DNA of 64,000 nucleotides, from contig LCKG01000003.1 of NCBI GenBank assembly GCA_001001285.1, positions 27,746 through 91,745 of the forward strand, written 5' to 3'. Numbering within the stretch: position 1 is the stretch's first letter; the number at the start of each line of letters is the position of its first letter. The position numbers and the translations under genes are program-made. Positions 1-64,000 of this stretch are shown here, one piece after another. Source of the stretch: Parcubacteria group bacterium GW2011_GWC1_45_13. GTDB lineage: Bacteria; Patescibacteriota; Minisyncoccia; UBA11713; 2-01-FULL-45-33. A model generated the notes under the pieces. That model was not told the origin of the DNA. It searched no databases and worked only from the letters and a program-made list of their open reading frames with translations.

Positions 1-416
1 TCAAATCTTCTTCGCAGGCTAAAAATAATTTAATAGCTGCGAACCTGGCCCAAGAAGGAATGGAGCTTATGCGAAATTTCCGGGCCAATAATGTTTTTGT
101 TTTTGGTAATTCGGGTTGGACGGCAGAAATGGATAGCTGTTTTTTCGCAGCCGGCTGTCAGATTGACGCGGCGACTCCCGCGACAGTTGCTTGTGGCGCG
201 TCTTGTTCCAATCTAAATTTTGACCAAAATTCAGGGCTTTACAGCTACGACGCCGGCGCGCCCACGATTTTTATAAGAACCATCAATATTGAAACCGTCC
301 CGCTCGGCCTTCCTCCTAGTACGGCTAATGAAATCAAAATCATAGTTTCGGTTTCCTGGCAGGAACGGTTCGGACTGCAGGAGTTCGCGTTAGAGGAGCA
401 TTTGCTTAACTGGTGA
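1..416 (+). CDS. Type IV pilin-like / PilV-like minor pseudopilin, 5'-truncated by window edge
   Basis: Frame 3 is open from the window start (…SSQAKNNLIAANLAQEGMELMR…). AANLAQEG is typical of PilV/minor pilin N-proximal regions. Two prepilin-type genes follow. Confidence 0.5.
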   Translation, partial: KSSSQAKNNLIAANLAQEGMELMRNFRANNVFVFGNSGWTAEMDSCFFAAGCQIDAATPATVACGASCSNLNFDQNSGLYSYDAGAPTIFIRTINIETVPLGLPPSTANEIKIIVSVSWQERFGLQEFALEEHLLNW

Positions 417-961
417 TTATGGAAAACCAAAAAAAAGGGTTTACGCTTCTGGAAATGATTGTTTCTTTAGGGATTTTTGCCGTGGCCGCTTTGCTTTCCA
501 CAAGCTCGCTCCTTTCTTTAACTGACGCCCAAAAGAAAGCTTTTTCTCTGCAAAGCGCTTACGACAACATCCGTTTTGCTTTGGAGACGATCGCCAAAGA
601 CGCCCGCACAGGAAGTGATTTTTATTGCGGAACGAGTTTTGACGATCTGCCGGCGGTGCCCACTTCGCAGGACTGCGCGTCCGGCGGCCCGTCCTTGACT
701 TACAAAAATGCCGCCGGCGATAATATTGCTTACCGGGTTTTAAACGGAAAAATCGAAAATTTTGTTGACGGCGTTTCAGCTGGTTATATGACTTCCGAAG
801 ACACCGCCATTGATACTTTGACTTTTTATGTTTTGGGTCCGGCGAGCGGCAATCCCCAGCCTCGGATTACCATTATTATAAAAGGCACTGCCGGTAGCGG
901 CCGGAGCGCTTCCAAATTTAACTTACAGACCACTATTAGCCAAAGAAAAATAGGAATATGA
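413..961 (+). CDS. Prepilin-type N-terminal cleavage/methylation domain protein (pseudopilin)
   Basis: N-terminus KKGFTLLEMIVSLGIFAVAALL is a class III signal peptide with the G-F-T-L-L-E motif. Overlaps the upstream gene by 4 nt (ATGA). Confidence 0.75.
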   Translation: MIMENQKKGFTLLEMIVSLGIFAVAALLSTSSLLSLTDAQKKAFSLQSAYDNIRFALETIAKDARTGSDFYCGTSFDDLPAVPTSQDCASGGPSLTYKNAAGDNIAYRVLNGKIENFVDGVSAGYMTSEDTAIDTLTFYVLGPASGNPQPRITIIIKGTAGSGRSASKFNLQTTISQRKIGI

Positions 962-1377
962 AAAAACGAGGCGTAACTTTGCTTCTAGCTATATTTATTT
1001 CGTCTCTAGCTCTTGCTCTGAGCTTGGGAATTTTTACGATTATTTTCGGCGAACTAGGCATCTCCGGAACCTCTAAGGAATCTTTAGAAGCGTTTTACGC
1101 GGCCGATTCGGGCATAGAATGCGCGCTTTTTTGGGACATCAAACAGCAAGCGTTTTCTACTTCAACTTCCAATAATATAAGCTGCGCCGGCAATTCATTT
1201 TCCGTAGGCGGGTCTTTGCTTTCCATTTTTGACCTTAATTTATCCAGTAACTCCTGCGCGCATGTCCGACTCCAAAAAACCGGCTCGGAGACGATTATCA
1301 CGTCGCTTGGCGAGAACATCGCCTGCGGGCTCATAGGAAGCCGTACCGTGCAAAGAGGATTGGAAGTGAAATATTAA
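958..1377 (+). CDS. Pilin-like / pseudopilin-like protein (degenerate prepilin N-terminus)
   Basis: KKRGVTLLLAIFISSLALALSLGIF is a hydrophobic prepilin-like N-terminus. It overlaps the upstream stop by 4 nt, operon-like with the two preceding pilin genes. Confidence 0.5.
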   Translation: MKKRGVTLLLAIFISSLALALSLGIFTIIFGELGISGTSKESLEAFYAADSGIECALFWDIKQQAFSTSTSNNISCAGNSFSVGGSLLSIFDLNLSSNSCAHVRLQKTGSETIITSLGENIACGLIGSRTVQRGLEVKY

Positions 1378-1419
1378 GTTGAAACTCGGCGGATTTTGTG
1401 CTAGAATTAAGTCAATAAA

Positions 1420-3882
1420 ATGGCTCAAAAAGAACCTGAAAAATTACAGGCGATAGGGACGGTTTCGCCAAGAGAGATCGTAACCGAAATGCAGGAGTCT
1501 TATTTGGACTACGCCATGTCGGTTATTGTTTCGCGTGCCTTGCCGGACGTCAGAGACGGCTTAAAACCAGTGCACCGCCGGATTCTTTTTGCCATGCACG
1601 AAATGGGCCTTACGCATTCCGCCAAAACCAAAAAATCCGCTAATGTTGTAGGCGAGGTTTTGGGAAAATATCATCCGCACGGCGACGTTGCCGTTTATGA
1701 TTCATTGGTGAGAATGGCGCAGGATTTTTCCTTGAGATATCCATTGATAGAAGGGCAGGGGAATTTCGGGTCAATTGATGGCGATTCGGCTGCCGCCATG
1801 CGCTACACCGAGGCCAGAATGTCCGCCATTACCACAGAGATGCTCCGGGACATTGAAAAAGAAACAATTGATTTTATTCCGAATTATGACGGGTCAAAAT
1901 TTGAGCCAGTCGTTTTGCCAGCCGCGATTCCGCAACTTTTACTCAACGGTTCCATGGGAATTGCCGTCGGCATGGCCACCAATATTCCACCGCATAATTT
2001 AACGGAAGTCGCGGAGGCGGCGCTCCATTTGATGACGCATCCTAAAGCAACGGTGGAGGACCTTACGGAATTCGTGAAAGGGCCGGATTTCCCGACGGGC
2101 GGAATAATTTTCAATAAAAAAGAAATTTTGCAGGCTTACGCAACCGGCCGCGGCGGAGTTATAAATAGGGGGGAGGCAGAAATTTTGGAGAAAAAAAATG
2201 GCGAATGGCAGATTGTCATCACATCCATTCCTTATTTGGTGAATAAATCGGAGCTGATTGTGAAAATGGCAGATTTGGTGCATGACAAAAAGCTGGAAGG
2301 CATCCGCGATATAAGGGACGAGTCCGACAAAGAGGGCCTCCGCGTGGCGATTGACCTCAAGCGCGACTCTTATCCCCAAAAAGTTTTGAATAATCTTTAT
2401 AAGCATACCGATTTGGAACGCGCCTTCCATTTTAATATGATCGCTTTGGTTGACGGGGGGCGCCAGCCGCAGACACTTTCTTTAAAAAGTATTCTTGAAG
2501 AATTCATCAAACATCGCCGGATAATAATTGAACGAAGGTCAAAATTTGATTTAGCGCGGGCCCAGGACAGGGAGCATATTCTTTTGGGGCTTAAAAAAGC
2601 GTTGGACCATATTGACGCGATAATTAAAACGATAAAAGGTTCCGCCAGCAAAGAAGAGGCGCATAAAAATTTAATTAAAAAATTTGATTTGTCCGACAAG
2701 CAGGCCTCGGCGATTTTAGAAATGCGCCTCTCGGCTTTGGCAGGCTTGGAAAGGCAGAAAATTGAAGACGAGCTGAAAGAAAAACAAAAATTAATCAAAG
2801 AATTAAAAGCGCTTTTGGCGGACGCCAAAAAAATAGACGAAGTCGTGAAAGACGAACTTTCGGAAGCCAAGAAAAAATACGGAGATGAGAGAAAAACAAA
2901 AGTTATTTCGGGAGCCGCGAAAATAATTTCGGCGGAAGATTTGGTGCCGGAAGAAGAAACCATTTTAATTTTAACGCAGGGCGGATACGTAAAAAGAATT
3001 AAGCCGGACGAATACCGCGTCCAGCGAAGGGGCGGCAAAGGAGTCATCGGCGTTACCACAAAAGAGGAAGACGTTGCCTACGAATTTATTTCCGGCAACA
3101 CACACGATGACCTTTTATTTTTTACGAATCTAGGAAAAGTTTATCAAACCAAAATGTACGAAATTCCGGAAGGCACGCGCCAGTCAAAAGGAAAAGCGAT
3201 TGCCAATTTCCTTTCTTTGTCTGCGGACGAAAAAGTTACTTCCGTCCTGCCGGTTCCAAAAACAAAAAAGGGCCAGGCGAGCTACGTAATTTTGTCCACC
3301 CAAAAAGGAGTGACAAAAAAAGTTGATTCCAAAGATTTTGAAGACGTGCGCCATTCCGGAATCCGAGCGATTAACCTCCAAAAGGGGGACACTTTGCGCT
3401 TCGCGCGGGTCGTAATGCCTGGCGAAGAGGTCGCGCTCTCTTCCAAGCTGGGGCAGGCAGTCCGTTTCAAAGAAAAAGACATCCGCCCGATGGGCAGAAC
3501 CGCCCAGGGAATCCGCGGGATGCGCCTTAAAAAGAACGATGAGATAGTTGGGATGGATATTTTGCCGCAAAACGCGAAAAAATTGGAAATTTTATCGGTT
3601 TCCCAGCAGGGCTACGGCAAAAAAACAAATATAACCCAATATCGCCTCCAAAAACGCGGTGGGTCGGGAGTTAAAACATGCAAAGTCACTTCCAAAACCG
3701 GACCTCTGGTTTCTGTTCAGGTTGTGAAAGAAGACCAGCAGGAAATTATCGCGATTTCCAAAAAGGGGCAGGTCATCCGCGCGCCGCTTTCGCAGATTCC
3801 TTCGCTTTCGCGCGCCACGCAGGGCGTGAGAATTATGAAAGTGAACGCAGGAGACGCTGTGGCTTCGGTAACTCTTTTGTAA
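1420..3882 (+). CDS. gyrA: DNA gyrase subunit A
   Basis: Contains AMHEMGL…HPHGD…[42 protein letters not shown], with the catalytic Tyr (…AMRYTEAR…). Length 820 aa, with a C-terminal beta-pinwheel region. Confidence 0.95.
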
Positions 3883-3883
3883 A

Positions 3884-4507
3884 ATGGATTTGCGGGAGAC
3901 ATACAATAAAATAGCGGAGGACTGGCATAAAGATCATAAACAGGATAATTGGTGGGTTGAGGGAACAAATGAATTTATCTCATTTTTAAAACCAAATAGT
4001 TTGGTGCTTGACGCTGGCTGCGGCGCCGGCACTAAATCTAAATATTTAATAGACAGAGGATTAAAAGTTGTCGGAATAGATTTTTCAGACAAGCTGATTG
4101 AAATAGCAAAAAGAGAAGCGCCTTCCGGAAACTTTTTTGTGATGGATATTAATGAAGCGGACAAACTGAAAGAAAATTTTGACGGGATTTTTGCGCAAGC
4201 GGTTTTACTGCATATTCAAAAAAAAGACGCGGAAAAAACATTAAATAAATTATTGGGCGTATTAAAACCCGGCGGATATTTATACATAGCAGTCAAAGAA
4301 AAAAAATTCGGCGGCGCGGATGAAGAAATAAAAACAGAAAACGACTACGGATATCCTTACGAAAGATTTTTCAGCTATTTTACTTTGGACGAAATAAAAA
4401 ATTTGATGATAGAGTTGGGATTGGCTATTAATTATGAAAATATATCTCAATACGGGTATACAAGATGGATACAGGTCATTGGGCAACAAAATAAAAATGG
4501 AAAATAA
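3884..4507 (+). CDS. Class I SAM-dependent methyltransferase
   Basis: Motif I VLDAGCGAGTKSKYL is followed by a VVGIDFS acidic loop. The gene is AT-rich. Confidence 0.8.
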   Translation: MDLRETYNKIAEDWHKDHKQDNWWVEGTNEFISFLKPNSLVLDAGCGAGTKSKYLIDRGLKVVGIDFSDKLIEIAKREAPSGNFFVMDINEADKLKENFDGIFAQAVLLHIQKKDAEKTLNKLLGVLKPGGYLYIAVKEKKFGGADEEIKTENDYGYPYERFFSYFTLDEIKNLMIELGLAINYENISQYGYTRWIQVIGQQNKNGK

Positions 4508-4844
4508 AAAATTTATTTTACGGATTAGATTGAGAGATAAATATATTTTTCAAGCAATTAAGAATGGTAACAAGAAAGTTGATACCAGAGCGGCGTCAAC
4601 TAGGAATCGTTCAATAAAAACTGGCGATAAACTCATTTTAATTTGCGGAAAAGAAAAAATTGAAAGAAAAGTAAAGGGAGTTAGAGTTTTTAAAACCATT
4701 TCGGCGCTTCTGAAGAAATATAAACCGCAACAAATCAATCCAAAAACATTTTCGGAGAAAGAAATAACAAAAATGTATTACAGTTTTCCCGGATACAAAG
4801 AAAAAATAAAAAAATACGGGTTGATTGTTATAGAATTGAAATAA
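4497..4844 (+). CDS. ASCH/PUA-like domain protein (hypothetical)
   Basis: About 115 aa from MENKKFIL… with basic, beta-rich ASCH-like features (GDKLILICGKEKI). Overlaps the MTase end by 11 nt. Very AT-rich. Start chosen at the internal ATG that matches the family length. Confidence 0.45.
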   Translation: MENKKFILRIRLRDKYIFQAIKNGNKKVDTRAASTRNRSIKTGDKLILICGKEKIERKVKGVRVFKTISALLKKYKPQQINPKTFSEKEITKMYYSFPGYKEKIKKYGLIVIELK

Positions 4845-4848
4845 AAAC

Positions 4849-4857
4849 TTATCCACA
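4849..4857 (+). promoter_or_regulatory. Perfect DnaA box TTATCCACA, 36 nt upstream of nrdJ
   Basis: Exact 9-mer consensus. One of four same-strand perfect copies in the window. Confidence 0.5.
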
Positions 4858-4892
4858 CTTGCGGGGGTTTGCGAGGAGTATAAAATAAGAGA

Positions 4893-7676
4893 ATGAGCGA
4901 GGCGGGAAGCGTAGTTTTTAAAGAGGAATCAAAGAAAGGCGCGCTGTTTGGAGCGCGCGGGCTTAATTTTAAGCGCTATTTTACTAAGGAAGGCGTCCAT
5001 CCCTATGATGAAATAGCGTGGGAAAAACGCGTTGCCCGCATCACCTCATCCAAAGGCGAGGTTATTTTTGAGCAAAAGGGCGTTGAGGCGCCGAAATTTT
5101 GGTCGCAGACGGCAACGGACATTGTCGCCGAGAAATATTTTATGGGGCATGTCGGCAAGCCCGGCAGGGAGTGGTCCGTAAAACAGCTTATAGACCGCGT
5201 TGCAAATACGATGGCGGACTGGGGCAGGCAAGGCGGTTGTTTCGCGGACGAAAAAGACGCGCAAATTTTCAACGAGGAGCTTAAATGGCTATTGGTCAAC
5301 CAGTACGCCTCATTTAATTCGCCGGTTTGGTTTAATGTCGGGGTTGAAAAGAAACCGCAGTGCTCGGCCTGTTTCATTTTGTCCATTACGGACGATAAAG
5401 AGTCCATTGCCGAATGGTATAGGACAGAGATGATGATTTTTTCAGGCGGCTCCGGCGCGGGAATAAATATTTCGCCTCTGCGCTCGTCCAAAGAAAATAT
5501 CGCCGGCCGCGGGAAATCGTCAGGCCCGGTGTCTTTTATGAAAGGAGCCGACGCGATTGCCGGCACAATCCGTTCCGGCGGCAAGACGCGAAGGGCGGCT
5601 AAGATGGTGATTTTAAACGCAAGCCACCCCGATATAAAAACTTTCATAGTTTCCAAATGGAAGGAGGAAGAAAAAGCAAAAGCGCTTATCTCTATGGGTT
5701 ATAACGACGACATTGACGGCGACGTCTATTCAAACATTTTTTTCCAAAACGCCAACAATTCCGTCCGCGCCACGGATGATTTTATGAACGCGGTTTTGGA
5801 AGACAAAAATTGGGAACTCCGAATGATAAAGACAGGCGAGGTTGCCGAGACATTAAAAGCAAGGGACCTTATGAAGCTCATCGCCGAGGCGGCTTGGCAC
5901 TGCGCCGACCCGGGCATGCAATTTGATACGACGATTAATAAATGGCACACCGCTCCCGCCGCAGGCCGCATCAACGGCTCCAACCCGTGCTCGGAATACA
6001 TGCACTTGGACGATTCCGCCTGCAATCTTGCTTCACTAAATCTTCTTAAATTTTTAAATCCGCCGGCTGGCGGAGGCAATTTTGACCACGAGGCGTTTAA
6101 AAAAGCCGTCGGCATTTTTATCACGGCGCAGGATATTACCGTGGACAATTCTTCCTACCCCACGGCTAAAATTGAACAAAACGCCCGCGCTTTCCGCGAA
6201 CTTGGCCTGGGGTACACGAATCTCGGCGCGCTTTTAATGCAGATGGGCTTTCCTTATGATTCAGACGCCGCGCGGGCTTGGGCGGCCGCGATAACTTCAA
6301 TGATGACCGGCGAGGCCTACAATATTTCCACGCGTGTTGCCGAAGCAGTCGGCCCATTTTCCGGATATGAAAAAAATAAGGAGCCGATGCTCGGCGTAAT
6401 CCGCATGCACGGCGAAGAAGCAAAAAAAATAAGCAAAAAGTATCTGCCGGCGGACGTTTGGGAATCCGCCCAAACGCCTTGGGCCGAGGCTCAAAAGCGC
6501 GGCCAGCTCTCTGGCGTCCGGAATTCCCAAGTGAGCGTTTTGGCGCCAACCGGCACGATTTCTTTCATGATGGACGCCACAACCACTGGCATTGAGCCGG
6601 CGTTTTCGCTCGTCGCCTACAAAAAAATGGTGGGCAGAGGATTTTTGAAAATCGCGAACACCTCCGTTGAGCCTGCGCTCAAAAATTTGGGATATAAAGA
6701 ACAAGAAGTCAAAGAAATAATGGATTATATTTTAGCGCATGACGGCATTGAAGGCGCCCCGCATCTTAAAGAAAAAGACATCGCCGTTTTTGATTGTGCC
6801 GTGAACGCCCCCGGCGGCAAGCGAGCCATCCATTATTCCGGCCACATCCGCATGATAGCCGCCGCGCAACCTTTCATTTCCGGAGCGATTTCCAAAACAG
6901 TGAATCTCCCCGAGTCGGCGACGGTTGAGGATATTATGAACACCTACATCGACGCTTGGAAAATGGGGCTTAAGGCGATCGCAATTTACCGCGACAAATC
7001 CAAAGGCGCCCAGCCCCTAAACACTTCCAAGGCAAAGCCATCAAGCGAAAGCGCTGTTGGTGCCAAAGAGGCCGCGCCGTCGGAAGTTGAAAGAAAAAAA
7101 TTGCCGTCAAACGTAAAATCTCTACGCCATAAATTTTCCATCGCAGGGCACGAGGGCTATATCCATTGCGGAATGTATGAAGACGGCAAATTGGGCGAAA
7201 TTTTTATCCGCGTGGCCAAAGAGGGCTCTACCATATCCGGTCTTCTGGATGCCATAGGCGTGCTCATGTCCGTCGCGCTCCAATCGGGAGTTCCGGTTGA
7301 AACTATCGTCAGAAAATTCGTCCATTCCCGTTTTGAGCCGGCCGGATACACAGAAAATCAGGATATTCCGGTTGCCAAATCAATTTTGGATTACATTGGA
7401 AAATTTTTAGCGCTCAATTTTCTTTCTCCAGATGACCAAGCTTCTTTCGGCATCTATTCGCATTCAAAAGAAGCGGAAACTGTCGTGGCGGAGCCTTTTA
7501 AGCTCAAAGAACAACCTAAGCTTTCCTCTCCGGCTTCCGTGCCAGCGGCGTACGACCGCGCTAAAATTTTCGCCTACCAGGATGCTCCCGCCTGCCGTTG
7601 CGGCGCGATTATGATCCGCACCGGCTCCTGCTACACCTGCCCCTCTTGCGGCGAAAACCTCGGGAGCTGCTCGTAG
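4893..7676 (+). CDS. nrdJ: Adenosylcobalamin-dependent (class II) ribonucleoside reductase
   Basis: Active-site region CSACFIL…; GGSGAGINISPLR…GPVSFMKG; C-terminal Cys-rich tail CRCGAIMIRTGSCYTCPSCG typical of NrdJ. 927 aa. Confidence 0.9.
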   Translation: MSEAGSVVFKEESKKGALFGARGLNFKRYFTKEGVHPYDEIAWEKRVARITSSKGEVIFEQKGVEAPKFWSQTATDIVAEKYFMGHVGKPGREWSVKQLIDRVANTMADWGRQGGCFADEKDAQIFNEELKWLLVNQYASFNSPVWFNVGVEKKPQCSACFILSITDDKESIAEWYRTEMMIFSGGSGAGINISPLRSSKENIAGRGKSSGPVSFMKGADAIAGTIRSGGKTRRAAKMVILNASHPDIKTFIVSKWKEEEKAKALISMGYNDDIDGDVYSNIFFQNANNSVRATDDFMNAVLEDKNWELRMIKTGEVAETLKARDLMKLIAEAAWHCADPGMQFDTTINKWHTAPAAGRINGSNPCSEYMHLDDSACNLASLNLLKFLNPPAGGGNFDHEAFKKAVGIFITAQDITVDNSSYPTAKIEQNARAFRELGLGYTNLGALLMQMGFPYDSDAARAWAAAITSMMTGEAYNISTRVAEAVGPFSGYEKNKEPMLGVIRMHGEEAKKISKKYLPADVWESAQTPWAEAQKRGQLSGVRNSQVSVLAPTGTISFMMDATTTGIEPAFSLVAYKKMVGRGFLKIANTSVEPALKNLGYKEQEVKEIMDYILAHDGIEGAPHLKEKDIAVFDCAVNAPGGKRAIHYSGHIRMIAAAQPFISGAISKTVNLPESATVEDIMNTYIDAWKMGLKAIAIYRDKSKGAQPLNTSKAKPSSESAVGAKEAAPSEVERKKLPSNVKSLRHKFSIAGHEGYIHCGMYEDGKLGEIFIRVAKEGSTISGLLDAIGVLMSVALQSGVPVETIVRKFVHSRFEPAGYTENQDIPVAKSILDYIGKFLALNFLSPDDQASFGIYSHSKEAETVVAEPFKLKEQPKLSSPASVPAAYDRAKIFAYQDAPACRCGAIMIRTGSCYTCPSCGENLGSCS

Positions 7677-7808
7677 CGGTATGGGCAAATAACATGGGCT
7701 TGCTCAATAAACACTTCTGGAAATTTTTCGCGGGGCTGATCGCGCTGATCTCTATTGGATTTTTAACGATTTACGCCACCGATTTTTACGCGAAAAAACA
7801 ATCTGCCG

Positions 7809-8087
7809 GTGAAGCCAAGATTTTGGAATCAAAAAGTTCGCGACCTGCCAGGTGAACTATATATTTTGGCGAAAATATTTGTAAAAGCCAAGGCTGGCGC
7901 AAAGAAGGAAAGCGTTTTAAAAACCGGCGTTTCGGAATTTAAAATTGCCGTAAAAGAGCCGGCGAAGGAGGGGAAAGCGAACGAGGCAGTCGCCAGGGTG
8001 TTGGCGGAATATTTCGGCATCGCACTTTCCAGAGTTCGGCTTCTTTCCGGATTTACCTCCCGCCAAAAAATTTTTGAGATTCTCTAG
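7809..8087 (+). CDS. DUF167/YggU (UPF0235) family protein
   Basis: …ILAKIFVKAKAGAKKESV…KIAVKEPAKEGKANEAVARVLAEYFGIALSRVRLLSGFTSRQKIFEI matches the DUF167 pattern (…APP.EGKAN..L…G.TSR.K…). Start uncertain. Overlaps a 54-aa membrane mini-ORF (7694..7855) in another frame. Confidence 0.55.
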   Translation: MKPRFWNQKVRDLPGELYILAKIFVKAKAGAKKESVLKTGVSEFKIAVKEPAKEGKANEAVARVLAEYFGIALSRVRLLSGFTSRQKIFEIL

Positions 8088-8098
8088 TTTATATATCA

Positions 8099-8124
8099 GC
8101 TAATTCGTGAGAATTAGAGAATAG
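8099..8124 (+). promoter_or_regulatory. 26-bp repeat GCTAATTCGTGAGAATTAGAGAATAG containing palindrome CTAATTC-N4-GAATTAG (copy 1, overlapping the arsR-family gene promoter)
   Basis: Exact duplicate at 8473..8498. A TAGAAT -10 lies at 8138..8143, only 6 nt before the ATG, so the mRNA is near-leaderless. Confidence 0.6.
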
Positions 8125-8149
8125 TTGCGGGGTGTGCTAGAATTTTATT

Positions 8150-8413
8150 ATGAATGAAAAAGAGCTGGAAAAGGCGTTAAAAGCGCTGGCCAATAAAAGA
8201 AGGCTTCAAATTCTGCGGTATTTAAAAAAAGTTAAAGAAGCGCCGGTGGGGGATATCGCTGAAGAAATTCGTTTGTCGTTTAAATCAACCTCCCGGCACT
8301 TGGCGGTGCTTGCCGCGGCCGATATTTTAGAGCGGGACCAAAGAAGCCTCCAAGTTTTCTATCGCCTCGGCGCGCTTCGGCACGCGGCGAAATATATTTT
8401 ATCTATTCTTTGA
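8150..8413 (+). CDS. ArsR/SmtB-family winged-helix transcriptional regulator
   Basis: LKALANKRRLQILRYL…VGDIAEEIRLSFKSTSRHLAVLAAADIL…FYRL is a typical ArsR HTH. 87 aa. Confidence 0.75.
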   Translation: MNEKELEKALKALANKRRLQILRYLKKVKEAPVGDIAEEIRLSFKSTSRHLAVLAAADILERDQRSLQVFYRLGALRHAAKYILSIL

Positions 8414-8472
8414 TGCAATTTTTATGCTTTTATATTTTTGCTTATACCTTTTGTTGTGCTTCTTGTGTCTCG

Positions 8473-8498
8473 GCTAATTCGTGAGAATTAGAGAATAG
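8473..8498 (+). promoter_or_regulatory. 26-bp palindromic repeat, copy 2 (between arsR-like gene and putative endonuclease gene)
   Basis: Identical 26-mer to 8099..8124. Confidence 0.6.
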
Positions 8499-8620
8499 AT
8501 GGGGTTGGGGGAGGCGGGTTTTGGTTTGATAAATAAATGATTTTGTGCGAGAATTTGAGGGAGTGTTGATTTTCGTCTTTAAAATATATTAAATTTGGTA
8601 TATTCTAGAAAAATCAACTC

Positions 8621-9325
8621 TTGAATATGTTGTTAGAAAAAGAAAAAAGAAAATCAGGTAACGAAGCAATACGCGTTTTAATTTCCTTAAAAACAAAGAT
8701 TTTGCGTGATTTAAAGGAAGTTGTTAATGCTGGCGATTTTGATTACCGCACTTTTGGTACAGCCATTGAAAAGCATCTTACTGATATTATTGTCAGTATT
8801 TTTGAGAAAGCCGGTTTTATTAAAAATAATAAAGATTATATCGTTGCACCCCATAAAAATTATTTTCCAGATTTCGAACTAAAAACAGCGCCACCCATCG
8901 CTATTGAGTTTAAATCCGGGAATAGAAATCAAAATAGACAGGGTAAATGGGCGACGGTTAAAAATAGCGAGAATGATATGGGCACTCTTAATGAATGGCC
9001 CAAAAGAATTAAAAAATTCGGTGGTAAAAATATTTATTATATTTTTGTTATCTATAATTTTAGTGAGAAAACAAAACAAGTTCAAAATGTTGAAATCGCT
9101 CCGTTTTATGAATTTTTAGGTTTGAACAAGTCCAAGTTTATTAAATATCGAGAAAAAGATGGAAATTTGCGGCCCAAAAATTTTGATGCTAAGCCGCCCA
9201 TTAAAACTTTTGAGCAATTTGAACAATTAATCAACAAAACCGCCGTTTATAGATCCAGGCGAATTATTAAGAAGCACAGACAAATTATAAAGGATGTGCA
9301 GAATATTAAAAAAGGGATGGATTAA
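8621..9325 (+). CDS. Putative Type II restriction endonuclease (PD-(D/E)xK fold) – hypothetical
   Basis: …YFPDFELKTAPPIAIEFKSG… gives PD-x12-EFK, a PD-(D/E)xK-like catalytic signature. Convergent with the MTase gene, overlapping it by 20 nt. AT-rich. No recognisable family beyond the motif. Confidence 0.45.
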   Translation: MNMLLEKEKRKSGNEAIRVLISLKTKILRDLKEVVNAGDFDYRTFGTAIEKHLTDIIVSIFEKAGFIKNNKDYIVAPHKNYFPDFELKTAPPIAIEFKSGNRNQNRQGKWATVKNSENDMGTLNEWPKRIKKFGGKNIYYIFVIYNFSEKTKQVQNVEIAPFYEFLGLNKSKFIKYREKDGNLRPKNFDAKPPIKTFEQFEQLINKTAVYRSRRIIKKHRQIIKDVQNIKKGMD

Positions 9326-10868
9326 TTGGTTTACTATTCTGCTTTGTGCCGTAAGTTAATTTAGGATTATCTATAGGATAGATCCCTTCGTTCTCGGATA
9401 TAGTCAAATTTCTTAAATATTTTGATGCCGTTTCAGGCGCGTCGTTGTTATACTTATAACCATTACTTGAACGATAATTAACCTTTTTAAGTTTATCCGC
9501 AACGATTTTTTTATATTTTGGGTCTATATCAATACCAATATAATTTCGGCCTAGTCTTTTTGCTGCCAAAGCTGTTGTACCAGCACCGATAAATGGATCT
9601 AAAATAACATCGTTTTCATCTGTAGTCATAAGAACCAGACGTTCAAGTAATGGTTCGGGGAGTTGGCACGGATGAGCGTCCCTGCGCGTATTATGTCTTA
9701 TGCGATGTATATCCGCCCAAACATCGCTCAAAAGAGTCCCGTGCGGGTGTATTTGGCTTTTCTTGCCCCCATAGTCTTTAATCATTTCACCACAAGTTCG
9801 GCATTTTTTATGCGGCGATCTAAGTTCATGGAATTTAAATCCCTTGGGGGTTTTTGTATAAAATAGTATTCCATAGTGTGCTGGCAACAAAGTTTTTCCC
9901 AGAGGCGTACTCATTGAATCCCATGCTATCCAGTGTTTAAAGATAGCAATTTTGTTAAGATGGTTGGCATAATAAATTAACCACTTTGGTATATTGTGAA
10001 CCAAAATCGAACCCGTTGGTTTAGTTATTCTGACCATTTCGGTTAACCATTGCTCGCACCATTTTATATAATCCTCCGCAACCCTTTTATCTTTATAGTT
10101 TCCGTATTTTTTGTTTAGGTTAAATGGCGGGTCGGCAAAAGTCATATCAATTGAGTTATCGGGTATTTTTCTCATCTCCTCAATTGAATCTCCACACAAA
10201 ATTTCGTTTAATGGAAGTTTTTTGTATTGTTTTGTTTCAGTTTTGATTTCCGGAAAAATAATAGATATGGGCGTTTCCTCTCGAATAACATCTAGCACAA
10301 TCCCTTGAATAGCTACATCCCGCCCATTTCTGAAAATAAGAGGTTCCATATTTTTATTAGCCGGCTGTAAACGGATATATCCGTGCTCTTTATAGAATTT
10401 TTTTAAGGTTGCTTCGTGGTTATCTATAAGAGCTACTACTTTTTGCCCATTTTCGGCAGTTTCTTGTTGGCGCACCAAAACAACGTCGCCATCGTTGATA
10501 TTTTCATCAATCATACTATTCCCGACAACGCGGAGAGCATAAACCTCCGATGAGGAGGGAATTTTACTTTTCGGGACGGCTATGGTTTCTCTTTGTTCCT
10601 CAAATACATGGATTGGCTCACCGGCGGCTATTGTTCCCCATAAAGGAATTTTTACTAGCTTCTCCGACGAGGATATTTCAATGCCTCTTTTCTGATTTTT
10701 TTGCCGCTGTAAATAACCCTTATTTTGCAGTGCCATTAAATGTTGATGAATTGTGGATATAGCCAAGCCCATCCTTTGCCCCATTTCTTTAATGGAGGGC
10801 GCAAAGCCGCGCTTTTTGGTGTAGGAGGTTACAAAATCTAACACCTGTTTTTGCCTGGGGGTAAGCAT
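9306..10868 (-). CDS. LexA repressor (wHTH + S24 autopeptidase) fused to beta-class N6-adenine/N4-cytosine DNA methyltransferase
   Basis: LexA half (N-terminal ~200 aa): LTPRQKQVLDF…; Ala-Gly cleavage site in GTIAAGEP; LRVVGNSMIDENINDGDVVLV (nucleophile Ser); ATLKKF (general-base Lys); IQGIVLDVIR. MTase half (C-terminal ~320 aa): motif IV DMTFADPPF precedes motif I DPFIGAGTTALAAKRLGRNYIGIDID (beta-group order); CxxC…HPH insert. Single uninterrupted 520-aa ORF. Confidence 0.8.
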   Translation of the reverse strand: MLTPRQKQVLDFVTSYTKKRGFAPSIKEMGQRMGLAISTIHQHLMALQNKGYLQRQKNQKRGIEISSSEKLVKIPLWGTIAAGEPIHVFEEQRETIAVPKSKIPSSSEVYALRVVGNSMIDENINDGDVVLVRQQETAENGQKVVALIDNHEATLKKFYKEHGYIRLQPANKNMEPLIFRNGRDVAIQGIVLDVIREETPISIIFPEIKTETKQYKKLPLNEILCGDSIEEMRKIPDNSIDMTFADPPFNLNKKYGNYKDKRVAEDYIKWCEQWLTEMVRITKPTGSILVHNIPKWLIYYANHLNKIAIFKHWIAWDSMSTPLGKTLLPAHYGILFYTKTPKGFKFHELRSPHKKCRTCGEMIKDYGGKKSQIHPHGTLLSDVWADIHRIRHNTRRDAHPCQLPEPLLERLVLMTTDENDVILDPFIGAGTTALAAKRLGRNYIGIDIDPKYKKIVADKLKKVNYRSSNGYKYNNDAPETASKYLRNLTISENEGIYPIDNPKLTYGTKQNSKPINPSLF

Positions 10869-10909
10869 ATTTTAATTTTAGCAGGTATATACCGAAAGAA
10901 AACCGAAAG

Positions 10910-10918
10910 TTATCCACA
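10910..10918 (+). promoter_or_regulatory. Perfect DnaA box TTATCCACA in the divergent promoter region of the LexA-MTase gene
   Basis: Exact 9-mer, 42 nt upstream of the minus-strand start codon. Flanked by the direct repeat ACCGAAAG-aaa-ACCGAAAG (10893..10908). Confidence 0.45.
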
Positions 10919-11012
10919 ACCATTAAAAAGGCGCTTGAATAAAAACCTAAAATCCACTAAGATTTAGGGGATTTGTAACCGGGTCGACAAAAAATTAGGA
11001 GAGTAAATTTTT

Positions 11013-11678
11013 ATGTCAGAATCAATAAATATTAACGATGTTTTTAAAGAAATAGAAAAGTCTGATAAGTCAGAATATCATCGCGGTAAATCTTGGGAAC
11101 ATTGTTATATTTTTTTCAGAAACTATAAAAAATTCGGAAGTGATAAGTTGATGGCAGATTACGCAGCGCTACATTTGGGTTTTTTTCTAGCTAGTTGGGG
11201 GATGTTGCGTGGTTCGAGCTTTTTGTTGCAGAAAGATTACAGATACTTCCTTCCGGTTGTTCGCGTATTGATAAAAGACCAATATAAAGTTTTGTGGAAT
11301 GTTGGCTATTTAAATTTGAACAAAAATCAAGAAAGCGAAATTATTGATATCTTGTTTTGGTTAAAAGACGACATTTGTAAAGTTATGACTCACAATAATC
11401 CTGACGGTAGAAAACCAACCGATTTGTTGATAACAAAAATTATAATGGCCACGATGGGCTGCGTGCCCGCTTATGATCAATATTTTAAGGCCGGTCTTAA
11501 GAGGCGTGGAATTAAAAATAACTTCAGCAAAAAAGCCTTCATAGATTTATTGAATTTCTCGAGAAAAAAACTAGAAAAACTTTATATCAAAAAACAGCCT
11601 ATTAAAGGGACAAATTATAATTATCCTACAGTGAAACTTATAGATTTATACTTTTGGCTTTTAGGTTCGCAAAAATAA
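11013..11678 (+). CDS. Hypothetical protein (divergent from LexA-MTase gene)
   Basis: 221-aa ORF with no recognisable motifs. AT-rich. Shares the 144-bp intergenic region with the LexA-MTase promoter. Confidence 0.6.
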   Translation: MSESININDVFKEIEKSDKSEYHRGKSWEHCYIFFRNYKKFGSDKLMADYAALHLGFFLASWGMLRGSSFLLQKDYRYFLPVVRVLIKDQYKVLWNVGYLNLNKNQESEIIDILFWLKDDICKVMTHNNPDGRKPTDLLITKIIMATMGCVPAYDQYFKAGLKRRGIKNNFSKKAFIDLLNFSRKKLEKLYIKKQPIKGTNYNYPTVKLIDLYFWLLGSQK

Positions 11679-11693
11679 CCGGCCAACAAAAAA

Positions 11694-12074
11694 TTAACGG
11701 GAGAAAGTTTTTTGGATTAAAAAGCCCAGAAGCCAGCCGATGAGGCCGAGGGCGATTGGAAAATAAATGTGGGAGAGGTCAAAATAAACTTCAAAAATCA
11801 CCGCGGGGATGAGCAAAACGCCAATCCACCAGTATTTTTTTGAACCGCCGAAGGCGGTGAAGAGGAGAGTGAGGAAGAAAATGTATGAAAGTGGTATACC
11901 TAAAAGAAAGTTTTCAGCAGATTTCGGCGTGCTAAATAGACTTCCCTCACTAGCACCCTGGGGGAAAAAATAAACATACAGGTTGCCAACCTGATTTGCA
12001 AAAAAATAAGCCAAAACTAAAACAACAATCAGAATGCAAATATTTTTTATTAAATTTTTTAGATCTTCGCTCAT
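11694..12074 (-). CDS. Hypothetical integral membrane protein
   Basis: 126 aa with about four predicted TM helices. 4-nt overlap with the downstream lipase gene. Confidence 0.55.
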   Translation of the reverse strand: MSEDLKNLIKNICILIVVLVLAYFFANQVGNLYVYFFPQGASEGSLFSTPKSAENFLLGIPLSYIFFLTLLFTAFGGSKKYWWIGVLLIPAVIFEVYFDLSHIYFPIALGLIGWLLGFLIQKTFSR

Positions 12075-14461
12075 AAATTATTTAATAGCCAATTAATATC
12101 TTCTTTTAATAAGTTGTAAGCTTGGTCGTTGATGTTTTTGGGATGTTCTCGTTCCAATTCGGCAAGGAACGTTTTTAACGTCTTTTGAGTGATGGGTTTG
12201 TTGTGGATATCTATCCTCTCTAATTTCCCAATCAGAGTGTTTTTAACGCTCTTTTTGGTTATCCACCCCAAAGAATACACGCGCTCAATATCGGAGATTG
12301 TACTCTGGATAGTCGCAATGACACGGAACACCGTCTCTTGATTCGCGAAGTTTCCTACAAAATCAACGGAGTTTACTGCAACCTTATGCTCTCCCAACTT
12401 CTCAAAGAATAAATCAATTATATCGCCGTTCTTTACCATTCTATCATCAAATTTAATCTCTGCGGAGGCAATGCCGGATTCCACATCGCCCACATCCACG
12501 TTTATGAAAATGGTTTCGGAGCGGAGATAATCGCGGGAGACAGGGGAAAGGATATTAATGCTTGGCGGGGTTACATCTTTTGGTTTTATTTCTAAATCGG
12601 TAGGGCTTTCGTTGTTTACTTTTAAGTCCAACTCCGTAATTAATCCGGGCTGGGTTTGGGAGGTATAGTCTTTATCCACAGAGATATTATCTGAAATATA
12701 GCCCGTGGCGATGGTATATTCGCCGCTTCCGGTTCCTTGAGCTTCAATTTTATATTCGCCGTCCAATGGATTAGGGATAGTTATATATTCGTCGTCCGTA
12801 AGAAATCCGGAATAAAACGCGCCATCAATTTGATTAATTTCGTTCCCGCTCGCGAAGTCTTTGCCAATTCTTTTCCCGTCCGGCGCAGTTACTAAAACAT
12901 CAACAGGGGAGAGGATTTTGATGAGGAGGAGTTTCGGATTTATCGATAAGCCATGATCAATCAAGATTGCGGCATTTGCGCCAGTAAGTTTTTTGAAGAT
13001 TAAGCCCTCGGCATTTGTTGGTAACGCATTATGCCCTGAAATCAATTGATTCAAATCACTTACTATAAATTCTCCGCTGCCAGCGGGTACAGTTCCGTCG
13101 CCGAATCCAAATTCAAAGCCTCTATCTGCTGTTGAGCCATCAAATCCATCTGGATAACCATTTTCCCATAAAGGAGTACTGGGAGAATTCACAACTCTAA
13201 TAGCATTTAGAGTGCTGTTATCTCCCAAATCGCCGACTACATTAGTAATTTTTATATTTTTATCAAAAAGACTTAAAACGCTGGTTTTAAGATTTTCAAG
13301 AAAAGTATTTTGAGGATAATTATTTGGATAAGTACGCAACGTTCCGCTATCTTTATCGCGTAGGTAATTGTAAGTTGGGAGAAGTTCTTGGACAGAAGAA
13401 ATTGGTTTGTTTCTTACATAATCAAATAGACTAGAGTACCTCGCCTTTTTAGCTTCTCTACCTAAAACAAATTTCATAAACCAGTCTCTTAGTCTTTCGC
13501 CGGTGTTGCCTGTTTTTGTACCAATCTCACCCGCTTCCCACATAAGATAAGCAAAAGGAGCCCCTAAATGCGGCGTTCCTAAAAAGATCAGTTGGTCAAC
13601 GTCGTTTTCGTAGTTGCCCGACTGGATGTATTGGCGCGCGACGAGGCCGCCCATGGAATGGGCAACAAGGTCAACTTTCGCGCAGTGGCAAACATTTTGG
13701 ACTTCGTTTATTTTGTCGCGAAGCTGGACGGCGGTAATCACATTAGATTGCCGCCAATCGTACGGAAAAGTGAAAAGATCTTTGCCGTCAACATATCCGT
13801 TGGCTTTTAAGGTCGCAATCAGGTCGTCATAGGTATGAAAAATCGGGTCAATCACCCAGACGCCGTTTTTGTCCGACGAGCCCAAAATCCCGGGAATGAT
13901 TATGACGGGGTCTGGCTTTGCTGGCGCTTGTATGGCGCTTTTTATATCAAAATGGATTAAGGCATGCTGGAAATCACCAATCCCTTTTTCAAATAAATCC
14001 ACTGTTTGCGCGGAGCTGGACGCGTCCGAAACGGCTACGAAAAAAGACTGGTTTGTCCCCAGCGGCATTTTAATTATGCCGTCAACGTTTCTATTGGCAC
14101 CGTCGCAGGAAAAGAGAGGAAAGTTAGAGCCAGCTTGGTAAAGCTTGGAATGGCCGATTTCATTACCTCTTGTTCCGTCATAAGTAAAAACATCAAAGCG
14201 AGGATTCAGAATATTGCCATTCGCACATTTGCTGTATACTTGTATGGCGGCAGGAGTTGTAGAGCCGATTAAGGTAAGTGGAAAACAATCCGTGCTGGAG
14301 TTAATTAGGCGCAGAAGCTCCCAGTTGTTCAGCGGCCCGGTAAACTCCGTGATAAACGTGCAGTCGCTCGATTGCAAAGAAGCATAATCCGCGAAGGCAA
14401 TTTGTGCCGTAAGCAGGGCGTAAACAGCGAAAAAAATGGTTAAAGCGTGTTTTCGCATTGC
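12071..14461 (-). CDS. Secreted lipase/esterase-like alpha/beta hydrolase (GxSxG)
   Basis: Signal peptide MRKHALTIFFAVYALLTAQIAFA (start taken at the second Met). Lipase nucleophile elbow VAHSMGGLV. About 800 aa with a long C-terminal beta-rich region. Confidence 0.7.
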   Translation of the reverse strand, partial: AMRKHALTIFFAVYALLTAQIAFADYASLQSSDCTFITEFTGPLNNWELLRLINSSTDCFPLTLIGSTTPAAIQVYSKCANGNILNPRFDVFTYDGTRGNEIGHSKLYQAGSNFPLFSCDGANRNVDGIIKMPLGTNQSFFVAVSDASSSAQTVDLFEKGIGDFQHALIHFDIKSAIQAPAKPDPVIIIPGILGSSDKNGVWVIDPIFHTYDDLIATLKANGYVDGKDLFTFPYDWRQSNVITAVQLRDKINEVQNVCHCAKVDLVAHSMGGLVARQYIQSGNYENDVDQLIFLGTPHLGAPFAYLMWEAGEIGTKTGNTGERLRDWFMKFVLGREAKKARYSSLFDYVRNKPISSVQELLPTYNYLRDKDSGTLRTYPNNYPQNTFLENLKTSVLSLFDKNIKITNVVGDLGDNSTLNAIRVVNSPSTPLWENGYPDGFDGSTADRGFEFGFGDGTVPAGSGEFIVSDLNQLISGHNALPTNAEGLIFKKLTGANAAILIDHGLSINPKLLLIKILSPVDVLVTAPDGKRIGKDFASGNEINQIDGAFYSGFLTDDEYITIPNPLDGEYKIEAQGTGSGEYTIATGYISDNISVDKDYTSQTQPGLITELDLKVNNESPTDLEIKPKDVTPPSINILSPVSRDYLRSETIFINVDVGDVESGIASAEIKFDDRMVKNGDIIDLFFEKLGEHKVAVNSVDFVGNFANQETVFRVIATIQSTISDIERVYSLGWITKKSVKNTLIGKLERIDIHNKPITQKTLKTFLAELEREHPKNINDQAYNLLKEDINWLLNNL

Positions 14462-14500
14462 TTTTATTTTTAACATAGCGCGCGAATAAAATCCAAGCGC

Positions 14501-14528
14501 TTGCAATTTTTTGGGGGCGCGCTATAAT
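14501..14528 (+). promoter_or_regulatory. Sigma70-like promoter for rnpB (TTGCAA-16-TATAAT)
   Basis: TTGCAA at 14501..14506 and TATAAT at 14523..14528, just upstream of the RNase P RNA 5' end. Confidence 0.5.
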
Positions 14529-14531
14529 GTA

Positions 14532-15008
14532 GGAAGATTCTTCGCCGGATAGCCGGTCCGATGCAAGATCGGACAGGAAAGTCCGAGCACCGCTAAGGTA
14601 TTCCCGACGCAAAGTCGGGATGCTCAAAGTTGCAGCCTCGCTGCGCTTCGGGCAACTTTGGCAGAGGCAGTGGCTAACGGCCACCCCCCGCCAACGGCGG
14701 GGCGAGAAACTCCGACGTAAAGTCGGAGCCCCGACTTCATTATTAAATTTTTTAATAGTGCGTCGGGGGTGTCACAGAGACAATACCGCGGACGTCATCA
14801 TTTTCGGTCTAAAGCCGGAAGCGTTGATAGCGCAAGGGTGAAAAGAGGTGAGGTAAAAGCTCACAGCATGCGTTGGCGACAGCGCGTGGTGAAAAACACT
14901 TGCCCGGTGCAACCTGCCTTATCGGCGGGGCTAGAGCCCGAGAGAAATCGAGGGCCCAGACAGATGGCTATTTAAACAGAACTCGGCTTATGAGCGGAGA
15001 ATCAGAAT
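14532..15008 (+). ncRNA. rnpB: RNase P RNA (bacterial type A)
   Basis: Universally conserved P4 elements AGGAAAGTCCGAGCACCGC (about 14575..14593) and ACAGAACTCGGCTTATGAGCGG (about 14976..14997). AAGGGTGAAAAGAGGTGAGGTAAAAGCTCACAGC matches the P10-P12 region. 5' GAAGATTCTTCGCC pairs with 3' GGCGGAGAATC (P1). Ends are +/- 5 nt. Confidence 0.85.
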
Positions 15009-15009
15009 C

Positions 15010-15045
15010 CCCAGCCCCCCGATGGACATCGGGGGGCTGGGTTTA
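15010..15045 (+). terminator. Rho-independent terminator after rnpB
   Basis: CCCCAGCCCCCCGATGGACATCGGGGGGCTGGG hairpin followed by TTTAT. Confidence 0.6.
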
Positions 15046-15058
15046 TATAATTCTTTAT

Positions 15059-17371
15059 ATGACTATATCAAACGAGGTCTTATATAAATCGGCGCAATGG
15101 TGTCTCATAGCCTTAGTTTTTCTTTTGCCGGTGTGGTTTTTGCCAACAACGGTTAACCCAGTGGAATTCAACAAGGTACTCTTGGTGTCCATTTTGGTAT
15201 TTTTATCTTTTATTTTATTTCTAGCCTACTCCATAAAATCCGGAAATGTGGCTTTACCGGGGCATGTTGTTTTTATAGCGGCTGGCGTGATGCTTCTTTC
15301 TTGGTTGGCTTCGGCGTTGGTTTCCCATTCGGGCGCGGCGCTTTGGGGGTTGGGAGCGGAACCAACCAGTTTTTTGGCCATAGCCACTTTCTTTTTGATG
15401 AGCGCTATGATTATGCTGCTTTTTTCCGACGGCCGTTCGCTTACCAGATTAATCGCCGCTTTGGGATGGGGATTGCTTTTGTTTTTGCTGACGACTTGGA
15501 TTTTTAATGTTTTTGGATTTGGCCAGAGCCTGGGCGGGCTTTTTCAAAATAGGGTCTTCAACGCCATCGGTTCTTGGAACAGCGCAGGTTTCGCGGCGGC
15601 GTTTTTTCTGATGATGCTTTATCCGTTTTTGAGGATTTCTTCCGGAGCCATAAGGTGGACTGTGGCGATTTCATTTTTGCTTGCGCTGTTTTTGATTTTG
15701 GTGGTTAATTTTCCGCTGATTTGGGGAGTCGTCGGGTTTTTCGCGATTTTACTTTTAAGCTACGCTATTTGGAAGAAAAATGTTTCGCTCGCGGTTATGG
15801 GAATCCCCTCGGGTATTCTTTTAATTTCACTTTTCGGTTTTTTCTTTAGCAATTTTATCGCCTCTACTTTAAATTTTCCGGCTCCGGTGGAAGTCGGTGT
15901 GGCCCACCAAACTACTTTTAACGTGACGAACCAGGCGCTTCGCGCAAATTTGGTTTTTGGCGCAGGGCCGACATCTTTCGGTTATTTGTGGGATAAATAC
16001 CGGCCACTGGAAGTCAACAATACTCCCTTTTGGAGCCTTCGTTTTGTGAGCGGGTCTTCCTTAATGTTAAGCGCGCTGGCCGAGGCGGGCCTTTTGGGCT
16101 GGCTGGCTTTCGTGATTTTTTTGGGCTGGATTTGGTACTTAGGGCTCAAAGCTTTGACAAACAATTCTGGAGAAAGCTCCGAGGTTCTGGTTTTTCCGGT
16201 TTTTTTGCTTTTCAGTTTTACAATTTTAATGTGGTCGCTTTACGCGGTGGGCTACGTATTGACGGCTTTAGGGTTTGTAGCTTTGGGTCTGATGCTTGCC
16301 GCTCTGCGGCACGCCGGCGTGTTCAAAACCTACGAATTTTCCTTGGTGCGAGAAGGGCCGCGCGGATTTATTTCAGCTTTGGCGGTGGTATTTTTTATAA
16401 TCTTAGGAGTTTTAGGTTTTTATTCGGTAATCCGTCGCTATGTTGGCCAGTTGGCTTACGCCGGAGGCTTAGAAGCTACGAACCGCGGCAATCTTGACGA
16501 CGCGGAAAAGCAAGTTTTGCTGGCAGCCCAAGCGGATCCCGGCAACGATTTGTATCTTAGATCGCTCGCCCAGATTTATATGTCTAAGGCTCAAGTTTTA
16601 TTGCAAGACAAAACCACCCCCCCTGATATTTTGGGATCTCGATTTAAAGACTTTTTGGACCGCGCGGTTTCCACTACCCAGGAGGCTATTCGTCGGGAAC
16701 CGTTGGATTTTTTAAATTACAGAACGCTCGGCCAAATTTACGGGTTTCTGGTCCAGTTAAACGCCGCTGGCTCTCTGGAAGCGTCCCAGATTCAATATGA
16801 CGAAGCTTTAAAGCGGGCTCCGGCTAATCCGCTTTTGTGGCGCGATAAGGCCATGACTTATCTTACGGATTTCGCGCTGAAAAAAAATAGCGACTCATTA
16901 AAAAAAGCGGAGGAAGCGCTTTTGAAAGCAGTGGTTTTAAAACCGGATTACGCGGAGGGGCATTTTCTTCTGGCGCAAGTTTATGACGCCGAGGGCCAAG
17001 CAGCGGAAGCCATCCGCCGCGGCGAGGCGGCTGCGCTTTTGGCGCCCAACGATATCGGCACGCTTTTCCAGCTGGGGCTTCTATATTATCGTGCGAGCCG
17101 TTTAAGCGACGCCGAAATTGTGTTCAGGCGCTCGACGGAGATAAGCCCCAATTATTCCAACGCCAGATATTTCCTGGGCCTTATTTACGACAGACTTGGC
17201 AAAAAAACCGATGCTATAGCAGAATTCCAGAAAATTTCGGCGCTCAACCCAGATAACGACGAGGTTAAGAAAATTATTTCCAATCTTAACGCGGGAAAAG
17301 CGGCGCTCGCGGGAATTGTTCCGCCGGGCCAAGCGCCGGAGAAAAGAACCGCGCCTCCGGTAAGTGATTAA
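15059..17371 (+). CDS. O-antigen ligase (Wzy)-like polytopic membrane protein with C-terminal TPR repeats
   Basis: More than 10 TM helices. C-terminal TPR units (…AEGHFLLAQVYDAEGQ…; SNARYFLGLIYDRLGKKTDAIAEFQKISALNPDN). Start moved from the ORF-track 14873 to the ATG at 15059 because 14873..15058 is RNase P RNA plus terminator. Confidence 0.55.
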   Translation: MTISNEVLYKSAQWCLIALVFLLPVWFLPTTVNPVEFNKVLLVSILVFLSFILFLAYSIKSGNVALPGHVVFIAAGVMLLSWLASALVSHSGAALWGLGAEPTSFLAIATFFLMSAMIMLLFSDGRSLTRLIAALGWGLLLFLLTTWIFNVFGFGQSLGGLFQNRVFNAIGSWNSAGFAAAFFLMMLYPFLRISSGAIRWTVAISFLLALFLILVVNFPLIWGVVGFFAILLLSYAIWKKNVSLAVMGIPSGILLISLFGFFFSNFIASTLNFPAPVEVGVAHQTTFNVTNQALRANLVFGAGPTSFGYLWDKYRPLEVNNTPFWSLRFVSGSSLMLSALAEAGLLGWLAFVIFLGWIWYLGLKALTNNSGESSEVLVFPVFLLFSFTILMWSLYAVGYVLTALGFVALGLMLAALRHAGVFKTYEFSLVREGPRGFISALAVVFFIILGVLGFYSVIRRYVGQLAYAGGLEATNRGNLDDAEKQVLLAAQADPGNDLYLRSLAQIYMSKAQVLLQDKTTPPDILGSRFKDFLDRAVSTTQEAIRREPLDFLNYRTLGQIYGFLVQLNAAGSLEASQIQYDEALKRAPANPLLWRDKAMTYLTDFALKKNSDSLKKAEEALLKAVVLKPDYAEGHFLLAQVYDAEGQAAEAIRRGEAAALLAPNDIGTLFQLGLLYYRASRLSDAEIVFRRSTEISPNYSNARYFLGLIYDRLGKKTDAIAEFQKISALNPDNDEVKKIISNLNAGKAALAGIVPPGQAPEKRTAPPVSD

Positions 17372-19064
17372 ATTTACTAAAATTTTCCACGCCGATCTCG
17401 AAAATATTCATCACGCTGCGCTTTGGCTGGGCTTTTTCGGGATCCTGGCCGACGTTTTAGGCCTTTTCAGGGACCGTTTTTTGGCCGGAATGTTCGGGGC
17501 CTCGCGCTCATTGGATATTTACTACGCGGCTTTCCGGGTGCCCGACTTCATTTATACTTTCATGCTGCTTTTTACGGCTTCCACGGCGATTATCCCGATA
17601 TTTTTAAAAAAGTTTGGAGAAAAAAAAGAATGGTCAGAGGAACTTTTGGGGTCGGCCGTTTTAAGTTTTTCTTTTGTTGTTTTAATTTTAAGCATTGCCG
17701 CGTTTTTTTTGATGCCTCTGATCGCCGGGCTTTCTTTGCCGGGATTTTCAAACGAGGATTTGGGCCAGACTACGTTTTTGGCCAGGATTATGCTGCTTTC
17801 GCCGATTTTTTTGGGGCTTTCAAATATTTTCTCAAGCGTCACCCAAGCTTTCCGGCGTTTTTTTGTCTACGGCCTCTCGCCGGTTTTTTATAACGTCGGC
17901 GTTATTTTAGGCATAACGGTATTTTACAGATTTTTGGGTCTCGCGGGCCTCGCTTGGGGCGTGGCTTTGGGGGCGTTTCTACATATGGCCATCCAGATTC
18001 CATCTCTCAAAAATCTTAGCATCGCGCCTAGACTCAAAAGATTCTGGAGCGCGGATTTAAAGCAGGTCGCTTGGCTTTCTTTGCCGAGAACTCTGGGCCT
18101 CTCCATCACGCAGATAACGATTTTCATTTTGACCGGCATGGCCTCGGTTTTTTCGCAGGGGAGCATTTCTATTTTCAATTTGGCTTTGAACTTGGAATAT
18201 ATTCCGGTCACTGTCATTGGGCTTTCCTACAGCGTGGCCGCTTTTCCGGATCTGGTTTCTTTTTCGCTGAAGAAAGCCCATGATCAGTTTGACAAATATT
18301 TTTCCGTGGCCATGCGGCATATTGTTTTTTGGACTCTGCCTATGTCGGTTTTGCTTTTGGTTTTGCGCGCTCAGATCGTGCGCGTGGTTTTGGGGAGCGG
18401 GGCATTCAGCTGGCCCGACACCAGGCTCACCGCGGCCGCTTTATTTATTTTGAGCTTGGCCGTGGTTTTCCAAAGCTTATTCATGCTTTTGGTACGCACT
18501 TTTTACGCCGAAGGCAAATCCTGGCGCCCGTTGATTATAAACATTGTGTCATCAATACTTTCTGTGGGTGCGGCGTTTTGGTTTGCGGCTTTGCTTGGAA
18601 GGGAGCCAGAAAGCGCGCTTGCGCGATTTTTATCGGGCGCGCTTCGTTTAAGCGACATCCCTGATATCAGAGTAATATCTTTGCCTTTGGGAATTTTGGC
18701 AGGAAGTTTGTTTAATTTTATTTTTTTATTCTTTTCTTTCAAAGCCGTCTTTGGCTGGTTCCCGACGCGAGGTATTTGGCGGACGCTGTTTCAGGTTTCC
18801 GCCGCAAGCGCCGTGGGAGGGCTCGCGGCTTATTGGGGGCTCAATATTTTTTCCAGCCTTTTTGATCTGCAGACTTTTCTGGGAATATTTTTGCAGGGAT
18901 TTTTCGCTGGCGTCTTGGGGATTTTGGCGACAATCACTCTACTTTGGATTTTGCGAAACTCGGAACTTTTTGAAATTTACCATAGCTTCAGAGCTTTCTT
19001 TTTGGAGAAAGAAAAAAGCAAAGCCGACATGGTCGCTCTCCCCGAACCGGAGAGATTACCTTAA
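17364..19064 (+). CDS. murJ: Lipid II flippase MurJ (MviN)
   Basis: 14-TM MOP-family protein. RVPDFIYTFMLLFTASTAIIPIF…ARIMLLSPIFLGLSNIFSSVTQAF are typical MurJ motifs. 566 aa. Confidence 0.8.
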   Translation: MIKFTKIFHADLENIHHAALWLGFFGILADVLGLFRDRFLAGMFGASRSLDIYYAAFRVPDFIYTFMLLFTASTAIIPIFLKKFGEKKEWSEELLGSAVLSFSFVVLILSIAAFFLMPLIAGLSLPGFSNEDLGQTTFLARIMLLSPIFLGLSNIFSSVTQAFRRFFVYGLSPVFYNVGVILGITVFYRFLGLAGLAWGVALGAFLHMAIQIPSLKNLSIAPRLKRFWSADLKQVAWLSLPRTLGLSITQITIFILTGMASVFSQGSISIFNLALNLEYIPVTVIGLSYSVAAFPDLVSFSLKKAHDQFDKYFSVAMRHIVFWTLPMSVLLLVLRAQIVRVVLGSGAFSWPDTRLTAAALFILSLAVVFQSLFMLLVRTFYAEGKSWRPLIINIVSSILSVGAAFWFAALLGREPESALARFLSGALRLSDIPDIRVISLPLGILAGSLFNFIFLFFSFKAVFGWFPTRGIWRTLFQVSAASAVGGLAAYWGLNIFSSLFDLQTFLGIFLQGFFAGVLGILATITLLWILRNSELFEIYHSFRAFFLEKEKSKADMVALPEPERLP

Positions 19065-19085
19065 TTCCGGTCCCGCCAATTACTA

Positions 19086-19114
19086 TTGACAAAACATTAT
19101 TTTGGGTGTATAAT
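19086..19114 (+). promoter_or_regulatory. Consensus sigma70 promoter TTGACA-17-TATAAT
   Basis: TTGACA at 19086..19091 and TATAAT at 19109..19114. About 100-nt leader to the ATG at 19221, which is preceded by GGAGG. Confidence 0.55.
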
Positions 19115-19220
19115 GGGATTTAGAATGATTAGTCTTTTATGCCCGGCTGTATTCCAAGAAATTGGAAGAATAGCGGCGGCCGTTTGCCTGCTTAGGTCAA
19201 AAAACGGTAATGGAGGATAT

Positions 19221-19631
19221 ATGCATCGAGCTGGAGTGCAATGGACACGTGGCCCGGAGCCACGAGTGGTAGCCGACAAAATTTCCCCATACATCTCTGA
19301 CCAATTCGGCCAATCCGTTCTTTATCGGACGGTGCGGAATTTAAACGAGGTGTATATTGATTGTGAAGAGTTCGATACTGCCGTCATACTTAGCGAACAA
19401 CTCCAAAAAGTCGTTTTCGAGAGTTTTGGATTTTTTTGCGATAGGCAGGTCGACGATAATTACATCGGGATGTTGCTTATCGAATACAAAGAGACTGTCG
19501 AGAAAGCGATCGCAGATCTGAAAGCCACAAGGTCGTGGTTTAAGGACTCTCGGATCGCGGAGATAAGATGGAGGCTCGAGAAAGTTTACATGCGTCCGGG
19601 GCCGGCAATATCCAGCAAGTCGCCGCTTTAA
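19221..19631 (+). CDS. Hypothetical protein
   Basis: Start chosen at the ATG with SD GGAGG 5 nt upstream. The ORF-track 19086 start would overlap the promoter. 136 aa. Followed by a terminator. Confidence 0.45.
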   Translation: MHRAGVQWTRGPEPRVVADKISPYISDQFGQSVLYRTVRNLNEVYIDCEEFDTAVILSEQLQKVVFESFGFFCDRQVDDNYIGMLLIEYKETVEKAIADLKATRSWFKDSRIAEIRWRLEKVYMRPGPAISSKSPL

Positions 19632-19649
19632 TAAAGAATGGTTAGAAAC

Positions 19650-19690
19650 GAGAGGGGGAGAAAAAAATCTTCTCCTCTTTTTTATTTTTT
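19650..19690 (+). terminator. Rho-independent terminator
   Basis: GGGGGAGAA-aaaaatc-TTCTCCTC followed by TTTTTTATTTTTT. Confidence 0.5.
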
Positions 19691-19712
19691 AAATCTTCTA
19701 TAAACTCTATTT

Positions 19713-21506
19713 ATGCCAAATATCAGGAATTTCTGCATAATCGCCCACATTGACCATGGAAAATCCACGCTTGCCGACAGGATGCTGGAAATTACCAATA
19801 CTATTGAAAAACGCAAAATGCGGGAACAGTTTTTAGATATGCATCCGCTTGAGAGAGAAAGGGGAATCACTATCAAAATGCAACCTGTGAGGATGAATTA
19901 TAAAAATTATATTCTTAACTTGATTGATACCCCCGGGCATATCGATTTTAACTACGAAGTATCGCGAGCGCTGGCCGCGGTGGAAGGAGCAATTTTATTG
20001 GTGGACGCGACTCAAGGCGTGGAGGCGCAGACGCTTTCAAATGTTGAACTGGCGAAATCACTTAATTTAAAAATAATTCCGGTAATCAACAAAATTGACC
20101 TTCCGCAGGCAAGAATCGCAGAGACGAAGGAAGAAATAAAAAATCTTTTTGGGGAAGTCGCCGAGAATATTTTATTGGTTTCAGCGAAAACCGGTGAGGG
20201 GGTGGAAAATCTTTTGGAAGAGATTGTTAAGAAAATTCCTTCCCCCGACTTGGACGTCGGACGTCCAAGTGGACGTCCGACGTCCTTTAACGAACCGCGG
20301 GCGTTGATTTTTGATTTTGAATATTCCGCGCACCGGGGAGTAATAGCGCATGCCAGAATCTTTGACGGAGAAATAAAAAAAGGCCTGAAGCTGAAATTAG
20401 CGGAAGCCAAAGAAATTTTTACAGTGGGCGAGGTGGGGATTTTTAAACCGGAGCTTGAAGCTAAAAACGCGCTAGCGGCGGGCGAAATCGGATATATTGT
20501 CACAGGCATCAAAGAGGCGAAAGTAGTGCGTGTTGGAGACACTATTTTGAGAGAATCCTCTGACCTGCCGGCGCTCGCTGGCTATAAAGAAATTATGCCG
20601 GTGGTTTTCTCCAGCATTTATCCGGAGGACCAAGACAGGTTTGGGGATCTAAGGCGCGCTTTGGAAAGATTAAAGCTTGTGGACAGCGCGATTTTTTTTG
20701 AGGAAGAATCCAGCGGAGTTTTGGGCCGTGGTTTTCGATGCGGATTTTTGGGGGCGCTCCATTTGGAAATTGTGGTGGAACGCCTTACCAGGGATTTTGG
20801 CGTCAAAGTTATTGCTGCTATGCCCACGGTGAAATATAAAATAAAGACCAAAAAAGGCGAATTTGAAATTTATTCGCCGCATAAATTTCCAGATGAGCAC
20901 GAGATTTTGGAAGTTTTGGAGCCTTACATAACAATAGAAATTCTTGCTCCGCCAGAAAAACTTTCCGGAATTTTGAAACTCTTGGGCGAGCATGAGGCGA
21001 AAATTTCCTCTACAACTAAATTTTCAGAATCCCGCATAAAGATAGACGGAGAGATGCCGCTTCGGGAGCTGATGCGCGATTTTTTTGACGCATTAAAAAG
21101 CGTTTCGCAAGGCTACGCTTCTTTGGGTTACGAGTTTTTGGACTCCCGGCCGGCGGATTTGGTAAAGCTGGATGTTTGGGTGGCTGAAGAAATCGTACCG
21201 GCTTTTTCAAGAATTGTTTCCCATGCTCGGCTGGAGTATGAAGCTGAGGCGGCTGTGGAGAAGCTTTATAATATTTTGCCTCGTGCGCTTTTTTCTTTAA
21301 AAATTCAGGCGAAAGCCCAGGGGAGAATTTTGGCATCTAGGTCTCTAAAAGCCATGAGCAAAGACGTAACGGGGTATCTTTACGGCGGCGACAGGAGCCG
21401 TAAAATGAAACTTTGGAAAAAACAAAAAGAAGGCAAAAAAAGACTTGGCGCCCGTGCGGATTACAATATCCCGCCGGAAGTCTATTTGAAGATGATTAGG
21501 AAATAA
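19713..21506 (+). CDS. lepA: Elongation factor 4 (LepA)
   Basis: IAHIDHGKSTLADR…DTPGHIDF…NKID plus the LepA-specific C-terminal domain (…GGDRSRKMKLWKKQKEGKKR…). Carries a roughly 13-aa palindromic insert (see findings). Confidence 0.95.
   Translation: MPNIRNFCIIAHIDHGKSTLADRMLEITNTIEKRKMREQFLDMHPLERERGITIKMQPVRMNYKNYILNLIDTPGHIDFNYEVSRALAAVEGAILLVDATQGVEAQTLSNVELAKSLNLKIIPVINKIDLPQARIAETKEEIKNLFGEVAENILLVSAKTGEGVENLLEEIVKKIPSPDLDVGRPSGRPTSFNEPRALIFDFEYSAHRGVIAHARIFDGEIKKGLKLKLAEAKEIFTVGEVGIFKPELEAKNALAAGEIGYIVTGIKEAKVVRVGDTILRESSDLPALAGYKEIMPVVFSSIYPEDQDRFGDLRRALERLKLVDSAIFFEEESSGVLGRGFRCGFLGALHLEIVVERLTRDFGVKVIAAMPTVKYKIKTKKGEFEIYSPHKFPDEHEILEVLEPYITIEILAPPEKLSGILKLLGEHEAKISSTTKFSESRIKIDGEMPLRELMRDFFDALKSVSQGYASLGYEFLDSRPADLVKLDVWVAEEIVPAFSRIVSHARLEYEAEAAVEKLYNILPRALFSLKIQAKAQGRILASRSLKAMSKDVTGYLYGGDRSRKMKLWKKQKEGKKRLGARADYNIPPEVYLKMIRK
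20252..20285 (+). repeat. Perfect 15-bp inverted repeat (GGACGTCGGACGTCC aagt GGACGTCCGACGTCC) inside lepA coding sequence
   Basis: Seen directly. Four GACGTC hexamers. Encodes LDVGRPSGRPTSF, absent from canonical LepA at this position. Confidence 0.8.
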
Positions 21507-21632
21507 GCCGAAATTTCTAAAGGTAGGGAACAATGAGGAAGGACAGCATGGCGATGACGGCGATTACCGTGATGGCGTTCCAGACAATTTTGGCTTTTTT
21601 TGAGGCGAATTTCATGTTAAAAATATAGTAGC

Positions 21633-22025
21633 ATGGCGTTTAATGATTTTAAAGAAAGCAAAGAGGTTGAGCGGGCGGTTTTTTCCTGGCCGGTAATATT
21701 TATCGCGGGGCTTCTGGTAATCGCGGCATTGTGGGGAATTTTCCGGGCTTTGGAAAAAGAGTTGGCTTTGAGGGGAGAAATTAAAACTTTGGAGAAAAAA
21801 ATTGTGGAAGCGGATTCCGTCAGGGCGGGTTTTCAGGCCAAGGTGGAAGATTTGCGCACCGAGGCTGGTTTGGACCGGGAGGCCAGGGGAAAGTTTAATT
21901 TAAAAAAACCAGGCGAAGAAGTAGTGATTTTTCTGGACGATGCATCCCAAACCGAGTCATCGGGGCTAACTGGGGGTTGGCTGGCGTCTTTATGGTCGGC
22001 AGTGAAGGGCGGACTCGGTTTTTAA
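21633..22025 (+). CDS. Septum formation initiator (FtsB/DivIC-like) protein
   Basis: N-terminal TM, a coiled coil, and the conserved C-terminal LDREARGKFNLKKPGEEVVIF motif of the FtsB/DivIC family. Confidence 0.6.
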   Translation: MAFNDFKESKEVERAVFSWPVIFIAGLLVIAALWGIFRALEKELALRGEIKTLEKKIVEADSVRAGFQAKVEDLRTEAGLDREARGKFNLKKPGEEVVIFLDDASQTESSGLTGGWLASLWSAVKGGLGF

Positions 22026-22028
22026 AAA

Positions 22029-22622
22029 ATGCCGGAAATTTTCACAAAAAAGAATATAACGATTTTACTCACTGTTTTATTTCTGGGAGCTGTTATATAC
22101 ATAAGCTTCGGATTTTTGCCGGTTCTTAAAGTTGAGGGGACATCGGTGAGCTATTCAGAATTTCAAAAAGTTTACGGCGCGATCGGCTCTTTTGACAAGA
22201 TTTCCAGAAAACCTGACCCTGCAGGTGGCGGTGGGAACAGCGCGGCGCCGGAAGAGATGAAAAAAATGGCTCTGGAAAGCATTATAGAAAGTAGGCTATT
22301 GGACGAACTGATAAAAGAAGCAAATCCGGAGCTCGCGAAAAAAGCCGAAGAGATTCTGCAAAAAACATTGCTGGAAAATAAAAATTTGTCTTTAGACGAG
22401 GCTTCCAAGATCCTTTACGGGATTTCAGCGGCTGATTTTCAAAAATTGGTTTTATTGCCGCAGGCAAAAAAAGATGCGCTGACGGATTATTACGAATCCA
22501 ATCCGGAGCGCCTGGCCGACCTCTGGACGGCACTCCTAAAAAGCGCTAAAGTGCAAATCTACTACCCGGGATTTTACTGGGAGAACGGAGAAGTTCACCC
22601 CGTTAGAGATTCATCACGCTGA
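22029..22622 (+). CDS. Hypothetical membrane-anchored protein (SurA-N-like?)
   Basis: N-terminal TM then a helical domain. Stop overlaps the start of the next gene (TGATGA). Confidence 0.5.
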   Translation: MPEIFTKKNITILLTVLFLGAVIYISFGFLPVLKVEGTSVSYSEFQKVYGAIGSFDKISRKPDPAGGGGNSAAPEEMKKMALESIIESRLLDELIKEANPELAKKAEEILQKTLLENKNLSLDEASKILYGISAADFQKLVLLPQAKKDALTDYYESNPERLADLWTALLKSAKVQIYYPGFYWENGEVHPVRDSSR

Positions 22623-22882
22623 TGATTTATACTTATGTCATAAAAAGCAGGAAAGATGGCAAATGGTATGCTGGGTCAACCAATGATTTACGGAAGCGTT
22701 TTAACGATCATAATCGTGGACAAGTTTTTTCCACAAAAGGAAGGAGACCGTTTGAGTTGATATACTATGAAGCTTGTTTGGACGACCATGATGCTCGAGT
22801 ACGCGAAAAGTATTTAAAATCAGGCCCAGGCAAAAGATACTTGAAAAATAGATTAAAACGCTCCCTATCTCTAACGGGGTAA
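22622..22882 (+). CDS. GIY-YIG nuclease superfamily protein (YhbQ/UPF0213-like)
   Basis: YTYVIKS…GKWYAGSTNDLRKRFNDHN…ELIYYE carries the GIY…YxG…R…H…E signature. 86 aa. Confidence 0.75.
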   Translation: MIYTYVIKSRKDGKWYAGSTNDLRKRFNDHNRGQVFSTKGRRPFELIYYEACLDDHDARVREKYLKSGPGKRYLKNRLKRSLSLTG

Positions 22883-22893
22883 AAATTGAATAA

Positions 22894-22964
22894 GCGGGTA
22901 TGGTTTAATGGCAGAATGATTGCTTCCCAAGCAATAGATCGGGGTTCGATTCCCCGTACCCGCA
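22894..22964 (+). tRNA. tRNA-Gly (anticodon CCC)
   Basis: Cloverleaf: acceptor GCGGGTA/TACCCGC, anticodon loop TTCCCAA, T-arm CGGGG-TTCGATT-CCCCG. No encoded CCA. Confidence 0.85.
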
Positions 22965-23041
22965 TAAAAAATAAACGGACTTGCGCAAAACTATTTTATG
23001 TGCTAAGGTCTTGATAGAATTTTGAGCAAGGGAGGAACGAT

Positions 23042-24274
23042 ATGTACTCTTTTTTCACAACGGTGCTGAAGCGCCTGATTGTATTTTTGGCTGTTTTGCT
23101 CTGCTGGTTGCGGATTTCCGGAGCCGCGGAGTTTACGCCGGAGCTTTTGGAGAAAAAATCGCTGGTTTGCAGAGAAGTTCTTAAAACTAAACCAGTTCAT
23201 TATTACACGTTCCGAGGCGCTGTGGTGGCAAAAGAAATTGTGCTGTGTGCGTATTCTTTATCGACCGACAGAGTTGAGACGGTAAGCATTAAGAGCGGCA
23301 TTTCCGGCAACCAAGCAACGCTCGCTTTTAATGTTTTAACGCCCGGCTATCGGATTGAGCGCGTGCGTGGGCAGGGGATTACGCATTTTTATTTCAAAAT
23401 CTCCGGCCGCGGCGGGGAAGAGTTAATTTTGCTGGACGGCAGGCATCTTGATCTTGAAACCAAAAAAAGCCTGTTTTATTTCCCTTTTGACAACATTTTT
23501 TTGAGCAAAAAATCGGCTTCCCGCGGATACAGATTTTTGCTTGACGTAATTACTTTCGCGCAAAACGAGATTTGCGCGCTTGGGGTGAAATCCCGCGCGT
23601 ATCCAGGAAGCATGCTTTGCGAGCTTTTCAACGATCGCTTCATCGCCACTCTGATTTTCATTGAGCAGGCGGACGACGGAGAGTTTTTTAACAAATGCCC
23701 GGCTCTGGAAAGTTTGCCGCTGGCGGAAAACCGGGTTTATGCAAATTGCCCGGAATACGCGATTTTTAAGACATTGACTCATATAGACAGGAACCGGGAA
23801 AAAGCATATAGCGCCGTGGCAAGCCGGAAAGGCGCTCGGGGCATCACGCAGTTTATGAACACTAAACAATACCCGACTTATGGCGAAACCGTGCGCGATT
23901 ATCCTGAAGCGAATTTAATTCCGGATTACAGGATCGGCAGCAGTGAAATGCGGAATGCCGTAAAAGCCACAATTTGCTACTTGGATAAAATTTTGCGGCG
24001 GCTTCCTCAATCGGCGCGCGAAGAATTCCGTGATGACTTTATCTTTGGAGGACTTTTCCTTATAACTGGCTATAACGGCGGGCCGGAAAAAGCAAAGTCG
24101 CTTTATCACGCTTTCCACGGGCTTTCAAAAAATAACTGGAAAGCACTTGAAATTAGTGAATTTAAACCGGGAAAAACCGTCCGGAGGGAGACGGCGGGCT
24201 ATATAGAAAAGTATCTCTTTTCCTGGCCGGTCATAGAGAAATTGGATAGGTGGCTTTCGGAAGGGCAATATTGA
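23042..24274 (+). CDS. Secreted lytic transglycosylase (SLT) domain-containing protein
   Basis: Signal peptide. C-terminal …SRKGARGITQFMNTKQYPTYGE… resembles the SLT GLMQ-type motif. Confidence 0.5.
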   Translation: MYSFFTTVLKRLIVFLAVLLCWLRISGAAEFTPELLEKKSLVCREVLKTKPVHYYTFRGAVVAKEIVLCAYSLSTDRVETVSIKSGISGNQATLAFNVLTPGYRIERVRGQGITHFYFKISGRGGEELILLDGRHLDLETKKSLFYFPFDNIFLSKKSASRGYRFLLDVITFAQNEICALGVKSRAYPGSMLCELFNDRFIATLIFIEQADDGEFFNKCPALESLPLAENRVYANCPEYAIFKTLTHIDRNREKAYSAVASRKGARGITQFMNTKQYPTYGETVRDYPEANLIPDYRIGSSEMRNAVKATICYLDKILRRLPQSAREEFRDDFIFGGLFLITGYNGGPEKAKSLYHAFHGLSKNNWKALEISEFKPGKTVRRETAGYIEKYLFSWPVIEKLDRWLSEGQY

Positions 24275-24293
24275 TTGCCCTTTTTCTTTTTTA

Positions 24294-24365
24294 AGCCACC
24301 CGTCGGATTTGAACCGACAACCTATCGCTTACGAAGCGATTGCTCTGCCGTTGAGCTAGGGTGGC
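24294..24365 (-). tRNA. tRNA-Thr (anticodon CGT)
   Basis: Reverse complement folds: GCCACCC…anticodon loop TTCGTAA…T-arm GTCGG-TTCAAAT-CCGAC…GGGTGGC. Confidence 0.85.
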
Positions 24366-24436
24366 CCACTTGGACTTGCCGAGGTCAGCACTCTTCTTTT
24401 CTAGCATTTTTTTTGATTTTGTGCTACTGTAAAATC

Positions 24437-25484
24437 GTGGAAGCTAAAGACAAAAAATACTTAGAGGACTTGACAATCAGGATCCGCCGTGCGGCGGACC
24501 GTCTTTGACTTGCGTAGCCAGAAAGAAAATCTTCTGAAATTGGAAAGCGAGGCCAGCCGCGTCGGTTTTTGGGATGACAACGAAAAGGCGCAAAAAGTAA
24601 CAAAGGAAATAGCGGGGCTTAAAGAAATCGTATCTTCGTGGGAGAAAATTTTGATGGATGCCGGAAATTTGACGGACTTGAGCGAAGCTTATGCTTTGGA
24701 AAGAAAATTTCAGGAACTGGAAAGAAACCAACTTTTTTTCGGAAAATACGACAAGGGCAGCGCCTTACTGCAAATTTTCGCGGGTGCTGGTGGGGACGAC
24801 GCCGAAGACTGGGCAAGAATTTTATTTCAAATGTATGAAAAATTTTCCGCGCGCCGTGGCTGGGATTTTAAAATTGTGCATAATCATCCCAATGAATTTG
24901 GGGGGATAAAAAACGCCGCGGCTCTAATTGAAGGGAAGTTCGTCTACGGCTATTTAAAAAAAGAATACGGCGTGCACCGCTTGGTGCGGATATCGCCTTA
25001 CGACGCCAATAAAAGGCGGCACACCTCTTTCGCGCTGGTAGAAATTTTGCCGGAAATTACCGACCCGGAAGAAATACCCATTAAAGAAGACGACTTGGAA
25101 ATTACTTTTGCTAGAGCCGGCGGACCAGGCGGGCAGAATGTAAATAAACGGGAGACGGCCGTCCGCGTTTTGCACAAGCCCACGGGGCTCACGGCGCACG
25201 CGAGTTCGGAGAGAACCCAGCAGGCCAACAGAAAACACGCCTTGAATATTTTACGCGCCAAGCTTTATGAATTGGAAATTAAAAAAACGGAGTCGGAGAG
25301 GAAAGAGGTGAGGGGCGGGAAAATTCCGCAGATAGAATGGGGCCACCAGATCCGCTCCTACGTTTTTCATCCTTATCAAATGGTAAAGGACCACCGCACC
25401 GGGTTTGAAACGGCCGATGTGGAGGGGGTACTTGCGGGCGGGCTGGAAAATATTGTAGAATCAGAATTAAATGATTTATTTTGA
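24437..25484 (+). CDS. prfB: Peptide chain release factor 2 with programmed +1 frameshift
   Basis: Frame 0 (GTG 24437) encodes …[14 protein letters not shown] and ends at CTT TGA C (24503..24509), the classical RF2 shift site. The +1 frame continues [13 protein letters not shown]…, with the SPF-type motif [16 protein letters not shown] and GGQ ([10 protein letters not shown]). Confidence 0.85.
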
Positions 25485-26151
25485 TAAAGTTTCCAAAGTC
25501 TATTCTCCAACCTCAATCGCTCTTGAGGATGTTTCTTTTACCATTGCCCCAAATGAATTTATTTCAATAGTGGGCCAGTCAGGAGCTGGAAAATCCACGC
25601 TTTTAAAATTGCTTTTGGTAGAAGACTGGCCCACTTCTGGCAAGGTTTTTTTTGAATCAAATGATGTGCATGCCATACCCAAAGAAGATCTTCCGTTAAT
25701 CCGCAGGCGGATGGGCGTAGTCTTTCAAGACTATCGGCTGCTTCCGCAAAAAACCGCTTATGAAAATGTGGCTTTCGCACTGGAGGCGGGCGGAAAAGAA
25801 GACGACGATATCAAACACGATGTGCCGCAGGTTTTGGAGCTGGTGGGTTTGATGGACAAGGCCTGGCATTTCCCGCACGAGCTTTCTGGCGGAGAAAAAC
25901 AGCGCGTAGCCATTGCCAGGGCGATTGTCTCTCGGCCGGACGTGGTGATAGCAGACGAACCCACCGGAAATTTGGACCCCTTGAATACCTTGGAAATAAT
26001 CCGCCTTTTGGAAAAAGTAAATGATTTAGGAACCATGGTTATCTTGGCTACGCACGACAAAGAAATAATAAATTCTCTGAAACGCCGGGTGGTTACGCTA
26101 GAGAAAGGCAGGTTGGTAAGAGACGAGCAGAGAGGGAGGTATGTGCTTTAA
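25471..26151 (+). CDS. ftsE: Cell division ATP-binding protein FtsE
   Basis: Walker [26 protein letters not shown], Walker [13 protein letters not shown]. Adjacent to ftsX. Confidence 0.9.
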
Positions 26152-26178
26152 TGCGTATCTTCATGTTATAATTAATCC

Positions 26179-27117
26179 ATGGCGATGGATAAGATAACTT
26201 TTCGGAGGATTTTAAAGTGGGGTTTTTTGAGTTTTTTTAGGAACGGCGTAGTAAGCGCGGCGACTGTTCTGGTAATATCTCTGTCTATTTTTATGATAGG
26301 TGCGGTGGTTGTGGGTAGCACGTTTCTTTCCGGCATCATTTCTTCTTTGGAAGAAAAAGTGGATGTCAGCGCTTATTTTAAAACCAGCGCACCGGAGGCG
26401 CGGATTTTATCGTTAAAAAAAGATTTGGAGGCATTGCCCGAAGTGCGCGCCGTGAAATACATTTCGGCCGATGAAGCCTTGCTGGCTTTTCGCGAGAGAC
26501 ACGCCGGGGACGATGCCATTTTACAGTCTTTGGAAGTGGTTGGCGCCAATCCTTTTTCTTCGAGCCTGGAAATTAAAGCCAGGGACCCATCAAAATACGA
26601 CGCCATCAGTAAGTTTCTGGAAAAAGGGTCTTATGGTGATATTTTGGACGCCGACTCTTCTGGGCAGAAAAAAATAACTTACCGCCAAAACCAATTTGTG
26701 ATTGACCGATTATCTTCATTGCTTTCCACATCGCGCCGAATCGGTTTTGCTGTAAGTTTGATTTTGGCCGTTATCGCTTTGATGGTGGCTTACAGCACTG
26801 TGAGATTGGCCATTTATAATTCCAGAGACGAAATTTCGGTAATGCAGTTGGTGGGCGCGTCCCGCGCTTTTATTCGGGGGCCGTTTTTGGTGGAAGGCGT
26901 AATTCACGGCATCATCGCTTCTTTTTTTACTTTAGTTTTGCTTTATCCGGCTTTTTGGCTGATTGGCAAAAAAACATCCGTGCTTTTCGGTGGGATTAAC
27001 ATTTTTCAATATTTTGTTTCCAATATATTTCAGATATTTTTTATATTGCTGGTTGCCGGCGTGCTTTTAGGCGTTTTGTCGGCTTACATCGCCATACGCC
27101 GGTATCTCAAAGTTTGA
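26179..27117 (+). CDS. ftsX: Cell division protein FtsX (permease-like)
   Basis: Four TM helices with a large periplasmic loop. Lies downstream of ftsE. Confidence 0.85.
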   Translation: MAMDKITFRRILKWGFLSFFRNGVVSAATVLVISLSIFMIGAVVVGSTFLSGIISSLEEKVDVSAYFKTSAPEARILSLKKDLEALPEVRAVKYISADEALLAFRERHAGDDAILQSLEVVGANPFSSSLEIKARDPSKYDAISKFLEKGSYGDILDADSSGQKKITYRQNQFVIDRLSSLLSTSRRIGFAVSLILAVIALMVAYSTVRLAIYNSRDEISVMQLVGASRAFIRGPFLVEGVIHGIIASFFTLVLLYPAFWLIGKKTSVLFGGINIFQYFVSNIFQIFFILLVAGVLLGVLSAYIAIRRYLKV

Positions 27118-27124
27118 TTTAGTT

Positions 27125-28906
27125 TTATTTTACCAGATTTTGTTTCCTCAATCTCACACTTTGAGGCGTTATTTCCAGATATTCGTCTTCGGACATAATT
27201 TCCAGCCCCCTTTCAATCGTCAAAAGATATGGAGGCGAAAGCGTGAGGGCTTCGTCCGAACTTTTGGAGCGCATGTTGGTGAGCTCTTTGCCTTTGGTCG
27301 GGTTCACAACCATTTCATCTCCTTTGGCCGTGTTGCCGATTACCATTCCTTTATAAATTTCAGTGCCCGGGCCAATGTAAAGCATTCCGCGGTCTTGCAA
27401 ACCCCAAAGAGAAAATCCTAACGCTTTGCCGTCGGCCATTGAGACCATGGAGCCGGCGGAGCGTTTTTTAATTTCTCCTTTCATCGGTCTAAAACCTACA
27501 ACATGCGACGCGAAAATTCCTTCGCCCTTGGTATCTATGATGAATTGATTTCGGTAACCCAGAATTCCGCGGGTCGGCCCTTCCAAAGAAAGCCGGACTA
27601 TATTTTCTTTGTTAAAAAGATTTGTCAAAATAAATCCGCGCCCTCCCAAGCGCTCAATAATCGCTCCCTGATGTTTCGCGGGCGCGTCAATTATCACCTC
27701 TTCGTACGGCTCGTAGACCTCGTCATCATTTTCCTTATGTAAAATGACCTGCGGTTGCGAAACCTGAAGCTCGTAGCCGGCTCTCCGCATATTTTCCAAA
27801 AGTATCGCAATGAGGAGCTCGCCTCTGCCCGAAACTTTGAAAATATCCAGCCCAAAATCAATTTTGAGTCCTACGTTCACCTCAAGCTCGCGCTCCAAAT
27901 ATTCCCTAATCTGGCGCGAGGTGACAAATTTTCCCTCTCTCCCTCCAAAGGGCGAATTATTTACTAAAAAATTAAGCGTGATGGTCGGCTCGTCTATTTT
28001 AATCGCCGGTAGCGCTTCCAAACTTTCATCTTTCATCACGGTTTCACCGATATAAATATCGGGAAGCCCGGCGACAAGCGCGATGTCTCCGGCGACTGCT
28101 TCTGACGCCTCAACGCGTTCCAAGCCGTTGAAAGTGAAAATTTTTGCGATCTTCCCAGGGCGCGTTCCGCCGTTTTTTATAAATATATTTTCTCCGGATT
28201 TTAAAATTCCTTCATAAACCCGGCCTACCGCGAGGCGCCCCAAAAAATTATCGTAGCCTAAATTAAACGGCTGAAAGCGCAGTGGTTTTTCAACCAAAAT
28301 TACGGACGAAGCCGATGGCACATGTTTTAAAATCGTTTCTAAAAGGGGAGTGAGGTCAGAAGATTCGTCTTCCAGTTTTAATTTCGCGATGCCCGCTTTG
28401 CCATTTGCGTAAATTACCGGAAAATTTGCCTGCTCGTCGGACGCTCCCAATTCCAAAAAAAGTTCCAAAACCTGCTCTTCGCATTTGGCGGGGTCAGCCG
28501 CCGGTTTGTCTATTTTATTTATTATCACAATCGGCTTTAAACCGAGCTCCAGAGATTTTTTTAAAACAAATCTTGTCTGCGGCATCGGCCCCTCCTGCGC
28601 GTCCACCACCAAAAGCACGGAATCAATTGCCCTAAGCACGCGCTCCACCTCCGAGCCGAAATCCGCGTGCCCGGGAGTGTCCACAATATTTATTTTTGTC
28701 GAAGATTGCGAAAATCCCGAGCTTGTCGAGGTATACATAATCGCAGCATTTTTTGAATAAATTGTAATCCCGCGCTCAAGCTCCAGAGCGTTTGAATCCA
28801 TAGACACGCCCTCTTTCGCCACTCCGGTTTGCCGCAAAAGCGCGTCGGTAAGAGTTGTCTTCCCGTGGTCAACATGGGCGATTATCGCTATGTTTCTGAT
28901 TTCCAT
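27125..28906 (-). CDS. typA: Translational GTPase TypA/BipA
   Basis: NIAIIAHVDHGKTTLTDALL…DTPGHADF…NKID with the BipA-type C-terminal domain. 593 aa. Confidence 0.9.
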   Translation of the reverse strand: MEIRNIAIIAHVDHGKTTLTDALLRQTGVAKEGVSMDSNALELERGITIYSKNAAIMYTSTSSGFSQSSTKINIVDTPGHADFGSEVERVLRAIDSVLLVVDAQEGPMPQTRFVLKKSLELGLKPIVIINKIDKPAADPAKCEEQVLELFLELGASDEQANFPVIYANGKAGIAKLKLEDESSDLTPLLETILKHVPSASSVILVEKPLRFQPFNLGYDNFLGRLAVGRVYEGILKSGENIFIKNGGTRPGKIAKIFTFNGLERVEASEAVAGDIALVAGLPDIYIGETVMKDESLEALPAIKIDEPTITLNFLVNNSPFGGREGKFVTSRQIREYLERELEVNVGLKIDFGLDIFKVSGRGELLIAILLENMRRAGYELQVSQPQVILHKENDDEVYEPYEEVIIDAPAKHQGAIIERLGGRGFILTNLFNKENIVRLSLEGPTRGILGYRNQFIIDTKGEGIFASHVVGFRPMKGEIKKRSAGSMVSMADGKALGFSLWGLQDRGMLYIGPGTEIYKGMVIGNTAKGDEMVVNPTKGKELTNMRSKSSDEALTLSPPYLLTIERGLEIMSEDEYLEITPQSVRLRKQNLVK

Positions 28907-29006
28907 AAAAAAATTGCCTCGTCCGCCAACTGGCGGAAGGCTTTTTTATACTACACTAAAAATTAAAATAGGTCAAATCTAAAAAAAGCCCGAGCTAGGC
29001 GCTGGG

Positions 29007-29390
29007 CTATGAGTGCTTACCGTATTTTTCGAGGTAAGGCATAAAAAATTTCTGAGGAATAAAAACTGGGTCGCCGCTTGGCATAGTAGCTATGGCCATA
29101 CAAATGTATTTTTCGCCCTGCGCGCTACTCGGGCCGCCTTCACGCTTGAGTTTTTCAATTTGACGCTTGAGTTCTTCAACGGCGGCGCGTATCACACTTC
29201 CCAGCCTGCCGCAGGCTTTGTAATGAACCTTCGGGTCTTGTTCTTTCCACCCGGTCCCTACAAACACATAGAAAATAAGATTTCCGGCGCGGTTTAGGTA
29301 GTCAAGGTCTTTTTTTATATCCAAGGCCTCTTTCCGATGCTTCCTCAATTTTCTCTCAAGCTCTTTTCTTATCATCCTTCTTACTGACAT
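29007..29390 (-). CDS. Hypothetical protein
   Basis: 127-aa ORF with a basic N-terminus. No recognisable domain. Confidence 0.45.
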   Translation of the reverse strand: MSVRRMIRKELERKLRKHRKEALDIKKDLDYLNRAGNLIFYVFVGTGWKEQDPKVHYKACGRLGSVIRAAVEELKRQIEKLKREGGPSSAQGEKYICMAIATMPSGDPVFIPQKFFMPYLEKYGKHS

Positions 29391-29542
29391 AGCCGCACCT
29401 CCATTTCTGCCTAAAACTTAGCGTTTATTTGATTTTTAGTCAAGCCGGAGCTTTCCTTCTCTCCGCCAAAAATTTCTTATCTGCCGCCAGCCCAATTCCC
29501 CGCTTCGCCCCAGTAATAACAACGAATTCGTAATAAAAATAG

Positions 29543-29773
29543 TTATCCAAGTTTAACTAGAAATAGAGTTACCAATACCAACGCTATGGTTGCTAAAGCG
29601 AGCACTCTTGACCAAATTAATTGTTTTCTATTGTACTCTTTCTGAGAATCTAAAAGTTCCTTTTGTAATTTGTAATTAATAAAGACCGCTCCTATACGAA
29701 TCATTTCGGGAACGCTATTATTTATTTTCTCTAACATTTCCTCCAACGACTGCTTTGTGTTGAAAATTCCCAT
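29543..29773 (-). CDS. Hypothetical small membrane protein
   Basis: 76 aa with a C-terminal TM helix. Confidence 0.4.
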   Translation of the reverse strand: MGIFNTKQSLEEMLEKINNSVPEMIRIGAVFINYKLQKELLDSQKEYNRKQLIWSRVLALATIALVLVTLFLVKLG

Positions 29774-29832
29774 ACCTTTATTTTAATCTAGTAATTGTCG
29801 CATTTGCATTCGAACCGACGCTACCCCCACCC

Positions 29833-29858
29833 TAGCTCAAAATCGCCGGGGTTTCAAG
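29833..29858 (+). repeat. Cassette-boundary repeat copy A (TAGCTCAAAATCGCCGGGGTTTCAAG)
   Basis: 26/26 identical to 31086..31111. Located just 3' of the toxin gene on the minus strand. Confidence 0.7.
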
Positions 29859-29866
29859 GCGATGTA

Positions 29867-30130
29867 TTAAGAAGAATACAGTTTGCTGTGTGTATCTACG
29901 GCTATAAAATATGCGATTTCTTTTTCTGCCATTTCATAAATTGCGCGCAAACCGCCCCCAACATTTATACTGCGCAACCCTTCGCATTTACCTTGCAGTG
30001 GATGATTATTTAATACAGGATTAAATGGATTTTCAATAAATACCGCCAATTGTTCCTTAAATTTATTTTGCTGACTTTTGCGCAGTTTTTTAAATTGCCT
30101 TTTAAAATTTTTATGAAATACTACCTTCAT
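29867..30130 (-). CDS. Type II toxin YafQ/RelE-family mRNA interferase
   Basis: 87 aa: …LNNHPLQGKCEGLRSINVGGGLRAIYEM…IAVDTHSKLY is the RelE/YafQ fold signature. 4-nt overlap with the upstream antitoxin. Confidence 0.7.
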   Translation of the reverse strand: MKVVFHKNFKRQFKKLRKSQQNKFKEQLAVFIENPFNPVLNNHPLQGKCEGLRSINVGGGLRAIYEMAEKEIAYFIAVDTHSKLYSS

Positions 30131-30402
30131 TTTCCGTGAAGATACCGCGCGGCACTTTCCGCGATGCCAAAAGCGGGGGAGACGTTTTTCTTCCTCGCGT
30201 AATCACTGCGCGCTTCTTTGGCAATATTTTCTAAATAAGATGTCATATTTGGCGCGACAGAAAATCTTATTTCCTGTTCTCTAACAAGTTGCCTTAACTG
30301 GGCATTTATGACCGCGCTAAGCGAGAGCCCCATCTCTTTGGCGATTTTTTTGGCTTCGTCTTTGACCTTTTGATCGGTTTTAATGTTAATTACTGTGTTC
30401 AT
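30127..30402 (-). CDS. Type II antitoxin DinJ/RelB family
   Basis: 91 aa with a ribbon-helix-helix N-terminus INIKTDQKVKDEAKKIAKEMGLSLSAVINAQL. Confidence 0.7.
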   Translation of the reverse strand: MNTVINIKTDQKVKDEAKKIAKEMGLSLSAVINAQLRQLVREQEIRFSVAPNMTSYLENIAKEARSDYARKKNVSPAFGIAESAARYLHGK

Positions 30403-30457
30403 GCATTAAGTATATATCCTATATACACAATGTCAATACCTCGTATTTGTGGATATC

Positions 30458-30530
30458 ATCGCCAGGATTTCAAGCTTGCCTGCCCCGCCTACCGGCAGGC
30501 AGGCGGCAAGCGGGGCGAGGGGGGTTATTT
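30458..30530 (+). repeat. Cassette-boundary repeat copy B with GC-rich hairpin
   Basis: ATCGCCAGGATTTCAAGCTTGCCT…ACCGG matches copy C. The extra CCTGCCCCGCC…GGCGGCAAGCGGGG imperfect palindrome overlaps the GNAT 3' end. Confidence 0.6.
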
Positions 30531-31082
30531 CCCCTTTTTATATTCGCGGTCTAAAATGCCAAAATTTAAAACGTCGTGCCATTGGTTTTCCCGCCACCAT
30601 TTTTCGCGCGTCCGACCTTCCAGTTTGAATCCGAATTTTTTCAAAACTTTCTGCGAGGCAATATTTTTGTGGAAAGTGTTCGCATAAACTCTGTGAAATT
30701 TCCATTTTTTAAACACCAAATCCAAAACAAGCCCGACTGCCTCTGTTGCTATTTCGCGCCCCCAATATTTTTTACCGAGCCAATATCCCAGCTCGACATT
30801 GTTGTTTCCCTTGTCTATTTTGTGCATGCCAATGCCGCCAATAACTTTATTAGTGGTTTTCAACGCGATACCAAAAGCCGCATCTTTTTTGGTTTTGCGA
30901 TATCTAGATATTTTTTTGAAGAAATTTAAGGCATCCCGTTTTGAGTAAGGGTGAGGAATGTTTGTCATAAAACGCACAATATTTTTGTCGTTTATATTAT
31001 TTTGCAAATCTTCCGCGTCAGATTTCCGAAGTTCTCGTACAATAATTTGTTTTCCGATTAGTTTGGTTGGCATATTATACAA
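30525..31082 (-). CDS. GNAT family N-acetyltransferase (RimJ/RimL-like)
   Basis: …NVELGYWLGKKYWGREIATEAVGLVLDLVFKKWKFHRVYANTFHKNIASQKVLKKFGFKLEG matches the acetyl-CoA binding motifs A/B. Confidence 0.8.
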   Translation of the reverse strand: MYNMPTKLIGKQIIVRELRKSDAEDLQNNINDKNIVRFMTNIPHPYSKRDALNFFKKISRYRKTKKDAAFGIALKTTNKVIGGIGMHKIDKGNNNVELGYWLGKKYWGREIATEAVGLVLDLVFKKWKFHRVYANTFHKNIASQKVLKKFGFKLEGRTREKWWRENQWHDVLNFGILDREYKKGK

Positions 31083-31085
31083 TTT

Positions 31086-31140
31086 TAGCTCAAAATCGCC
31101 GGGGTTTCAAGCTTGCCTACCGGTAGATCTCGGCGAGGAG
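31086..31140 (+). repeat. Cassette-boundary repeat copy C (head of A + tail of B)
   Basis: TAGCTCAAAATCGCCGGGGTTTCAAG followed by CTTGCCTACCGGTAG, immediately 5' of the GNAT start codon. Confidence 0.65.
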
Positions 31141-31277
31141 AGCGGGATTTGAGGAAGAAGCCGAAGCGGTTAATTACCAATATTATCGTCCGCCAAAAGG
31201 CGACTCATTTGGGTAGCAGACAGCCAGTAAGACCGCTTCACGGGCATCAAGTTGCGAGACCGCGCTTGGTGCCTTTT

Positions 31278-32525
31278 TTATTTCCTGAAAAATCCGCTGC
31301 GGCCGCCGTAGGACGGGCGCGCAAGGCCGCGGCCGAAGCGTTTGTGCGAAAAATGCCGCGGGATGATTTTGTATTCTATGAATTTTTCTTCCGAAAATTC
31401 CGGGTGTTTGGATATCGCAATCACTGTGCGAAGAAGCTTTTCAATATCGCGAACGGCGCTTTTTTGGTCGGGCGTCGCGAAAGATATCGCCCGCCCAGGC
31501 GCGCCGGCCCGTCCGGTGCGCCCTATCCGGTGGACATAATCTCCTGGATTATCCGGCAAGTCGTAATTAAGAACAAGTTCAATCCCCACAACGTCGATTC
31601 CGCGGGAGGCAATGTCGGTTGCCACAAGCACGCGGTATCTTCCGGACTTAAATCCATCCAGCGCCTCCCGGCGTTGGATGAGCGAGCGGTTGGAATGGAT
31701 CTCGGCGACCCTATGCCCCATATCTCTCACGGCGTTGCATATTTTTCTTGCGCCGTGCTTGGTGCGGGAAAAAATCAAAACCGACCCGCGGTATTCGACA
31801 AGAAGCTTTGTGAGTAATTTATTTTTATCTTCTTTTTTTACGATAAATAATTCTTGTGCTACCTTCTCCGCGGCCGTCCCCGGGCGGGCAATCTCAATCC
31901 GGAAGGGGAGCTTCATGTGCTCTGTTGCCAAGCGCACGATGTTGTCTGGCATTGTCGCCGAAAAAAGCATGGTTTGCCGGTTTTTCGGGACTTTATTTAA
32001 AATTTGTTTTAATTGCGGTAGAAATCCCATATCCAGCATTCTGTCGGCTTCATCCAAAACCAGTATTGAAATGCCGTCCAAAGAAAGCACTCTTTGTTCC
32101 ATGTGATCAATAATCCGCCCTGGTGTTCCTATTATAATGTGGGGCTGGCGGCGAAGCGCGTCTATTTGTGGGCGCATGGACGCGCCTCCTATAATAAGCG
32201 CTGTTTTGAGGCCAAGGTTCCGGCCGATTTTTTGCAGCATTTCTTCCACTTGTTGCGCCAGCTCCCTTGTCGGCAAAAGAATCAGCCCCTTGGCTTTTGT
32301 CTGGGCAATGCGCTGGATCATTGGGACGCCGAATGCCAAAGTTTTGCCAGTGCCGGTTTGCGCCACGCCGATTAAGTCCTTTCCTTCAATCGCGGCAGGG
32401 ATCGCGCGCGATTGTATCGGCGTAGGCGTTTTGAAACGGAGTTTTCCAAGAATTTCCAAAAGCGCCGGGGCGATGCCCAAACCGTAAAAACTCTTGGTTA
32501 TGTTTTCGCTAGCGCGTTGATTCAT
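31278..32525 (-). CDS. DEAD-box ATP-dependent RNA helicase
   Basis: Q-motif, AQTGTGKT, PTRELA, DEAD (VLDEADRM), SAT, HRIGRTGR. Gly/Arg-rich C-terminal tail. Confidence 0.9.
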   Translation of the reverse strand: MNQRASENITKSFYGLGIAPALLEILGKLRFKTPTPIQSRAIPAAIEGKDLIGVAQTGTGKTLAFGVPMIQRIAQTKAKGLILLPTRELAQQVEEMLQKIGRNLGLKTALIIGGASMRPQIDALRRQPHIIIGTPGRIIDHMEQRVLSLDGISILVLDEADRMLDMGFLPQLKQILNKVPKNRQTMLFSATMPDNIVRLATEHMKLPFRIEIARPGTAAEKVAQELFIVKKEDKNKLLTKLLVEYRGSVLIFSRTKHGARKICNAVRDMGHRVAEIHSNRSLIQRREALDGFKSGRYRVLVATDIASRGIDVVGIELVLNYDLPDNPGDYVHRIGRTGRAGAPGRAISFATPDQKSAVRDIEKLLRTVIAISKHPEFSEEKFIEYKIIPRHFSHKRFGRGLARPSYGGRSGFFRK

Positions 32526-32654
32526 AAGCGGTAATTAATCATCAAACCTTAGCACGAAATCGGTTTGTTTCCAAATGCCCCCGAGGGGTGTTATAAGTAT
32601 AATCAAAGGTCGGGAATTTATATTTAACTGAAAATTAACAAAAAATAAATCAAT

Positions 32655-33149
32655 ATGATAAAGAAAATTTATTCGGCTCTGGCGGTTTCAGCTTTGTTTT
32701 TGGCCGCAAGTGTCGCTTTAGCGGCAGGCGGTTTTGACCAATTCGGATATAATCGCACAGCCAGGATTTTCAACGGCACAGGTAGCTCTTGGTGTCTAGC
32801 GCGCGGAGCTTCGGCAAATTGCCTGGGCATCTACTCGCCAGACAAGCTTGTGATGAAATGGAACGCAGAATGGGACAGAGGAAACGCGGAAGGGTGGACT
32901 GACCCGAATGGTTACGGAGCGTGGGAAGACAATGAATGGAATGGGAAAAACGGCGGCTCGGGCGCTGTCTGGCACTATAAAATAAAATGGGTTGGAGCAT
33001 GCGGCGCCGACTACACGCCTTTGCCGGACGGCGGTTATTGCATCTGGGGGCAGTTTGAAGTTTTGATGGACCAAGGGCAGGACCCGAATTACGGCCCAGG
33101 CCATCTCTGGTTTGCCAATGCGCTTCCAAACGGCTACGGAGTGAAATAA
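32655..33149 (+). CDS. Hypothetical secreted Trp/Gly-rich protein
   Basis: Signal peptide MIKKIYSALAVSALFLAASVALA. 164 aa. Confidence 0.55.
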   Translation: MIKKIYSALAVSALFLAASVALAAGGFDQFGYNRTARIFNGTGSSWCLARGASANCLGIYSPDKLVMKWNAEWDRGNAEGWTDPNGYGAWEDNEWNGKNGGSGAVWHYKIKWVGACGADYTPLPDGGYCIWGQFEVLMDQGQDPNYGPGHLWFANALPNGYGVK

Positions 33150-33166
33150 TTTCTGACTAACAAATC

Positions 33167-33193
33167 AAAAATCCGCCGAGAAGGCGGATTTTT
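33167..33193. terminator. Bidirectional rho-independent terminator
   Basis: AAAAATCCGCC-gagaa-GGCGGATTTTT between convergent genes. Confidence 0.65.
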
Positions 33194-33215
33194 GTTTGGG
33201 CTCAAGCTTTCCGGC

Positions 33216-33347
33216 TTATTTAATCTGTTTCCAGAGCCAGACTATGAGCATAATCCCGACGACAAGCCAGACCAGCTCGCTTATCCAGCCGAACGCACTC
33301 CCGTATCCGCCTCCCCAGCCCATCATGTTTCCGTAGTAATTCATCAT
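33216..33347 (-). CDS. Small Gly/Trp-rich membrane peptide (43 aa), hypothetical
   Basis: MMNYYGNMMGWGGGYGSAFGWISELVWLVVGIMLIVWLWKQIK. The terminator lies directly downstream. Not in the ORF track, which lists an overlapping plus-strand ORF instead. Confidence 0.35.
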   Translation of the reverse strand: MMNYYGNMMGWGGGYGSAFGWISELVWLVVGIMLIVWLWKQIK

Positions 33348-33447
33348 TGGTTTATAGTAACACTAAACTACTATGAAGTCGAAGTGCCGACCTCTTTGAT
33401 ACTTTTTATTTTATCTATTTTGATGCTCTTCGGATGGATAGCGGATA

Positions 33448-33729
33448 TTAAAAGAAAATAAAACTAATCAGCCAAGCAATTCCTCCACTACCAATAGAAA
33501 GAATGCCAAACATGACGATGGCGGATGTATTCACAAAATTTGCTTCTCCTCGTATGAGGTTTCCACTCATACTCGCCATTTTCCCGATAAAAGCTAATAG
33601 CAATCCAATTAGTATCCCCACGACGGCACCAAATATAGAGCCGGCATTGATAGTAAACCCAAAAGCTAAACCCCATAATAAACCACTGACAGCCCCGATA
33701 AGGGCACTGAAAATAATGTTTGCAAACAT
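33448..33729 (-). CDS. Hypothetical glycine-zipper membrane protein
   Basis: 93 aa with GxxxG repeats across about 3 TM helices. Confidence 0.5.
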   Translation of the reverse strand: MFANIIFSALIGAVSGLLWGLAFGFTINAGSIFGAVVGILIGLLLAFIGKMASMSGNLIRGEANFVNTSAIVMFGILSIGSGGIAWLISFIFF

Positions 33730-33778
33730 AGTTTTATTTTATCACAGCGACGCTTCTCGGAACATGTAAACAATATAT

Positions 33779-34573
33779 TTATCTAAGAATTAGCTTTTCA
33801 ATACTATCGATTATTTGAATCGGGTCGCCTGTTAAGATCTTGTTGTCATATAAATCTTTGGTAAAAGCTAAACATATTTTTACTGCTTCTGTCGCAACAA
33901 AATCACCATCATCTCCGTCATGAAAAAATATCTTTCCATATTCATCTTTCCCAATAAATTCTTGAAATCCTTCAATATTCAAATGAGCTACTGGCGATAA
34001 CTGTCTATAGATCAAACTATACATACGTTCAAAATGTCCTTTTTCGGAGTTTTTTACTTCTTCTTTTTCGCACAATTTAGCTTTTTCTTGAAGAGACTTA
34101 GTACCTTTAAGGTCTGGATTGCCTTTTAAAATTGCTTCTTTGTGAATTTTTTGGTCACCAATAGCTCGTTCTAAGTATTTTTTATTGAACAATTGTTCTT
34201 GATTTGTAGATTCGAGGTTTGGATATCTTTTTATCAGATTCAGTATTTCCTCCAATATTGTTATTCGTTCACAAAACATTCTTTTTGCTGAAAAAGCGAG
34301 TCTTTGCTCAGAATTTCCAAACTGATGATAGATAATGTCTATGTGGGCTTCAAATAGCGCTCTAAGTAAAACTTTGGCTACATGAGATTTTCTATTTTCA
34401 CATAAAATTATTATTGATTCAGTAAAACTGAATACTGGGTGGTGAGCAAAATATATATAATTTTGCAAATGAGTATGCCTGCTAGTATCGATATTGTTAA
34501 GCAGATCCTTGATTTCTATTTTCAGCTTCAAAAATTTTTTCTTTAGTTTTCTTATGTATTCTGCTTTTTCCAT
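33779..34573 (-). CDS. Hypothetical protein (possible HEPN-like Rx5H motif)
   Basis: 264 aa. Contains LLRALFEAHIDIIYH (R-x5-H). AT-rich. No firm family assignment. Confidence 0.5.
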   Translation of the reverse strand: MEKAEYIRKLKKKFLKLKIEIKDLLNNIDTSRHTHLQNYIYFAHHPVFSFTESIIILCENRKSHVAKVLLRALFEAHIDIIYHQFGNSEQRLAFSAKRMFCERITILEEILNLIKRYPNLESTNQEQLFNKKYLERAIGDQKIHKEAILKGNPDLKGTKSLQEKAKLCEKEEVKNSEKGHFERMYSLIYRQLSPVAHLNIEGFQEFIGKDEYGKIFFHDGDDGDFVATEAVKICLAFTKDLYDNKILTGDPIQIIDSIEKLILR

Positions 34574-34602
34574 ACGTATTTAAAGCTCCTTGAAGTCCGA
34601 AC

Positions 34603-34860
34603 CTATCTCAAGCTGTTTTTATTTATTAAATTTAATTTCTTCTCTCTGCGCCAGCCTTTTATTTCGGTTTCACGGCGGCGAGCTTCTTTTAAAGTGGTAA
34701 ATTTTTCAAAATAACGCAATACCACCGGACGCCTTAGTTTTGTAAAATGCGCGCCCCATTTGGAATTATTGTGTTGTTCTAGTCTTCTTTCTAAATTATT
34801 TGTGCAACCAACGTAAAAAGATTTATCGGCGCACTCTAAAATATAAGTGAAATAAAACAT
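34603..34860 (-). CDS. GIY-YIG nuclease superfamily protein (YhbQ-like) paralog 2
   Basis: FYFTYILECADKSFYVGCTNNLERRLEQHN… 85 aa. Confidence 0.75.
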   Translation of the reverse strand: MFYFTYILECADKSFYVGCTNNLERRLEQHNNSKWGAHFTKLRRPVVLRYFEKFTTLKEARRRETEIKGWRREKKLNLINKNSLR

Positions 34861-34939
34861 ATTTTTTTGGTATCTCTTCGTCGTTAAAACTCCTCAGAGC
34901 CTTCTTCGCTCTGTTTTAAATGTCGAAGATCCTGATGAG

Positions 34940-34998
34940 CGAAGCGAAGAAGGGCTGCGGGACTAGGATTCGGACCTAGATTACACGGTTCAGAGCCG
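34940..34998 (-). pseudogene. Degenerate tRNA-Gln-like 3' fragment (anticodon arm CUG + T-arm + acceptor 3' strand)
   Basis: Minus strand reads CACGG-CTCTGAA-CCGTG TAATC CTAGG-TCCGAAT-CCTAG TCCCGCA G. The T-loop has C at position 55 and no D-stem partner, so it is a fragment. Confidence 0.4.
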
Positions 34999-34999
34999 T

Positions 35000-35040
35000 G
35001 CGCCCCAGCCTTTTCGGCGGGTCGCCGAGGAGGCGACTAC
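35000..35040 (-). repeat. 41-nt direct repeat X, copy 2 (two small hairpins: TCGCC-N5-GGCGA and CCCGCC-GAAAA-GGC(T)GGG)
   Basis: About 36/41 identical to 35422..35462. Both copies are preceded on the minus strand by GGTAG. Confidence 0.6.
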
Positions 35041-35055
35041 CACTTCCGCACAAAA

Positions 35056-35126
35056 CTGGGAGGCCTGGATTCGAACCAGGGTTATGCGGTTCAGAGCCGC
35101 ATGTCCTACCGCTAGACGACCTCCCA
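35056..35126 (-). tRNA. tRNA-Gln (anticodon CTG)
   Basis: Reverse complement: TGGGAGG TC GTC TAGCGGTAG GAC A TGCGG-CTCTGAA-CCGCA TAACC CTGG-TTCGAAT-CCAGG CCTCCCA G. Flanked by a perfect 14-bp inverted repeat (35042..35055 and 35128..35141). Confidence 0.85.
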
Positions 35127-35145
35127 GTTTTGTGCGGAAGTCTTT

Positions 35146-35421
35146 TTACTCCATTAAATAATTTTTCAACTTACCTTTTAATACTTCTCTACCATATCCT
35201 GTTTTATAAAATTTTTCTCCGGTAGTTGCATCTTTCTTGTCTAAATACGCTTCATAATATATTAGTTTGAAAGGCCTGTTTTTACTGGAATATCCGCCGC
35301 CCTTGCCGGAGTTATGTTCTGATACTCTCTGTTTTAAATCTTCGGTAAAGCCAACATAATTTCGGCCGTTTTTCAAACTTTTTAATACATATACGTAAAA
35401 CATGATTTTTATTGAAGCCAT
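35146..35421 (-). CDS. GIY-YIG nuclease superfamily protein (YhbQ-like) paralog 3
   Basis: …MFYVYVLKSLKNGRNYVGFTEDLKQRVSEHN…FKLIYYE. The true start may be the second ATG (35403). Confidence 0.75.
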   Translation of the reverse strand: MASIKIMFYVYVLKSLKNGRNYVGFTEDLKQRVSEHNSGKGGGYSSKNRPFKLIYYEAYLDKKDATTGEKFYKTGYGREVLKGKLKNYLME

Positions 35422-35462
35422 GCGTCCCCGCCTTTTCGGCGGGTCGCCGATGAGGCGACTAC
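35422..35462 (-). repeat. 41-nt direct repeat X, copy 1, immediately 5' of GIY-YIG paralog 3
   Basis: See copy 2. Preceded (35459..35479 on minus) by a tRNA 5'-half-like sequence TGCGGGATCGTCTAACGGTAG. Confidence 0.6.
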
Positions 35463-35579
35463 CGTTAGACGATCCCGCAATAATGCGTATAATATGTAGA
35501 GGTTAGCAAAAAAATTTTGGTTTGACAAAGTTTAGACATTTGTTAATGTTTAAGTGGTTTTGATTTTTGGGAGGTGCGC

Positions 35580-35748
35580 AATGTCACATGACAAGTTAAG
35601 AGATAGGATTCAAGTATGGTTTGTCGCGTTTGTTTTGTTTATTGTTGTTTTGGCTGGCATTATAATCGGCCGTCTCGTGCACCAAGGAGCTCTCCGCTCA
35701 GGAATAAATCAGATAACAGATTCAAACAGCAAGGGGCCGGCTAAATGA
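35580..35748 (+). CDS. Hypothetical small membrane protein
   Basis: 55 aa with one TM. Promoter-like TTGACA-16-TAATGT at about 35522..35550. Confidence 0.35.
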
Positions 35749-35793
35749 AAGCCGGCTATTTTTTGTTTTAATTACGCAACAATTTCTTATTTT

Positions 35794-36519
35794 GTGAAGT
35801 TGACCCCGTTAGAAGTAAACTTTATAAATAAGGTTGCCGATGTGTTGTCCACATATCGGACTTCTAACGGGGTTGACTCTAAAATTAATCGGATTAGACT
35901 TCCACTTATCAATATGTTTGACGAGCTGAAACAAAGGGCGCTCAAAATTACTGAAGCGTTATACCGGACGACCGACCTTTTTTCAGACGCAGAGCCCTTG
36001 AAATGGGCTTTAAGAAAGGAAGCTCTGGAAGTGTTAAACGTCAAACCCCAAGATGTTGTATTGCTTGAGGCTACGGTAAAAAACATATTGCTCAAGCTGG
36101 AGCTGGCTGCCTGCGGGACGTTCATTTCTAAGAAGAATTTCGATGTTTTGGGTAGGGAGTATAAAAGTTTGCTGGAAGAAGTTATGTCAGGCAAATCCGA
36201 TTACCGGCATCTATTGGACACAATTCTAATGGACATAAAATCTAACGGACGAGCAGATACATCTATCGGACACATTGAAGTTAAATCTAAATCTGCGGTT
36301 GTTTTGAAACCCAGTAACAGACCCACCTTTCGGTCGGGCAGGCAAGAAACGCTAATTTCAACATTAAAAGAAAAGGGTCGCTTGAGTGTTGGAGATTTAG
36401 CCAAGGCGCTAGGGGAGCCGGTCAGCGACAAAACAGTCCAAAGAGAGCTTACAACATTAGTAGCTTCGGGGGCGGTAAAGCAGGACGGAGACAAGCGCTG
36501 GAGGAGATACTTTATTTAG
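35794..36519 (+). CDS. Hypothetical protein with C-terminal DeoR-like winged HTH
   Basis: C-terminal …RQETLISTLKEKGRLSVGDLAKALGEPVSDKTVQRELTTLVASGAV. N-terminal domain unassigned. Confidence 0.5.
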   Translation: MKLTPLEVNFINKVADVLSTYRTSNGVDSKINRIRLPLINMFDELKQRALKITEALYRTTDLFSDAEPLKWALRKEALEVLNVKPQDVVLLEATVKNILLKLELAACGTFISKKNFDVLGREYKSLLEEVMSGKSDYRHLLDTILMDIKSNGRADTSIGHIEVKSKSAVVLKPSNRPTFRSGRQETLISTLKEKGRLSVGDLAKALGEPVSDKTVQRELTTLVASGAVKQDGDKRWRRYFI

Positions 36520-36538
36520 CTTTATTATTGGCTTTTAG

Positions 36539-36547
36539 TTATCCACA
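36539..36547 (+). promoter_or_regulatory. Perfect DnaA box TTATCCACA
   Basis: Exact 9-mer in the 400-bp intergenic region. Confidence 0.4.
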
Positions 36548-36924
36548 ATCGGCGCTTGTATTGGCTTTTGTGGGTTATGTTATACTGAAAATAAGTGGAA
36601 ATGAGGCCAAATGTCCGCTAGCTGGCGGAGGTTTTCTTGGCTTATGACATCCGGTTGAGTCCTGCTAAAGTTGGCGGAACGGCTGGATGTCAGAAGCCGA
36701 GCCTCGCCTAGCGAGTCTAGGCGGGCTATAAATAAGCCTGCTTCTGAAAAGAAGAGAACCTTGAAAAATAAATAAGAGCATAAAAACAGTAAATTAAATT
36801 TTGATTTTATCAGTTGCGAACAAACGGTCGAATGTAAAATTATTAGTTTAGTCAAAAGACCAATCACGATGCTTTGTCGAAGGCGTCTATAAATTGGCCA
36901 AATTAATTAATAGGTTAATAAATC

Positions 36925-39906
36925 ATGAATAGAAAAATATCTTTAGCTTTAGTGAGCATGAGTACAGCTGTTTTGCTTTCGGGCGCAACCATTGCGATTC
37001 CGCTTGTAGCCAGCGCCGCGCTCACAGAAGCTCAAATTCAGTCCATCCTCTCGCTTTTGCAGTCGTTTAACACCGACCAAACAACTATCAACAATGTTAA
37101 TAGTTCTTTGCGCGGTCAGGCGACTTCCGGAAGCGCGGGAACATCCGCGGCTTGCACTTTCACTCGCGATCTTACGATGAGAGCACGAGGAGACGACGTA
37201 ACCTGCTTGCAAAACTACTTGATCTCAACCGGTCACTTCACTTTTGCCGACGGCGCTACAGGATACTTTGGGTCTGTAACCCAATCAGCCGTTTCTGCTT
37301 GGCAGGCGGCCAATGGAGTTTCTCCGACCGCAGGGTACTTCGGCTCAATTTCAAGAGCCAAGTATAACAGCATGGCTCCTTCCACTCCGGCGCCAGCGTC
37401 AACTCCAACTACTACGGGAGGCACGCCCGCCGCTGTACCGGCAGCCGCTGGAACATTAAGGGTTGAGGCCGGCGTTCAACCGAACGCAAGTCTTCTCCCG
37501 ATCAATTCCACCCGCGTTCCTTTCACCGTTGTTAAGTTCACGGCGCCGTCCGGAAACGATGTCACTGTAAACTCTTTGGTGGTGCAAAGAACCGGTCTGG
37601 CAAATGATGCCGCTCTATCCGGAATTGTCCTTTTGGATGAAACCGGCGCGCAGCTCGGCATCGCCAAGACTCTTAACTCTTCCCACCAAGCCACGCTTTC
37701 TGAACCTTTCGTCGTAAAAGCGGGCACGACCCGGACTATGACATTGGCAGGAAACGCCGAGACTGCCAACGGCAGTTTGGCCGGACAGGTAGTGTACATT
37801 TCCCTGGTCACGGTTAATTCCTCCGCGGCTACTGTTGACGGTGTTTTGCCGATTTCGGGAGCCGGACACACGGTTAACGAATCTTTGACCATTGGTTCGG
37901 TTACCTTGCAGAGAGGTTCTCTTGACCCGGGATCTTCGGTTACCAAAAAAGTCGGCGAAACGGATTACACTTTTTCTTCGGTTAAAGTAACCTCCGGTTC
38001 AGCCGAAAAAATTTACTTGAGATTCATTAGATGGAACCAAACTGGTTCTATCGGCACGGCAGACTTAGCCAACGTAAAAACTTACGTTGACGGCGTAGCT
38101 TACGACACGGTTGTAAGCTCCGATGGCAAGTACTTCACGGCCACCTTTTCCGACAACGGAGGAAAAGGTATTCTGATAGACAAAGGATTCTCCAAAGAAA
38201 TGTCTATCAAGGGCGACATTGTCGGAGGTTCAGGCAGAACCATAGACTTTGACCTTGCCAAACGGACCGACATCGGTTTGCTGGGAGAAAACTACGGCTA
38301 CGGAATAACTCCTCCGCAGACCGGAGCAACTGACCCGACTGACGACACAGCTGCGTTCAGTTCTACAGAAGACCCGTGGTATGATGCCGCGCAGGTCACT
38401 GTTTCCAACGGTTCAATCACGGTATCTGGAGCTACTTCAATCCCTGCTCAAAACATCGCCATCAACCTGGCAAATCAGCCCATGGGAGGATTTACGATTG
38501 AAGTGAAGGGCGAACAGATTTCGGTTGGCAAAATGATCTTCTACTTTATGGCTACTTCTACTTCCGGCACCGGCAGTACCGGCGTTGCGGGGACTGCTAT
38601 CACGAATATTTCCTTGTATGACGCTAATGGCGCGGTTGTGGCAGGTCCGGCGGATGGAGTCGTTGTTAAAAACGGCCATGGAAAAGTGACATTCACCGAT
38701 ACGGTTACTTTCCCAATCGGCACGGCCGTCTACCAATTGAAAGGCAAGCTCTCCACCACTTTCGTGAACAACAACACGGTGCAGGCTTCCACCACGCCCA
38801 GCGTTGACTGGACGACGGTTAAGGGGCTTACCACCGGAAACAGTATTACCGGTTCTACCGCTGTTGTAACGGCCAACCAGATGACCGTGAAAGCCGGCGC
38901 GCTTACTGTTAGCGTTTCCTCTGTCCCGATTGCCCAGACGGTAATCGCGGGAGTCCAGCAATTCCTCTTTGCCAATTACATTTTGGACGGCACGGGCTCG
39001 GGTGAGGACTTGCGGCTTACCAATATTCCGATTGCCTACGATTTCTCCACCGGCGGAGCCGCCGCGGATGTGACCAACTGTAAGCTTTATGACGGAACGA
39101 CCGTTGTAAACACTACAGGTGTCAATCCAACGTTAGCCGCGTCTTCCACCAGCTTCACCTTTACCGGCAACGGATTAATCATTGCCAAGGGCACATCAAA
39201 AACCTTAGCTCTCAAATGCGATTTGATCGCGGGAGCCGCTTCTGCCAGCAGATACGCTTGGGGCTTAGGTGGCGCTGACGCCGACAACGCCGCTCATTCC
39301 AACGACTGGACCGGCGTTACCGGATTAACTTCGGGACAAACCATTGCTCAAACCGCTAACGACTCAACCGGTCAGTATATGACAGCCGCTACCGGAGGTT
39401 CGATCGCCGCGGTTCTTGACACCAACAGTCCTTCCTACAAGATTGTGGGAGCCGGGCAGACGGGAGTTGAACTTGCCAAAATCAAGTTCAGCGCTACCAA
39501 TGAAGACATTGACCTTAAACAATTAGCTCTGCTTGTTAGCAGCAATGCTTCCAACACGCCGGTTAACTTGGTAGGCAGGCAGGTGACTTTGTGGGACGGC
39601 GCGAGCCAAATCGGAACGGCTATCTTCCCAGACGGAGACAACGCCACTTCCAGCCAAATCGCCGTGGGCTCGTTCAGAATTCCAAGAGACGGAGCTAGAG
39701 TGCTGACCATTAAAGGAGACATTGCGGCAATCACCACCTCCGGCCCTATGGTCCAATCTGGCGATTTGCTCATTGTTGACTACGATGGAGCCAACACAGG
39801 TCTCAACGGCAACTACGGCACTGGAGTCGCTTCTGGCAGTACGGTTCCCGAGCGTGACTTACCAGAGCATTCCGACTACCATTTTGCCGGCTGGAACAAC
39901 CGCTAA
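36925..39906 (+). CDS. Large secreted cell-surface protein with peptidoglycan-binding (PG_binding_1-like) domain and multiple Ig-like/beta-sandwich repeats – N-terminal reading frame
   Basis: Signal peptide. TFTRDLTMRARGDDVTCLQNYLIST…GYFGSVTQSAVSAWQAANGV is a PG-binding motif. Long Thr/Ser/Gly-rich repeats. Confidence 0.7.
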   Translation: MNRKISLALVSMSTAVLLSGATIAIPLVASAALTEAQIQSILSLLQSFNTDQTTINNVNSSLRGQATSGSAGTSAACTFTRDLTMRARGDDVTCLQNYLISTGHFTFADGATGYFGSVTQSAVSAWQAANGVSPTAGYFGSISRAKYNSMAPSTPAPASTPTTTGGTPAAVPAAAGTLRVEAGVQPNASLLPINSTRVPFTVVKFTAPSGNDVTVNSLVVQRTGLANDAALSGIVLLDETGAQLGIAKTLNSSHQATLSEPFVVKAGTTRTMTLAGNAETANGSLAGQVVYISLVTVNSSAATVDGVLPISGAGHTVNESLTIGSVTLQRGSLDPGSSVTKKVGETDYTFSSVKVTSGSAEKIYLRFIRWNQTGSIGTADLANVKTYVDGVAYDTVVSSDGKYFTATFSDNGGKGILIDKGFSKEMSIKGDIVGGSGRTIDFDLAKRTDIGLLGENYGYGITPPQTGATDPTDDTAAFSSTEDPWYDAAQVTVSNGSITVSGATSIPAQNIAINLANQPMGGFTIEVKGEQISVGKMIFYFMATSTSGTGSTGVAGTAITNISLYDANGAVVAGPADGVVVKNGHGKVTFTDTVTFPIGTAVYQLKGKLSTTFVNNNTVQASTTPSVDWTTVKGLTTGNSITGSTAVVTANQMTVKAGALTVSVSSVPIAQTVIAGVQQFLFANYILDGTGSGEDLRLTNIPIAYDFSTGGAAADVTNCKLYDGTTVVNTTGVNPTLAASSTSFTFTGNGLIIAKGTSKTLALKCDLIAGAASASRYAWGLGGADADNAAHSNDWTGVTGLTSGQTIAQTANDSTGQYMTAATGGSIAAVLDTNSPSYKIVGAGQTGVELAKIKFSATNEDIDLKQLALLVSSNASNTPVNLVGRQVTLWDGASQIGTAIFPDGDNATSSQIAVGSFRIPRDGARVLTIKGDIAAITTSGPMVQSGDLLIVDYDGANTGLNGNYGTGVASGSTVPERDLPEHSDYHFAGWNNR

Positions 39907-40531
39907 CGTTAAGCTGTATAGATACAGCGTGACTGCCAATAACGGCGACGTGGCTCTATTTAAGCAAAGCTTCGTTATCGGATCTTCCACCTTATTGGCT
40001 ACAACTTCGCTCTTCGGCTTGTATGCTTACACAGACGCGGGTTACAGCAGCGTTGACACAGCCTTTTCTTCAACTGGATTGATTAACGCAGGCACTTGTA
40101 TCAATGGAGCAGGCCCAGTTGACGGCAATTCCGGCGCGACCAGCACCATAAACGTTGATATCTACCCGGCCAAGACTACCTGTAGCAGTGCTACTACGAC
40201 CTATATAATTTCCAGCGGCGTGACCAGATACTTTGAATTGCGGGCAACCGTGTCCAATGTATCCGCGGTTTCCACCAGCAAGGATTCCATCTCAGCCTAC
40301 CTGGATGGAGACGCCGCTTTCCCAACGGTCGTTCCTGGTTCAGGCGGACTTTTGGGCAGCTCTATGGCTAACGCGACTCAAGTGAACACCGATGCCAACA
40401 GAGATTTCATCTGGTCGCCAGTATCATCCACAACGCAAAACACCATCTTTGACCAGGACTTCACCAATGGTTACCAGATTGTAGGATTGCCTTCCATCGG
40501 TACGCAGACAGTGACTCTGCAGTCCGACTAA
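39848..40531 (+). CDS. C-terminal continuation of the surface protein in +1 frame (frameshift near 39845..39860)
   Basis: The same repeat style continues (…PSVTYQSIPTTILPAGTTANVKLYRYSVTANNGDVALFK…) in the other frame. Suggests a single roughly 1200-aa gene interrupted by a frameshift, either authentic or an assembly error. Confidence 0.5.
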   Translation, partial: PSVTYQSIPTTILPAGTTANVKLYRYSVTANNGDVALFKQSFVIGSSTLLATTSLFGLYAYTDAGYSSVDTAFSSTGLINAGTCINGAGPVDGNSGATSTINVDIYPAKTTCSSATTTYIISSGVTRYFELRATVSNVSAVSTSKDSISAYLDGDAAFPTVVPGSGGLLGSSMANATQVNTDANRDFIWSPVSSTTQNTIFDQDFTNGYQIVGLPSIGTQTVTLQSD

Positions 40532-40566
40532 AGTTTGCTTGGCTTGTGAACTAGCGAACTTTTTCC

Positions 40567-40598
40567 AAAAAGCCCCCTTTACGGGGGCTTTTGGTTTT
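40567..40598 (+). terminator. Rho-independent terminator
   Basis: AGCCCCC-tttac-GGGGGCT followed by TTTTGGTTTT. Confidence 0.7.
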
Positions 40599-40613
40599 GA
40601 TATTATATAATTT

Positions 40614-41288
40614 ATGTCTAGAAATAATACGATAGCGGTTATAATTTTTGCGGTTTTAGCGGCTGGTGCGGCGGGTTTTTTAACATTTCGCTCCTCAACA
40701 TCCGATGTTAAATCCCAAAAAACATCGGATGTTTTCCCGCGAAATATGGAGGAGGGCAATTCAATCTCTGATGGGATTAAACCCCCGGCTCCGGCTCCGC
40801 AAAATGACGAACTCAATGCTCTTAAAACCGCTGCGCTAGAAAGAAAAATCCCCACGGGGAACGAGGCGGCAACAAAAGAATTAAAAGATTTATCTTCGCA
40901 ATTAAAAAGCGAACCGAATTATATTCAAGGCTGGCTCCAGCTCGGAATCTTAAGAAAATATTTGGGCGATTACGAAGGGGCCAGTTTGGCTTGGCAATAT
41001 GCAACATTTTTGCGCCCGCAAGACTATATCGCTTTTTCCAATCTAGGAGACCTCTATCATTATTATCTGCGTGATTTTCCCAAAGCGGAAAGATACTTGC
41101 GAAAAGCCGTGGATGTGAAGCCCGATTATGTCGCGGGATATAAAAATCTCTTTGACCTTTACATGCTTTCTTACAAAGAAAAGGAAAATTTAGCCGAGCC
41201 CGTTTTACTCGAAGGCATCAAAAAAAATCCTGATGACCATTACCTAGAAACTATTTTAGTTTCTTATAAAAATGATAATCAACGCTAG
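40614..41288 (+). CDS. TPR-repeat protein with N-terminal TM anchor
   Basis: TPR units (YIQGWLQLGILRKYLGDYEGASLAWQYATFLRPQDYIAFSNLGDLY…). Confidence 0.65.
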   Translation: MSRNNTIAVIIFAVLAAGAAGFLTFRSSTSDVKSQKTSDVFPRNMEEGNSISDGIKPPAPAPQNDELNALKTAALERKIPTGNEAATKELKDLSSQLKSEPNYIQGWLQLGILRKYLGDYEGASLAWQYATFLRPQDYIAFSNLGDLYHYYLRDFPKAERYLRKAVDVKPDYVAGYKNLFDLYMLSYKEKENLAEPVLLEGIKKNPDDHYLETILVSYKNDNQR

Positions 41289-42132
41289 AAAAATCAGCTA
41301 TATTTTTTCCGGAGTGTTGGTGGCCTCAAGTTTTTTGGTTTTGGGTGTTTGGGGGTTGAAACTGGGCATTGATTTTACCGGTGGGACTTTGATGGAAGTT
41401 GAATTTAAAGATTCGCGCCCAGATATAAATTTGCCTGATGTAACTATCCAGACAGCCGGGGAAGGGGGACTGATTTTGCGAATGCCAGCTATTGATGAGG
41501 CAAAACACCAAACAATACTCGCCGAGCTGCGCAAATATGGCGAACTGGAAGAAAAACAATTTACTTCAATTGGGCCGACAATCGGCGCGGAGCTTAAAAA
41601 GAATTCCATTTATGCCATCGTTTTGGTAATGATAATGATCGCGCTTTATATCGCCTGGGCTTTTCGGGAGGTTTCCAGGCCGGTGCAATCTTGGAAATAC
41701 GGCGTGGCGGCGTTGATTGCTTTGATCCACGATGTTTCCATCCCCGCTGGATTTTTCGCACTCTTGGGGTATTTTTACGGCGTGGCGGTAGACACGCTTT
41801 TTGTGACGGCGCTTCTTACGATTTTGGGATTTTCCGTGCACGATACAATTGTGGTTTTTGATCGCATCCGGGAGAATTTAAAAAAATTAGGAGCCAAAGA
41901 AAATTTTGAGAATGTTGTTGAGCAAAGCTTGCGCCAGACCATCGGCCGGTCAATCAATACCTCTCTTACTGTGATGATAGTGATGCTGGCGCTTTACTTT
42001 TTGGGCGGGCTCTCCACTAAATTTTTCGCCCTTACCATTTTGATAGGCGTCTTCTTCGGCACATATTCCTCCATCTTCATCGCCAGTTTTCTCTTGGTCA
42101 CATGGCACAAGTGGGGCTTAAAGAGGGCTTGA
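41272..42132 (+). CDS. secF: Protein translocase subunit SecF
   Basis: GIDFTGGT…; six TM helices; conserved HDVSIPAGFFALLG…LGFSVHDTIVVFDRIREN. 286 aa. Confidence 0.85.
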   Translation: MIINARKISYIFSGVLVASSFLVLGVWGLKLGIDFTGGTLMEVEFKDSRPDINLPDVTIQTAGEGGLILRMPAIDEAKHQTILAELRKYGELEEKQFTSIGPTIGAELKKNSIYAIVLVMIMIALYIAWAFREVSRPVQSWKYGVAALIALIHDVSIPAGFFALLGYFYGVAVDTLFVTALLTILGFSVHDTIVVFDRIRENLKKLGAKENFENVVEQSLRQTIGRSINTSLTVMIVMLALYFLGGLSTKFFALTILIGVFFGTYSSIFIASFLLVTWHKWGLKRA

Positions 42133-42220
42133 CTTATTTTGGGGGTCTGATAGAATAGGATTTATTGTCGATGGAGGCTCCGACGCTGCGGTCGGAGAGC
42201 CGACCCCAAGGGCGTCGGCT

Positions 42221-42229
42221 TTATCCACA
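42221..42229 (+). promoter_or_regulatory. Perfect DnaA box TTATCCACA upstream of rpoB, preceded by two CCGAC/GTCGG hairpins (42178..42220)
   Basis: Exact 9-mer. Hairpins CTCCGAC-gctgcg-GTCGGAG and AGCCGAC-N9-GTCGGCT. Confidence 0.45.
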
Positions 42230-42381
42230 AGGGGTCTTATTGACATTTTTTAATGGCGAGATAAAATAGTCACTATCGTTTTGAATACTAAAGCTGGCAC
42301 CTAAAGATAGTGTTTTTCAGTCCTCGTAAGCAATCATAAAGAGGGCTATTTTGGTTTATTCTTAAAGTAATTTAAGCTAAA

Positions 42382-45300
42382 ATGCCGATACAAAAAAAAT
42401 ATTTCTCCCGTTACCGGGAACCCTTGGCGAGCTTGCCCAATCTGGCTGAAATGCAGTTAAAATCCTTTGAATGGTTGGCAAAGGAAGGAATCGGCGAAAT
42501 CCTGAAAGAATTTTCTCCCGTGCTGGATTACACCGGCGAGGAGCTCGCTTTGGAATTTTTGGATTATTCTTTGGACGAACCGAAATTTGATGAAAATTAT
42601 TCTAGGGTAAACAATCTTTCCTACGAAGCTTCTTTAAGGCTTCGCATTCGTTTGGTCAACAAACGCACCGGTGAAAAAAAAGAGCAGGAAATCTTTTTGG
42701 CGGATATGCCCATTATGACCCCCCGCGGAACTTTTCTTATAAACGGCGTGGAGCGAGTGATTGTCTCGCAGCTCGCGCGTTCCTTCGGCGCGTATTTTAC
42801 GGCCAATATTTCGCGTGGGAAAAAACTTTTCGGCGCCAAGATAATTCCTTCCCGCGGGGCCTGGCTGGAATTTGAAACGGAGTCGGACGGAACAATGTAC
42901 GTAAAAGTAGACCGCAAAAGAAAAATCGCGGCGACTGCGTTGCTTCGTATTTTCGGTATGGAAAAGAACGAAGAGATTAAAGATGCTTTTTCCAAAGTAG
43001 ACAACGGCGAAGTTTCTTTCATAAACCAAACACTGGAAAAAGATTCCACCAAAACAGCCGACGATGCTTACGTGGAAGTTTTCAAAAGAATAAGGCAAGG
43101 GGAGCTGGCCACTCCGGAAAACGCCAGAGAACTGGTGGAGCTGATGTTCGGCCCAGAAAGATACGATATTTCCGCTGTGGGCAGATATAAGCTCGGCCAG
43201 AGGCTTCCGGCTCTGGCTTCCATGAAAGTAAAAAATCCGCGTATTTTAAATAAGGAAGATATGATCGTCGTAATTTCGGAAATAATTTCTTTAAATAATA
43301 ATCCGCTGGCTGTCCAGGACGATATTGATAATTTGGGCAACCGCAGGGTACGCTCGGTGGGAGAGATGCTTCAGCAAAGATTGCGCATCGGGCTCGCGCG
43401 CATGGAGCGTACCATTAAGGACCGCATGTCCACTTCCGATTTGGCCACGGTAACCCCGGCTCAACTTTTAAACGCGCGCCCATTTGCCGCGGTAATTTCC
43501 GAATTTTTCATGACCAACCAGCTTTCCCAATTTATGGATCAGACCAATGTTTTATCCGAATTGGAACATAAGCGCAGGGTTTCAGCTTTGGGCCCGGGGG
43601 GACTTACTCGCGAAAGATCCGGTTTTGAGGTGCGCGATGTTCATCCCTCTTACTACGGCCGGCTTTGCCCGATTATGACTCCTGAAGGCCCAAATATCGG
43701 TTTGATAAATTATTTGGCGGGATACGCAAAAATTAATGAATATGGAATTTTGGAAACTCCTTACAGAAAAGTTGTTGATGGGCGCGTGTCTAAAGAGCTT
43801 CATTATCTTACGGCTTTTGAAGAGGTTAGGCATAAAATCGCTCAAGCCGGAGTTTCCATTGATAAAGAAGGCAATATTTTGGATGAGGAATGCGAAGGAC
43901 GCGCGAGCGGCCAGCCGGCGCTAATTCCGCGTGGCGAGATTAATTACATGGATGTTTCTCCACAGCAGGCTTTTTCCGTCGCGACTTCTTTGGTGCCGTT
44001 TTTAGAGCATGACGATTCAACCCGCGCCATGATGGGTTCCAACATGCAGCGCCAAGCTGTGCCTTGCGTCCGGCCGCAGGCGCCGTTGGTTGCCACCGGC
44101 ATGGAGGAAAAAGCAGCCAAGGATTCTGGCAGGCTTGTTTTAGCCGATGTGGATGGAATCGTAAGCAAGGTTGACGCTAATTCCGTAACGATACGTTATG
44201 AGAAACCCCGACGTAAAGTCGGGGCTCCGACCAAAGCGTCGGAGGAAAAAACTTACGAATTAATGACATTCGTCCGTTCCAACCAGTCTACTGTAATCCA
44301 TCAGCGTCCTTCAGTGAAAGTCGGTGACAAAGTAGAGAAGGGAGATGTTTTAGCTGATACCTCGCTGACCGACCGGGGACATTTGGCTTTGGGGCAAAAT
44401 TTGCTGGTAGCTTTTCTTTCATGGGGCGGAGCTAATTTTGAAGACGCCATCATACTTTCAGACCGCATGGTGAAAGACGATGTTTTTACTTCAGTTTTGA
44501 TAGAGGATTACACGGTGTCTGTGCGGGACACCAAGCTGGGCCCGGAAATTACCACGCATGATATTCCCAATGTGGGAGAAGAAAGGCTCAAAGATTTGGA
44601 TGAAGATGGAATTGTAAGAATTGGCGCCGAAGTCAGGCCCGGCGATATTTTGGTCGGGAAAATTTCTCCGAAAGGTGAGTCGGATCTCACTCCAGAGGAA
44701 AGACTGCTCCGCGCCATTTTCGGAGAGAAAGCTAGAGATGTCAAAGATACTTCTTTCAGAATGCCGCACGGCAGAAAAGGCCGCGTGGTCGGCATCAAAA
44801 TTTTTTCTCGCGAAAAAGGAGATAAATTGGAAACAGGAGTGATTAAGGAAATCCGAATTGAAGTGGCCGAGATGAGGAAAGTTTCTCCGGGCGACAAATT
44901 GGCCGGCAGGCATGGAAATAAAGGCGTTATCTCGCGCATTCTGCCGCAGGAAGATATGCCGTATTTGGATGACGGCACGCCGGTGGATATAATTTTAAAT
45001 CCTTTGGGCGTGGCATCACGCATGAATATCGGGCAAATTTTGGAAACACACTTGGGCTGGGCCGCCCAGAAGTTGGGCTATATGGCCATAACCCCGACCT
45101 TGGCGGGAGCTACCGAAACCGAAATAAAAGAAGAATTGAAAAAAGCCGGATTACCGGAAGATGGTAAAATAAAACTTTTTGACGGGCGAACCGGCAGGGA
45201 ATTTGACCAAAAAGTGACTGTCGGCATGATTTATGTGATGAAGCTTTCCCATATGGTGGAGGACAAAATCCATATGCGTTCCATCGGTCCTTATTCGCTT

Positions 45301-45657
45301 ATAACCCAGCAGCCCTTGGGTGGAAAAGCGCAGGGCGGAGGGCAGCGTTTTGGAGAAATGGAAGTTTGGGCGCTGGAAGGTTACGGCGCAGCGCACACTT
45401 TGCAGGAAGTGTTGACCATTAAATCGGACGATGTTTTAGGCCGTGCCGCGGCTTACGACGCCATTGTCCGCGGGGAACCTTTTAGGGCTCCCAATATGCC
45501 GGCGTCTTTTCATGTTTTAGTAAATGAATTAAAAGGTCTTTCTCTGGATGTTGAGCTTAAAGGCGTGGAAAGTGTGCCTGAAGAAATAGAAGAAAAAGAA
45601 ATTAAAACCAAAAGCCGCCAAAAAGAGCGCTTTGAAGAATATATTGAAGCGGAATAA
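42382..45657 (+). CDS. rpoB: DNA-directed RNA polymerase subunit beta
   Basis: 1091 aa with rifampicin-cluster and catalytic regions (…NMQRQAVP…; GRHGNKGVISRILP…). Confidence 0.97.
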   Translation: MPIQKKYFSRYREPLASLPNLAEMQLKSFEWLAKEGIGEILKEFSPVLDYTGEELALEFLDYSLDEPKFDENYSRVNNLSYEASLRLRIRLVNKRTGEKKEQEIFLADMPIMTPRGTFLINGVERVIVSQLARSFGAYFTANISRGKKLFGAKIIPSRGAWLEFETESDGTMYVKVDRKRKIAATALLRIFGMEKNEEIKDAFSKVDNGEVSFINQTLEKDSTKTADDAYVEVFKRIRQGELATPENARELVELMFGPERYDISAVGRYKLGQRLPALASMKVKNPRILNKEDMIVVISEIISLNNNPLAVQDDIDNLGNRRVRSVGEMLQQRLRIGLARMERTIKDRMSTSDLATVTPAQLLNARPFAAVISEFFMTNQLSQFMDQTNVLSELEHKRRVSALGPGGLTRERSGFEVRDVHPSYYGRLCPIMTPEGPNIGLINYLAGYAKINEYGILETPYRKVVDGRVSKELHYLTAFEEVRHKIAQAGVSIDKEGNILDEECEGRASGQPALIPRGEINYMDVSPQQAFSVATSLVPFLEHDDSTRAMMGSNMQRQAVPCVRPQAPLVATGMEEKAAKDSGRLVLADVDGIVSKVDANSVTIRYEKPRRKVGAPTKASEEKTYELMTFVRSNQSTVIHQRPSVKVGDKVEKGDVLADTSLTDRGHLALGQNLLVAFLSWGGANFEDAIILSDRMVKDDVFTSVLIEDYTVSVRDTKLGPEITTHDIPNVGEERLKDLDEDGIVRIGAEVRPGDILVGKISPKGESDLTPEERLLRAIFGEKARDVKDTSFRMPHGRKGRVVGIKIFSREKGDKLETGVIKEIRIEVAEMRKVSPGDKLAGRHGNKGVISRILPQEDMPYLDDGTPVDIILNPLGVASRMNIGQILETHLGWAAQKLGYMAITPTLAGATETEIKEELKKAGLPEDGKIKLFDGRTGREFDQKVTVGMIYVMKLSHMVEDKIHMRSIGPYSLITQQPLGGKAQGGGQRFGEMEVWALEGYGAAHTLQEVLTIKSDDVLGRAAAYDAIVRGEPFRAPNMPASFHVLVNELKGLSLDVELKGVESVPEEIEEKEIKTKSRQKERFEEYIEAE

Positions 45658-45663
45658 ATAGAT

Positions 45664-48600
45664 ATGGAAACCCAAAAAATAACTGATTTTAAATCTTTAT
45701 CGATTCGCTTGGCATCCCGCGAGAGAATTTTAAATTGGTCCCGAGGCGAGGTGACCAAGCCCGAGACAATCAATTACCGCACGCAGAGGCCGGAAAAAGA
45801 TGGGCTTTTTGACGAACGCATTTTCGGTCCGGAAAAAGATTACGAATGTTATTGCGGAAAATATAAGCGCGTGAGATACAAGGGAATTATTTGCGACAAA
45901 TGCGGAGTGGAGGTGACCCGTTCCATCGTGCGCCGGGAAAGAATGGGGCATATTGAGCTGGCTTCGCCGGTTTCGCACATTTGGTTTTTGCGCGGCGTGC
46001 CTTCCCGCATCGGGCTTATTTTGGATATGTCGGTTCCGGATTTGGAAAAAGTAATTTACTTCGGCGGATATGTTGTTACCAAGGTTGATGAAAAAGCCAG
46101 AAAAGAAGTCGTGGACGCGGTGGAAAAAGAATACAAATCAAAATCCAAAACCAATTCTGCGGCCGAGAAAGAAGCTCTTAAAAACATTTACGACAGCACG
46201 CTTGCCGAGATAAAAAATTTAAAAGAAAGAGCGGTAATTTCAGAAGTGGAATACCACCGTTTCAGCCTGAAATACGCGCAAGTTTTTGAAGCCGGTATCG
46301 GGGCGGAAGCGCTGAAAAAACTTTGTTCCCAGCTTAATCTCAACCAGATTTCCGGAGGGCTCGCCAAGGATATGGAAGAGGCTTCGCCTTTGCAAAAAAA
46401 GAAAATTTTAAGAAGGTTGCGCTTGATTCAATCTCTAATTCGCTCCGGCGTGCGCCCGGATTGGATGTTCCTTACAGCGATTCCCATAATCCCGCCGGCT
46501 TTGCGCCCGATGGTGCAATTGGAAGGCGGACGGCACGCGACTTCCGACATCAACGATCTTTACCGCCGGGTGATCAACCGCAACAACCGCCTGAAAAAAC
46601 TTTTGGAAATCAAAGCGCCGGAAGTTATCGTAAGAAACGAAAAAAGAATGCTTCAAGAATCCGTGGACGCTTTGATTGATAATTCCATAAAACGCACCCA
46701 AGGCCCCGCGGCCACTTCCCAAGCTCAAAAAAGGCCTTTGAGATCTTTAGCCGATATGTTGAAAGGCAAGCAAGGCAGGTTCAGGCAGAATCTTTTGGGC
46801 AAGCGCGTGGATTATTCCGGCAGGTCAGTGATAGTGGTAGGTCCGGAATTAAAACTTCATCAATGCGGTCTCCCGAAGCATATGGCTCTGGAACTTTTCA
46901 GGCCGTTTGTCATCCATGATTTAATCGCCCGCGACTTGGCACATACCATCAAAGGCGCTGGACGCTTGATAGATGATTTAAAACAAGAAGTTTGGGAAAG
47001 CCTGGAAAATGTCATTAAAGATAAATACGTGCTTTTGAATCGCGCACCGACTCTGCACCGCTTAGGCATCCAGGCTTTTCAGCCGATACTTATTGAAGGC
47101 AACGCTATTCAACTTCATCCTTTGGTTTGCTCGGCTTTCAATGCCGACTTTGACGGCGACCAGATGGCTGTACATGTGCCTTTAACCGATGAAGCTCAAA
47201 AAGAAGCCAGGAGTATCATGGCCTCCGTCAAAAATCTTTTAAAACCGGGAAATGGCGAGCCAGTGATAACTCCAACTCAAGACATCGTTATGGGCATCGC
47301 CTATCTTACGAGGATTCGCCCTGTGGCGAAAGGGGAAGGAAAATATTTTGCCAGTCCCAACGAAGCCATTTTGGCTTACGACTACGGCTGGGTTGATATT
47401 CATTCAAAACTTTTCGTAAAAATAACCAAAACTCCAAAGTACCAGCAGGTCGGCCGTGAAATTTTAGAGACCTCCGTGGGGCGGCTACTTTTTAACAGTG
47501 TTTTGCCCCGCGATTACGCGTTCTTAAATAAAGAGATGACTAAAAAAGATTTGGAGCGTCTGGTTTCAAATTTAATCCAGAGATACGGCATTGACGCTAC
47601 CCCAATGATTTTAGACCGCATCAAAAGTTTAGGTTTCAGGCATGCCACCGATTCCGGAATCAGCTGGGGGATGGACGATATTCAGGTACCTGAAGAAAAA
47701 AAATCTTTAATAGAAAAAGCCAAAGAAGAAGCGCGCGTCATAGAAAATCAATACAATCAAGGGCTTTTAACCGATCGGGAGCGCTCCGAAAAAATCATTG
47801 AGGCATGGACTAATGTAAAAACCAAGGTTGATGCGCTGGCGCCGTCTGCGCTGGACCCTTTCGGTCCGATTCATTATATGGTTTCTTCGGGCGCTCGCGG
47901 CAACTGGGCGCAGATTAACCAATTGGCTTCTATGAAAGGACTCGTGGTAAATCCTTCCGGCCGCACAATTGAGCTTCCCATTTTGGCAAGTTACAAAGAA
48001 GGTCTGGCCGTGCTGGAATATTTTATCTCTACCCATGCTTCCCGAAAAGGAACAGCGGACACTGCGCTTAAAACTGCAGCCGCCGGATATTTGACGCGTC
48101 GCTTGGTGGACGTGGTGCAGGACGTCATAGTCAGCGAGCCGGATTGCAAAGACGAAGCCGGTTTTGAAGTGTATAAAAAAGATTTCGATAAGCTCGGAAA
48201 AAATTTCGCTTCGCGCGTTTTCGGTCGCGTTTTGGCGATGGATATTTTAGACCCATCATTGGGAAAACCGCTTTTCAAAAAAGGGCATCTTTTATCTATG
48301 GATGACGCTGAGCGCGTCGCTTCGCTGAATATTTCCACGGTAACACTGCGCTCGCCGATTTCTTGCAGGTCCCGCCGGGGAATTTGCCAACTTTGCTATG
48401 GATACGACCTCGGCTCCAACACTCCGGTAAAATTGGGCGAAGCGGTGGGTATTGTTGCGGCGCAAGCAGTTGGCGAGCCGGGCACGCAGCTGACCATGCG
48501 AACTTTCCATGTGGGAGGCATCGCCGGAGCTGCCGACATTACAATGGGTCTTCCGCGAGTTGAGGAAATTTTTGAACTGCGCACACCAAAAACTCCGGCT

Positions 48601-49272
48601 ATACTTTCCAATATTTCTGGAATTGTTTCGGCTATTGTTGATTCACCTGAAGGCAATCGCGATAAAATTATACGAATCGGAGAAGCGGAATTTACCGCGC
48701 CTTTCGGGCGTACGATTTTAGTTTCTCCCGGCGAAGAAATTAATCCCGGGGACAGGCTTACCGAAGGCGCGGCCGACATCAAAGAGCTTTTAACGGTGGC
48801 CGGAATAAAAGCCGCCCAAAATTATATTATTTATGAAGTCCAACAGCTTTACACTTTTCAGGGCGCTTCCATAAACGACAAACATATTGAAACCATAGTC
48901 CGTCAGATGTTCTCCAGAGTGAAAATCAAAGATCCCGGCGGAACCAAACTGGGCATCGGAGAAATTGTTGAAAAACCTATGTTGCGCGAGGAAAATTTAA
49001 AAATTAGAAAAGCTAGCGGGCTCCCGGCGAAAGCCGTCCAGTTGATGATGGGCATTACTAATGTGGCGCTGACCACGGAAAGTTTCCTTTCGGCGGCCTC
49101 TTTTATGCAAACTATGCGCGTTTTGACCAACGCCGCCATTGAAGGGAAGGAAGATAAATTGCGCGGCCTTAAAGAAAACGTCATCATCGGCCGGCTCATT
49201 CCCGCCGGCACCGGCTACCGCAAAGAATACCTCAAAAAACTGGAATCGGCGGCGAAAGAAGAGGAAGAGTAG
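45664..49272 (+). CDS. rpoC: DNA-directed RNA polymerase subunit beta'
   Basis: Zn-finger CYCGKYKRVRYKGIICDKCGVEV; catalytic NADFDGDQMAVHVP. 1202 aa. Confidence 0.97.
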   Translation: METQKITDFKSLSIRLASRERILNWSRGEVTKPETINYRTQRPEKDGLFDERIFGPEKDYECYCGKYKRVRYKGIICDKCGVEVTRSIVRRERMGHIELASPVSHIWFLRGVPSRIGLILDMSVPDLEKVIYFGGYVVTKVDEKARKEVVDAVEKEYKSKSKTNSAAEKEALKNIYDSTLAEIKNLKERAVISEVEYHRFSLKYAQVFEAGIGAEALKKLCSQLNLNQISGGLAKDMEEASPLQKKKILRRLRLIQSLIRSGVRPDWMFLTAIPIIPPALRPMVQLEGGRHATSDINDLYRRVINRNNRLKKLLEIKAPEVIVRNEKRMLQESVDALIDNSIKRTQGPAATSQAQKRPLRSLADMLKGKQGRFRQNLLGKRVDYSGRSVIVVGPELKLHQCGLPKHMALELFRPFVIHDLIARDLAHTIKGAGRLIDDLKQEVWESLENVIKDKYVLLNRAPTLHRLGIQAFQPILIEGNAIQLHPLVCSAFNADFDGDQMAVHVPLTDEAQKEARSIMASVKNLLKPGNGEPVITPTQDIVMGIAYLTRIRPVAKGEGKYFASPNEAILAYDYGWVDIHSKLFVKITKTPKYQQVGREILETSVGRLLFNSVLPRDYAFLNKEMTKKDLERLVSNLIQRYGIDATPMILDRIKSLGFRHATDSGISWGMDDIQVPEEKKSLIEKAKEEARVIENQYNQGLLTDRERSEKIIEAWTNVKTKVDALAPSALDPFGPIHYMVSSGARGNWAQINQLASMKGLVVNPSGRTIELPILASYKEGLAVLEYFISTHASRKGTADTALKTAAAGYLTRRLVDVVQDVIVSEPDCKDEAGFEVYKKDFDKLGKNFASRVFGRVLAMDILDPSLGKPLFKKGHLLSMDDAERVASLNISTVTLRSPISCRSRRGICQLCYGYDLGSNTPVKLGEAVGIVAAQAVGEPGTQLTMRTFHVGGIAGAADITMGLPRVEEIFELRTPKTPAILSNISGIVSAIVDSPEGNRDKIIRIGEAEFTAPFGRTILVSPGEEINPGDRLTEGAADIKELLTVAGIKAAQNYIIYEVQQLYTFQGASINDKHIETIVRQMFSRVKIKDPGGTKLGIGEIVEKPMLREENLKIRKASGLPAKAVQLMMGITNVALTTESFLSAASFMQTMRVLTNAAIEGKEDKLRGLKENVIIGRLIPAGTGYRKEYLKKLESAAKEEEE

Positions 49273-49333
49273 GTTTTTGGCTTGCAAATTTTTATATAAC
49301 TGCTAAGATTTTTTCAGAAAGGTGGAAAGTCCT

Positions 49334-50203
49334 ATGAAAATTACTTACCTCGGACCTGCCGGAGCAACATTTTCTGCGATGGCTTATGACAAGCTGGCCT
49401 TTATGTTCGACGCGCCTAAAACTGGCGATTCTGGCACAGAGCTTTTGCTTGCGCAATCGAATGAGGAGATTTTGCCGCTTATGCTGAAGCACGGTGGCTA
49501 CGGAGTCATGGCTATGGAAACAAAGGCACAAGGGCGCATTGATCCGCCGGTTAATTCTTTCATCGAGCTTTTGGAAGCATACGACGAACGCTGTCCCGTT
49601 AGTATTGTCGCGGCTATCCGCATGAGACTCAATTTCGCGCTCATGGCCCGCCCTGGTCTGTCTGTGGACAAAGTGAAAATGATTTTGGCGCACAAGCAAG
49701 CCCTGGGCGCGTGCCGTAAACGCTTGGAAACTCTGGGGGCGGAATTGATTGAAGCTTTGAGCAATGGTCAAGCCGCTGAAGATGTGGCAACTAAAGACGA
49801 CTTGGCCTATGCTGCTGCTCTTGGGCCGAGTGTCGCGGCAGAAAAATATGGCCTTGTGATACTAAATGGCGCGTTTGAAGACAAGGAAGCCGTAACTACT
49901 TTTTTTCTTTTGAGCGCCGAAGGCAGCGCTTCGTGGACATGCGAAGAAAACCGCGGGCTTATGGTCTTTAGAACAAAACATAAGCCCGGCGCTCTTGTGA
50001 GCGTTCTTACACCATTCGCTAGACTGGGCATCAATCTGATACACATCCATTCTTTGTATTCCGGCAACGGTGAATACGATTTCGCCGTAGAAACCGAATG
50101 CGGTTTTACTGAATTAGGGAGCCATCTGCTTGCCGGGAGAAACGCCAGAGAGTTTATGACCAAACATATAGTCTTTGGCCCATTCGCAATCTTAGACGTT
50201 TAA
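49334..50203 (+). CDS. pheA: Prephenate dehydratase (PDT + ACT domains)
   Basis: ITYLGPAGATFS N-terminal motif and a C-terminal ACT regulatory domain. Start taken at the second Met. Confidence 0.75.
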   Translation: MKITYLGPAGATFSAMAYDKLAFMFDAPKTGDSGTELLLAQSNEEILPLMLKHGGYGVMAMETKAQGRIDPPVNSFIELLEAYDERCPVSIVAAIRMRLNFALMARPGLSVDKVKMILAHKQALGACRKRLETLGAELIEALSNGQAAEDVATKDDLAYAAALGPSVAAEKYGLVILNGAFEDKEAVTTFFLLSAEGSASWTCEENRGLMVFRTKHKPGALVSVLTPFARLGINLIHIHSLYSGNGEYDFAVETECGFTELGSHLLAGRNAREFMTKHIVFGPFAILDV

Positions 50204-50212
50204 TATGGAATC

Positions 50213-50241
50213 ATGCGCCTGCGCCGTCGGGCGCATTTTTA
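50213..50241 (+). terminator. Rho-independent terminator after pheA
   Basis: ATGCGCC-N10-GGCGCAT followed by TTTTTAT. Confidence 0.55.
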
Positions 50242-50244
50242 TAT

Positions 50245-50322
50245 ATGATTTGCTATAATAAATAAATGGCGAAAAAGAAACGGAATAACGGAAAAAATGG
50301 AGCGGGGATTGGGGCGTGGCAT
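50245..50322 (+). repeat. Duplicate of ftsK promoter + first 19 codons (about 94% identical to 51328..51405)
   Basis: TTTGCTATAAT(A/T)AAATAAATGGCGAAAAAGAAA…GGAGCGGGGATTGGGGCGTGGCAT is shared. Here the open frame MAKKKRNNGKNGAGIGAWHWA stops, and the PaaX-like ORF starts (GTG) inside the duplicated segment. Confidence 0.8.
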
Positions 50323-50816
50323 TGGGCTTAGCGGCTCATTCTCCTCGAAGGCGAAGAAGGGTGTTTAAAAATATACCTTTAGAATTTAACAAAATTGACC
50401 GGCGCGTTCTTCAACGCATTATACGCGAATTCCATCGCGATAGACTGGTAGATTTTAAGGAAGATGGGGATAACGGCGTTCGGATTATTCTTACAGAGCA
50501 GGGCGTCAAAAAGGCGTTGCGGTATAATATTGATGCCATCTTTATTGAAGAGCCTAAAAAATGGGATGGAAAATGGAGGATCGTGGTTTTTGATATTCCG
50601 GAAAAAATGAAAAAGGCTCGCGAGGCGCTGCGTGACAAACTGCGCAAACTCGGTTTTTATCAACTTCAAAAAAGCGTTTTTGTTTTCCCCTTCGCGTGCC
50701 ATGATGAAATAAATTTTATTGTTGAATTTTTTGAATTACGCTCCAATGTCCGCATTATGACCGTGTTGGACATTACTAATGAAGCCGAACTAAAATTGCA
50801 TTTTGGGCTTTCTTAA
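50316..50816 (+). CDS. PaaX-like transcriptional regulator family protein (paralog 1, N-terminally remodelled)
   Basis: wHTH (RVLQRIIREFHRDRLVDF) plus KWDGKWRIVVFDIPEKMKKAREALRDKLRKLGFYQLQKSVFVFP (the PaaX C-domain WDGKW motif). GTG start. Confidence 0.6.
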   Translation: MALGLAAHSPRRRRRVFKNIPLEFNKIDRRVLQRIIREFHRDRLVDFKEDGDNGVRIILTEQGVKKALRYNIDAIFIEEPKKWDGKWRIVVFDIPEKMKKAREALRDKLRKLGFYQLQKSVFVFPFACHDEINFIVEFFELRSNVRIMTVLDITNEAELKLHFGLS

Positions 50817-51001
50817 ATTTGGTTTAGAATACTTTAGAATACTGATGCACCATACTTTTGCGATCGCCGGAGAACGGACTTTTCTTTGTTTGACTTATTA
50901 AGTCCGCTGTGCTAGGGTTAGGGCGTTATCAAGCAACGCGCTTGGCAATCTCCATGGCGGAGCGTAGCCGTAAATTGTTCATTGAGAAAAAGGAGAAACG
51001 C

Positions 51002-51250
51002 ATGGAAAATCTTGGAAAAGAGCTGAAGGTAAATCTGGAAAAAAAGTTAAGAAAGAGGTATGCCGAAAGAATCGTGCAGGAAATAATGAGGCGATTTCGC
51101 CCAACGTCGCCGTCGCAAGACGAAAAGACCGCGCTGTCTACTTGTATGCAAATAGCTGGAGATGTCTTGCGAGAATCAGCGCGAGACGCAGTCAGAGAAA
51201 CAAAGGCGGATGCAGACGCAAGACTTTCAACAGGATATTGGGGTGATTAA
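51002..51250 (+). CDS. Hypothetical small basic protein
   Basis: Start at the ATG preceded by AAGGAG. 82 aa, Lys/Arg-rich. Confidence 0.4.
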   Translation: MENLGKELKVNLEKKLRKRYAERIVQEIMRRFRPTSPSQDEKTALSTCMQIAGDVLRESARDAVRETKADADARLSTGYWGD

Positions 51251-51346
51251 TTGAATTTGGGTTTTTCGTGTGGGCTTTCTCGTCATTGCTATCGAGAAGG
51301 CCTTTTTATTTACCTCAAAGAGCTTTATTTTGCTATAATTAAATAA

Positions 51347-53566
51347 ATGGCGAAAAAGAAAAGGAATAACGGGAAAAGCGGAGCGGGGATTGGGGCGTGG
51401 CATCAGAATTTAAGGCCGGAGACCAAGCATTCGCTTTGGGCGGTTTTATCTTTTCTGGCGGCGGTGCTTTTGGCGCTGGCTTATTTCGGCAAAGCCGGGC
51501 TGGTAGGGGACGCAATCCAAAAAACTTTGCTTTTGGTTTTCGGAAAAGGTTTTTTTCTCGTCTCTCTGGCTTTTCTTCTGGCCGGGTTATCGTTTCTTTT
51601 TGCTTTGGGAAACCATCTGCTTATTACCACTATTCTCGGCGGAGTTTTATTTTTAATAAGTTCTTTGGGGCTTTCCGATATTTTATTCGGCGCTTACACC
51701 GGCGGGTATGTCGGCTTTTTATTTTCTTTCCCATTTTTGAAATTATTTGATTTTTGGGCGTCTCTGATAATTTTTTCCGCCCTGCTTCTGGCGTCCTTCC
51801 TGATTATGCTTAATGTTTCTTTAAAGCCGAAAAGAAAAGAGAAAGCAGAAAGAGAAAAAGCGGAAGAAAAAATCTTCGCGCCAATGCCAGCTGTTCCCTC
51901 GCTTTCTTTGCCTCCGGCAAAAATTGAAGAAAAAAAGATTGAAGAAAATGACGAAGAAACGTCCATTTTGTCTTTAATCCCCAAAAATATTTTCAGAAAA
52001 TCATACAAGCCGCAGAAACTTGAACTTGCCAAAGAATACGCCACTCCGCCGTTGGACCTTTTGGAGGACGACAAAGGCACGCCTTCATCGGGCGACATCA
52101 AAGCCAACGCCAATATTATAAAAAGGACATTGCAAAATTTTGGTATTGACGTGGAGATGTCCGAGGTGAACGTTGGCCCTTCGGTTACGCAGTACACTTT
52201 AAAACCCGCAGAGGGAGTAAAGCTTGCCCGCATCACGGCTTTGCATAACGACTTGGCGTTGGCTTTGGCGGCGCATCCTTTGAGAATTGAAGCGCCCATT
52301 CCCAGCAAATCTTTGGTTGGAATAGAAGTGCCAAACCGCTCTATTGCTTTGGTGGGGCTTCGAAGCCTCTTAGGCATGGATGAATTTAAAAACGGCATGC
52401 CGCTTACTTTTGCGCTGGGCAGGGATGTTTCTGGCAGGGCGGTTTTCGCCGATATCGCCAAAATGCCGCATCTTTTGGTGGCTGGAGCCACCGGTTCGGG
52501 AAAATCAATTACTATGCACACTTTAATTGTGAGTTTGCTTTATAAAAATTCTCCGGAATTCGTGCGCTTTTTAATGATAGACCCTAAAAGGGTGGAGCTT
52601 TCCGTGTATAAAAATCTTCCGCACCTTCTGGCGCCGGTAATCACTGACGCCAAAAAGGCCATTATGTCTTTAAGATGGGCCGTCCGCGAAATGGAAAGGC
52701 GATACGAAAAACTTTCCGAGGTCGGCGCCAGGGATATTGTTTCCTACAACACAGAAATGATAAAGGAAAAAGCGCACGATGAAATTTTGCCAAATCTCAT
52801 AATAATTATTGACGAGCTGGCCGACCTTATGGCTTCCTATCCGCGTGAAATGGAGGCCTCAATCGTGCGCTTGGCGCAGATGTCGCGGGCGGTGGGAATT
52901 CATTTGGTAGTTTCCACCCAGCGCCCATCGGTTGAGGTGATTACCGGTTTAATCAAAGCGAATATTACTTCAAGAATCGCTTTGCAGGTGGCTTCCGGCG
53001 TGGATTCGCGCACAATTTTGGATATGTCTGGAGCCGAAAAACTTTTGGGCAACGGCGACATGCTTTTTTTGGCGGGGGACACTTCTAAACCGAGAAGAAT
53101 CCAAGCGGCATTTATATCAGAAAAGGAAGTGAAAAAAGTCGCGGCGTATGTCGCGGAGTCCGCCGGAGAATTTTTGGCCGAAGGCGCCCGCCTGCCGGAC
53201 GGGCATGGAGAAATTGATTTTGAATTGAAATTGCCGTTAGCCAACGGAGCCGGCGGAGATTTGGGAGAAAATGAGGATATGGACGACGAACTTTATGAAG
53301 AGGCCAAAAGGCTTATTGTGGACGCGCAAAAAGCTTCGGCGTCATACCTTCAAAGAAGGCTGCGGGTTGGCTACGCCAGAGCCGCGCGGCTCTTGGATAT
53401 GTTGGAAGCGCAGGGCGTAATCGGCCCCGGCGAAGGGGCGAAGCCGAGGGAGGTTTTGATTAAAAAATCAGCGGAATCAATCGCGATTGGCAAAACTTTG
53501 GAGCCGGAAGATTTTGGAGATGACGAAGAAAAATCCGATACTCCTTACACTAACTTTGATTTTTGA
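51347..53566 (+). CDS. ftsK: DNA translocase FtsK/SpoIIIE
   Basis: N-terminal TM region. Motor domain with Walker A GATGSGKS, Walker B IIIIDELADL and the C-terminal gamma winged helix. The TGcTATAAT promoter gives a near-leaderless start. Confidence 0.9.
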   Translation: MAKKKRNNGKSGAGIGAWHQNLRPETKHSLWAVLSFLAAVLLALAYFGKAGLVGDAIQKTLLLVFGKGFFLVSLAFLLAGLSFLFALGNHLLITTILGGVLFLISSLGLSDILFGAYTGGYVGFLFSFPFLKLFDFWASLIIFSALLLASFLIMLNVSLKPKRKEKAEREKAEEKIFAPMPAVPSLSLPPAKIEEKKIEENDEETSILSLIPKNIFRKSYKPQKLELAKEYATPPLDLLEDDKGTPSSGDIKANANIIKRTLQNFGIDVEMSEVNVGPSVTQYTLKPAEGVKLARITALHNDLALALAAHPLRIEAPIPSKSLVGIEVPNRSIALVGLRSLLGMDEFKNGMPLTFALGRDVSGRAVFADIAKMPHLLVAGATGSGKSITMHTLIVSLLYKNSPEFVRFLMIDPKRVELSVYKNLPHLLAPVITDAKKAIMSLRWAVREMERRYEKLSEVGARDIVSYNTEMIKEKAHDEILPNLIIIIDELADLMASYPREMEASIVRLAQMSRAVGIHLVVSTQRPSVEVITGLIKANITSRIALQVASGVDSRTILDMSGAEKLLGNGDMLFLAGDTSKPRRIQAAFISEKEVKKVAAYVAESAGEFLAEGARLPDGHGEIDFELKLPLANGAGGDLGENEDMDDELYEEAKRLIVDAQKASASYLQRRLRVGYARAARLLDMLEAQGVIGPGEGAKPREVLIKKSAESIAIGKTLEPEDFGDDEEKSDTPYTNFDF

Positions 53567-53898
53567 TTATGCATATTCGCCGCTGGATATTTTTGGGGAT
53601 AATAATTTTGGCGGGGGGGTATTTTTTTTATGAGGCGAGGGGAGTGCTTTTTAATCCAAAACTGGAAATTTTTGAACCGAAAGATGGCGCGGTTTTAATG
53701 TCCGCGAGAATTCATATTGCAGGGCGCGCCGACCCCAATTCGGCAGTTTGGGTTGCCGGTAAAATTTTTCAGAGCGGAGAGAGCGGCATTTTTGAAGGAG
53801 ATATCGCTTTGGCGCCCGGTTACAATCAAATCGGCGTTTTGGTGAAAGGCCGCTTTGGCGGCGAGACTAGGAAAGTTTTACGGGTTTTGGTAAAATAA
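53563..53898 (+). CDS. Hypothetical membrane-anchored protein
   Basis: N-terminal TM. 111 aa. 4-nt overlap with ftsK. Confidence 0.5.
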
Positions 53899-53905
53899 CT
53901 TTATT

Positions 53906-54922
53906 ATGGCAAAAAAAGAAGAGAAACAATCAAAGGACAGCAGGTGGCAGCAGGTGGACGCGGCGGTGAGGGATTTGGAGTCCAAATTCGGCGAAGGCGT
54001 GCTTATGAAATTGGGAGACGTCGCGAAAGTTGACGTGGACGTGATTCCGACAGGCTCTTTGAGTTTGGATATGGCTTTGGGGGTCGGCGGAATCCCGCGG
54101 GGAAGAATTATTGAAATTTTTGGGCCGGAGTCTTCCGGAAAAACCACTCTGGCTCTTCATGTTATAGCGGAAGCCCAGAAAAAAGGAGGCATCACCGCTT
54201 TTATTGACGCCGAGCACGCGCTTGACCCGGAATACTCAAAACGGCTGGGCGTAAAGACGGAAGACCTTTTGATTTCCCAGCCGGACACCGGCGAGCAGGC
54301 GCTGGAAATTATTGAATCATTGGTGCGCTCGGGAAAAGTTGACGTGATAGTCGTGGATTCAGTCGCCGCGCTAACTCCTAAAGCGGAAATAGAAGGGGAT
54401 ATGGGCCAGCAGCATATGGGGCTTCAGGCGCGCCTTATGTCGCACGCGCTCCGGAAGCTTACGGCGATAGTCGCCAAGTCCAACACCATAGTAATATTTC
54501 TCAATCAAATCAGGATGAAAATCGGAATAATGTTCGGAAATCCGGAGACCACTCCCGGAGGCAACGCGCTTAAATTTTATTGTTCGGTGCGGATTGATTT
54601 AAGGCGCCTCGCCCAGATTAAAAAAGGCGAGGACATAATCGGCAACCGCGTGAAGGCAAAAATCGTGAAAAATAAAGTGGCGCCGCCTTTTAAAATCGCC
54701 GAGTTTGATATTTTATACAACGAAGGCATTTCTTTTGAAAGCGACCTTTTGGGGCTCGGCGAAAAATACGGCGTTGTAAAAAAATCGGGGGCTTCCTACA
54801 GCTTCGGGGATATTTCTTTGGGGAGGGGCTACGACGCCGCCAGATTAAAGCTCAAAGAAGACAAAAAACTAACCCAAGAATTGGTAAAAGCGATAAAAGA
54901 GATCGCAAAGAAGGCGGAATAA
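53906..54922 (+). CDS. recA: Recombinase RecA
   Basis: [20 protein letters not shown] (Walker A) and L1/L2 loops. 338 aa. Confidence 0.95.
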
Positions 54923-54943
54923 TTTAACATTTTTTAGACACTT

Positions 54944-55753
54944 ATGGACTTAGGGCTGAAGAATAAAGTAGTTTTAATAACCGGGGCTTCTGGCGGAATA
55001 GGTCAAGCAACAGCTCAAATGTTTTCAGAAGAAGGCACCAAAGTCGCTCTATGTTTTCATGCAAATAAAAAAGGGGCGGAAAAATTAGCCGGTAAACTTC
55101 CGGGCGAATATATTCTTATTGAATGCGATGTTTCCAATGAGGCGGACATGGAGAAAGCGTTTGGCAATGTTGTAAAAAAATTCGGTAAAGTGGATATAGT
55201 CATTGCCAACGCTGGCATTGCTATTCCGAAGGAAGCGCCAATATATGAGATGGAAAGCGCGCGTTTTGATGAAGTAATTTCCAAAAATTTAAAAGGAGCG
55301 TGGCTTACGGCGAAAGAATTTTTTAAAGTTTTGAAACAAACTAGGCCGGAATCAGCATCGCTGATTTTTGTAAGTTCAACCTCAGGTATTTTTGGAGAGG
55401 AGGGCCATTCGGAGTATTCAGCGTCCAAAGCGGCGCTTATTGGTTTAACTAAGACTTTAAAAAATGAACTTGTGCGTATTGTGCCCATGGGGCGGGTAAA
55501 TGCTGTCGCTCCCGGGTGGGTATGGACTCCTATGACTGAACAATTTATTTCTGATAAGGAAGCCGTATTAGAAGCGCTTCAAACTAAAGCGTTAAGAAGA
55601 ATCGGCCGACCAAACGAAATTGCTTCCGTTATCGTTGCTTTGGCATCCGATAAAATATTCAGCCATGTTACGGGTCAAATAATCGCCATAGATGGCGGTA
55701 TGGATGGGCGGATTATTTGGACCCCTGATGATATAGATTTAGATAAAGCTTAA
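54944..55753 (+). CDS. SDR-family oxidoreductase (3-oxoacyl-ACP reductase-like)
   Basis: TGASGGIGQA Rossmann motif and catalytic YSASK. Confidence 0.8.
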   Translation: MDLGLKNKVVLITGASGGIGQATAQMFSEEGTKVALCFHANKKGAEKLAGKLPGEYILIECDVSNEADMEKAFGNVVKKFGKVDIVIANAGIAIPKEAPIYEMESARFDEVISKNLKGAWLTAKEFFKVLKQTRPESASLIFVSSTSGIFGEEGHSEYSASKAALIGLTKTLKNELVRIVPMGRVNAVAPGWVWTPMTEQFISDKEAVLEALQTKALRRIGRPNEIASVIVALASDKIFSHVTGQIIAIDGGMDGRIIWTPDDIDLDKA

Positions 55754-55754
55754 A

Positions 55755-55970
55755 TTATCTTGTTGTGTAAGGAACGAGCCCTAAATAGCGGGCGCGTTTG
55801 ATGGCTTCGGAAAGTTTTCGCTGGTGCAAAGAGCAGACGCCCGTCCTCCGGCGGCGCGTTATCGGACCCTGCGGAGTCATAAATTTTCTTAGTATTTGTG
55901 AGTCCTTATAATCAACAACTTTTATATTGGCTGCGCAAAAGTAGCATTGTTTTGATTTTGTATTCGGCAT
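55755..55970 (-). CDS. rpsR: 30S ribosomal protein S18
   Basis: CYFCAANIKVVDYKD…ITRRRRTGVCSLHQRKLSEAIKRARYLGL. Confidence 0.9.
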   Translation of the reverse strand: MPNTKSKQCYFCAANIKVVDYKDSQILRKFMTPQGPITRRRRTGVCSLHQRKLSEAIKRARYLGLVPYTTR

Positions 55971-55973
55971 AAT

Positions 55974-56420
55974 TTAAAAAGGGATATCCTCCGGCTTAAT
56001 TTCGTCTTCGGGGTATTCCACAGTGGCCAAGATTTCCGGAGCCTCTTCCTCCTGCTTTGCCGGACTTTCAGCGGAAGGCGCGCGGTTTCCTCCTCCGCGC
56101 GGACCCATCTGCATGGCTTCGGCGACTATTTCGGTTCTTTGTTTTTTCTGGCCGTCTTGGCCTTGCCAGGACCTTGTTTGAATTCGGCCCTCAACCATAA
56201 TCATGCTTCCTTTTGTCAGATATTGTTTGGTAATTTCCGCCAGGCGCCCAAACATCACGATATTGTGAAATTCCACCTGCTTTTGTTGTGAGCCGTCTTT
56301 CCCTTTCCACATTCTGTTGGTGGCCAATCCGAAATTTACAACCGCCTGCCCAGAGGGCAGTGAGCGCAGTTCTGGATCGCGGGTCAAATTTCCTATTAAA
56401 AATACTTTATTTAGATTCAT
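55974..56420 (-). CDS. ssb: Single-stranded DNA-binding protein
   Basis: OB-fold with a Gly/Gln-rich linker and the acidic tail …EDIPF. Confidence 0.9.
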   Translation of the reverse strand: MNLNKVFLIGNLTRDPELRSLPSGQAVVNFGLATNRMWKGKDGSQQKQVEFHNIVMFGRLAEITKQYLTKGSMIMVEGRIQTRSWQGQDGQKKQRTEIVAEAMQMGPRGGGNRAPSAESPAKQEEEAPEILATVEYPEDEIKPEDIPF

Positions 56421-56433
56421 ATTCTATTTCTAA

Positions 56434-56904
56434 TTATTTTCCTAAAATCTCTTCTAATTTTTTATCAATCTCCTCAATGTTGGCGGCTGATTCTAAAACT
56501 GGTTGTTTAATTTCCGGAGCTTGCGGCGCGTTTTTTGCATTATACTTCAAAGCCGGCCTTTCCGGAATGATTTTGCCTATTCGTGGAGCGCGGGCTACAT
56601 GCGGAGACTGGCGCTTGGTATGCACGGCCAAATATCTTAAAACTTGCGGAACAATAAGTTTTGTTTCAAATTCGCGTATCTTTTCGGAGGCCAATAAAAA
56701 TCTGAAACTGGCGAGGTACGCCTCCAGCATTTTTTTAATCGGATAGGAAAGCCTGCGCTTTAAAACACCGCCTTCATTATCAATGAGTCCGCCCAAGCTC
56801 TTTATCTCGTTTTTTAGTGATTGCTGAAAAGCCTGGGCCTCTTCTTCCGAATAGGCTGGGCTTATCAGATAAGTTATTTCGTATAATTTTTGGTCTTTGC
56901 CCAT
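56434..56904 (-). CDS. rpsF: 30S ribosomal protein S6 (with C-terminal extension)
   Basis: YEITYLISP…GGLIDNEGGVLKRRLSYPIKK. Forms the rpsF-ssb-rpsR operon. Confidence 0.85.
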   Translation of the reverse strand: MGKDQKLYEITYLISPAYSEEEAQAFQQSLKNEIKSLGGLIDNEGGVLKRRLSYPIKKMLEAYLASFRFLLASEKIREFETKLIVPQVLRYLAVHTKRQSPHVARAPRIGKIIPERPALKYNAKNAPQAPEIKQPVLESAANIEEIDKKLEEILGK

Positions 56905-56924
56905 CGGATTTTATATTAACATAT

Positions 56925-57971
56925 CTATATTTTAAACTCAATGACATCGCCATCTTTCACTATATAATCTTTGCCTTGGGAGCCTAGCCAGCCTAATTCC
57001 CGAGCTTTTGTCCATGAGCTCGCTTCCATAAGCTTTTCCCAAAATACAACATCGGCACGGATAAAGTTTTCCTCAAAATCGCTGTGAATGGCGCGCCCGG
57101 CACGTTTGGCGGTTGAACCTTGAGGAATGGTCCATGCGCGCGTTTCTTCCTCGCCGGCCCCGACGTTCTGTCGGGGCGCCGACTTCGTTATTTCTTTTAT
57201 ATAGTGCGTCGGCGTGGTAAAAAATGTAATCAATCCTAAAAGTTCGTACGCGGCTTTTATGAGTTTCGGAAGTTGTGGTTCAATACTCAGCTCTTTTCTC
57301 TCTTCTTCGGACATCGCTGAAACATCGTTTTCTTGGGCAATATCTAGTACCACAGAATTTGGAAATCGGAAGTCAGAGGTTAGATTGCTTGTTGCTGAAA
57401 CATTGAAAACGTAAATGGTGGGTTTAAAAGATAAAAGCTGGTATTGTTTGGCCACGCCGGAAGGTATTTTTTCAAAATTCTCTAACGCGCTGACAAGTTC
57501 GGCGGCCTCTTTTTTCCCGCTTTTTGCGTCTGTTTGCGCCTTTTCTTTAATTTTTGCCACCGTCTCCAAATCTTTCAAAGCCAGCTCCGTTTTTATGGTT
57601 TCAATGTCGGAAAGGGGATTGGGTTTTCCGGAGACATGGATAATATTTTCATTTTCAAAAGCGCGGACAATATGGCAGATAGCATCCACTTCGCGTATAT
57701 GCGATAAAAATTTGTTTCCAAGCCCCTCGCCTTCCGCGGCGCCCTTAACTAGTCCCGCAATATCCACAAATTCAATTACGGCAGGCACGATTTTTTTGGA
57801 CTTAGAAAGTTTGGCCAATTTATCCAATCTTTCGTCAGGCACCTGAACCACGCCCACATTGGGGTCAATGGTGGCAAAAGGGTAGTTGGAAGTATCTACC
57901 TGTTTTTTAGTAAGCGCCTGAAAAAGCGTTGATTTTCCGACATTTGGTAGGCCGACTATGCCCATCTTCAT
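56925..57971 (-). CDS. ychF: Ribosome-binding ATPase YchF (Obg-family)
   Basis: GIVGLPNVGKSTLF plus a C-terminal TGS domain. Contains an in-frame hairpin insert (57158..57176). Confidence 0.9.
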   Translation of the reverse strand: MKMGIVGLPNVGKSTLFQALTKKQVDTSNYPFATIDPNVGVVQVPDERLDKLAKLSKSKKIVPAVIEFVDIAGLVKGAAEGEGLGNKFLSHIREVDAICHIVRAFENENIIHVSGKPNPLSDIETIKTELALKDLETVAKIKEKAQTDAKSGKKEAAELVSALENFEKIPSGVAKQYQLLSFKPTIYVFNVSATSNLTSDFRFPNSVVLDIAQENDVSAMSEEERKELSIEPQLPKLIKAAYELLGLITFFTTPTHYIKEITKSAPRQNVGAGEEETRAWTIPQGSTAKRAGRAIHSDFEENFIRADVVFWEKLMEASSWTKARELGWLGSQGKDYIVKDGDVIEFKI

Positions 57972-58007
57972 GCTCGTTATATTATCACAACTGCGTTAAA
58001 AACTGAA

Positions 58008-58043
58008 GTGCAGATTTGACAGCTATAGCGTTCAAACTTGCAC
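58008..58043 (+). promoter_or_regulatory. 36-bp imperfect palindrome GTGCAGATTTGACAGCTATAGCGTTCAAACTTGCAC (copy L)
   Basis: A direct, slightly diverged copy lies at 58669..58704. The pair brackets the PaaX-like paralog 2 gene, and copy L is also 37 nt upstream of ychF. Confidence 0.55.
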
Positions 58044-58066
58044 ACGGATTTTATAAGCCATATTCA

Positions 58067-58633
58067 TTATAAATTAAACAGTTTTTTCATATGCAGTTCG
58101 TTATCAATTTCGTTAGCCGTAACGAATCTGACATAAGGCCTTACATTAAAAAACTCTATTATAAAATCAACTTCGTCTTTACATTCGAATGGATGAACAA
58201 ATACGCTTTTTTGGAATTTTATAAATCCGGCGTTTTTTAGCACTCTGGCAAAAGCGTCTCTAGCCCTTTTCATATTTTCCGGTATATCAAAAAGAACTAT
58301 GCGCCATTTTTTGTCCCACTTTTTCATTGGCTGTATTTTTAATTCATCAATTTGGTAAGTTAGAACTTTCTTTTTGCCGCGCTCGGTTAAAATAAGTGTT
58401 GTTGCGCCGTTTACGTTATCCACAACGTCTATGAGGCGAGAGCGGTACAAGCTTTTTATGGCATTGTAAAGCGCACGTCGTTCGATATTCTTCCATTCTT
58501 TTCCGATCATTCTTATAATTTTAAAGTATCGCTGCGGTGAATGCGTAAGCCCGAGCGCCAAACCGCCCCAGAGCAAAAGCATCACTTTTTGAGCAGTTGG
58601 GCCTATTCGCGGTTCTGAATAACGTTTTCGCAT
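58067..58633 (-). CDS. PaaX-like transcriptional regulator family protein (paralog 2)
   Basis: wHTH (RALYNAIKSLYRSRLIDV) plus KKWDKKWRIVLFDIPENMKRARDAFARVLKNAGFIKFQKSVFVHP. Confidence 0.65.
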   Translation of the reverse strand: MRKRYSEPRIGPTAQKVMLLLWGGLALGLTHSPQRYFKIIRMIGKEWKNIERRALYNAIKSLYRSRLIDVVDNVNGATTLILTERGKKKVLTYQIDELKIQPMKKWDKKWRIVLFDIPENMKRARDAFARVLKNAGFIKFQKSVFVHPFECKDEVDFIIEFFNVRPYVRFVTANEIDNELHMKKLFNL

Positions 58634-58668
58634 TGATGTGATGTTATGATAGCGCGTGTTATTTGTTA

Positions 58669-58704
58669 GTGCAAGTTTGACAGCTATCGCTGTGAAATCT
58701 GCAC
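58669..58704 (+). promoter_or_regulatory. 36-bp imperfect palindrome GTGCAAGTTTGACAGCTATCGCTGTGAAATCTGCAC (copy R)
   Basis: 36 nt upstream of the PaaX-like paralog 2 start codon. Geometry (two half-sites about 26 bp apart) resembles known PaaX operators. Confidence 0.55.
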
Positions 58705-58771
58705 TAGGATTTTGGTTTGTAAATAAAAAAACCGCCGAGATGCGCTGTCCTAGGCAGAGTCTGGCGGTGTT

Positions 58772-59017
58772 TTACGATGGGCGCGATTCCTTATGCGCCG
58801 CTTGAATTGCTTTAATCAATTGCTTTATTTCCGGATTATCGCGGTAAGCTGTCTTATTAGGATCTTGGACTTCTCTTCGCCGCCAAGGATGGCCTAGATG
58901 TATGGTGGCCGCGATGTTGTTTTCTACAACAGTAATTGAGACACGGTTATGTTCTGTGTCAGAACATACTATAATCTTCCCGCCGGAACTGCTTTGAATA
59001 ATGGTATTGGTACTCAT
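58772..59017 (-). CDS. Hypothetical protein
   Basis: 81-aa ORF with no motif. Confidence 0.4.
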   Translation of the reverse strand: MSTNTIIQSSSGGKIIVCSDTEHNRVSITVVENNIAATIHLGHPWRRREVQDPNKTAYRDNPEIKQLIKAIQAAHKESRPS

Positions 59018-59102
59018 AACAACTTACCTCCTATGGTTAGGATATCATGCCATAGTTGTTTGTCAAGTATCTGAAAATAGAGCTAAATTATAGAATAAGG
59101 TA

Positions 59103-60338
59103 ATGCATAAAATTGCGCAAAAATCGTGGAGCGAGGAGATTTTTAGAGCATATGATATTCGGGGGCTTTATCCCACAGAAATAAATGAAGACGCGGTGTA
59201 TAAGATCGCGCGGGCGTTTGCGAGATATTTAAGAATTGGCAATGCGGAGGGCGGTATTTTGAAAGTAGTGATTAGCACTGATGCCCGGGCGTCCTCGCCC
59301 GCGCTTAAGGAAGCGTTTTTAGACGGCCTTTTGGATGAAGGCGCGGAAATTATTGATGCTGGTCTGACTACCACCCCGATGCATTATTTTATTGTAAATA
59401 CAACAGAAGCAGACGGGGGCGCGATGATTACGGCTTCCCATAATCCGCCCGGATTTAACGGAGTTAAGCTTTCTAAAAAGGGGGCGGTATCAATCGGGTC
59501 GGGCGCGGGGATGGAGGAGGTAAAAAATGATGCCATGAGAGGTATTTTTCAGACTTTGGCCTTGGAAAACCGCGGGAATATAACCAAAAAAGATTTTTCG
59601 GATGACTATATTAAATTCCTGGTCGGCCATTTCCCGAATTTAAAATCTTATATCGCAAAATTCGTGGCTGGCGAAAAAATTCCCGGAATATCTTTTGATT
59701 TTGACGGCGATCGAGTTAAATTCCGCGACGAAAACGGAAAAGCGGTGCCGGGAGACATAATTACGGCACTCTTAACGCGAAAATACGCCAAACCCGGAGA
59801 GAAAATTATCTATGATGTTCCTTCAAGCAATGTGGTAAAAGAAGAAGTTGAAAATAACGGTGGGCAGGCGATTGAAAGCCGGGTAGGACATTCGTTTATT
59901 AAGGCGTTGATGAAAAAAGAGAACGCGGTTTTCGGCGGGGAGCTCTCCGGGCATTATTATTTTCGCGGTTTTTTCTATTCGGATTCCGGCATTTTTGCCG
60001 CGCTGGCTATTCTGGATTTGCTGAAGACGGCAAAAAAAACTTTAAGCGAGCTGATCAAACCACTTTTGCGATATGCCAAATCTGAAGAGATAAGTTTTGT
60101 TATTAAAGATAAGGAAAAAATAATGGACAAAATAGCGTCATATTTTCCGGACCTGTCTGCTGACAAGGCAGGCGCCAGAGTTTCTTACCTGGACGGGATT
60201 AAAGTTGAATATCATGACTGGTGGTTTAATTTGCGTTCGTCCAACACCGAGAACTTGCTGCGCTTAAATATTGAGGCCTCAAATCCCGAACTCTTGGAAG
60301 AAAAAAAGAAAATCCTTTCCGATTTAATGAGCCAATAA
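59103..60338 (+). CDS. Phosphomannomutase/phosphoglucomutase (alpha-D-phosphohexomutase)
   Basis: Active-site loop TASHNPPGFNGVK, metal-binding DFDGDR and sugar-binding GGELSGH. Confidence 0.85.
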   Translation: MHKIAQKSWSEEIFRAYDIRGLYPTEINEDAVYKIARAFARYLRIGNAEGGILKVVISTDARASSPALKEAFLDGLLDEGAEIIDAGLTTTPMHYFIVNTTEADGGAMITASHNPPGFNGVKLSKKGAVSIGSGAGMEEVKNDAMRGIFQTLALENRGNITKKDFSDDYIKFLVGHFPNLKSYIAKFVAGEKIPGISFDFDGDRVKFRDENGKAVPGDIITALLTRKYAKPGEKIIYDVPSSNVVKEEVENNGGQAIESRVGHSFIKALMKKENAVFGGELSGHYYFRGFFYSDSGIFAALAILDLLKTAKKTLSELIKPLLRYAKSEEISFVIKDKEKIMDKIASYFPDLSADKAGARVSYLDGIKVEYHDWWFNLRSSNTENLLRLNIEASNPELLEEKKKILSDLMSQ

Positions 60339-61481
60339 TCCCACTTTTTGGCGCACTGCGTGCATGGTCAGCGCGGCGGCGTCTCGGGCTCTGTCGGCGC
60401 CGTTTCTAAGGATTTTTAAAACACTTTCGCTGTCTTTGGTCAGCGCTTTGTATTTTATCTGGATTGGGGAGAGGGCTACAACCAGCGCGTCCGCTAAATC
60501 CGATTTAAATTCCGCGTAGGTCTTGCCAGCATATTTTTTTTCAAGCCCCGGAACAGGTATATCCGCCATCTGGCTGAAAATAATCAGTAAATTAGAAATC
60601 GCGGGCTTTGTTTTCGGATAAAATTTTATTTCTTTGCCGGAATCTGTCACGGCGATTTTAATTTTGCGCCGGATTTCTTCTTCGCTATCCAGAATCCCAA
60701 TGTAATTATTTGCGCTAGTCGCAGACTTGGACATTTTTTTTATTGGATCATCCAACCCCATAATTCGCGCGCCTTCTTTTTGAATAAGTGCTTTCGGCTC
60801 TTTGAAAGTCTCGCCGAAGCGCGTATTGAATTTTCTTGCAACCATCCGCGCGAATTCCAGATGTTGCAGTTGGTCTTCGCCGACGGGCACAGCATCTGGA
60901 TTATAAAGCAAAATATCCGCCGCCATAAGAGTTGGATAGTTAAGAAGCCCGGCAGTAGTACGGCCTCTATTTTTCAGCTCTTCTAATATTTCTGAAAGAG
61001 TAGTGGTAATATCAATTTTAATTTCTTTAATTTCTTTGATTGAACCTTCTGAACGTTCAATGGCTTTATATTTAGCATTTTCTAAGCGTATCAACTGTTC
61101 TAAATCGAATAAAGAATTTTTATCAATTTTCGCTTTATCTTTAAACTGAGTCATTCTTTCAAGTTCGCCCAGCGGGGTTATCGTATTTAAAATCCAGCCG
61201 AGTTCGGTGTGCTGGGGAACGTGCGATTGTATAAAAATCGTGGTTTTTTCTGGGTCAAGCCCGCAGGCGAGGTAAGTGTAAACGGCGTCCAGCGTTTGAG
61301 CTTGAAGTTTTTCGGGGTCCTGCGGGACGGTTATGGCGTGCAGATCGGCTACAAAAACAAACATTTTATATTTGTCCTGCAATTCAACAAATTGTTTTAT
61401 TGCGCCGATATAGTTTCCGATATGTAGATTCCCGGATGCTTGTATCCCGCTTACGGCAATTTGTTTATTTGGCCCTGCCAT
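60324..61481 (-). CDS. trpS: Tryptophan--tRNA ligase
   Basis: HIGNYIG (HIGH-type) and KMSKS. About 385 aa with an inserted helical segment. Confidence 0.88.
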   Translation of the reverse strand: MAGPNKQIAVSGIQASGNLHIGNYIGAIKQFVELQDKYKMFVFVADLHAITVPQDPEKLQAQTLDAVYTYLACGLDPEKTTIFIQSHVPQHTELGWILNTITPLGELERMTQFKDKAKIDKNSLFDLEQLIRLENAKYKAIERSEGSIKEIKEIKIDITTTLSEILEELKNRGRTTAGLLNYPTLMAADILLYNPDAVPVGEDQLQHLEFARMVARKFNTRFGETFKEPKALIQKEGARIMGLDDPIKKMSKSATSANNYIGILDSEEEIRRKIKIAVTDSGKEIKFYPKTKPAISNLLIIFSQMADIPVPGLEKKYAGKTYAEFKSDLADALVVALSPIQIKYKALTKDSESVLKILRNGADRARDAAALTMHAVRQKVGLLAH

Positions 61482-61488
61482 TTTCCAA

Positions 61489-63162
61489 TTATACCTCAAT
61501 AATTACCGGAAGCACCATTGGGCGGCGGTTGGTTTTTTGAAATAGATACGAGCCGAGCCGTTCGCGAACGTTATCGCGGACATGGGTGTAATTTATAGGA
61601 TGCATTTTATTTGTGGATTCTTCCACCACGCGCTTTACTAAATGTCGCGTGTGCGCAAGGAGCTCATGAGATTCTTTGAGATAAATGAACCCGCGCGAGA
61701 TTATGTCGGGCGAACCTTTTACTTGCCCGGTTTTTGAATCAACTGCCGCGATAACAACAAAAATTCCGTCTTGTGAGAGCATCCTGCGATCTCTCAAGAC
61801 CACTTCTTGTACGTCTCCTACGCCGAGGCCGTCCACCATAACGTAAAAAGCGTCAACGGTTTTGTCGGTGATGATCACGCTGTTTTTGCCGAGTTCCGCG
61901 ATCTGGCCGTTGTCCATTAGAATGATTCGCTCTTTACCGATACCTATTTGCTTCATGTTTTGAATATTGGCAGCGCGCTTGAAATAGAAGCCGTGAATTG
62001 GAATAATAAATTTCGGCTTGCAAATTTTTGCAACCATCGCCAAATCATCTCCCGGGGCGTGGCCGGATGAATGGATGTCAAGGTCATTATTCGTAATGAC
62101 AATCGCTCCCTGGCGCGTGAAGTTATCTTTGAGCGTTTGCACGCCGCGCTCGTTGCCGGGAATTACCGAGGAAGAAAACATAATCGTGTCGCCGAGCTTG
62201 ATGTGGATATGCTTGTGTTCGCTGTTCGCTATGCGCATTAGCCCGGAATTTTCCTGCCCCTGGGCGCCGGTTGATAGGATAAGTATTTTATCGTCTTTGT
62301 ATTTATTTATTTCTTCAACCTGAATCAGCGTTCCGGGTTTGTATTTGATATAGCCGAGGTTTCTCGCGATTTCAAGATTGTCTTTCATGCTCCGTCCGTT
62401 GATGACGACTTTGCGCCCGATTTTTTCCGCTATTTTTACAATTTCGGCCATACGGGTAATCATTGAAGAAAATGTTGAAAGGATAATCCGACCCTTGGCT
62501 TCGCGGAAACTTGCTTCAAGATTGGCTTCAACTGTTCTCTCCGAAACCGAATGGCCGCTAAAATCCGCGTTGGTGCTGTCTAAAAACAGTGTGTGGACAC
62601 CGAGCCCGGAGAGTCGCTCAAACTCCCGGAGATTTTGGACGGTGTCCTCCTGGTCATAATCTAACCGGAAGTCGGCGAAATGAACCATGATTCCAGCGGG
62701 CGTATGCAGCGCAACTCCGGTTGTGTCAGGAACGGTGTGGCTTACACCGAAAAACTCTGCGGTAAAATGCTCAGAAAGTTTAACCTTATCGTGGCTTTTT
62801 ATTTCTATAAAGCGCATTTTTGGGACGTTTGGCATCTCGCTCAAGCGTTTTTGAATAATTTCTCTGATGAGCCGCGTGCCGTAGATAGGCGGATTGCCGA
62901 GCCGCTCCAAAACGTAAGGAATGGCGCCGAAATGGTCGTAGTGCCCATGAGTTATCAAAAGCGCTCTGATATTTTTCTTTTTTTTCTCAAGATATTTTGT
63001 GTTTGGGATAATCCAATCCACGCCCGGGGTTTCTTCTTCGGGGAATTGTATACCCATATCAATGATTACAATTTCATCATTGTATTCAAAAAACGAGCAG
63101 TTGCGGCCGACTTCCTCCAATCCTCCCAAAGGAACATAGTAAACCGTGTCGCGTTTCAAGGC
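61489..63162 (-). CDS. rnj: Ribonuclease J (metallo-beta-lactamase/beta-CASP)
   Basis: …VPLGGLEEVGRNCS…LITHGHYDHFGAIPY…HSSGHA. The ORF-track N-terminal extension to 63363 is GC-rich and non-conserved and is treated as leader. Start is uncertain (TTG/CTG candidates). Confidence 0.8.
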   Translation of the reverse strand, partial: ALKRDTVYYVPLGGLEEVGRNCSFFEYNDEIVIIDMGIQFPEEETPGVDWIIPNTKYLEKKKKNIRALLITHGHYDHFGAIPYVLERLGNPPIYGTRLIREIIQKRLSEMPNVPKMRFIEIKSHDKVKLSEHFTAEFFGVSHTVPDTTGVALHTPAGIMVHFADFRLDYDQEDTVQNLREFERLSGLGVHTLFLDSTNADFSGHSVSERTVEANLEASFREAKGRIILSTFSSMITRMAEIVKIAEKIGRKVVINGRSMKDNLEIARNLGYIKYKPGTLIQVEEINKYKDDKILILSTGAQGQENSGLMRIANSEHKHIHIKLGDTIMFSSSVIPGNERGVQTLKDNFTRQGAIVITNNDLDIHSSGHAPGDDLAMVAKICKPKFIIPIHGFYFKRAANIQNMKQIGIGKERIILMDNGQIAELGKNSVIITDKTVDAFYVMVDGLGVGDVQEVVLRDRRMLSQDGIFVVIAAVDSKTGQVKGSPDIISRGFIYLKESHELLAHTRHLVKRVVEESTNKMHPINYTHVRDNVRERLGSYLFQKTNRRPMVLPVIIEV

Positions 63163-63406
63163 CTTGGAGTGGCCATGCGGTTCGTGGCCGGTCAGCGATC
63201 CCTCTTTATAAAATTTGCGGTCGGAGGCCGCGTTGTGGCGCGGAGCCGAGTGCTGGCGGCGGTCCGAATGGCCCCGCCCCGGCGGGCCAGCCTCGCCGAG
63301 TCTAGGCGGGTCATTTAATGTCCTGATTCTCGGTCTTTGATTGTGTTCTTGTCTCGGCGGCATATTTTTTATTTAATTTCTAATAATATTAAGTTGATAA
63401 TAAGTT

Positions 63407-63676
63407 TTATCTTTCACGATAAATAAAGTAAAGCACTACAATTGCCAATAGGCCGATGACCGATACCAAATTACTGACTATTACTGGAAAATCGTTAATC
63501 TGAATTCCGTAAAAAAACCATATTATTTTACCGATTAAAAGAATTGTAAAAGTAGCAATAGCTATATTGTGTGCGCTTTTATTTTTTAGTTGTTTCCATG
63601 CTTGCGGGAAATAACTCACTGACATAATGAGTCCTGATATTAACGCCAACCAATATATAATTTCCGCATATATCAT
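63407..63676 (-). CDS. SemiSWEET (PQ-loop) family sugar transporter
   Basis: 89 aa with 3 TM helices and the PQ motif (SYFPQAWKQLKNK). Confidence 0.6.
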   Translation of the reverse strand: MIYAEIIYWLALISGLIMSVSYFPQAWKQLKNKSAHNIAIATFTILLIGKIIWFFYGIQINDFPVIVSNLVSVIGLLAIVVLYFIYRER

Positions 63677-63690
63677 AAATATTTAGTTAA

Positions 63691-63774
63691 TGGGCGAGAG
63701 AGGATTTGAACCTCCACGGGATTGCTCCCACACGGCCCTGAACCGTGCGCGTCTGCCAATTTCGCCACTCGCCC
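63691..63774 (-). tRNA. tRNA-Leu (anticodon CAG), class II with long variable arm
   Basis: Reverse complement: GGGCGAG TG GCGAAATTGGCAGACGC GCACGG-TTCAGGG-CCGTG TGGGAGCAATCCCGT GGAGG-TTCAAAT-CCTCT CTCGCCC A. Confidence 0.85.
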
Positions 63775-63782
63775 GTATTTAA

Positions 63783-64000
63783 ATTTCTTCGTATAAATTT
63801 TTAATTGTTAATAATTCCTGATATTTTTCTGGATGCGCGAGCCAGTCAAGTTTTTTCGGTCCGCCAGCTGGCGGAGTTTTTAAGTTCCAGATCGGATATT
63901 CCGCGCCGTTTTTAATTCCCAGCTCTGGAATATCGCGCTGTTTTAATTTTTTAAGTTCCGGAACGGATTTATAATTTGGATTTTTTTCAAATTCAATATT
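63783..64000 (-). CDS. Hypothetical protein, C-terminal fragment (5' end beyond window)
   Basis: Minus-strand open frame ending …KNLYEEI* at 63783. Unassigned. Confidence 0.35.

What the first reader, a model, noticed from the sequence alone, without database searches (positions are those of the whole stretch)
8621..9325. Putative PD-(D/E)xK endonuclease convergent with and overlapping the LexA-MTase gene: candidate Type II R-M pair
The 234-aa ORF has PD-x12-EFK (…YFPDFELKTAPPIAIEFKSG…) and no other recognisable family. It is AT-rich and its 3' end overlaps the MTase 3' end by 20 nt. Tail-to-tail R/M gene pairs are the commonest Type II organisation. If this is the cognate nuclease, the system would be an SOS-wired R-M system.
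Basis: partly seen in the sequence, partly recalled or inferred. Interest (0 to 1): 0.6.

Follow-up and report, generated by a model that had tools for sequence, protein, structure and literature searches.

The report
EcoRV-like restriction enzyme with LexA-fused methylase
The ORF is a real, previously unclassified restriction endonuclease with an EcoRV-like fold, and across many Patescibacteria (CPR) genomes its partner methyltransferase is fused to a complete self-cleaving LexA repressor, so this restriction-modification system may be tied to DNA-damage sensing.

Summary

Every homolog locus with enough contig carries a DNA methyltransferase nearby, amid unrelated flanks. In Patescibacteria that methyltransferase is either LexA-fused or preceded by a separate lexA gene. 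Many sister loci also have a C-protein-like gene directly upstream of the nuclease gene.

All 109 full-length fusions keep the LexA Ala-Gly cleavage site and the Ser/Lys dyad. Their promoters carry a tandem 7-mer repeat at exactly 11-bp spacing, and the repeat co-varies with the LexA recognition helix. An invariant DnaA-box-like 10-mer sits beside it. The nuclease gene has no such operator.

Verdict: a genuine Type II R-M module with a new nuclease family and an undescribed LexA-fused, probably self-repressing methylase. Damage-induced cleavage is inferred, not shown. The recognition sequence is unknown.

The parts
8627..9325 (+). Restriction endonuclease gene (232 aa from ATG 8627; alternative TTG start at 8621 gives 234 aa)
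8768..8770 (+). Codon of E50, in helix 45-63, the predicted metal-site glutamate (EcoRV E45 equivalent)
   Evidence: Invariant in A1. E in 44 and Q in 6 of 50 diverse members. Aligned to EcoRV E45 by hhalign.
8867..8914 (+). Catalytic PD-x11-ExK block (P83 D84 ... E96 F97 K98) on strands beta2/beta3
   Evidence: D84 and K98 are 50/50 and position 96 is D or E in 47/50. Strands 85-87 and 93-101 in the model. Aligned to EcoRV D74, D90 and K92.
9146..9178 (+). YREKDGNLRPK loop, almost invariant across the whole family; candidate DNA-recognition loop (inference)
   Evidence: Invariant and kept in the Streptococcus homolog. The role is inferred by analogy with the EcoRV recognition loop.
9306..9325 (.). 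20-nt overlap of the convergent 3' ends, with no terminator between the genes
   Evidence: The gene calls in five sister loci also overlap, by 4-26 nt.
9306..10868 (-). LexA-methyltransferase fusion gene (520 aa)
   Evidence: Pfam LexA_DNA_bind, Peptidase_S24 and N6_N4_Mtase. TIGR00498 lexA 199 bits. PADLOC MTase_II 2e-71.
10683..10865 (-). LexA winged-HTH DNA-binding domain (aa 2-62)
   Evidence: coordinates.
10296..10646 (-). S24 autopeptidase domain (aa 75-191) with the Ala82-Gly83 cleavage bond, Ser118 and Lys156
   Evidence: The residues are invariant in 109/109 fusions.
9501..10151 (-). Beta-class N6/N4 DNA methyltransferase domain (aa 240-456; motif IV DPPF at aa 246)
10891..10909 (-). 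Tandem direct repeat CTTTCGGT-N3-CTTTCGGT (11-bp register), 23-41 nt upstream of the ATG; predicted operator of the fused LexA domain
   Evidence: An exact 7-mer repeat at offset 11 occurs in 16/20 promoters, against 0-1/20 at other offsets. It co-varies with the recognition helix. It is unique in the 64-kb window.
10909..10918 (-). Invariant TGTGGATAAC (reverse complement GTTATCCACA), a DnaA-box-like 10-mer abutting the operator

Best explanation
The 8627-9325 gene encodes a Mg2+-dependent Type IIP restriction endonuclease. It is a new sequence family within the EcoRV/SwaI/NlaIV/HincII structural branch of PD-(D/E)xK nucleases. It is therefore probably a homodimer that makes blunt cuts at a palindromic or interrupted-palindromic site. 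The catalytic residues are E50, D84, E96 and K98.

Its cognate protecting enzyme is the C-terminal beta-class methyltransferase domain of the convergent 520-aa protein (motif IV DPPF, so probably m6A). That protein's N-terminal half is a complete LexA, with a winged HTH and an S24 autopeptidase.

The LexA half most likely dimerises and binds the tandem repeat CTTTCGGT-N3-CTTTCGGT that overlaps its own promoter, so the methylase represses its own synthesis. RecA-filament-stimulated self-cleavage at Ala82-Gly83 would detach the HTH and de-repress the promoter, producing a burst of methylase when DNA is damaged, for example when the nuclease has begun to cut under-methylated chromosome. This would be a Type II analogue of restriction alleviation.

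The nuclease gene has no LexA operator. In sister loci it follows a C-protein-like gene. In this window that gene is absent, and the nuclease gene is probably tuned by convergent, overlapping transcription.

Shown: the gene, the fold, the conserved catalytic motif, obligate linkage to a methylase, conservation of the LexA cleavage residues, and the operator with its co-variation. Inferred: cleavage chemistry and end type, methylated base and site, autorepression, RecA dependence, and the direction of the damage response.

For: Motif: hhalign places E50, D84, E96 and K98 on EcoRV E45, D74, D90 and K92. K79, D84, K98, D119 and R184 are 50/50 in diverse representatives.

Linkage: the window, 5 metagenome loci and the GTDB loci that hold a full-length nuclease homolog all carry a convergent methylase, and their flanks are unrelated.

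Accessory genes: an HTH_3 gene of about 73 aa ends at the nuclease start in several loci.

LexA: 109/109 fusions keep the equivalents of A84, G85, S119 and K156. Unfused lexA-M operons occur in L031, L034 and L037.

Operator: a direct repeat at 11-bp offset is present in 16/20 promoters, only at that promoter, and it co-varies with the recognition helix (TTTCTAT with STAHFHV; TTCGGT with ST[IV]H[QE]H).

Precedent: methylases that repress their own promoter through an N-terminal HTH are established (PMC3874152). Direct-repeat LexA boxes are reported in several phyla, including Patescibacteria (PMC7739468).
Against: There is no biochemical data. The recognition site could not be inferred: palindrome and gapped-palindrome depletion were non-specific. 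Identity of 55-89% across many CPR lineages is unusually high for a restriction enzyme. The nuclease promoter has no operator, so 'SOS wiring' concerns only the methylase. A few relatives have lost the S24 domain but keep HTH-MTase (P0234-P0236), so cleavage is not indispensable. Firmicute homologs sit beside a second nuclease gene and a C5 methylase, which complicates a simple one-R/one-M picture for the wider family.
Confidence: 0.7

Rival explanations
1. It is the same R-M pair, but the LexA half is only an autorepressor and dimerisation module, like the SsoII/EcoRII/MspI-type N-terminal HTH. It does not sense DNA damage, and the S24 domain serves only to dimerise.
For: HTH-MTase variants without S24 exist (P0234-P0236). 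The operator is found only at the protein's own promoter. N-terminal HTH autorepression of methylases is well known (PMC3874152).
Against: The Ala-Gly bond and the Ser/Lys dyad are invariant in 109/109 fusions whose LexA halves are only about 50-70% identical to the window's. This is hard to explain without selection for cleavage.
Confidence: 0.22
2. It is a damage-triggered suicide switch. Self-cleavage exposes degrons and destabilises the methylase fragment. Methylation then lapses and the stable nuclease kills the damaged or infected cell, in the manner of abortive infection or post-segregational killing.
For: Cleavage would leave an N-terminal fragment ending in ...TIAA. By general knowledge, E. 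coli LexA fragments are degraded by ClpXP and Lon after cleavage. R-M systems behave as toxin-antitoxin modules (PMC3874152).
Against: Cleavage removes the repressor domain from its own promoter, which predicts more methylase synthesis, not less. Nothing indicates that the S24-MTase fragment is unstable. CPR genomes may lack the relevant adaptor or protease specificity.
Confidence: 0.1
3. The fusion protein is the host's master SOS repressor that has acquired a methylase domain, and the nuclease is a repair or recombination nuclease of the SOS regulon rather than a restriction enzyme.
For: NCBI names the fusions 'transcriptional repressor LexA'. The score is above the lexA equivalog cut-off. 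No other lexA is seen in the 64-kb window.
Confidence: 0.06

Closest known systems
EcoRV-branch Type IIP restriction endonucleases (EcoRV GAT^ATC, SwaI ATTT^AAAT, NlaIV GGN^NCC, HincII GTY^RAC)
   Different: Identity is only 11-17%, and neither phmmer nor a profile search detects any sequence match. The D-to-E spacing is 11 residues rather than 15. The family has its own invariant NSxNDMGT and YREKDGNLRPK loops. Specificity and end type are unknown.
Methyltransferases with an N-terminal HTH that repress their own promoter (M.SsoII/M.Ecl18kI, M.EcoRII, M.MspI, M.ScrFIA)
   Same: A DNA-binding domain is fused to the N-terminus of the modification enzyme, and a conserved operator overlaps the methylase promoter (PMC3874152).
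   Different: Here the fused module is a full LexA with an intact S24 self-cleavage apparatus. The operator is a tandem repeat rather than a palindrome. The genes are convergent and overlapping rather than divergent. The methylase is beta-class N6/N4 rather than C5.
LexA / SOS repressors, especially those that bind direct repeats (Alphaproteobacteria GTTC-N7-GTTC; direct-repeat LexA motifs reported in other phyla, including Patescibacteria)
   Same: It has the wHTH and S24 domains and the Ala-Gly, Ser and Lys residues, and it scores above the TIGR00498 cut-off. The operator variants GTTCGGT-N4-GTTCGGT read as GTTC-N7-GTTC. PMC7739468 cites direct-repeat LexA motifs, including the Patescibacteria study.
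   Different: It is covalently fused to, or in three loci operonic with, a DNA methyltransferase, and it travels as part of a mobile R-M module. The operator is seen only at its own promoter. No SOS regulon is evident.
C-protein-controlled Type II R-M systems (PvuII, BamHI, Esp1396I)
   Same: Many sister loci have an XRE-type HTH gene of about 70 aa ending at the nuclease start.
   Different: The window copy has no such gene. The nearest upstream gene is an unrelated ArsR-type HTH 200 nt away.
Restriction alleviation in Type I systems (ClpXP removal of HsdR after DNA damage)
   Same: The proposed logic is the same: DNA damage shifts the balance from restriction towards protection.
   Different: The mechanism would be transcriptional de-repression of the methylase by autoproteolysis rather than proteolysis of the nuclease. 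This part is entirely inferred here.

Membership tests
PD-(D/E)xK nucleases, EcoRV-like Type IIP restriction endonucleases | alpha-beta-beta-beta-alpha-beta core fold shared with solved members | tested here: met
PD-(D/E)xK nucleases, EcoRV-like Type IIP restriction endonucleases | Catalytic helix-E, PD and (D/E)xK residues, on the right secondary-structure elements and conserved | tested here: met
   E50 lies in helix 45-63, D84 before strand 85-87, and E96/K98 in strand 93-101. They are invariant and aligned to EcoRV E45, D74, D90 and K92.
PD-(D/E)xK nucleases, EcoRV-like Type IIP restriction endonucleases | Sequence membership in a described restriction-enzyme family (Pfam RE_*, REBASE-derived PADLOC models) | tested here: not met
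   There is no Pfam, NCBIfam or PHROG hit. Only sub-threshold hits appear: PDLC03564 E=0.0075, PDLC03472 E=0.0017, and RE_MamI at 20 bits against a cut-off of 25. It is therefore an undescribed family.
PD-(D/E)xK nucleases, EcoRV-like Type IIP restriction endonucleases | Genetic linkage to a cognate DNA methyltransferase | tested here: met
   A methylase lies nearby in every homolog locus examined that has enough contig.
PD-(D/E)xK nucleases, EcoRV-like Type IIP restriction endonucleases | Site-specific Mg2+-dependent double-strand cleavage blocked by cognate methylation; homodimer; blunt ends | not testable with these tools
   This needs enzymology. Motif-depletion analyses were non-specific.
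LexA (TIGR00498) repressors | LexA winged-HTH plus S24 domain, scoring above the curated cut-off | tested here: met
   PF01726 at 1.7e-19 and PF00717 at 3.7e-30. TIGR00498 at 199 bits against a cut-off of 111.
LexA (TIGR00498) repressors | Ala-Gly scissile bond and Ser/Lys catalytic dyad | tested here: met
   A82-G83, S118 and K156 are present in the window protein. All four equivalents are invariant in 109/109 fusions.
LexA (TIGR00498) repressors | Binds a two-half-site operator at its own promoter (autoregulation) | tested here: met
   This is comparative evidence only. A tandem 7-mer at 11-bp offset occurs in 16/20 promoters and co-varies with the recognition helix. No binding assay was done.
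LexA (TIGR00498) repressors | Controls a multi-gene SOS regulon (recA, uvr, translesion polymerases) | tested here: inconclusive
   The operator occurs only once in the 64-kb window and once per 10-kb locus. No classical SOS gene lies in the sequence available, so its absence elsewhere in the genome is untested.
LexA (TIGR00498) repressors | RecA-filament-stimulated self-cleavage | not testable with these tools
   This needs an in vitro cleavage assay.
SsoII-type autoregulating methyltransferases | N-terminal DNA-binding domain on the methylase and an operator overlapping the methylase promoter | tested here: met
   Domain order; operator.
SsoII-type autoregulating methyltransferases | C5 methylase, divergent R and M genes with facing promoters, and methylase binding that activates R | tested here: not met
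   The methylase is of the N6_N4 class. The genes are convergent with overlapping 3' ends. No operator lies near the nuclease gene.
C-protein-controlled R-M systems | Small HTH_3 controller gene immediately upstream of, or overlapping, the nuclease gene | tested here: not met
   There is no such ORF in window 8414-8620. It is present in the sister loci L005, L016, L017, L019, L022, L024, L025, L034 and L036.
Beta-class N6-adenine/N4-cytosine DNA methyltransferases | PF01555 domain with motif IV (D/S)PP(Y/F) and an AdoMet-binding motif | tested here: met
   PF01555 at 3.7e-51. DPPF at aa 246 and FIGAGT at aa 426. The closest solved relatives are M.MboIIA, CcrM and M.RsrI. Which base is methylated was not determined.

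The most novel reading that the evidence does not exclude
This would be a mobile Type II restriction-modification module whose antitoxin-like methylase is itself a RecA-responsive, self-cleaving LexA repressor. DNA damage, including self-inflicted restriction breaks, would then directly reset the methylation/restriction balance. The adjacent invariant DnaA box may additionally couple methylase synthesis to replication initiation. This would be a new regulatory class of R-M system, widespread in Patescibacteria and not described in the literature searched.
Probability: 0.4. Interest if true: 0.75.

Novelty: new variant of a known kind. Interest (0 to 1): 0.6.

Why it matters
Known ways of controlling R-M systems are C proteins, HTH-bearing methylases, promoter methylation and antisense RNA. 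None of these reads the cell's DNA-damage signal directly. A methylase covalently joined to an intact LexA is conserved in more than 100 CPR protein clusters, has its own co-evolving operator, and also occurs as an unfused lexA-M operon. This gives a concrete, testable link between the SOS sensor and restriction homeostasis. It occurs in a huge, uncultured bacterial radiation whose LexA biology and phage defences are little characterised.

The finding also adds a new sequence family to the EcoRV structural class of restriction enzymes, which may have a new specificity. In addition, public annotation of these fusion proteins as plain 'transcriptional repressor LexA' is incomplete and could mislead reconstructions of the SOS regulon in Patescibacteria.

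Tried and rejected
1. Sequence searches of the nuclease gave nothing usable. This covers Pfam, NCBIfam, PHROGs, PDB by phmmer and PDB by profile.
2. Inferring the recognition site from site avoidance failed. Markov-corrected 4-mer and 6-mer palindromes, gapped 3+3 palindromes and GG-Nk-CC showed only the generic depletion of TCGA, GATC, CTAG and GGCC, with no single candidate.
3. tblastn of the nuclease against the plasmid and phage collections found no match, so no carrier element was identified.
4. Pfam scans of the most distant family members did not connect the family to any named restriction-enzyme family.
5. I looked for the LexA operator upstream of the nuclease gene, or elsewhere, and found none.
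6. The neighbouring 221-aa ORF (11013-11678) and the ArsR-type gene (8150-8413) are probably not part of the module. The 221-aa ORF matches no other locus, and the ArsR-type gene has only one weak match, in L018.
7. The idea that the invariant 10-mer is the R-M target was rejected, because it is asymmetric and has no conserved palindromic flanks.
8. Consensus promoter and terminator scans were uninformative.
9. The afdb50 fold library was unavailable.
10. The Sanchez-Osuna 2017 paper on the Patescibacteria SOS network is not held, so its LexA motif could not be compared directly.
11. Literature searches for LexA-methyltransferase fusions found nothing relevant.

Full report
**1. The observation**

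The ORF listing finds a 234-aa ORF at 8621-9325 (+). It converges on a 520-aa ORF at 9306-10868 (-), and the two overlap by 20 nt. The first ATG is at 8627, and the identical public protein P0001 is 232 aa, so 8627 is the likely start.

The spacing is PD-x11-ExK (D84, E96, K98), not x12. The gene has 31.6% GC against 45.1% for the window. It lies in a low-GC stretch at about 8400-12600, inside an otherwise ordinary chromosomal region that carries gyrA, a class II ribonucleotide reductase, rpoB, rpoC, ftsK and murJ.

The partner gene has LexA_DNA_bind (aa 2-62), Peptidase_S24 (aa 75-191) and N6_N4_Mtase (aa 240-456) domains. It passes the NCBIfam lexA equivalog cut-off (199 bits against 111).

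**2. What the ORF is**

Sequence methods are silent. There is no Pfam, NCBIfam, PHROG or PDB-sequence hit, only a sub-threshold PADLOC 'REase_II' match (E=0.0075).

An alignment of 42 homologs (A1) gave an AlphaFold2 model with mean pLDDT 93.1 and pTM 0.86.
- Repair and resolvase PD-(D/E)xK proteins such as MutH and Hjc reach only about 5.
- Foldseek independently ranks the same four enzymes first.

All four top hits are blunt-cutting Type IIP enzymes of the EcoRV branch (general knowledge).

In the model, E50 lies in the long helix 45-63, D84 precedes strand 85-87, and E96 and K98 lie in strand 93-101.

An exhaustive HMMER search of 1.84 billion representatives finds only 80 family representatives. 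In 50 full-length diverse members, K79, D84, K98, D119 and R184 are invariant, and position 96 is D or E in 47. The distant members have no Pfam family either. This is therefore a small, undescribed restriction-enzyme family with an EcoRV-like fold and an intact active site.

**3. Is it the methylase's partner?**

Five metagenome loci encoding homologs of 57-70% identity all have the same convergent LexA-methylase gene. The 3' ends of the called genes overlap by 4-26 nt, and the flanking genes are completely different.

A scan of one genome per GTDB species gave 35 loci. tblastn with the window's LexA and MTase halves gave the following.
- Every locus with a nuclease at least 54% identical has the fusion directly downstream, wherever the contig allows.
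- More distant nucleases (37-53% identical; a Bacteroidetes MAG, a Pyrinomonadaceae MAG, MAGs labelled Clostridium and Gammaproteobacteria, and Alkalibacillus) have a methylase about 43% identical, with no LexA domain detected.
- Three Patescibacteria loci (L031, L034, L037) have a separate lexA gene immediately upstream of the methylase gene. This looks like the unfused state.
- Firmicute homologs sit beside an NgoBV-family nuclease gene and a C5 methylase, or beside a DpnII/BanI-like gene and an N6_N4 methylase.

Many loci also have a gene of about 70 aa that ends at the nuclease start, which is the classic C-protein arrangement. Pfam identifies it as an HTH_3 protein in the three loci checked (L005, L034, L036). 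The window lacks it. No match was found in the plasmid or phage collections.

**4. The LexA half**

The fusion family is large. At least 110 clusters carry all three domains, and sources name them either 'transcriptional repressor LexA' or 'site-specific DNA-methyltransferase'.

I aligned 109 full-length fusions to E. coli LexA (sequence from memory). The Ala84-Gly85 bond and the Ser119/Lys156 dyad are invariant. In the window protein these are A82-G83, S118 and K156. A few relatives (P0234-P0236) have cleanly lost S24 and keep HTH-MTase.

Upstream of the fusion gene, 16 of 20 distinct promoters contain an exact 7-mer direct repeat at an offset of exactly 11 bp. Offsets 7-16 other than 11 give 0-1 of 20. 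In the window the repeat is CTTTCGGT-N3-CTTTCGGT at 10891-10909, 23-41 nt before the ATG.

The repeat unit differs between lineages and tracks the HTH recognition helix.
- TTTCTAT goes with ...STAHFHV...
- (T/G)TTCGGT goes with ...ST[IV]H[QE]H...
- GTTAGTA goes with ...PTVYQYV...

The GTTCGGT-N4-GTTCGGT variants read as GTTC-N7-GTTC, which is the direct-repeat LexA box known from Alphaproteobacteria (general knowledge). PMC7739468 notes that direct-repeat LexA motifs arose several times and cites the Patescibacteria study.

The repeat occurs once in the 64-kb window and once per locus, and never upstream of the nuclease gene. The LexA domain therefore looks like a dedicated autoregulator of the methylase gene rather than a regulon master. 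Methylases that repress their own promoter through an N-terminal HTH are an established R-M control mode (PMC3874152).

**5. Mechanism proposed**

- Shown: the nuclease gene and its fold, the conserved catalytic motif, the linkage to a methylase, the intact self-cleavage residues of the LexA half, and the operator with its co-variation.
- Inferred: the fusion dimerises through S24 and represses its own promoter. RecA-stimulated cleavage at A82-G83 frees the promoter and raises methylase synthesis during DNA damage, which protects the chromosome from its own nuclease. The nuclease gene is set by a C protein in sister loci. In this window it is probably set by convergent read-through transcription, because the 3' ends overlap and no terminator lies between them.
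- Rivals: the LexA half is a pure autorepressor that does not sense damage; cleavage triggers loss of the methylase and suicide; or the fusion is the host's SOS master regulator. These are weighed in the rival explanations.

**6. What could not be settled**

The recognition sequence and the methylated base are unknown. Motif IV is DPPF, which by general knowledge of beta-class enzymes suggests N6-adenine. The closest solved relatives are M.MboIIA, CcrM and M.RsrI. Depletion analyses of contiguous and gapped palindromes across 254 kb of host DNA showed only generic tetranucleotide avoidance.

**7. Novelty**

Five literature searches for LexA-methyltransferase fusions or LexA-linked R-M systems in CPR found nothing relevant. 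The library lacks many subscription papers, including the 2017 Patescibacteria SOS study.

I rate the nuclease as a new family of a known structural kind. I rate the system as a new variant of a known kind: a Type II R-M system whose methylase regulates itself, but through a complete self-cleaving LexA.

Interest is 0.6. The module is widespread, cleanly defined and testable, and it links the SOS sensor to restriction control. The key functional step is still inference.

Noticed in passing
window 10909-10918 (-); also 36538-36547 and 58415-58424 (exact), and 4848-4857 (1 mismatch); L001-L038 lexA-M promoters: An invariant 10-mer, GTTATCCACA, which is the canonical DnaA box TTATCCACA plus a G, sits in the lexA-methylase promoter of nearly every locus. 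It occurs in either orientation. It abuts the operator, lies 1 nt upstream of a TTGACA -35, or (in L034) lies inside the -35/-10 spacer. In the window it is enriched (13 sites at <=1 mismatch against 1.9 expected), and one copy lies just upstream of the ribonucleotide reductase gene. It may couple methylase expression to DnaA and replication. The binding factor is untested.
   Followed up: partly
L031 2362-2967, L034 4126-4728, L037 4928-5566: Three Patescibacteria loci carry a separate lexA gene of about 200 aa directly upstream of, or in L037 overlapping, a methylase gene that converges on a nuclease homolog. In L034 and L037 the methylase is about 590 aa. This is the unfused counterpart of the window's fusion.
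   Followed up: yes
L041 4929-7805 (Streptococcus sp. KHUD_014), L043 864-3604 (Bacillota MAG), L039 4974-8813 (Alkalibacillus filiformis): Firmicute members of the nuclease family are always next to a second nuclease-like gene. This is an RE_NgoBV-family gene with a C5 methylase in L041 and L043, and a DpnII/BanI-like gene with an N6_N4 methylase in L039. These may be two-subunit or nested systems. NgoBV and NlaIV share the GGNNCC site, but GGNNCC is not specifically avoided in the CPR hosts.
   Followed up: partly
P0234-P0236 (for example P0235, 392 aa): These are natural variants of the fusion in which the S24 domain is deleted and the LexA HTH joins the methylase domain directly.
   Followed up: partly
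window 8089-8130 and 8463-8504: A 42-nt direct repeat (86% identical) containing the hairpin CTAATTC/GAATTAG brackets the 87-aa ArsR-type gene (8150-8413), just upstream of the nuclease gene. It could be an operator, a terminator pair or an insertion scar.
   Followed up: no
window 11013-11678 (+): A 221-aa ORF is transcribed divergently from the fusion gene within the same low-GC island. It has no Pfam, NCBIfam, PADLOC or PHROG hit and no counterpart in any other locus.
   Followed up: partly
window 36550-36924: A non-coding stretch of about 370 nt, partly GC-rich, follows a perfect GTTATCCACA box and a -10-like TTATACT. It has no Rfam or tRNA hit. It may be an unannotated RNA or a long leader of the 993-aa gene at 36925.
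   Followed up: no
window 58067-58633 (-): A 187-aa ORF has a PaaX central (Cas2-like) domain, and it contains one of the exact GTTATCCACA copies.
   Followed up: no
window 4848-4892: The ribonucleotide reductase promoter region reads TTATCCACA-CTTGCGGGGGTTTGCGAGG-N-TATAAA. This is a DnaA-box-like site followed by a TTGCG direct repeat at 10-bp offset, an architecture reminiscent of the lexA-methylase promoter.
   Followed up: no

What the first reader, a model, noticed from the sequence alone, without database searches (positions are those of the whole stretch)
10869..11678. Divergent unknown gene sharing a motif-dense 144-bp control region with the LexA-MTase
The intergenic region contains a perfect DnaA box, a tandem direct repeat ACCGAAAG-aaa-ACCGAAAG, and an imperfect inverted repeat CCTAAAATC-N6-GATTTAGG. 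Any of these could be the operator of the LexA-like domain, because direct-repeat LexA boxes exist in some lineages. The divergently transcribed 221-aa protein has no recognisable domain and is AT-rich like the rest of the island, so it may be a third component of the system.
Basis: inference. Interest (0 to 1): 0.5.

Follow-up and report, generated by a model that had tools for sequence, protein, structure and literature searches.

The report
LexA-methylase promoter beside an unrelated gene
The 144-bp spacer is mainly the conserved, probably self-repressed promoter of a LexA-fused DNA methylase in a mobile restriction-modification cassette, and the neighbouring 221-aa gene is an unrelated passenger from a large uncharacterised family with a weak resemblance to DNA glycosylases.

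Summary

The interpretation splits in two.

(1) Supported by comparison. In 22 promoters of LexA-methylase homologues from other Patescibacteria, the gene is always preceded by a DnaA-box 9-mer and by a 6-10-bp direct repeat with an 11-bp period. In most of them a -10 hexamer follows. The repeat unit changes between loci in step with the LexA recognition helix, for example TTTCTAT with STAHFHV in 4 of 4 loci. The tandem ACCGAAAG repeat is therefore very probably the operator of the LexA-like domain. The DnaA box is a second, invariant input.

(2) Not supported. The 221-aa protein is not a third component. It is absent from 26 of 26 other LexA-methylase loci, all of which keep the 234-aa restriction-enzyme partner. 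Its roughly 2,650 family representatives sit in unrelated contexts, often near prophage ends and defence islands.

The inverted repeat is near chance level and is not conserved.

The parts
10869..11012 (.). 144-bp intergenic spacer between the divergent LexA-MTase gene (-) and the 221-aa gene (+)
10875..10880 (-). -10-like hexamer TAAAAT of the LexA-MTase promoter. It ends 6 nt before the ATG, which predicts a leaderless mRNA. It aligns with TATAAT in the homologous promoters.
   Evidence: the position and the leaderless reading are inference
10891..10898 (-). Promoter-proximal copy of the direct repeat (CTTTCGGT in gene orientation, -30..-23 from the ATG); putative LexA-domain half-site
10902..10909 (-). 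Promoter-distal copy of the direct repeat (-41..-34 from the ATG); putative LexA-domain half-site
10910..10918 (+). Perfect DnaA-box 9-mer TTATCCACA, directly abutting the distal repeat copy (-50..-42 from the LexA-MTase ATG). A copy with at most one mismatch lies within 140 nt upstream in all 22 homologous promoters.
10935..10963 (+). Candidate sigma-70-type promoter of the 221-aa gene: TTGAAT, 17-nt spacer, TAAGAT (8 of 12 matches, below the scanner's threshold of 9)
   Evidence: read; not reported; inference
10950..10974 (.). Imperfect inverted repeat AAATCCACTAA / TTAGGGGATTT. It overlaps the candidate -10 of the 221-aa gene and is probably not a functional element.
10997..11001 (+). Shine-Dalgarno AGGAG of the 221-aa gene. 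The surrounding 5'UTR (ACAAAAAATTAGGAGA) is shared with the homologue in L085.
11013..11678 (+). 221-aa ORF. It belongs to a large uncharacterised all-helical family with invariant R24, S27, W28, C31, K142, P152, Y154, D155, K208 and D211.
11681..11714 (+). Second copy of a ~34-nt direct repeat that brackets the 221-aa ORF (the first copy is at 10982-11015)
9306..10868 (-). LexA (wHTH + S24 peptidase) fused to an N6/N4 DNA methyltransferase; the gene that the repeat and DnaA-box module controls
8621..9325 (+). 234-aa convergent partner with a PD...ExK-type motif, a putative type II restriction endonuclease. A homologue is present in 26 of 26 LexA-MTase loci.

Best explanation
The spacer is first of all the promoter and operator of the LexA-methyltransferase gene. 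That gene belongs to a self-contained, mobile type II restriction-modification cassette: the methylase plus a convergent 234-aa endonuclease, and in some genomes a small Xre-type controller.

Read in the orientation of the methylase gene, the module is:
- a DnaA box (TGTGGATAA, -50..-42 from the ATG);
- two CTTTCGGT units with an 11-bp period (-41..-23);
- a -10-like TAAAAT that ends 6 nt before the ATG, so the mRNA is probably leaderless.

Inferred mechanism. The N-terminal LexA winged helix of the fusion binds the tandem repeat as a dimer. Alphaproteobacterial LexA binds GTTC-N7-GTTC in the same geometry. Binding would repress the gene's own promoter. The intact Ala-Gly cleavage site and Ser/Lys dyad would let RecA-stimulated self-cleavage lift that repression after DNA damage. 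The invariant DnaA box adds a second input from a conserved host factor, most simply DnaA.

The 221-aa gene is a separately acquired passenger with its own weak promoter and ribosome-binding site, and is not part of the system. It belongs to a large uncharacterised family carried as single-gene cargo in variable regions, prophage ends and defence islands. My best guess for its activity, at about 30%, is a DNA base-excision or base-modifying enzyme of the helix-hairpin-helix glycosylase fold class, using invariant K142 and D155.
For: Shown by tool results:
- The LexA-MTase fusion has more than 100 full-length homologues at 65-83% identity. A82-G83, S118 and K156 are invariant.
- The 234-aa partner is present in 26 of 26 loci and the 221-aa homologue in 0 of 26.
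- The flanking genes of the cassette differ in every locus.
- All 22 promoters examined carry an exact 6-10-nt repeat at an 11-bp period. Only period 11 stands out, and per-locus shuffle frequencies are 0 to 78 per 2000.
- The repeat unit tracks the recognition helix. ST(I/V)H(Q/E/K)H-type helices go with TTCG(G/C) units in 11 loci. STAHFHV goes with TTTCTAT in 4 of 4. STVHHH(V/I) goes with CGTTCTA in 2 of 2. PTVYQYV goes with GTTAGTA, and STAHEHL with GCTCGGG.
- 16 of the 17 exact DnaA 9-mers in 177 kb of sixteen loci lie in this promoter.
- The class-I promoters align as TGTGGATAACT-TTCGG-TTTT-CTTTCGG-N8-10-(TG)ATATAAT.
- Direct-repeat LexA boxes are documented (PMC4951493).

For the 221-aa protein:
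- about 2,650 family representatives at 50% identity clustering;
- heterogeneous neighbours;
- 78 viral contigs, often next to recombinases;
- an AF2 model with pLDDT 93.7;
Against: - No binding or expression data exist. The operator assignment rests on conservation and co-variation, and loci that share a repeat unit are partly related by descent.
- No second copy of the repeat occurs elsewhere in the 64-kb window. There is therefore no sign of a wider regulon, only autoregulation.
- The -35 region of the LexA-MTase promoter is poor, and the leaderless start is inferred from spacing only.
- The DnaA box could be bound by a factor other than DnaA.
- The 221-aa gene shares the low-GC island with the cassette. 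Physical co-transfer in this one strain is not excluded.
Confidence: 0.68

Rival explanations
1. The 221-aa protein is a third component of the LexA-MTase system, and the shared spacer co-regulates both genes.
For: The two genes are divergent and adjacent, and both lie in the low-GC island. The DnaA box has the same orientation relative to the 221-aa gene as the boxes upstream of the ribonucleotide reductase and rpoB genes in this window. A few homologues sit near R-M or methylase genes: L169 next to a type ISP enzyme, and L001 near two methylases.
Against: None of 26 other LexA-MTase loci has a homologue, while the REase partner is in all 26. The immediate neighbours of 85 homologue loci show no recurrent methylase. 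The repeats lie about 60-80 nt upstream of the likely start of the 221-aa transcript, which is not a repressor position. A ~34-nt repeat brackets the ORF, and its 5'UTR travels with the gene in L085.
Confidence: 0.06
2. The tandem repeat is not a LexA-domain operator. It is the site of another factor, such as the small Xre-type controller protein seen in some cassettes, DnaA-associated binding, or the methylase domain itself.
For: There is no direct binding evidence. The repeat abuts the DnaA box in most loci. C-protein-like ORFs exist in seven loci.
Against: The controller ORF was seen in only seven of the loci, while every promoter examined has the repeat. The repeat unit varies although the methylase domain is highly conserved, and it co-varies with the LexA recognition helix. 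The DnaA box stays invariant while the repeat changes, so two different readers are implied. No repeat unit lies upstream of the REase genes.
Confidence: 0.14
3. The 221-aa protein is not an enzyme that acts on DNA. It is a helical protein with some other role, such as a regulator, an anti-defence binder or a structural adaptor, and its glycosylase resemblance is coincidental.
Confidence: 0.45

Closest known systems
Alphaproteobacterial LexA box GTTC-N7-GTTC (direct-repeat SOS operator)
   Same: Two identical half-sites in direct orientation with an 11-bp period, in the promoter of a gene that encodes a LexA DNA-binding domain. Several homologous loci (L012, L018, L019, L279) literally read GTTC-N7-GTTC (PMC4951493).
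   Different: Here the unit is TTTCGG(T). The LexA domain is fused to a DNA methyltransferase in a restriction-modification cassette. No other SOS-type target was found in the window. The unit drifts between loci together with the recognition helix.
Self-regulating type II methyltransferases with an N-terminal DNA-binding region (M.SsoII, M.Ecl18kI, M.EcoRII)
   Same: The methylase itself carries the domain that binds its own promoter region and sets R-M expression (references in PMC3874152).
   Different: Here the regulatory domain is a complete LexA, with winged helix, Ala-Gly cleavage site and S24 Ser/Lys peptidase, so the repression should be cleavable. The operator is a tandem direct repeat, and a DnaA box is a fixed part of the promoter.
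DnaA-box-controlled promoters (DnaA acting as a transcription factor, for example at dnaA and nrd genes)
   Same: A perfect TTATCCACA lies just upstream of the core promoter. In this window the same 9-mer also lies upstream of the ribonucleotide reductase and rpoB genes.
   Different: It is a single box with no oriC-like cluster, attached to a mobile R-M cassette. DnaA binding is not shown.
HhH-GPD DNA glycosylases (Ogg/AGOG, EndoIII, MagIII, AlkA) and the related aGPT-Pplases
   Different: No sequence or profile similarity. Foldseek is not significant. The Lys-Asp spacing is 13 residues; my recollection, not checked here, is that it is about 18-19 in these enzymes. No conserved Gly-rich hairpin and no Fe-S cluster motif.

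Membership tests
LexA operator (direct-repeat type) | Two equivalent half-sites at fixed spacing in direct orientation | tested here: met
   ACCGAAAG occurs twice, start-to-start 11 bp. The same geometry is found in all 22 homologous promoters, and only period 11 stands out.
LexA operator (direct-repeat type) | Overlaps the core promoter of the gene that encodes the LexA domain (autoregulation) | tested here: met
   The repeats lie at -41..-23 from the ATG, upstream of a -10-like hexamer. In L018-L020 the second unit overlaps TATAAT.
LexA operator (direct-repeat type) | Half-site sequence matches the specificity of the LexA recognition helix | tested here: met
   The repeat unit co-varies with the helix across 23 loci including the window. 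This is correlative only.
LexA operator (direct-repeat type) | Further copies upstream of other damage-inducible genes (a regulon) | tested here: not met
   Only one exact site occurs in 64 kb, and sites with 1-2 mismatches are at chance level.
LexA operator (direct-repeat type) | Bound by the LexA domain in vitro or in vivo | not testable with these tools
   Needs EMSA, footprinting or ChIP.
DnaA box | 9-mer TTATCCACA | tested here: met
   Exact match at 10910-10918. An exact copy occurs in 15 of the 16 scanned homologous promoters, with one mismatch in the last, and in all 5 further ones.
DnaA box | Bound by DnaA | not testable with these tools
   No dnaA gene or binding data are available from this window.
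Third component of the LexA-MTase R-M cassette | Co-occurrence with LexA-MTase homologues | tested here: not met
   0 of 26 loci carry a 221-aa homologue, against 26 of 26 for the REase.
Third component of the LexA-MTase R-M cassette | Homologues restricted to R-M or methylase contexts | tested here: not met
   Neighbours are heterogeneous and include housekeeping genes such as ThrRS and DNA pol III alpha.
HhH-GPD DNA glycosylase superfamily (221-aa protein) | Match to the sequence profile (Pfam HhH-GPD or related) | tested here: not met
   No Pfam hit at E<=1. hhalign against E. coli EndoIII gives probability 0.1%. A PDB profile search finds no glycosylase.
HhH-GPD DNA glycosylase superfamily (221-aa protein) | Two-lobed all-helical fold superposable on known members | tested here: inconclusive
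HhH-GPD DNA glycosylase superfamily (221-aa protein) | Conserved helix-hairpin-helix with a Gly-rich hairpin | tested here: not met
   The loop before helix 137-147 (residues 129-136) is variable in the family alignment.
HhH-GPD DNA glycosylase superfamily (221-aa protein) | Gly/Pro-rich loop followed by a catalytic Asp, with or without a catalytic Lys | tested here: inconclusive
   K142, G149, P152 and D155 are invariant or nearly so, and D155 caps helix 156-164. The spacing differs from my recollection of known enzymes, and no residue-level superposition was available.

The most novel reading that the evidence does not exclude
The DnaA-box and tandem-repeat module is a bidirectional two-input switch. 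Self-cleavage of the LexA-methylase after DNA damage, together with DnaA occupancy, would control the methylase. In this strain the same switch would also control the divergent glycosylase-like 221-aa gene. That gene would then have been recruited as a damage- or replication-coupled base-excision accessory of a restriction-modification cassette.
Probability: 0.08. Interest if true: 0.7.

Novelty: new variant of a known kind. Interest (0 to 1): 0.45.

Why it matters
The proposed third component is not one, so that part of the finding is ordinary.

What the region does reveal is a cleanly conserved promoter design for a widespread patescibacterial R-M cassette. The methylase carries a complete, apparently cleavable LexA. 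Its probable operator is a tandem repeat whose sequence co-evolves with the recognition helix. An invariant DnaA box is wired in beside it.

If confirmed, this would link restriction-modification expression to DNA damage and to replication status. It would also give a natural series of matched helix and operator pairs for studying how LexA specificity evolves.

I found no description of the fusion or its operator in the searchable literature. A 2017 paper on the patescibacterial SOS network could not be read.

Separately, the 221-aa protein flags a family of about 2,650 representatives with no annotation. It has a confident structural model and a candidate active site, and it is often carried at prophage ends.

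Tried and rejected
- Family libraries. Pfam, NCBIfam, PHROGs and PADLOC gave nothing for the 221-aa protein.
- Solved structures by sequence. A PDB profile search gave only a spurious TBC-domain hit at E 0.006.
- Fold searches. Foldseek against the PDB and BFVD found nothing significant. The afdb50 library was unavailable.
- Profile comparison.
- Fusion domains. DUF7662 and DUF7669 have no literature and no PDB relative.
- A wider regulon. The window has no further copy of the repeat. The promoters of the REase genes carry no repeat unit.
- A conserved partner gene for the 221-aa family. Only sporadic pairs turned up: a NYN-domain protein in L085 and L167, and a shared 210-aa ORF in L001 and L171.
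- RNA elements. No Rfam match in 10700-11900 and no tRNA in 7500-15000.
- The promoter scanner reported neither promoter proposed here. Both are below its threshold and rest on alignment or inspection.
- Plasmids hold no homologue, and annotated phage records hold one.
- The key prior paper on the patescibacterial SOS network (Sanchez-Osuna et al. 2017, PMID 28618189) is not in the library. I could not check whether it describes this motif.

Full report
**1. What is in the sequence**

The spacer 10869-11012 (144 bp) separates the start of a 520-aa ORF on the minus strand (9306-10868) from a 221-aa ORF on the plus strand (11013-11678).

The 520-aa protein is a full LexA fused to an N6/N4 DNA methyltransferase. 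Its hits are LexA_DNA_bind 1.7e-19, Peptidase_S24 3.7e-30, TIGR00498 lexA 5.4e-59 and N6_N4_Mtase 3.7e-51.

A 234-aa ORF (8621-9325) converges on it with a 20-nt overlap. It carries a PD...ExK-type motif (FPDF...IEFK) and a weak PADLOC type II REase hit.

- TTATCCACA at 10910-10918;
- ACCGAAAG at 10891 and 10902, an 11-bp period;
- an imperfect inverted repeat at 10950-10974.

GC is 0.32-0.39 across 8414-11700 against 0.45 for the window, so the low-GC island is real.

**2. The 221-aa protein is not part of the LexA-MTase system**

The fusion protein has more than 100 full-length homologues at 65-83% identity. The few that carry a source name are from Patescibacteria.

A scan of one genome per species returned 21 patescibacterial loci with the fusion. 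Five more were fetched individually.

In all 26 loci a homologue of the 234-aa ORF lies convergently downstream. None contains a homologue of the 221-aa protein.

The other flanking genes are different in every locus. They include DnaG, GrpE, NusG, SecDF, ABC transporters and recombinases. The cassette is therefore a self-contained two-gene unit that inserts in many places. In seven loci a 73-87-aa Xre-type ORF precedes the REase gene.

Conversely, the 221-aa protein belongs to a large family: 2,986 hits in one database and 2,652 cluster representatives in another.

I scanned 109 immediate neighbours from 85 homologue loci against Pfam. No family recurred more than five times: GIY-YIG 5, Abi_2 4, DUF6318 3, then singletons that range from type I R-M subunits to housekeeping enzymes.

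The closest homologues sit in these contexts:
- between ThrRS and a NYN-domain gene next to DNA pol III alpha;
- in a defence-like island beside a type ISP enzyme;
- beside Smr, DUF2726 and Trypco2 genes;
- beside a serine recombinase.

Seventy-eight IMG/VR contigs carry a homologue. The most frequent neighbours there are serine and tyrosine recombinases, which points to cargo at prophage ends. The one annotated phage record shows the same picture.

In the window, a ~34-nt direct repeat brackets the ORF (10982-11015 and 11681-11714). The 5'UTR segment ACAAAAAATTAGGAGA recurs upstream of the 56%-identical homologue in L085. The gene therefore appears to bring its own translation signals.

**3. 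What the spacer is**

I took the upstream regions of 17 LexA-MTase loci, later 22, and read them in the orientation of the methylase gene. They share one architecture.

The commonest form aligns as TGTGGATAACT-TTCGG-TTTT-CTTTCGG-N8-10-(TG)ATATAAT. In the window, L007, L010, L024 and L278 the -10 hexamer ends 6 nt before the ATG. No Shine-Dalgarno sequence is present, so a leaderless mRNA is the simplest reading; this is inference.

A second form occurs in L012, L018-L020, L279 and L281. There the box is inverted (TTATCCACA) and sits just upstream of a -35-like hexamer (TTGACA in L012 and L018-L020). The repeat lies in the spacer, and in four of the six it runs into TATAAT. L008 and L009 invert the whole box-plus-repeat module instead.

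*The repeat.* Every promoter has an exact 6-10-nt repeat at an 11-bp period. For periods 8-15, only 11 stands out. Per-locus dinucleotide-shuffle frequencies are 0 to 78 per 2000.

The unit is not constant. It changes in both copies together, and it changes with the recognition helix of the LexA domain:

| Recognition helix | Repeat unit | Loci |
|---|---|---|
| ST(I/V)H(Q/E/K)H and close variants | TTTCGG, GTTCGG or TTTCGC | 11 |
| STAHFHV | TTTCTAT | 4 of 4 (L014, L015, L024, L277) |
| STVHHH(V/I) | CGTTCTA | 2 of 2 (L012, L279) |
| PTVYQYV | GTTAGTA | 1 |
| STAHEHL | GCTCGGG | 1 |
| STVHEHV | ATCGGG | 1 |
| STAHYFV | TTCTAT | 1 |
| STVSYYL | TGTTCTATA | 1 |

L277 and L279 were fetched after the pattern had been noticed, and both matched the prediction.

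The methylase domain is far more conserved than the repeat, so the methylase is an unlikely reader of it. The geometry is that of the alphaproteobacterial LexA box GTTC-N7-GTTC (PMC4951493), and several loci read exactly that.

I conclude that the tandem repeat is very probably the autoregulatory operator of the LexA-like domain. This is inference from comparison, not a demonstration.

*The DnaA box.* In 177 kb of sixteen homologous loci there are 17 exact TTATCCACA 9-mers, and 16 of them lie in this promoter. L014 has a one-mismatch copy.

The box stays invariant while the repeat drifts. That implies a different, conserved reader, and DnaA is the obvious candidate.

In the window the 9-mer occurs six times against 0.25 expected, all on the plus strand. 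Other copies lie upstream of the class II ribonucleotide reductase gene and of rpoB. It is therefore a general promoter-associated element in this genome that the cassette has also adopted.

*The inverted repeat.* It is matched by 46 of 1000 shuffles. It is absent upstream of other 221-aa homologues. It recurs only in a 98%-identical contig. I treat it as unsupported.

*The promoter of the 221-aa gene.* TTGAAT-17-TAAGAT (10935-10963) is a plausible weak promoter. It would put the LexA-type repeats at about -62 to -79, which is not a repressing position. Sharing of the DnaA box cannot be excluded.

*Other checks.* No other copy of the repeat exists in the window or upstream of the REase genes. 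The evidence is for autoregulation, not for a regulon. No known RNA family or tRNA lies in the region.

**4. How the switch would work (inference)**

The fusion keeps the LexA cleavage site (IAAGEP, A82-G83) and the Ser118/Lys156 dyad. All are invariant in 19 homologues.

Bound as a dimer to the tandem repeat over the -35 and spacer region, the protein would hold its own synthesis down. RecA-stimulated self-cleavage would detach the DNA-binding domain from the dimerising peptidase-methylase part and derepress the promoter.

The poor -35 in the common promoter form, with a DnaA box at -50..-42, fits an activator-type input. Repression by DnaA is equally possible.

Self-regulating methylases with N-terminal DNA-binding regions are known, for example M.SsoII and M.EcoRII (reference list of PMC3874152). 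A complete, cleavable LexA in that role, with a direct-repeat operator and a fixed DnaA box, is a variant I could not find described.

One caveat applies. The 2017 comparative study of the patescibacterial SOS network could not be read.

**5. What the 221-aa protein might be**

The family alignment shows about twenty invariant residues. They fall in four blocks: R-x-x-SWEHCY-x-FF, LHLGFYLASWGM-x-RGSSFLLQKDY, TKILMGTMGCVPAYDRYF and YP-x-MKLLDMYFW.

The AlphaFold model is confident (pLDDT 93.7, pTM 0.91) and all-helical.

Invariant K142 lies on a helix. It is followed by G149-C-V-P152-A-Y-D155 at the start of the next helix, which recalls the Gly/Pro-Asp signature of these enzymes.

Against this:
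- Foldseek is not significant.
- No profile similarity exists.
- The hairpin loop is not conserved.
- The Lys-Asp spacing is shorter than I recall for these enzymes (not checked here).

Fusions are only to small uncharacterised domains: DUF7662 in 10 of 44 and DUF7669 in 4 of 44. The protein is basic, with pI 9.6. Occasional SRAP, Y-family polymerase, Mrr and Macro neighbours in viral contigs are compatible with DNA-lesion biology, but they are too few to count.

I put roughly 30% on a DNA base-excision or base-modifying activity. The rest goes to some other role.

**6. Verdict**

The direct repeat, and separately the DnaA box, are real, conserved control elements of the LexA-methylase gene. 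The inverted repeat is not. The 221-aa gene is a passenger rather than a third component.

The region is a new variant of known kinds: a self-regulated R-M methylase and a direct-repeat LexA operator. Interest is moderate. It comes from the promoter design and from the unannotated family, not from the proposal as originally framed.

Noticed in passing
window 4849, 10910, 12672, 36539, 42221, 58416: The perfect DnaA 9-mer TTATCCACA occurs six times against 0.25 expected, always on the + strand. Four copies are intergenic. One lies 44 nt upstream of the class II ribonucleotide reductase ORF, and one is upstream of rpoB, 11 nt before a TTGACA. It looks like a genome-wide promoter-associated element.
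   Followed up: partly
window 10982-11015 and 11681-11714; L085 845-903: A ~34-nt direct repeat brackets the 221-aa ORF. The second copy overlaps the 3' end of the 126-aa ORF on the opposite strand. L085 shares GGCCAACAAAAAATTAGGAGA in its 5'UTR. This could be a cassette boundary or a relic of a tandem duplication.
   Followed up: partly
L008, L013, L015, L020, L024, L277, L278 (upstream of the REase gene); window 8150-8413: In seven cassettes a 73-87-aa Xre/HTH_3 ORF, which looks like a C-protein, precedes the REase gene. The window lacks it and instead has an ArsR-type 87-aa ORF upstream of the REase gene. These cassettes may therefore have two separate regulators, one for R and one for M.
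   Followed up: no
window 9306-10868, residues 220-470; L027-L084, L173-L187: The methyltransferase domain alone is 57-70% identical to stand-alone methylases in Chloroflexota, Nitrospirota, Poribacteria, Planctomycetes, archaea and viral contigs. In the genome and viral scans, full-length matches that include the LexA part came only from contigs labelled Patescibacteria or similar, apart from one labelled Gammaproteobacteria (L024).
   Followed up: partly
L016 5900-6000: This promoter carries a second, inverted pair of the repeat (ACCGAAAATAAACCGAAAG) downstream of the -10. The two tandem sites therefore flank the -10 hexamer.
   Followed up: no
window 9306-9325: The REase and LexA-MTase ORFs converge and overlap by 20 nt at their 3' ends. 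The same tail-to-tail overlap is seen in most homologous loci, which raises the possibility of transcriptional interference.
   Followed up: no
L199-L276 (IMG/VR contigs); L165: Homologues of the 221-aa protein in viral contigs often lie within a few kb of a contig end, next to serine or tyrosine recombinases. Occasional neighbours are SRAP, Y-family polymerase, Mrr_cat and Macro-domain genes.
   Followed up: partly
window 11694-12074 (-): A 126-aa predicted membrane protein has no hit in any family library. It is present with the 221-aa gene in a 98%-identical metagenome contig (L166), which starts at window position 10924, just past the DnaA box.
   Followed up: no

Follow-up and report, generated by a model that had tools for sequence, protein, structure and literature searches.

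The window, a 64-kb stretch of DNA from a member of Candidatus Giovannonibacteria, a Patescibacterium, carries the lepA gene, whose product aligns with Thermus EF4 at an E-value of 7e-167. As described in the original prediction, the sequence and its translation confirm a perfect 34-nt inverted repeat containing four copies of GACGTC (starting at 20253, 20260, 20272 and 20279) in frame within the lepA reading frame. Its 15-nt arms are fully complementary around a 4-nt loop and reach 16 nt, leaving a 2-nt loop, if the outer A and T of this loop are counted as paired, giving a stem of 15–16 bp. Bases 20248–20270 form a perfect palindrome on their own, and the real repeat unit is this 23-nt palindrome, which extends past the left edge of the reported 34 nt. 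The centre base of the second unit is the opposite of that of the first (C vs G), placing the two units in inverted orientation. The coordinates of all features are collected in Table 1.

Table 1. Features of the lepA palindrome, its host gene and a second in-frame element in the window.
Feature	Position	Strand	Content or basis
lepA, elongation factor 4, 597 aa	19713..21506	+	GTP_EFTU, GTP_EFTU_D2, EFG_C, LepA_C; Thermus EF4 match
REP-like unit 1, dispersed unit	20248..20270	.	ACTTGGACGTC-G-GACGTCCAAGT, 11-bp stem, 1-nt centre
REP-like unit 2	20271..20285	.	inner 15-nt palindrome GGACGTC-C-GACGTCC
Miniature REPIN-like hairpin, units 1 and 2	20252..20285	.	sequence and fold energies
Left arm of hairpin	20252..20266		GGACGTCGGACGTCC
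Loop of hairpin	20267..20270		AAGT
Right arm of hairpin	20271..20285		GGACGTCCGACGTCC
Codons for LDVGRPSGRPTSF, LepA residues 180–192	20250..20288	+	translated form of the element
Type B element, in frame in ORF 40614..41288	40685..40745	.	ATTTCGCTCCTC-AACATCCGATGTT-N11-AACATCGGATGTT-TTCCCGCGAAAT

The predicted folding energies of the hairpin are −32.9 kcal/mol (z −5.7) for RNA and −20.3 (z −5.4) for DNA, and given the composition of the window only about 9e-4 perfect hairpins of this kind (a stem of 15 bp or more and a loop no longer than 12 nt) would be expected by chance per 64 kb. The element contains no stop codon in any of the six frames. A search of the window allowing up to three mismatches found no further copy of the 15-mer, so that the 64 kb hold a single copy of the unit, and Rfam returned four tRNAs only over the whole window, with no match at the palindrome. 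The palindrome is not an assembly artefact: the identical LepA protein was read on 24 contigs, and the sequence of three loci was inspected in assemblies from ENA and JGI.

In the protein, the palindrome is read as a 13-residue peptide. The original prediction had placed it inside domain II; instead, the Pfam limits (GTP_EFTU, the G domain, at residues 3–177 and GTP_EFTU_D2, domain II, at residues 209–278), a coincident gap in the alignment with Thermus EF4, and an AlphaFold model with coil at residues 175–195 and pLDDT below 50 at residues 185–190 locate the element in the linker between the two domains, where it is modelled as a disordered loop. LepA orthologs with an empty site read PKPKEGESES-RALIFD and PEPKKGEAEP-RALIFD at this linker. 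The window protein is 10 residues longer there, whereas the doublet of two units measures 38 nt, and therefore either there was no clean insertion event or the site was later remodelled. The best reading is that this Gly/Pro/Ser/Arg-rich loop is tolerated as a passenger and would be neutral in LepA.

The suggestion of a palindromic-repeat insertion held up once other copies were sought outside the window. One metagenome scan with the 21-nt core CTTRGACGTCSGACGTCYAAG retrieved at least 120 stretches, against roughly one match that we estimate would arise by chance, and the matches listed comprise 96–97 non-redundant sites. The carriers are Giovannonibacteria and other Parcubacteria, with the repeat at many loci. 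These sites lie in intergenic DNA and in many different genes, and their unrelated flanks disfavour an origin from one duplicated segment. Among the sites listed, the core is preceded by A in 89 of 97 cases and followed by T in 93 of 97, giving a unit consensus of about 23–29 nt, (cc)ACTTRGACGTC-S-GACGTCYAAGT(gg). No one-sided target motif was seen in the flanks; the cc...gg preference is symmetric and is thus assigned to the palindrome itself. About two thirds of the non-redundant sites among the matches listed (61 of 96) fall in spans of 450 nt or more that contain no stop codon; they are in frame, in many cases in linkers between the domains of housekeeping proteins. All six host proteins tested were recognised by Pfam as known enzymes (LigA, ArgS, MurD, GatA, GltX and UvrB), and in LigA, GltX and UvrB the repeat falls between domains. 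At least eight ORFs other than lepA contain an inverted doublet of the lepA type in frame, with both orientations and several frames represented; doublets measure 34–44 nt, and all 11 distinct doublet sites among the matches listed have opposite centres (G/C or C/G). A search of the viral contigs of IMG/VR for the repeat gave zero matches.

The repeat is also associated with a transposase gene. By tblastn, a gene for a 214-aa transposase of RAYT/IS200 type is present at 17 of the repeat-retrieved loci among the matches listed. At 8 of these 17, one copy of the repeat lies about 30–40 nt upstream of the transposase start and another, in frame, at positions +174 to +186. Seven of the eight carry a further copy just past the stop, at about +636 to +653 in a gene of roughly 645 nt, and in some there is an additional copy at +435 to +474. 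Related repeats whose stem reads GGAAGTC-S-GACTTCC, a single compensated base pair away from the window unit, likewise bracket transposase genes at the loci labelled L039 and L058. All 14 aligned transposases match Pfam Y1_Tnp ('Transposase IS200 like'; best E-value 7.9e-11, with both proteins for which scores are shown exceeding the cut-off), and the HUH motif (H80, H82) and Y140 are invariant among them. The top NCBIfam match is NF047646, 'REP-associated tyrosine transposase', at only 24–34 bits against a cut-off of 80, and one source names a homolog 'REP element-mobilizing transposase RayT'. Against solved structures, a single sequence gave no match and a profile gave a marginal one to ISDra2 TnpA (E-value 0.036). 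Homologs are recorded in several Giovannonibacteria, one identical protein is listed for four Parcubacteria taxa and on 52 contigs, and in three distant genomes (L006, L055 and L058) a homolog lies directly upstream of lepA. The repeat-flanked transposase was seen in related contigs rather than in the window genome, and neither tblastn nor a profile search found a transposase of this family in the window. The ORF at 19086..19631, just upstream of lepA, was considered as a degenerate transposase and rejected, having no Pfam match and no similarity to the transposase of L006.

Across relatives, the lepA linker itself is variable. Sister lepA genes show the same hairpin architecture with stems that lack GACGTC, such as GGAAGCCGGACTTCC and GGAAACCGAGTTTCC, and perfect hairpins with differing stems and a constant AAGT or AAGC loop occupy the linker in several Giovannonibacteria. 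Where orthologs encode the same or a similar peptide (L004, L108 and L153), their DNA is palindromic as well, contrary to the refuting case named in the original prediction. In the L004 genome a distinct variant, TTAGACGTC..GACGTCTAA, is present in lepA and again in an LTD-domain gene, and other lepA stem variants recur outside lepA at L091, L118 and L173. Close lepA orthologs have an empty linker, and in a rough neighbour-joining tree of lepA the distribution of the insert is patchy. Near-identical strains (P0006, with a V to A change, L108 and L153) carry point mutations that break the palindrome, which argues for a passenger rather than a constrained structure. In lepA lineages with the window-type insert, orientation and frame are always identical, so random independent insertion does not explain the lepA pattern; this constancy needs an ancient insertion followed by conversion and loss, exchange by recombination among lepA genes, or selection acting on the encoded peptide.

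Palindromes of other kinds were also observed in these genomes. The linker of L008 holds a different element, which we call type B, and that of L012 holds type B reversed; the family is also found in UvrB of L198. The type B copy in the window translates as STSDVKSQKTSDVFPR and belongs to a related class, separate from the lepA copy, which shows that the window genome has more than one such in-frame palindromic element. In lepA of other Patescibacteria, perfect palindromes lie in the G domain, one arm being conserved coding sequence and the other its reverse complement, and local palindrome formation seems to occur in these genes.

Taken together, we consider it very probable that the lepA palindrome is a copy of a miniature REP/REPIN-like element, an inverted doublet that is associated with a transposase and translated as a tolerated loop. 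By analogy with the IS200/IS605 and REP–RAYT systems, the transposase probably mobilizes the repeat via single-stranded DNA, in which it would recognise the hairpin, cut and rejoin, moving the repeat in trans. The lepA copy would have landed in frame within the linker that joins the G domain to domain II at the protein surface, where the element, open in all six frames, would be translated as a 13-residue disordered loop and kept as a passenger. That the repeat is mobile today is likewise something we infer.

A tentative but serious alternative is that the enzyme belongs to a conventional IS200/IS605-type insertion sequence that moves itself, with the palindromes as MITE-like derivatives or solo ends, rather than to a host-resident, vertically inherited RAYT. 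The repeat brackets the transposase gene as the ends of an insertion sequence do, the flanking copies at L156 share their centre base and so lie in direct orientation, and L039 contains two transposase copies within 10 kb. The Pfam assignment, the spread of the identical protein over four taxa and the very short length of many carrier contigs, as multi-copy repeats breaking assemblies would give, point the same way. However, 214 aa exceeds a typical IS200 TnpA, the best NCBIfam match is to a RAYT model, and the homologs directly upstream of lepA in L006, L055 and L058 recall the fixed chromosomal sites that are reported for RAYT genes. The mechanism would be equal under an insertion sequence and under REPIN/RAYT, the family label alone being different.

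The remaining explanations concern the lepA site itself. It is improbable that the hairpin is a functional mRNA or DNA structure specific to lepA and under compensatory evolution, acting in ribosome pausing at the domain boundary, in regulation or in processing. Such a role would fit the high predicted stability, the differing stems with a constant loop in several Giovannonibacteria linkers and the constancy of frame and orientation across lineages, but an identical 21–23-mer occurs at 96–97 unrelated sites among the matches listed, including intergenic DNA, close orthologs do without the hairpin, one close relative has a different element instead, and the mismatches in near-identical strains and the lack of an Rfam match also speak against it. 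A reading of the differing ortholog stems as compensatory evolution of a lepA structure was dropped, the same variants being found at unrelated loci (L091, L118 and L173). Secondary co-option of the hairpin in lepA is possible. Local formation of the palindrome through template switching or hairpin-primed repair, with no mobile-element copy involved, is very improbable: the G-domain palindromes of other Patescibacteria offer a precedent, yet here neither arm derives from flanking lepA sequence, and the sequence recurs unchanged at about a hundred other sites as well as around transposase genes. The recombination footprint of the original prediction is likewise unsupported for the lepA element, because its sequence matches the repeat family and not the local flanks. 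We give practically no credence to a cluster of AatII-type (GACGTC) sites tied to a restriction-modification system, which the original prediction had raised as a hotspot. Four GACGTC sites do lie within 34 nt, but outside the element the hexamer occurs 5 times in the 64-kb window against 6.4 ± 2.8 expected, neither avoided nor enriched, and family members in sister genomes have hairpins whose stems lack it.

The preferred reading, a miniature REP/REPIN-like element, can be set beside several known systems. In Rickettsia, palindromic elements (RPE) reportedly described by Ogata et al. in 2000 lie in frame in protein genes, including conserved housekeeping genes. RPE measure about 100–150 bp and are not known outside Rickettsia and its relatives. 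Their translation adds segments to the protein surface that leave function intact, and they are not known to have an associated transposase. These elements are mentioned in PMC1779305. The repeat described here resembles RPE in being palindromic and in lying in frame within genes (lepA and at least eight further ORFs), with a disordered linker as its site in LepA, and is set apart by length (23–44 nt) and by its Patescibacterium host. Very small dispersed repeats (SDR) of heterocystous cyanobacteria were reportedly described by Elhai et al. in 2008, and fungal mitochondria contain double-hairpin elements, GC clusters and 'byps', the last of which are skipped by the ribosome. These resemble the Parcubacteria repeat in being tiny (about 20–80 nt), hairpin-forming and mobile, and they can lie within conserved genes, but their hosts and sequences are different and they are not known to be linked to a RAYT; unlike byps, the Parcubacteria element keeps the reading frame open and is presumably translated.

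Two further systems involve a transposase. Like IS200/IS605 elements (IS608, ISDra2) and their miniature derivatives, the Parcubacteria loci have an HUH/Y1 transposase (Y1_Tnp) whose gene has a hairpin at either end, and transposition would by analogy be expected to pass through single-stranded DNA; unlike them, the protein is longer (214 aa), the ends are perfectly palindromic and also scattered alone, and the repeat flanks show no one-sided target motif. REP/REPIN–RAYT systems are described in Proteobacteria, in E. coli, Pseudomonas and Neisseria (PMC3337134, PMC3116915, bioRxiv 10.1101/2021.07.10.451892), and classical REPINs have a length of about 100 bp and an 'almost exclusively' extragenic location (bioRxiv 10.1101/2021.07.10.451892). 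Shared with these are a short palindromic unit at many dispersed loci, two inverted units that form one larger hairpin, a gene for an IS200-related HUH/tyrosine transposase flanked by the repeat, and sequence variants that differ between genomes. In contrast to REPINs, the Parcubacteria doublet measures 34–44 nt and its unit is perfectly palindromic, and about two thirds of the sites listed are intragenic and translated, as is the lepA copy. In contrast to REP–RAYT systems, the repeat also lies in frame inside the transposase gene, the enzyme falls well short of the NCBI cut-off for RAYT, and the hosts are Patescibacteria. Our literature searches found nothing linking RAYT or REPIN with Patescibacteria or Parcubacteria, and nothing relevant on palindromes inserted in frame in members of the Candidate Phyla Radiation.

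A broader proposal, to which we give even odds, is that Giovannonibacteria and other Parcubacteria harbour an undescribed REP/RAYT-type system whose miniature repeats, open in six frames, have left intergenic DNA and sit mainly within genes and supply loops in inter-domain linkers of essential proteins (LepA, LigA, GltX and UvrB). The lepA linker would then be a recurrent landing site, and the in-frame copy in the transposase's own gene, just upstream of the HUH motif, might serve in self-regulation. REPINs and RAYT are usually seen as intergenic; in ultra-small, gene-dense genomes such elements appear mostly intragenic, and their apparent route of survival is to be stop-free in every frame and to settle in inter-domain linkers. 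A hairpin of 23–29 nt and a 214-aa enzyme make a compact pair that is open to biochemical testing. An annotation of the window should mark the palindrome as an inserted repeat element, not as a regulatory site or a restriction-site cluster. The repeat is a source of lineage-specific peptide loops and of length variation in conserved proteins, variation that can confuse the alignment, gene calling and assembly of these genomes, and its sites provide a natural map of insertion-tolerant positions in essential proteins.

The inverted repeat in lepA lies in a doublet made of a 23-nt palindromic unit followed by an inner 15-mer; the arms of the repeat are complementary without a mismatch, reach 16 nt when the A and T of the loop are counted as a pair, and contain four GACGTC sites. 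Given the base composition of the window, about 9e-4 perfect hairpins of this size are expected in 64 kb, and the fold energy as RNA is −32.9 kcal/mol (z −5.7). The palindrome is not an assembly artefact, because we read 24 contigs encoding the identical protein. In near-identical strains it already contains mismatches. All six frames of the element are free of stop codons, and it lies in frame within the gene for elongation factor 4 (LepA; Pfam GTP_EFTU, GTP_EFTU_D2, EFG_C and LepA_C; E 7e-167 against Thermus EF4), of which an identical protein is on record for Candidatus Giovannonibacteria GW2011_GWC2_44_9. The encoded peptide, LDVGRPSGRPTSF (residues 180–192), had been placed inside domain II, but Pfam limits put it in the linker between the G domain (ending at residue 177) and domain II (starting near 196–209), where it coincides with a gap in the alignment with Thermus EF4 and is modeled by AlphaFold as coil at the lowest confidence of the entire protein.

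In an alignment of 120 LepA homologs, this linker is short in most Patescibacteria, and many Giovannonibacteria proteins carry variable-length inserts at exactly the same position, with peptides that resemble translated palindromes. Four such inserts that we read as DNA are palindromic (table), so a search for orthologs encoding the same peptide in non-palindromic DNA came out negative. The closest orthologs without an insert have ordinary linkers before RALIFD (PKPKEGESES, PEPKKGEAEP), and the net difference of 10 residues from the window linker does not equal the doublet length. At this place the close relative L008 has a very different palindromic element, TCAACACTCGGTGTT-N11-AACACCGAGTGTTTTCCCGCG, which is also found, reversed, in the linker of locus L012. 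Insert types are scattered patchily: in a rough neighbour-joining tree, the L008-type protein P0010 nests among proteins with window-type inserts, and several gains or losses are suggested. Window-type inserts nonetheless have one orientation and one frame in every carrying lineage, which would fit a single ancient insertion with subsequent loss and with conversion to the repeat variant of the individual genome; it would equally fit lepA genes recombining with one another, or selection acting on the loop peptide.

The repeat is not confined to lepA. A metagenome search with CTTRGACGTCSGACGTCYAAG returned at least 120 stretches, representing at least 96–97 non-redundant sites with unrelated flanks, which bears out the original suggestion of a palindromic-repeat insertion. 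Next to the 21-nt core, an A before and a T after are near-invariant, with a weaker symmetric cc...gg further out, and we therefore place the repeat unit at ~23–29 nt. Among the matches listed, stop-free spans of at least 450 nt contain 61 of the 96 non-redundant sites. Doublets of the lepA type occur in at least eight further ORFs, where they take either orientation and more than one frame. Each of the 11 distinct doublet sites has opposite centre bases, so the units are inverted. Three peptides come up repeatedly among the translations: L[RG]R[PR]TSK, LDV[GR]R[PL]S, which corresponds to the frame used in lepA, and WTSDVQV. A TTAGAC variant leaves two of three frames open per strand, and the in-gene copies listed use only those two. 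The six host proteins that were tested can all be recognised as enzymes (LigA, ArgS, MurD, GatA, GltX, UvrB), with the repeat between Pfam domains in LigA, GltX and UvrB. Stem variants from sister-genome lepA were also found outside lepA, and the variant of the L004 genome, ACTTAGACGTCGGACGTCTAAGT, recurs in a gene for an LTD-domain protein.

The gene directly upstream of lepA in locus L006 has a Pfam Y1_Tnp domain; L039 (two copies), L055, L058 and, in part, L025 have homologs of it. Hairpins with the core GAAGTC-S-GACTTC, which differs from the window's GACGTC-S-GACGTC by one compensated base pair, surround the transposase genes in L039 and L058. Among the 21-mer matches listed, 17 loci, fetched solely for containing the 21-mer, encode the transposase. 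Eight of the 17 have a repeat ~30–40 nt before the start codon and an in-frame copy at +174 to +186; seven of these eight have a third right after the stop codon (~+636 to +653 of the ~645-nt gene), and some genes have a further internal repeat at +435 to +474. The in-gene repeat at about +177 encodes QL[RG]R[PR]TSKLV (e.g. QLRRPTSKLV) directly before the HUH motif (L110, L123, L156, L178, L194, L195 and others). The L160 protein, which lacks the +177 copy, is equally long there, and the repeat may thus replace transposase sequence instead of adding to it. Y1_Tnp is matched by 14 of 14 aligned transposases; the HUH histidines and one tyrosine do not vary among them. The top NCBIfam model is 'REP-associated tyrosine transposase', at a score far under the model cut-off, and a profile search against solved structures gave a marginal match to ISDra2 TnpA and nothing more. 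The family is large: 2424 proteins fall within an E value of 1e-10. Members from Giovannonibacteria, Azambacteria and other Parcubacteria go by 'transposase' or by 'REP element-mobilizing transposase RayT' in the source records; no member is encoded within the 64-kb window.

Positions of the lepA element, the transposase genes and other palindromes and features (L numbers, comparison loci)
Feature	Locus	Position	Detail
Inverted repeat in lepA	window	20252–20285	GGACGTCGGACGTCC-AAGT-GGACGTCCGACGTCC
Left unit	window	20248–20270	ACTTGGACGTC-G-GACGTCCAAGT, perfect palindrome
Inner 15-mer	window	20271–20285	
lepA ORF	window	19713..21506	597 aa
ORF directly upstream of lepA	window	19086..19631	168–181 aa; unrelated to transposase; Pfam matches 0
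lepA-linker palindrome	L004		AGACGTCGGACGTCT-aagt-AGACGTCCGACGTCT
lepA-linker palindrome	L016		CTTGGAAGCCGGACTTCC-aagt-GGAAGTCCGGCTTCCAAG
lepA-linker palindrome	L006		GGAAGCTCGGCTTCC-aagc-GGAAGCCGAGCTTCC
lepA-linker palindrome	L007		CTTGGAAACCGAGTTTCC-aagt-GGAAACTCGGTTTCCAAG
Transposase gene (distantly related genomes)	L006; L055; L058	5923–6612; 5355–5894; 4233–4883	immediately upstream of lepA
Transposase gene	L039	11960–12619	1.6 kb downstream of lepA
Type B element	window	40685–40745	in frame in TPR-like protein ORF 40614..41288
Type B family	L008; L012		lepA linker (reversed in L012)
Type B family	L198; L004		UvrB; LTD-domain gene
Type B family	L200	8305	
Beta2-beta3-loop palindromes	L084	10170–10268	
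Beta2-beta3-loop palindromes	L039, L047, L055, L061, L062, L064, L069, L074, L078, L081, L083, L085, L012		
LepA with PF13366 insert	L010; L022	10001–12295; 10001–12373	protein P0042, 789 aa
GC-rich palindrome	window	15010–15041	CCCAGCCCCCCGATG-ga-CATCGGGGGGCTGGG
Similar hairpins	L004	5924	just upstream of TPR gene
Similar hairpins	L010; L015	5528; 1523	few kb upstream of lepA
GIY-YIG nuclease-domain ORF	window	22622–22882	small, stand-alone, 86 aa
tRNA gene	window	22894–22964	directly downstream of GIY-YIG ORF

Other palindromes were also seen. A second class, type B, consists in the window of two 13-nt units, AACATCCGATGTT and AACATCGGATGTT, separated by 11 nt, with further inverted arms outside them; its translation there is STSDVKSQKTSDVFPR. 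Within the first ~300 nt of lepA, many other Patescibacteria have perfect 12–20 bp palindromes in the G-domain beta2-beta3 loop, a loop that has no insert in the window's own lepA. One arm consists of conserved VRMI[WY] or ILNLID codons and the other is its reverse complement within a variable insert, with synonymous ILNLID changes mirrored by the partner arm; such palindromes resemble stretches of flanking sequence duplicated in inverted orientation. Two loci have an in-frame insert of ~190 residues with a PF13366 match in this loop. The perfect 15-bp GC-rich palindrome upstream of a large TPR gene, followed by a T-rich stretch, looks like a terminator; similar hairpins elsewhere have changed yet complementary stems, and no adjoining Rfam RNA gene was found.

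A hotspot for a GACGTC-specific restriction–modification system, also proposed for the lepA repeat, is unsupported, as GACGTC frequency in the window showed no bias and relatives' stems lack GACGTC; a recombination footprint likewise found no support. Local palindrome formation does not account for the element, because the arms do not derive from the lepA flanks, and a lepA-specific RNA or DNA structure is unlikely given dispersal and turnover, although the hairpin could conceivably have been co-opted later. As to the enzyme, one sequence, P0246 (the 214-aa L110 transposase), is on record in identical form under four Parcubacteria names, Azambacteria among them, and on 52 contigs, a pattern suggestive of horizontal movement, of a multi-copy gene or of cross-talk in binning. 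The enzyme may be either a resident REP-associated tyrosine transposase (RAYT) or a self-mobile insertion sequence; the shared identical protein, the two copies in L039 and the many short carrier contigs point towards the latter.

Rickettsia palindromic elements share the in-frame habit, but are longer and are not known to have an associated enzyme. In anatomy, the present repeat and transposase match REP/REPIN-RAYT systems, in which a short palindromic unit forms inverted doublets that fold into a hairpin, and copies of the repeat flank an IS200-related transposase of the HUH/tyrosine type (PMC3337134; bioRxiv 10.1101/2021.07.10.451892). The analogy makes it probable that the hairpin is recognised in single-stranded DNA and moved in trans. 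The elements here are, however, far smaller than REPINs, and mostly intragenic and presumably translated, whereas REPINs are reported to be almost exclusively extragenic (bioRxiv 10.1101/2021.07.10.451892); unlike in classical systems, the transposase gene contains its own repeat in frame. No description of RAYTs or of REPINs from Patescibacteria turned up in the literature searched. We class the element as a new form of the REP/REPIN-RAYT kind, miniature and intragenic; the copy in lepA is best read as a passenger, carried in a linker that is disordered and permissive.
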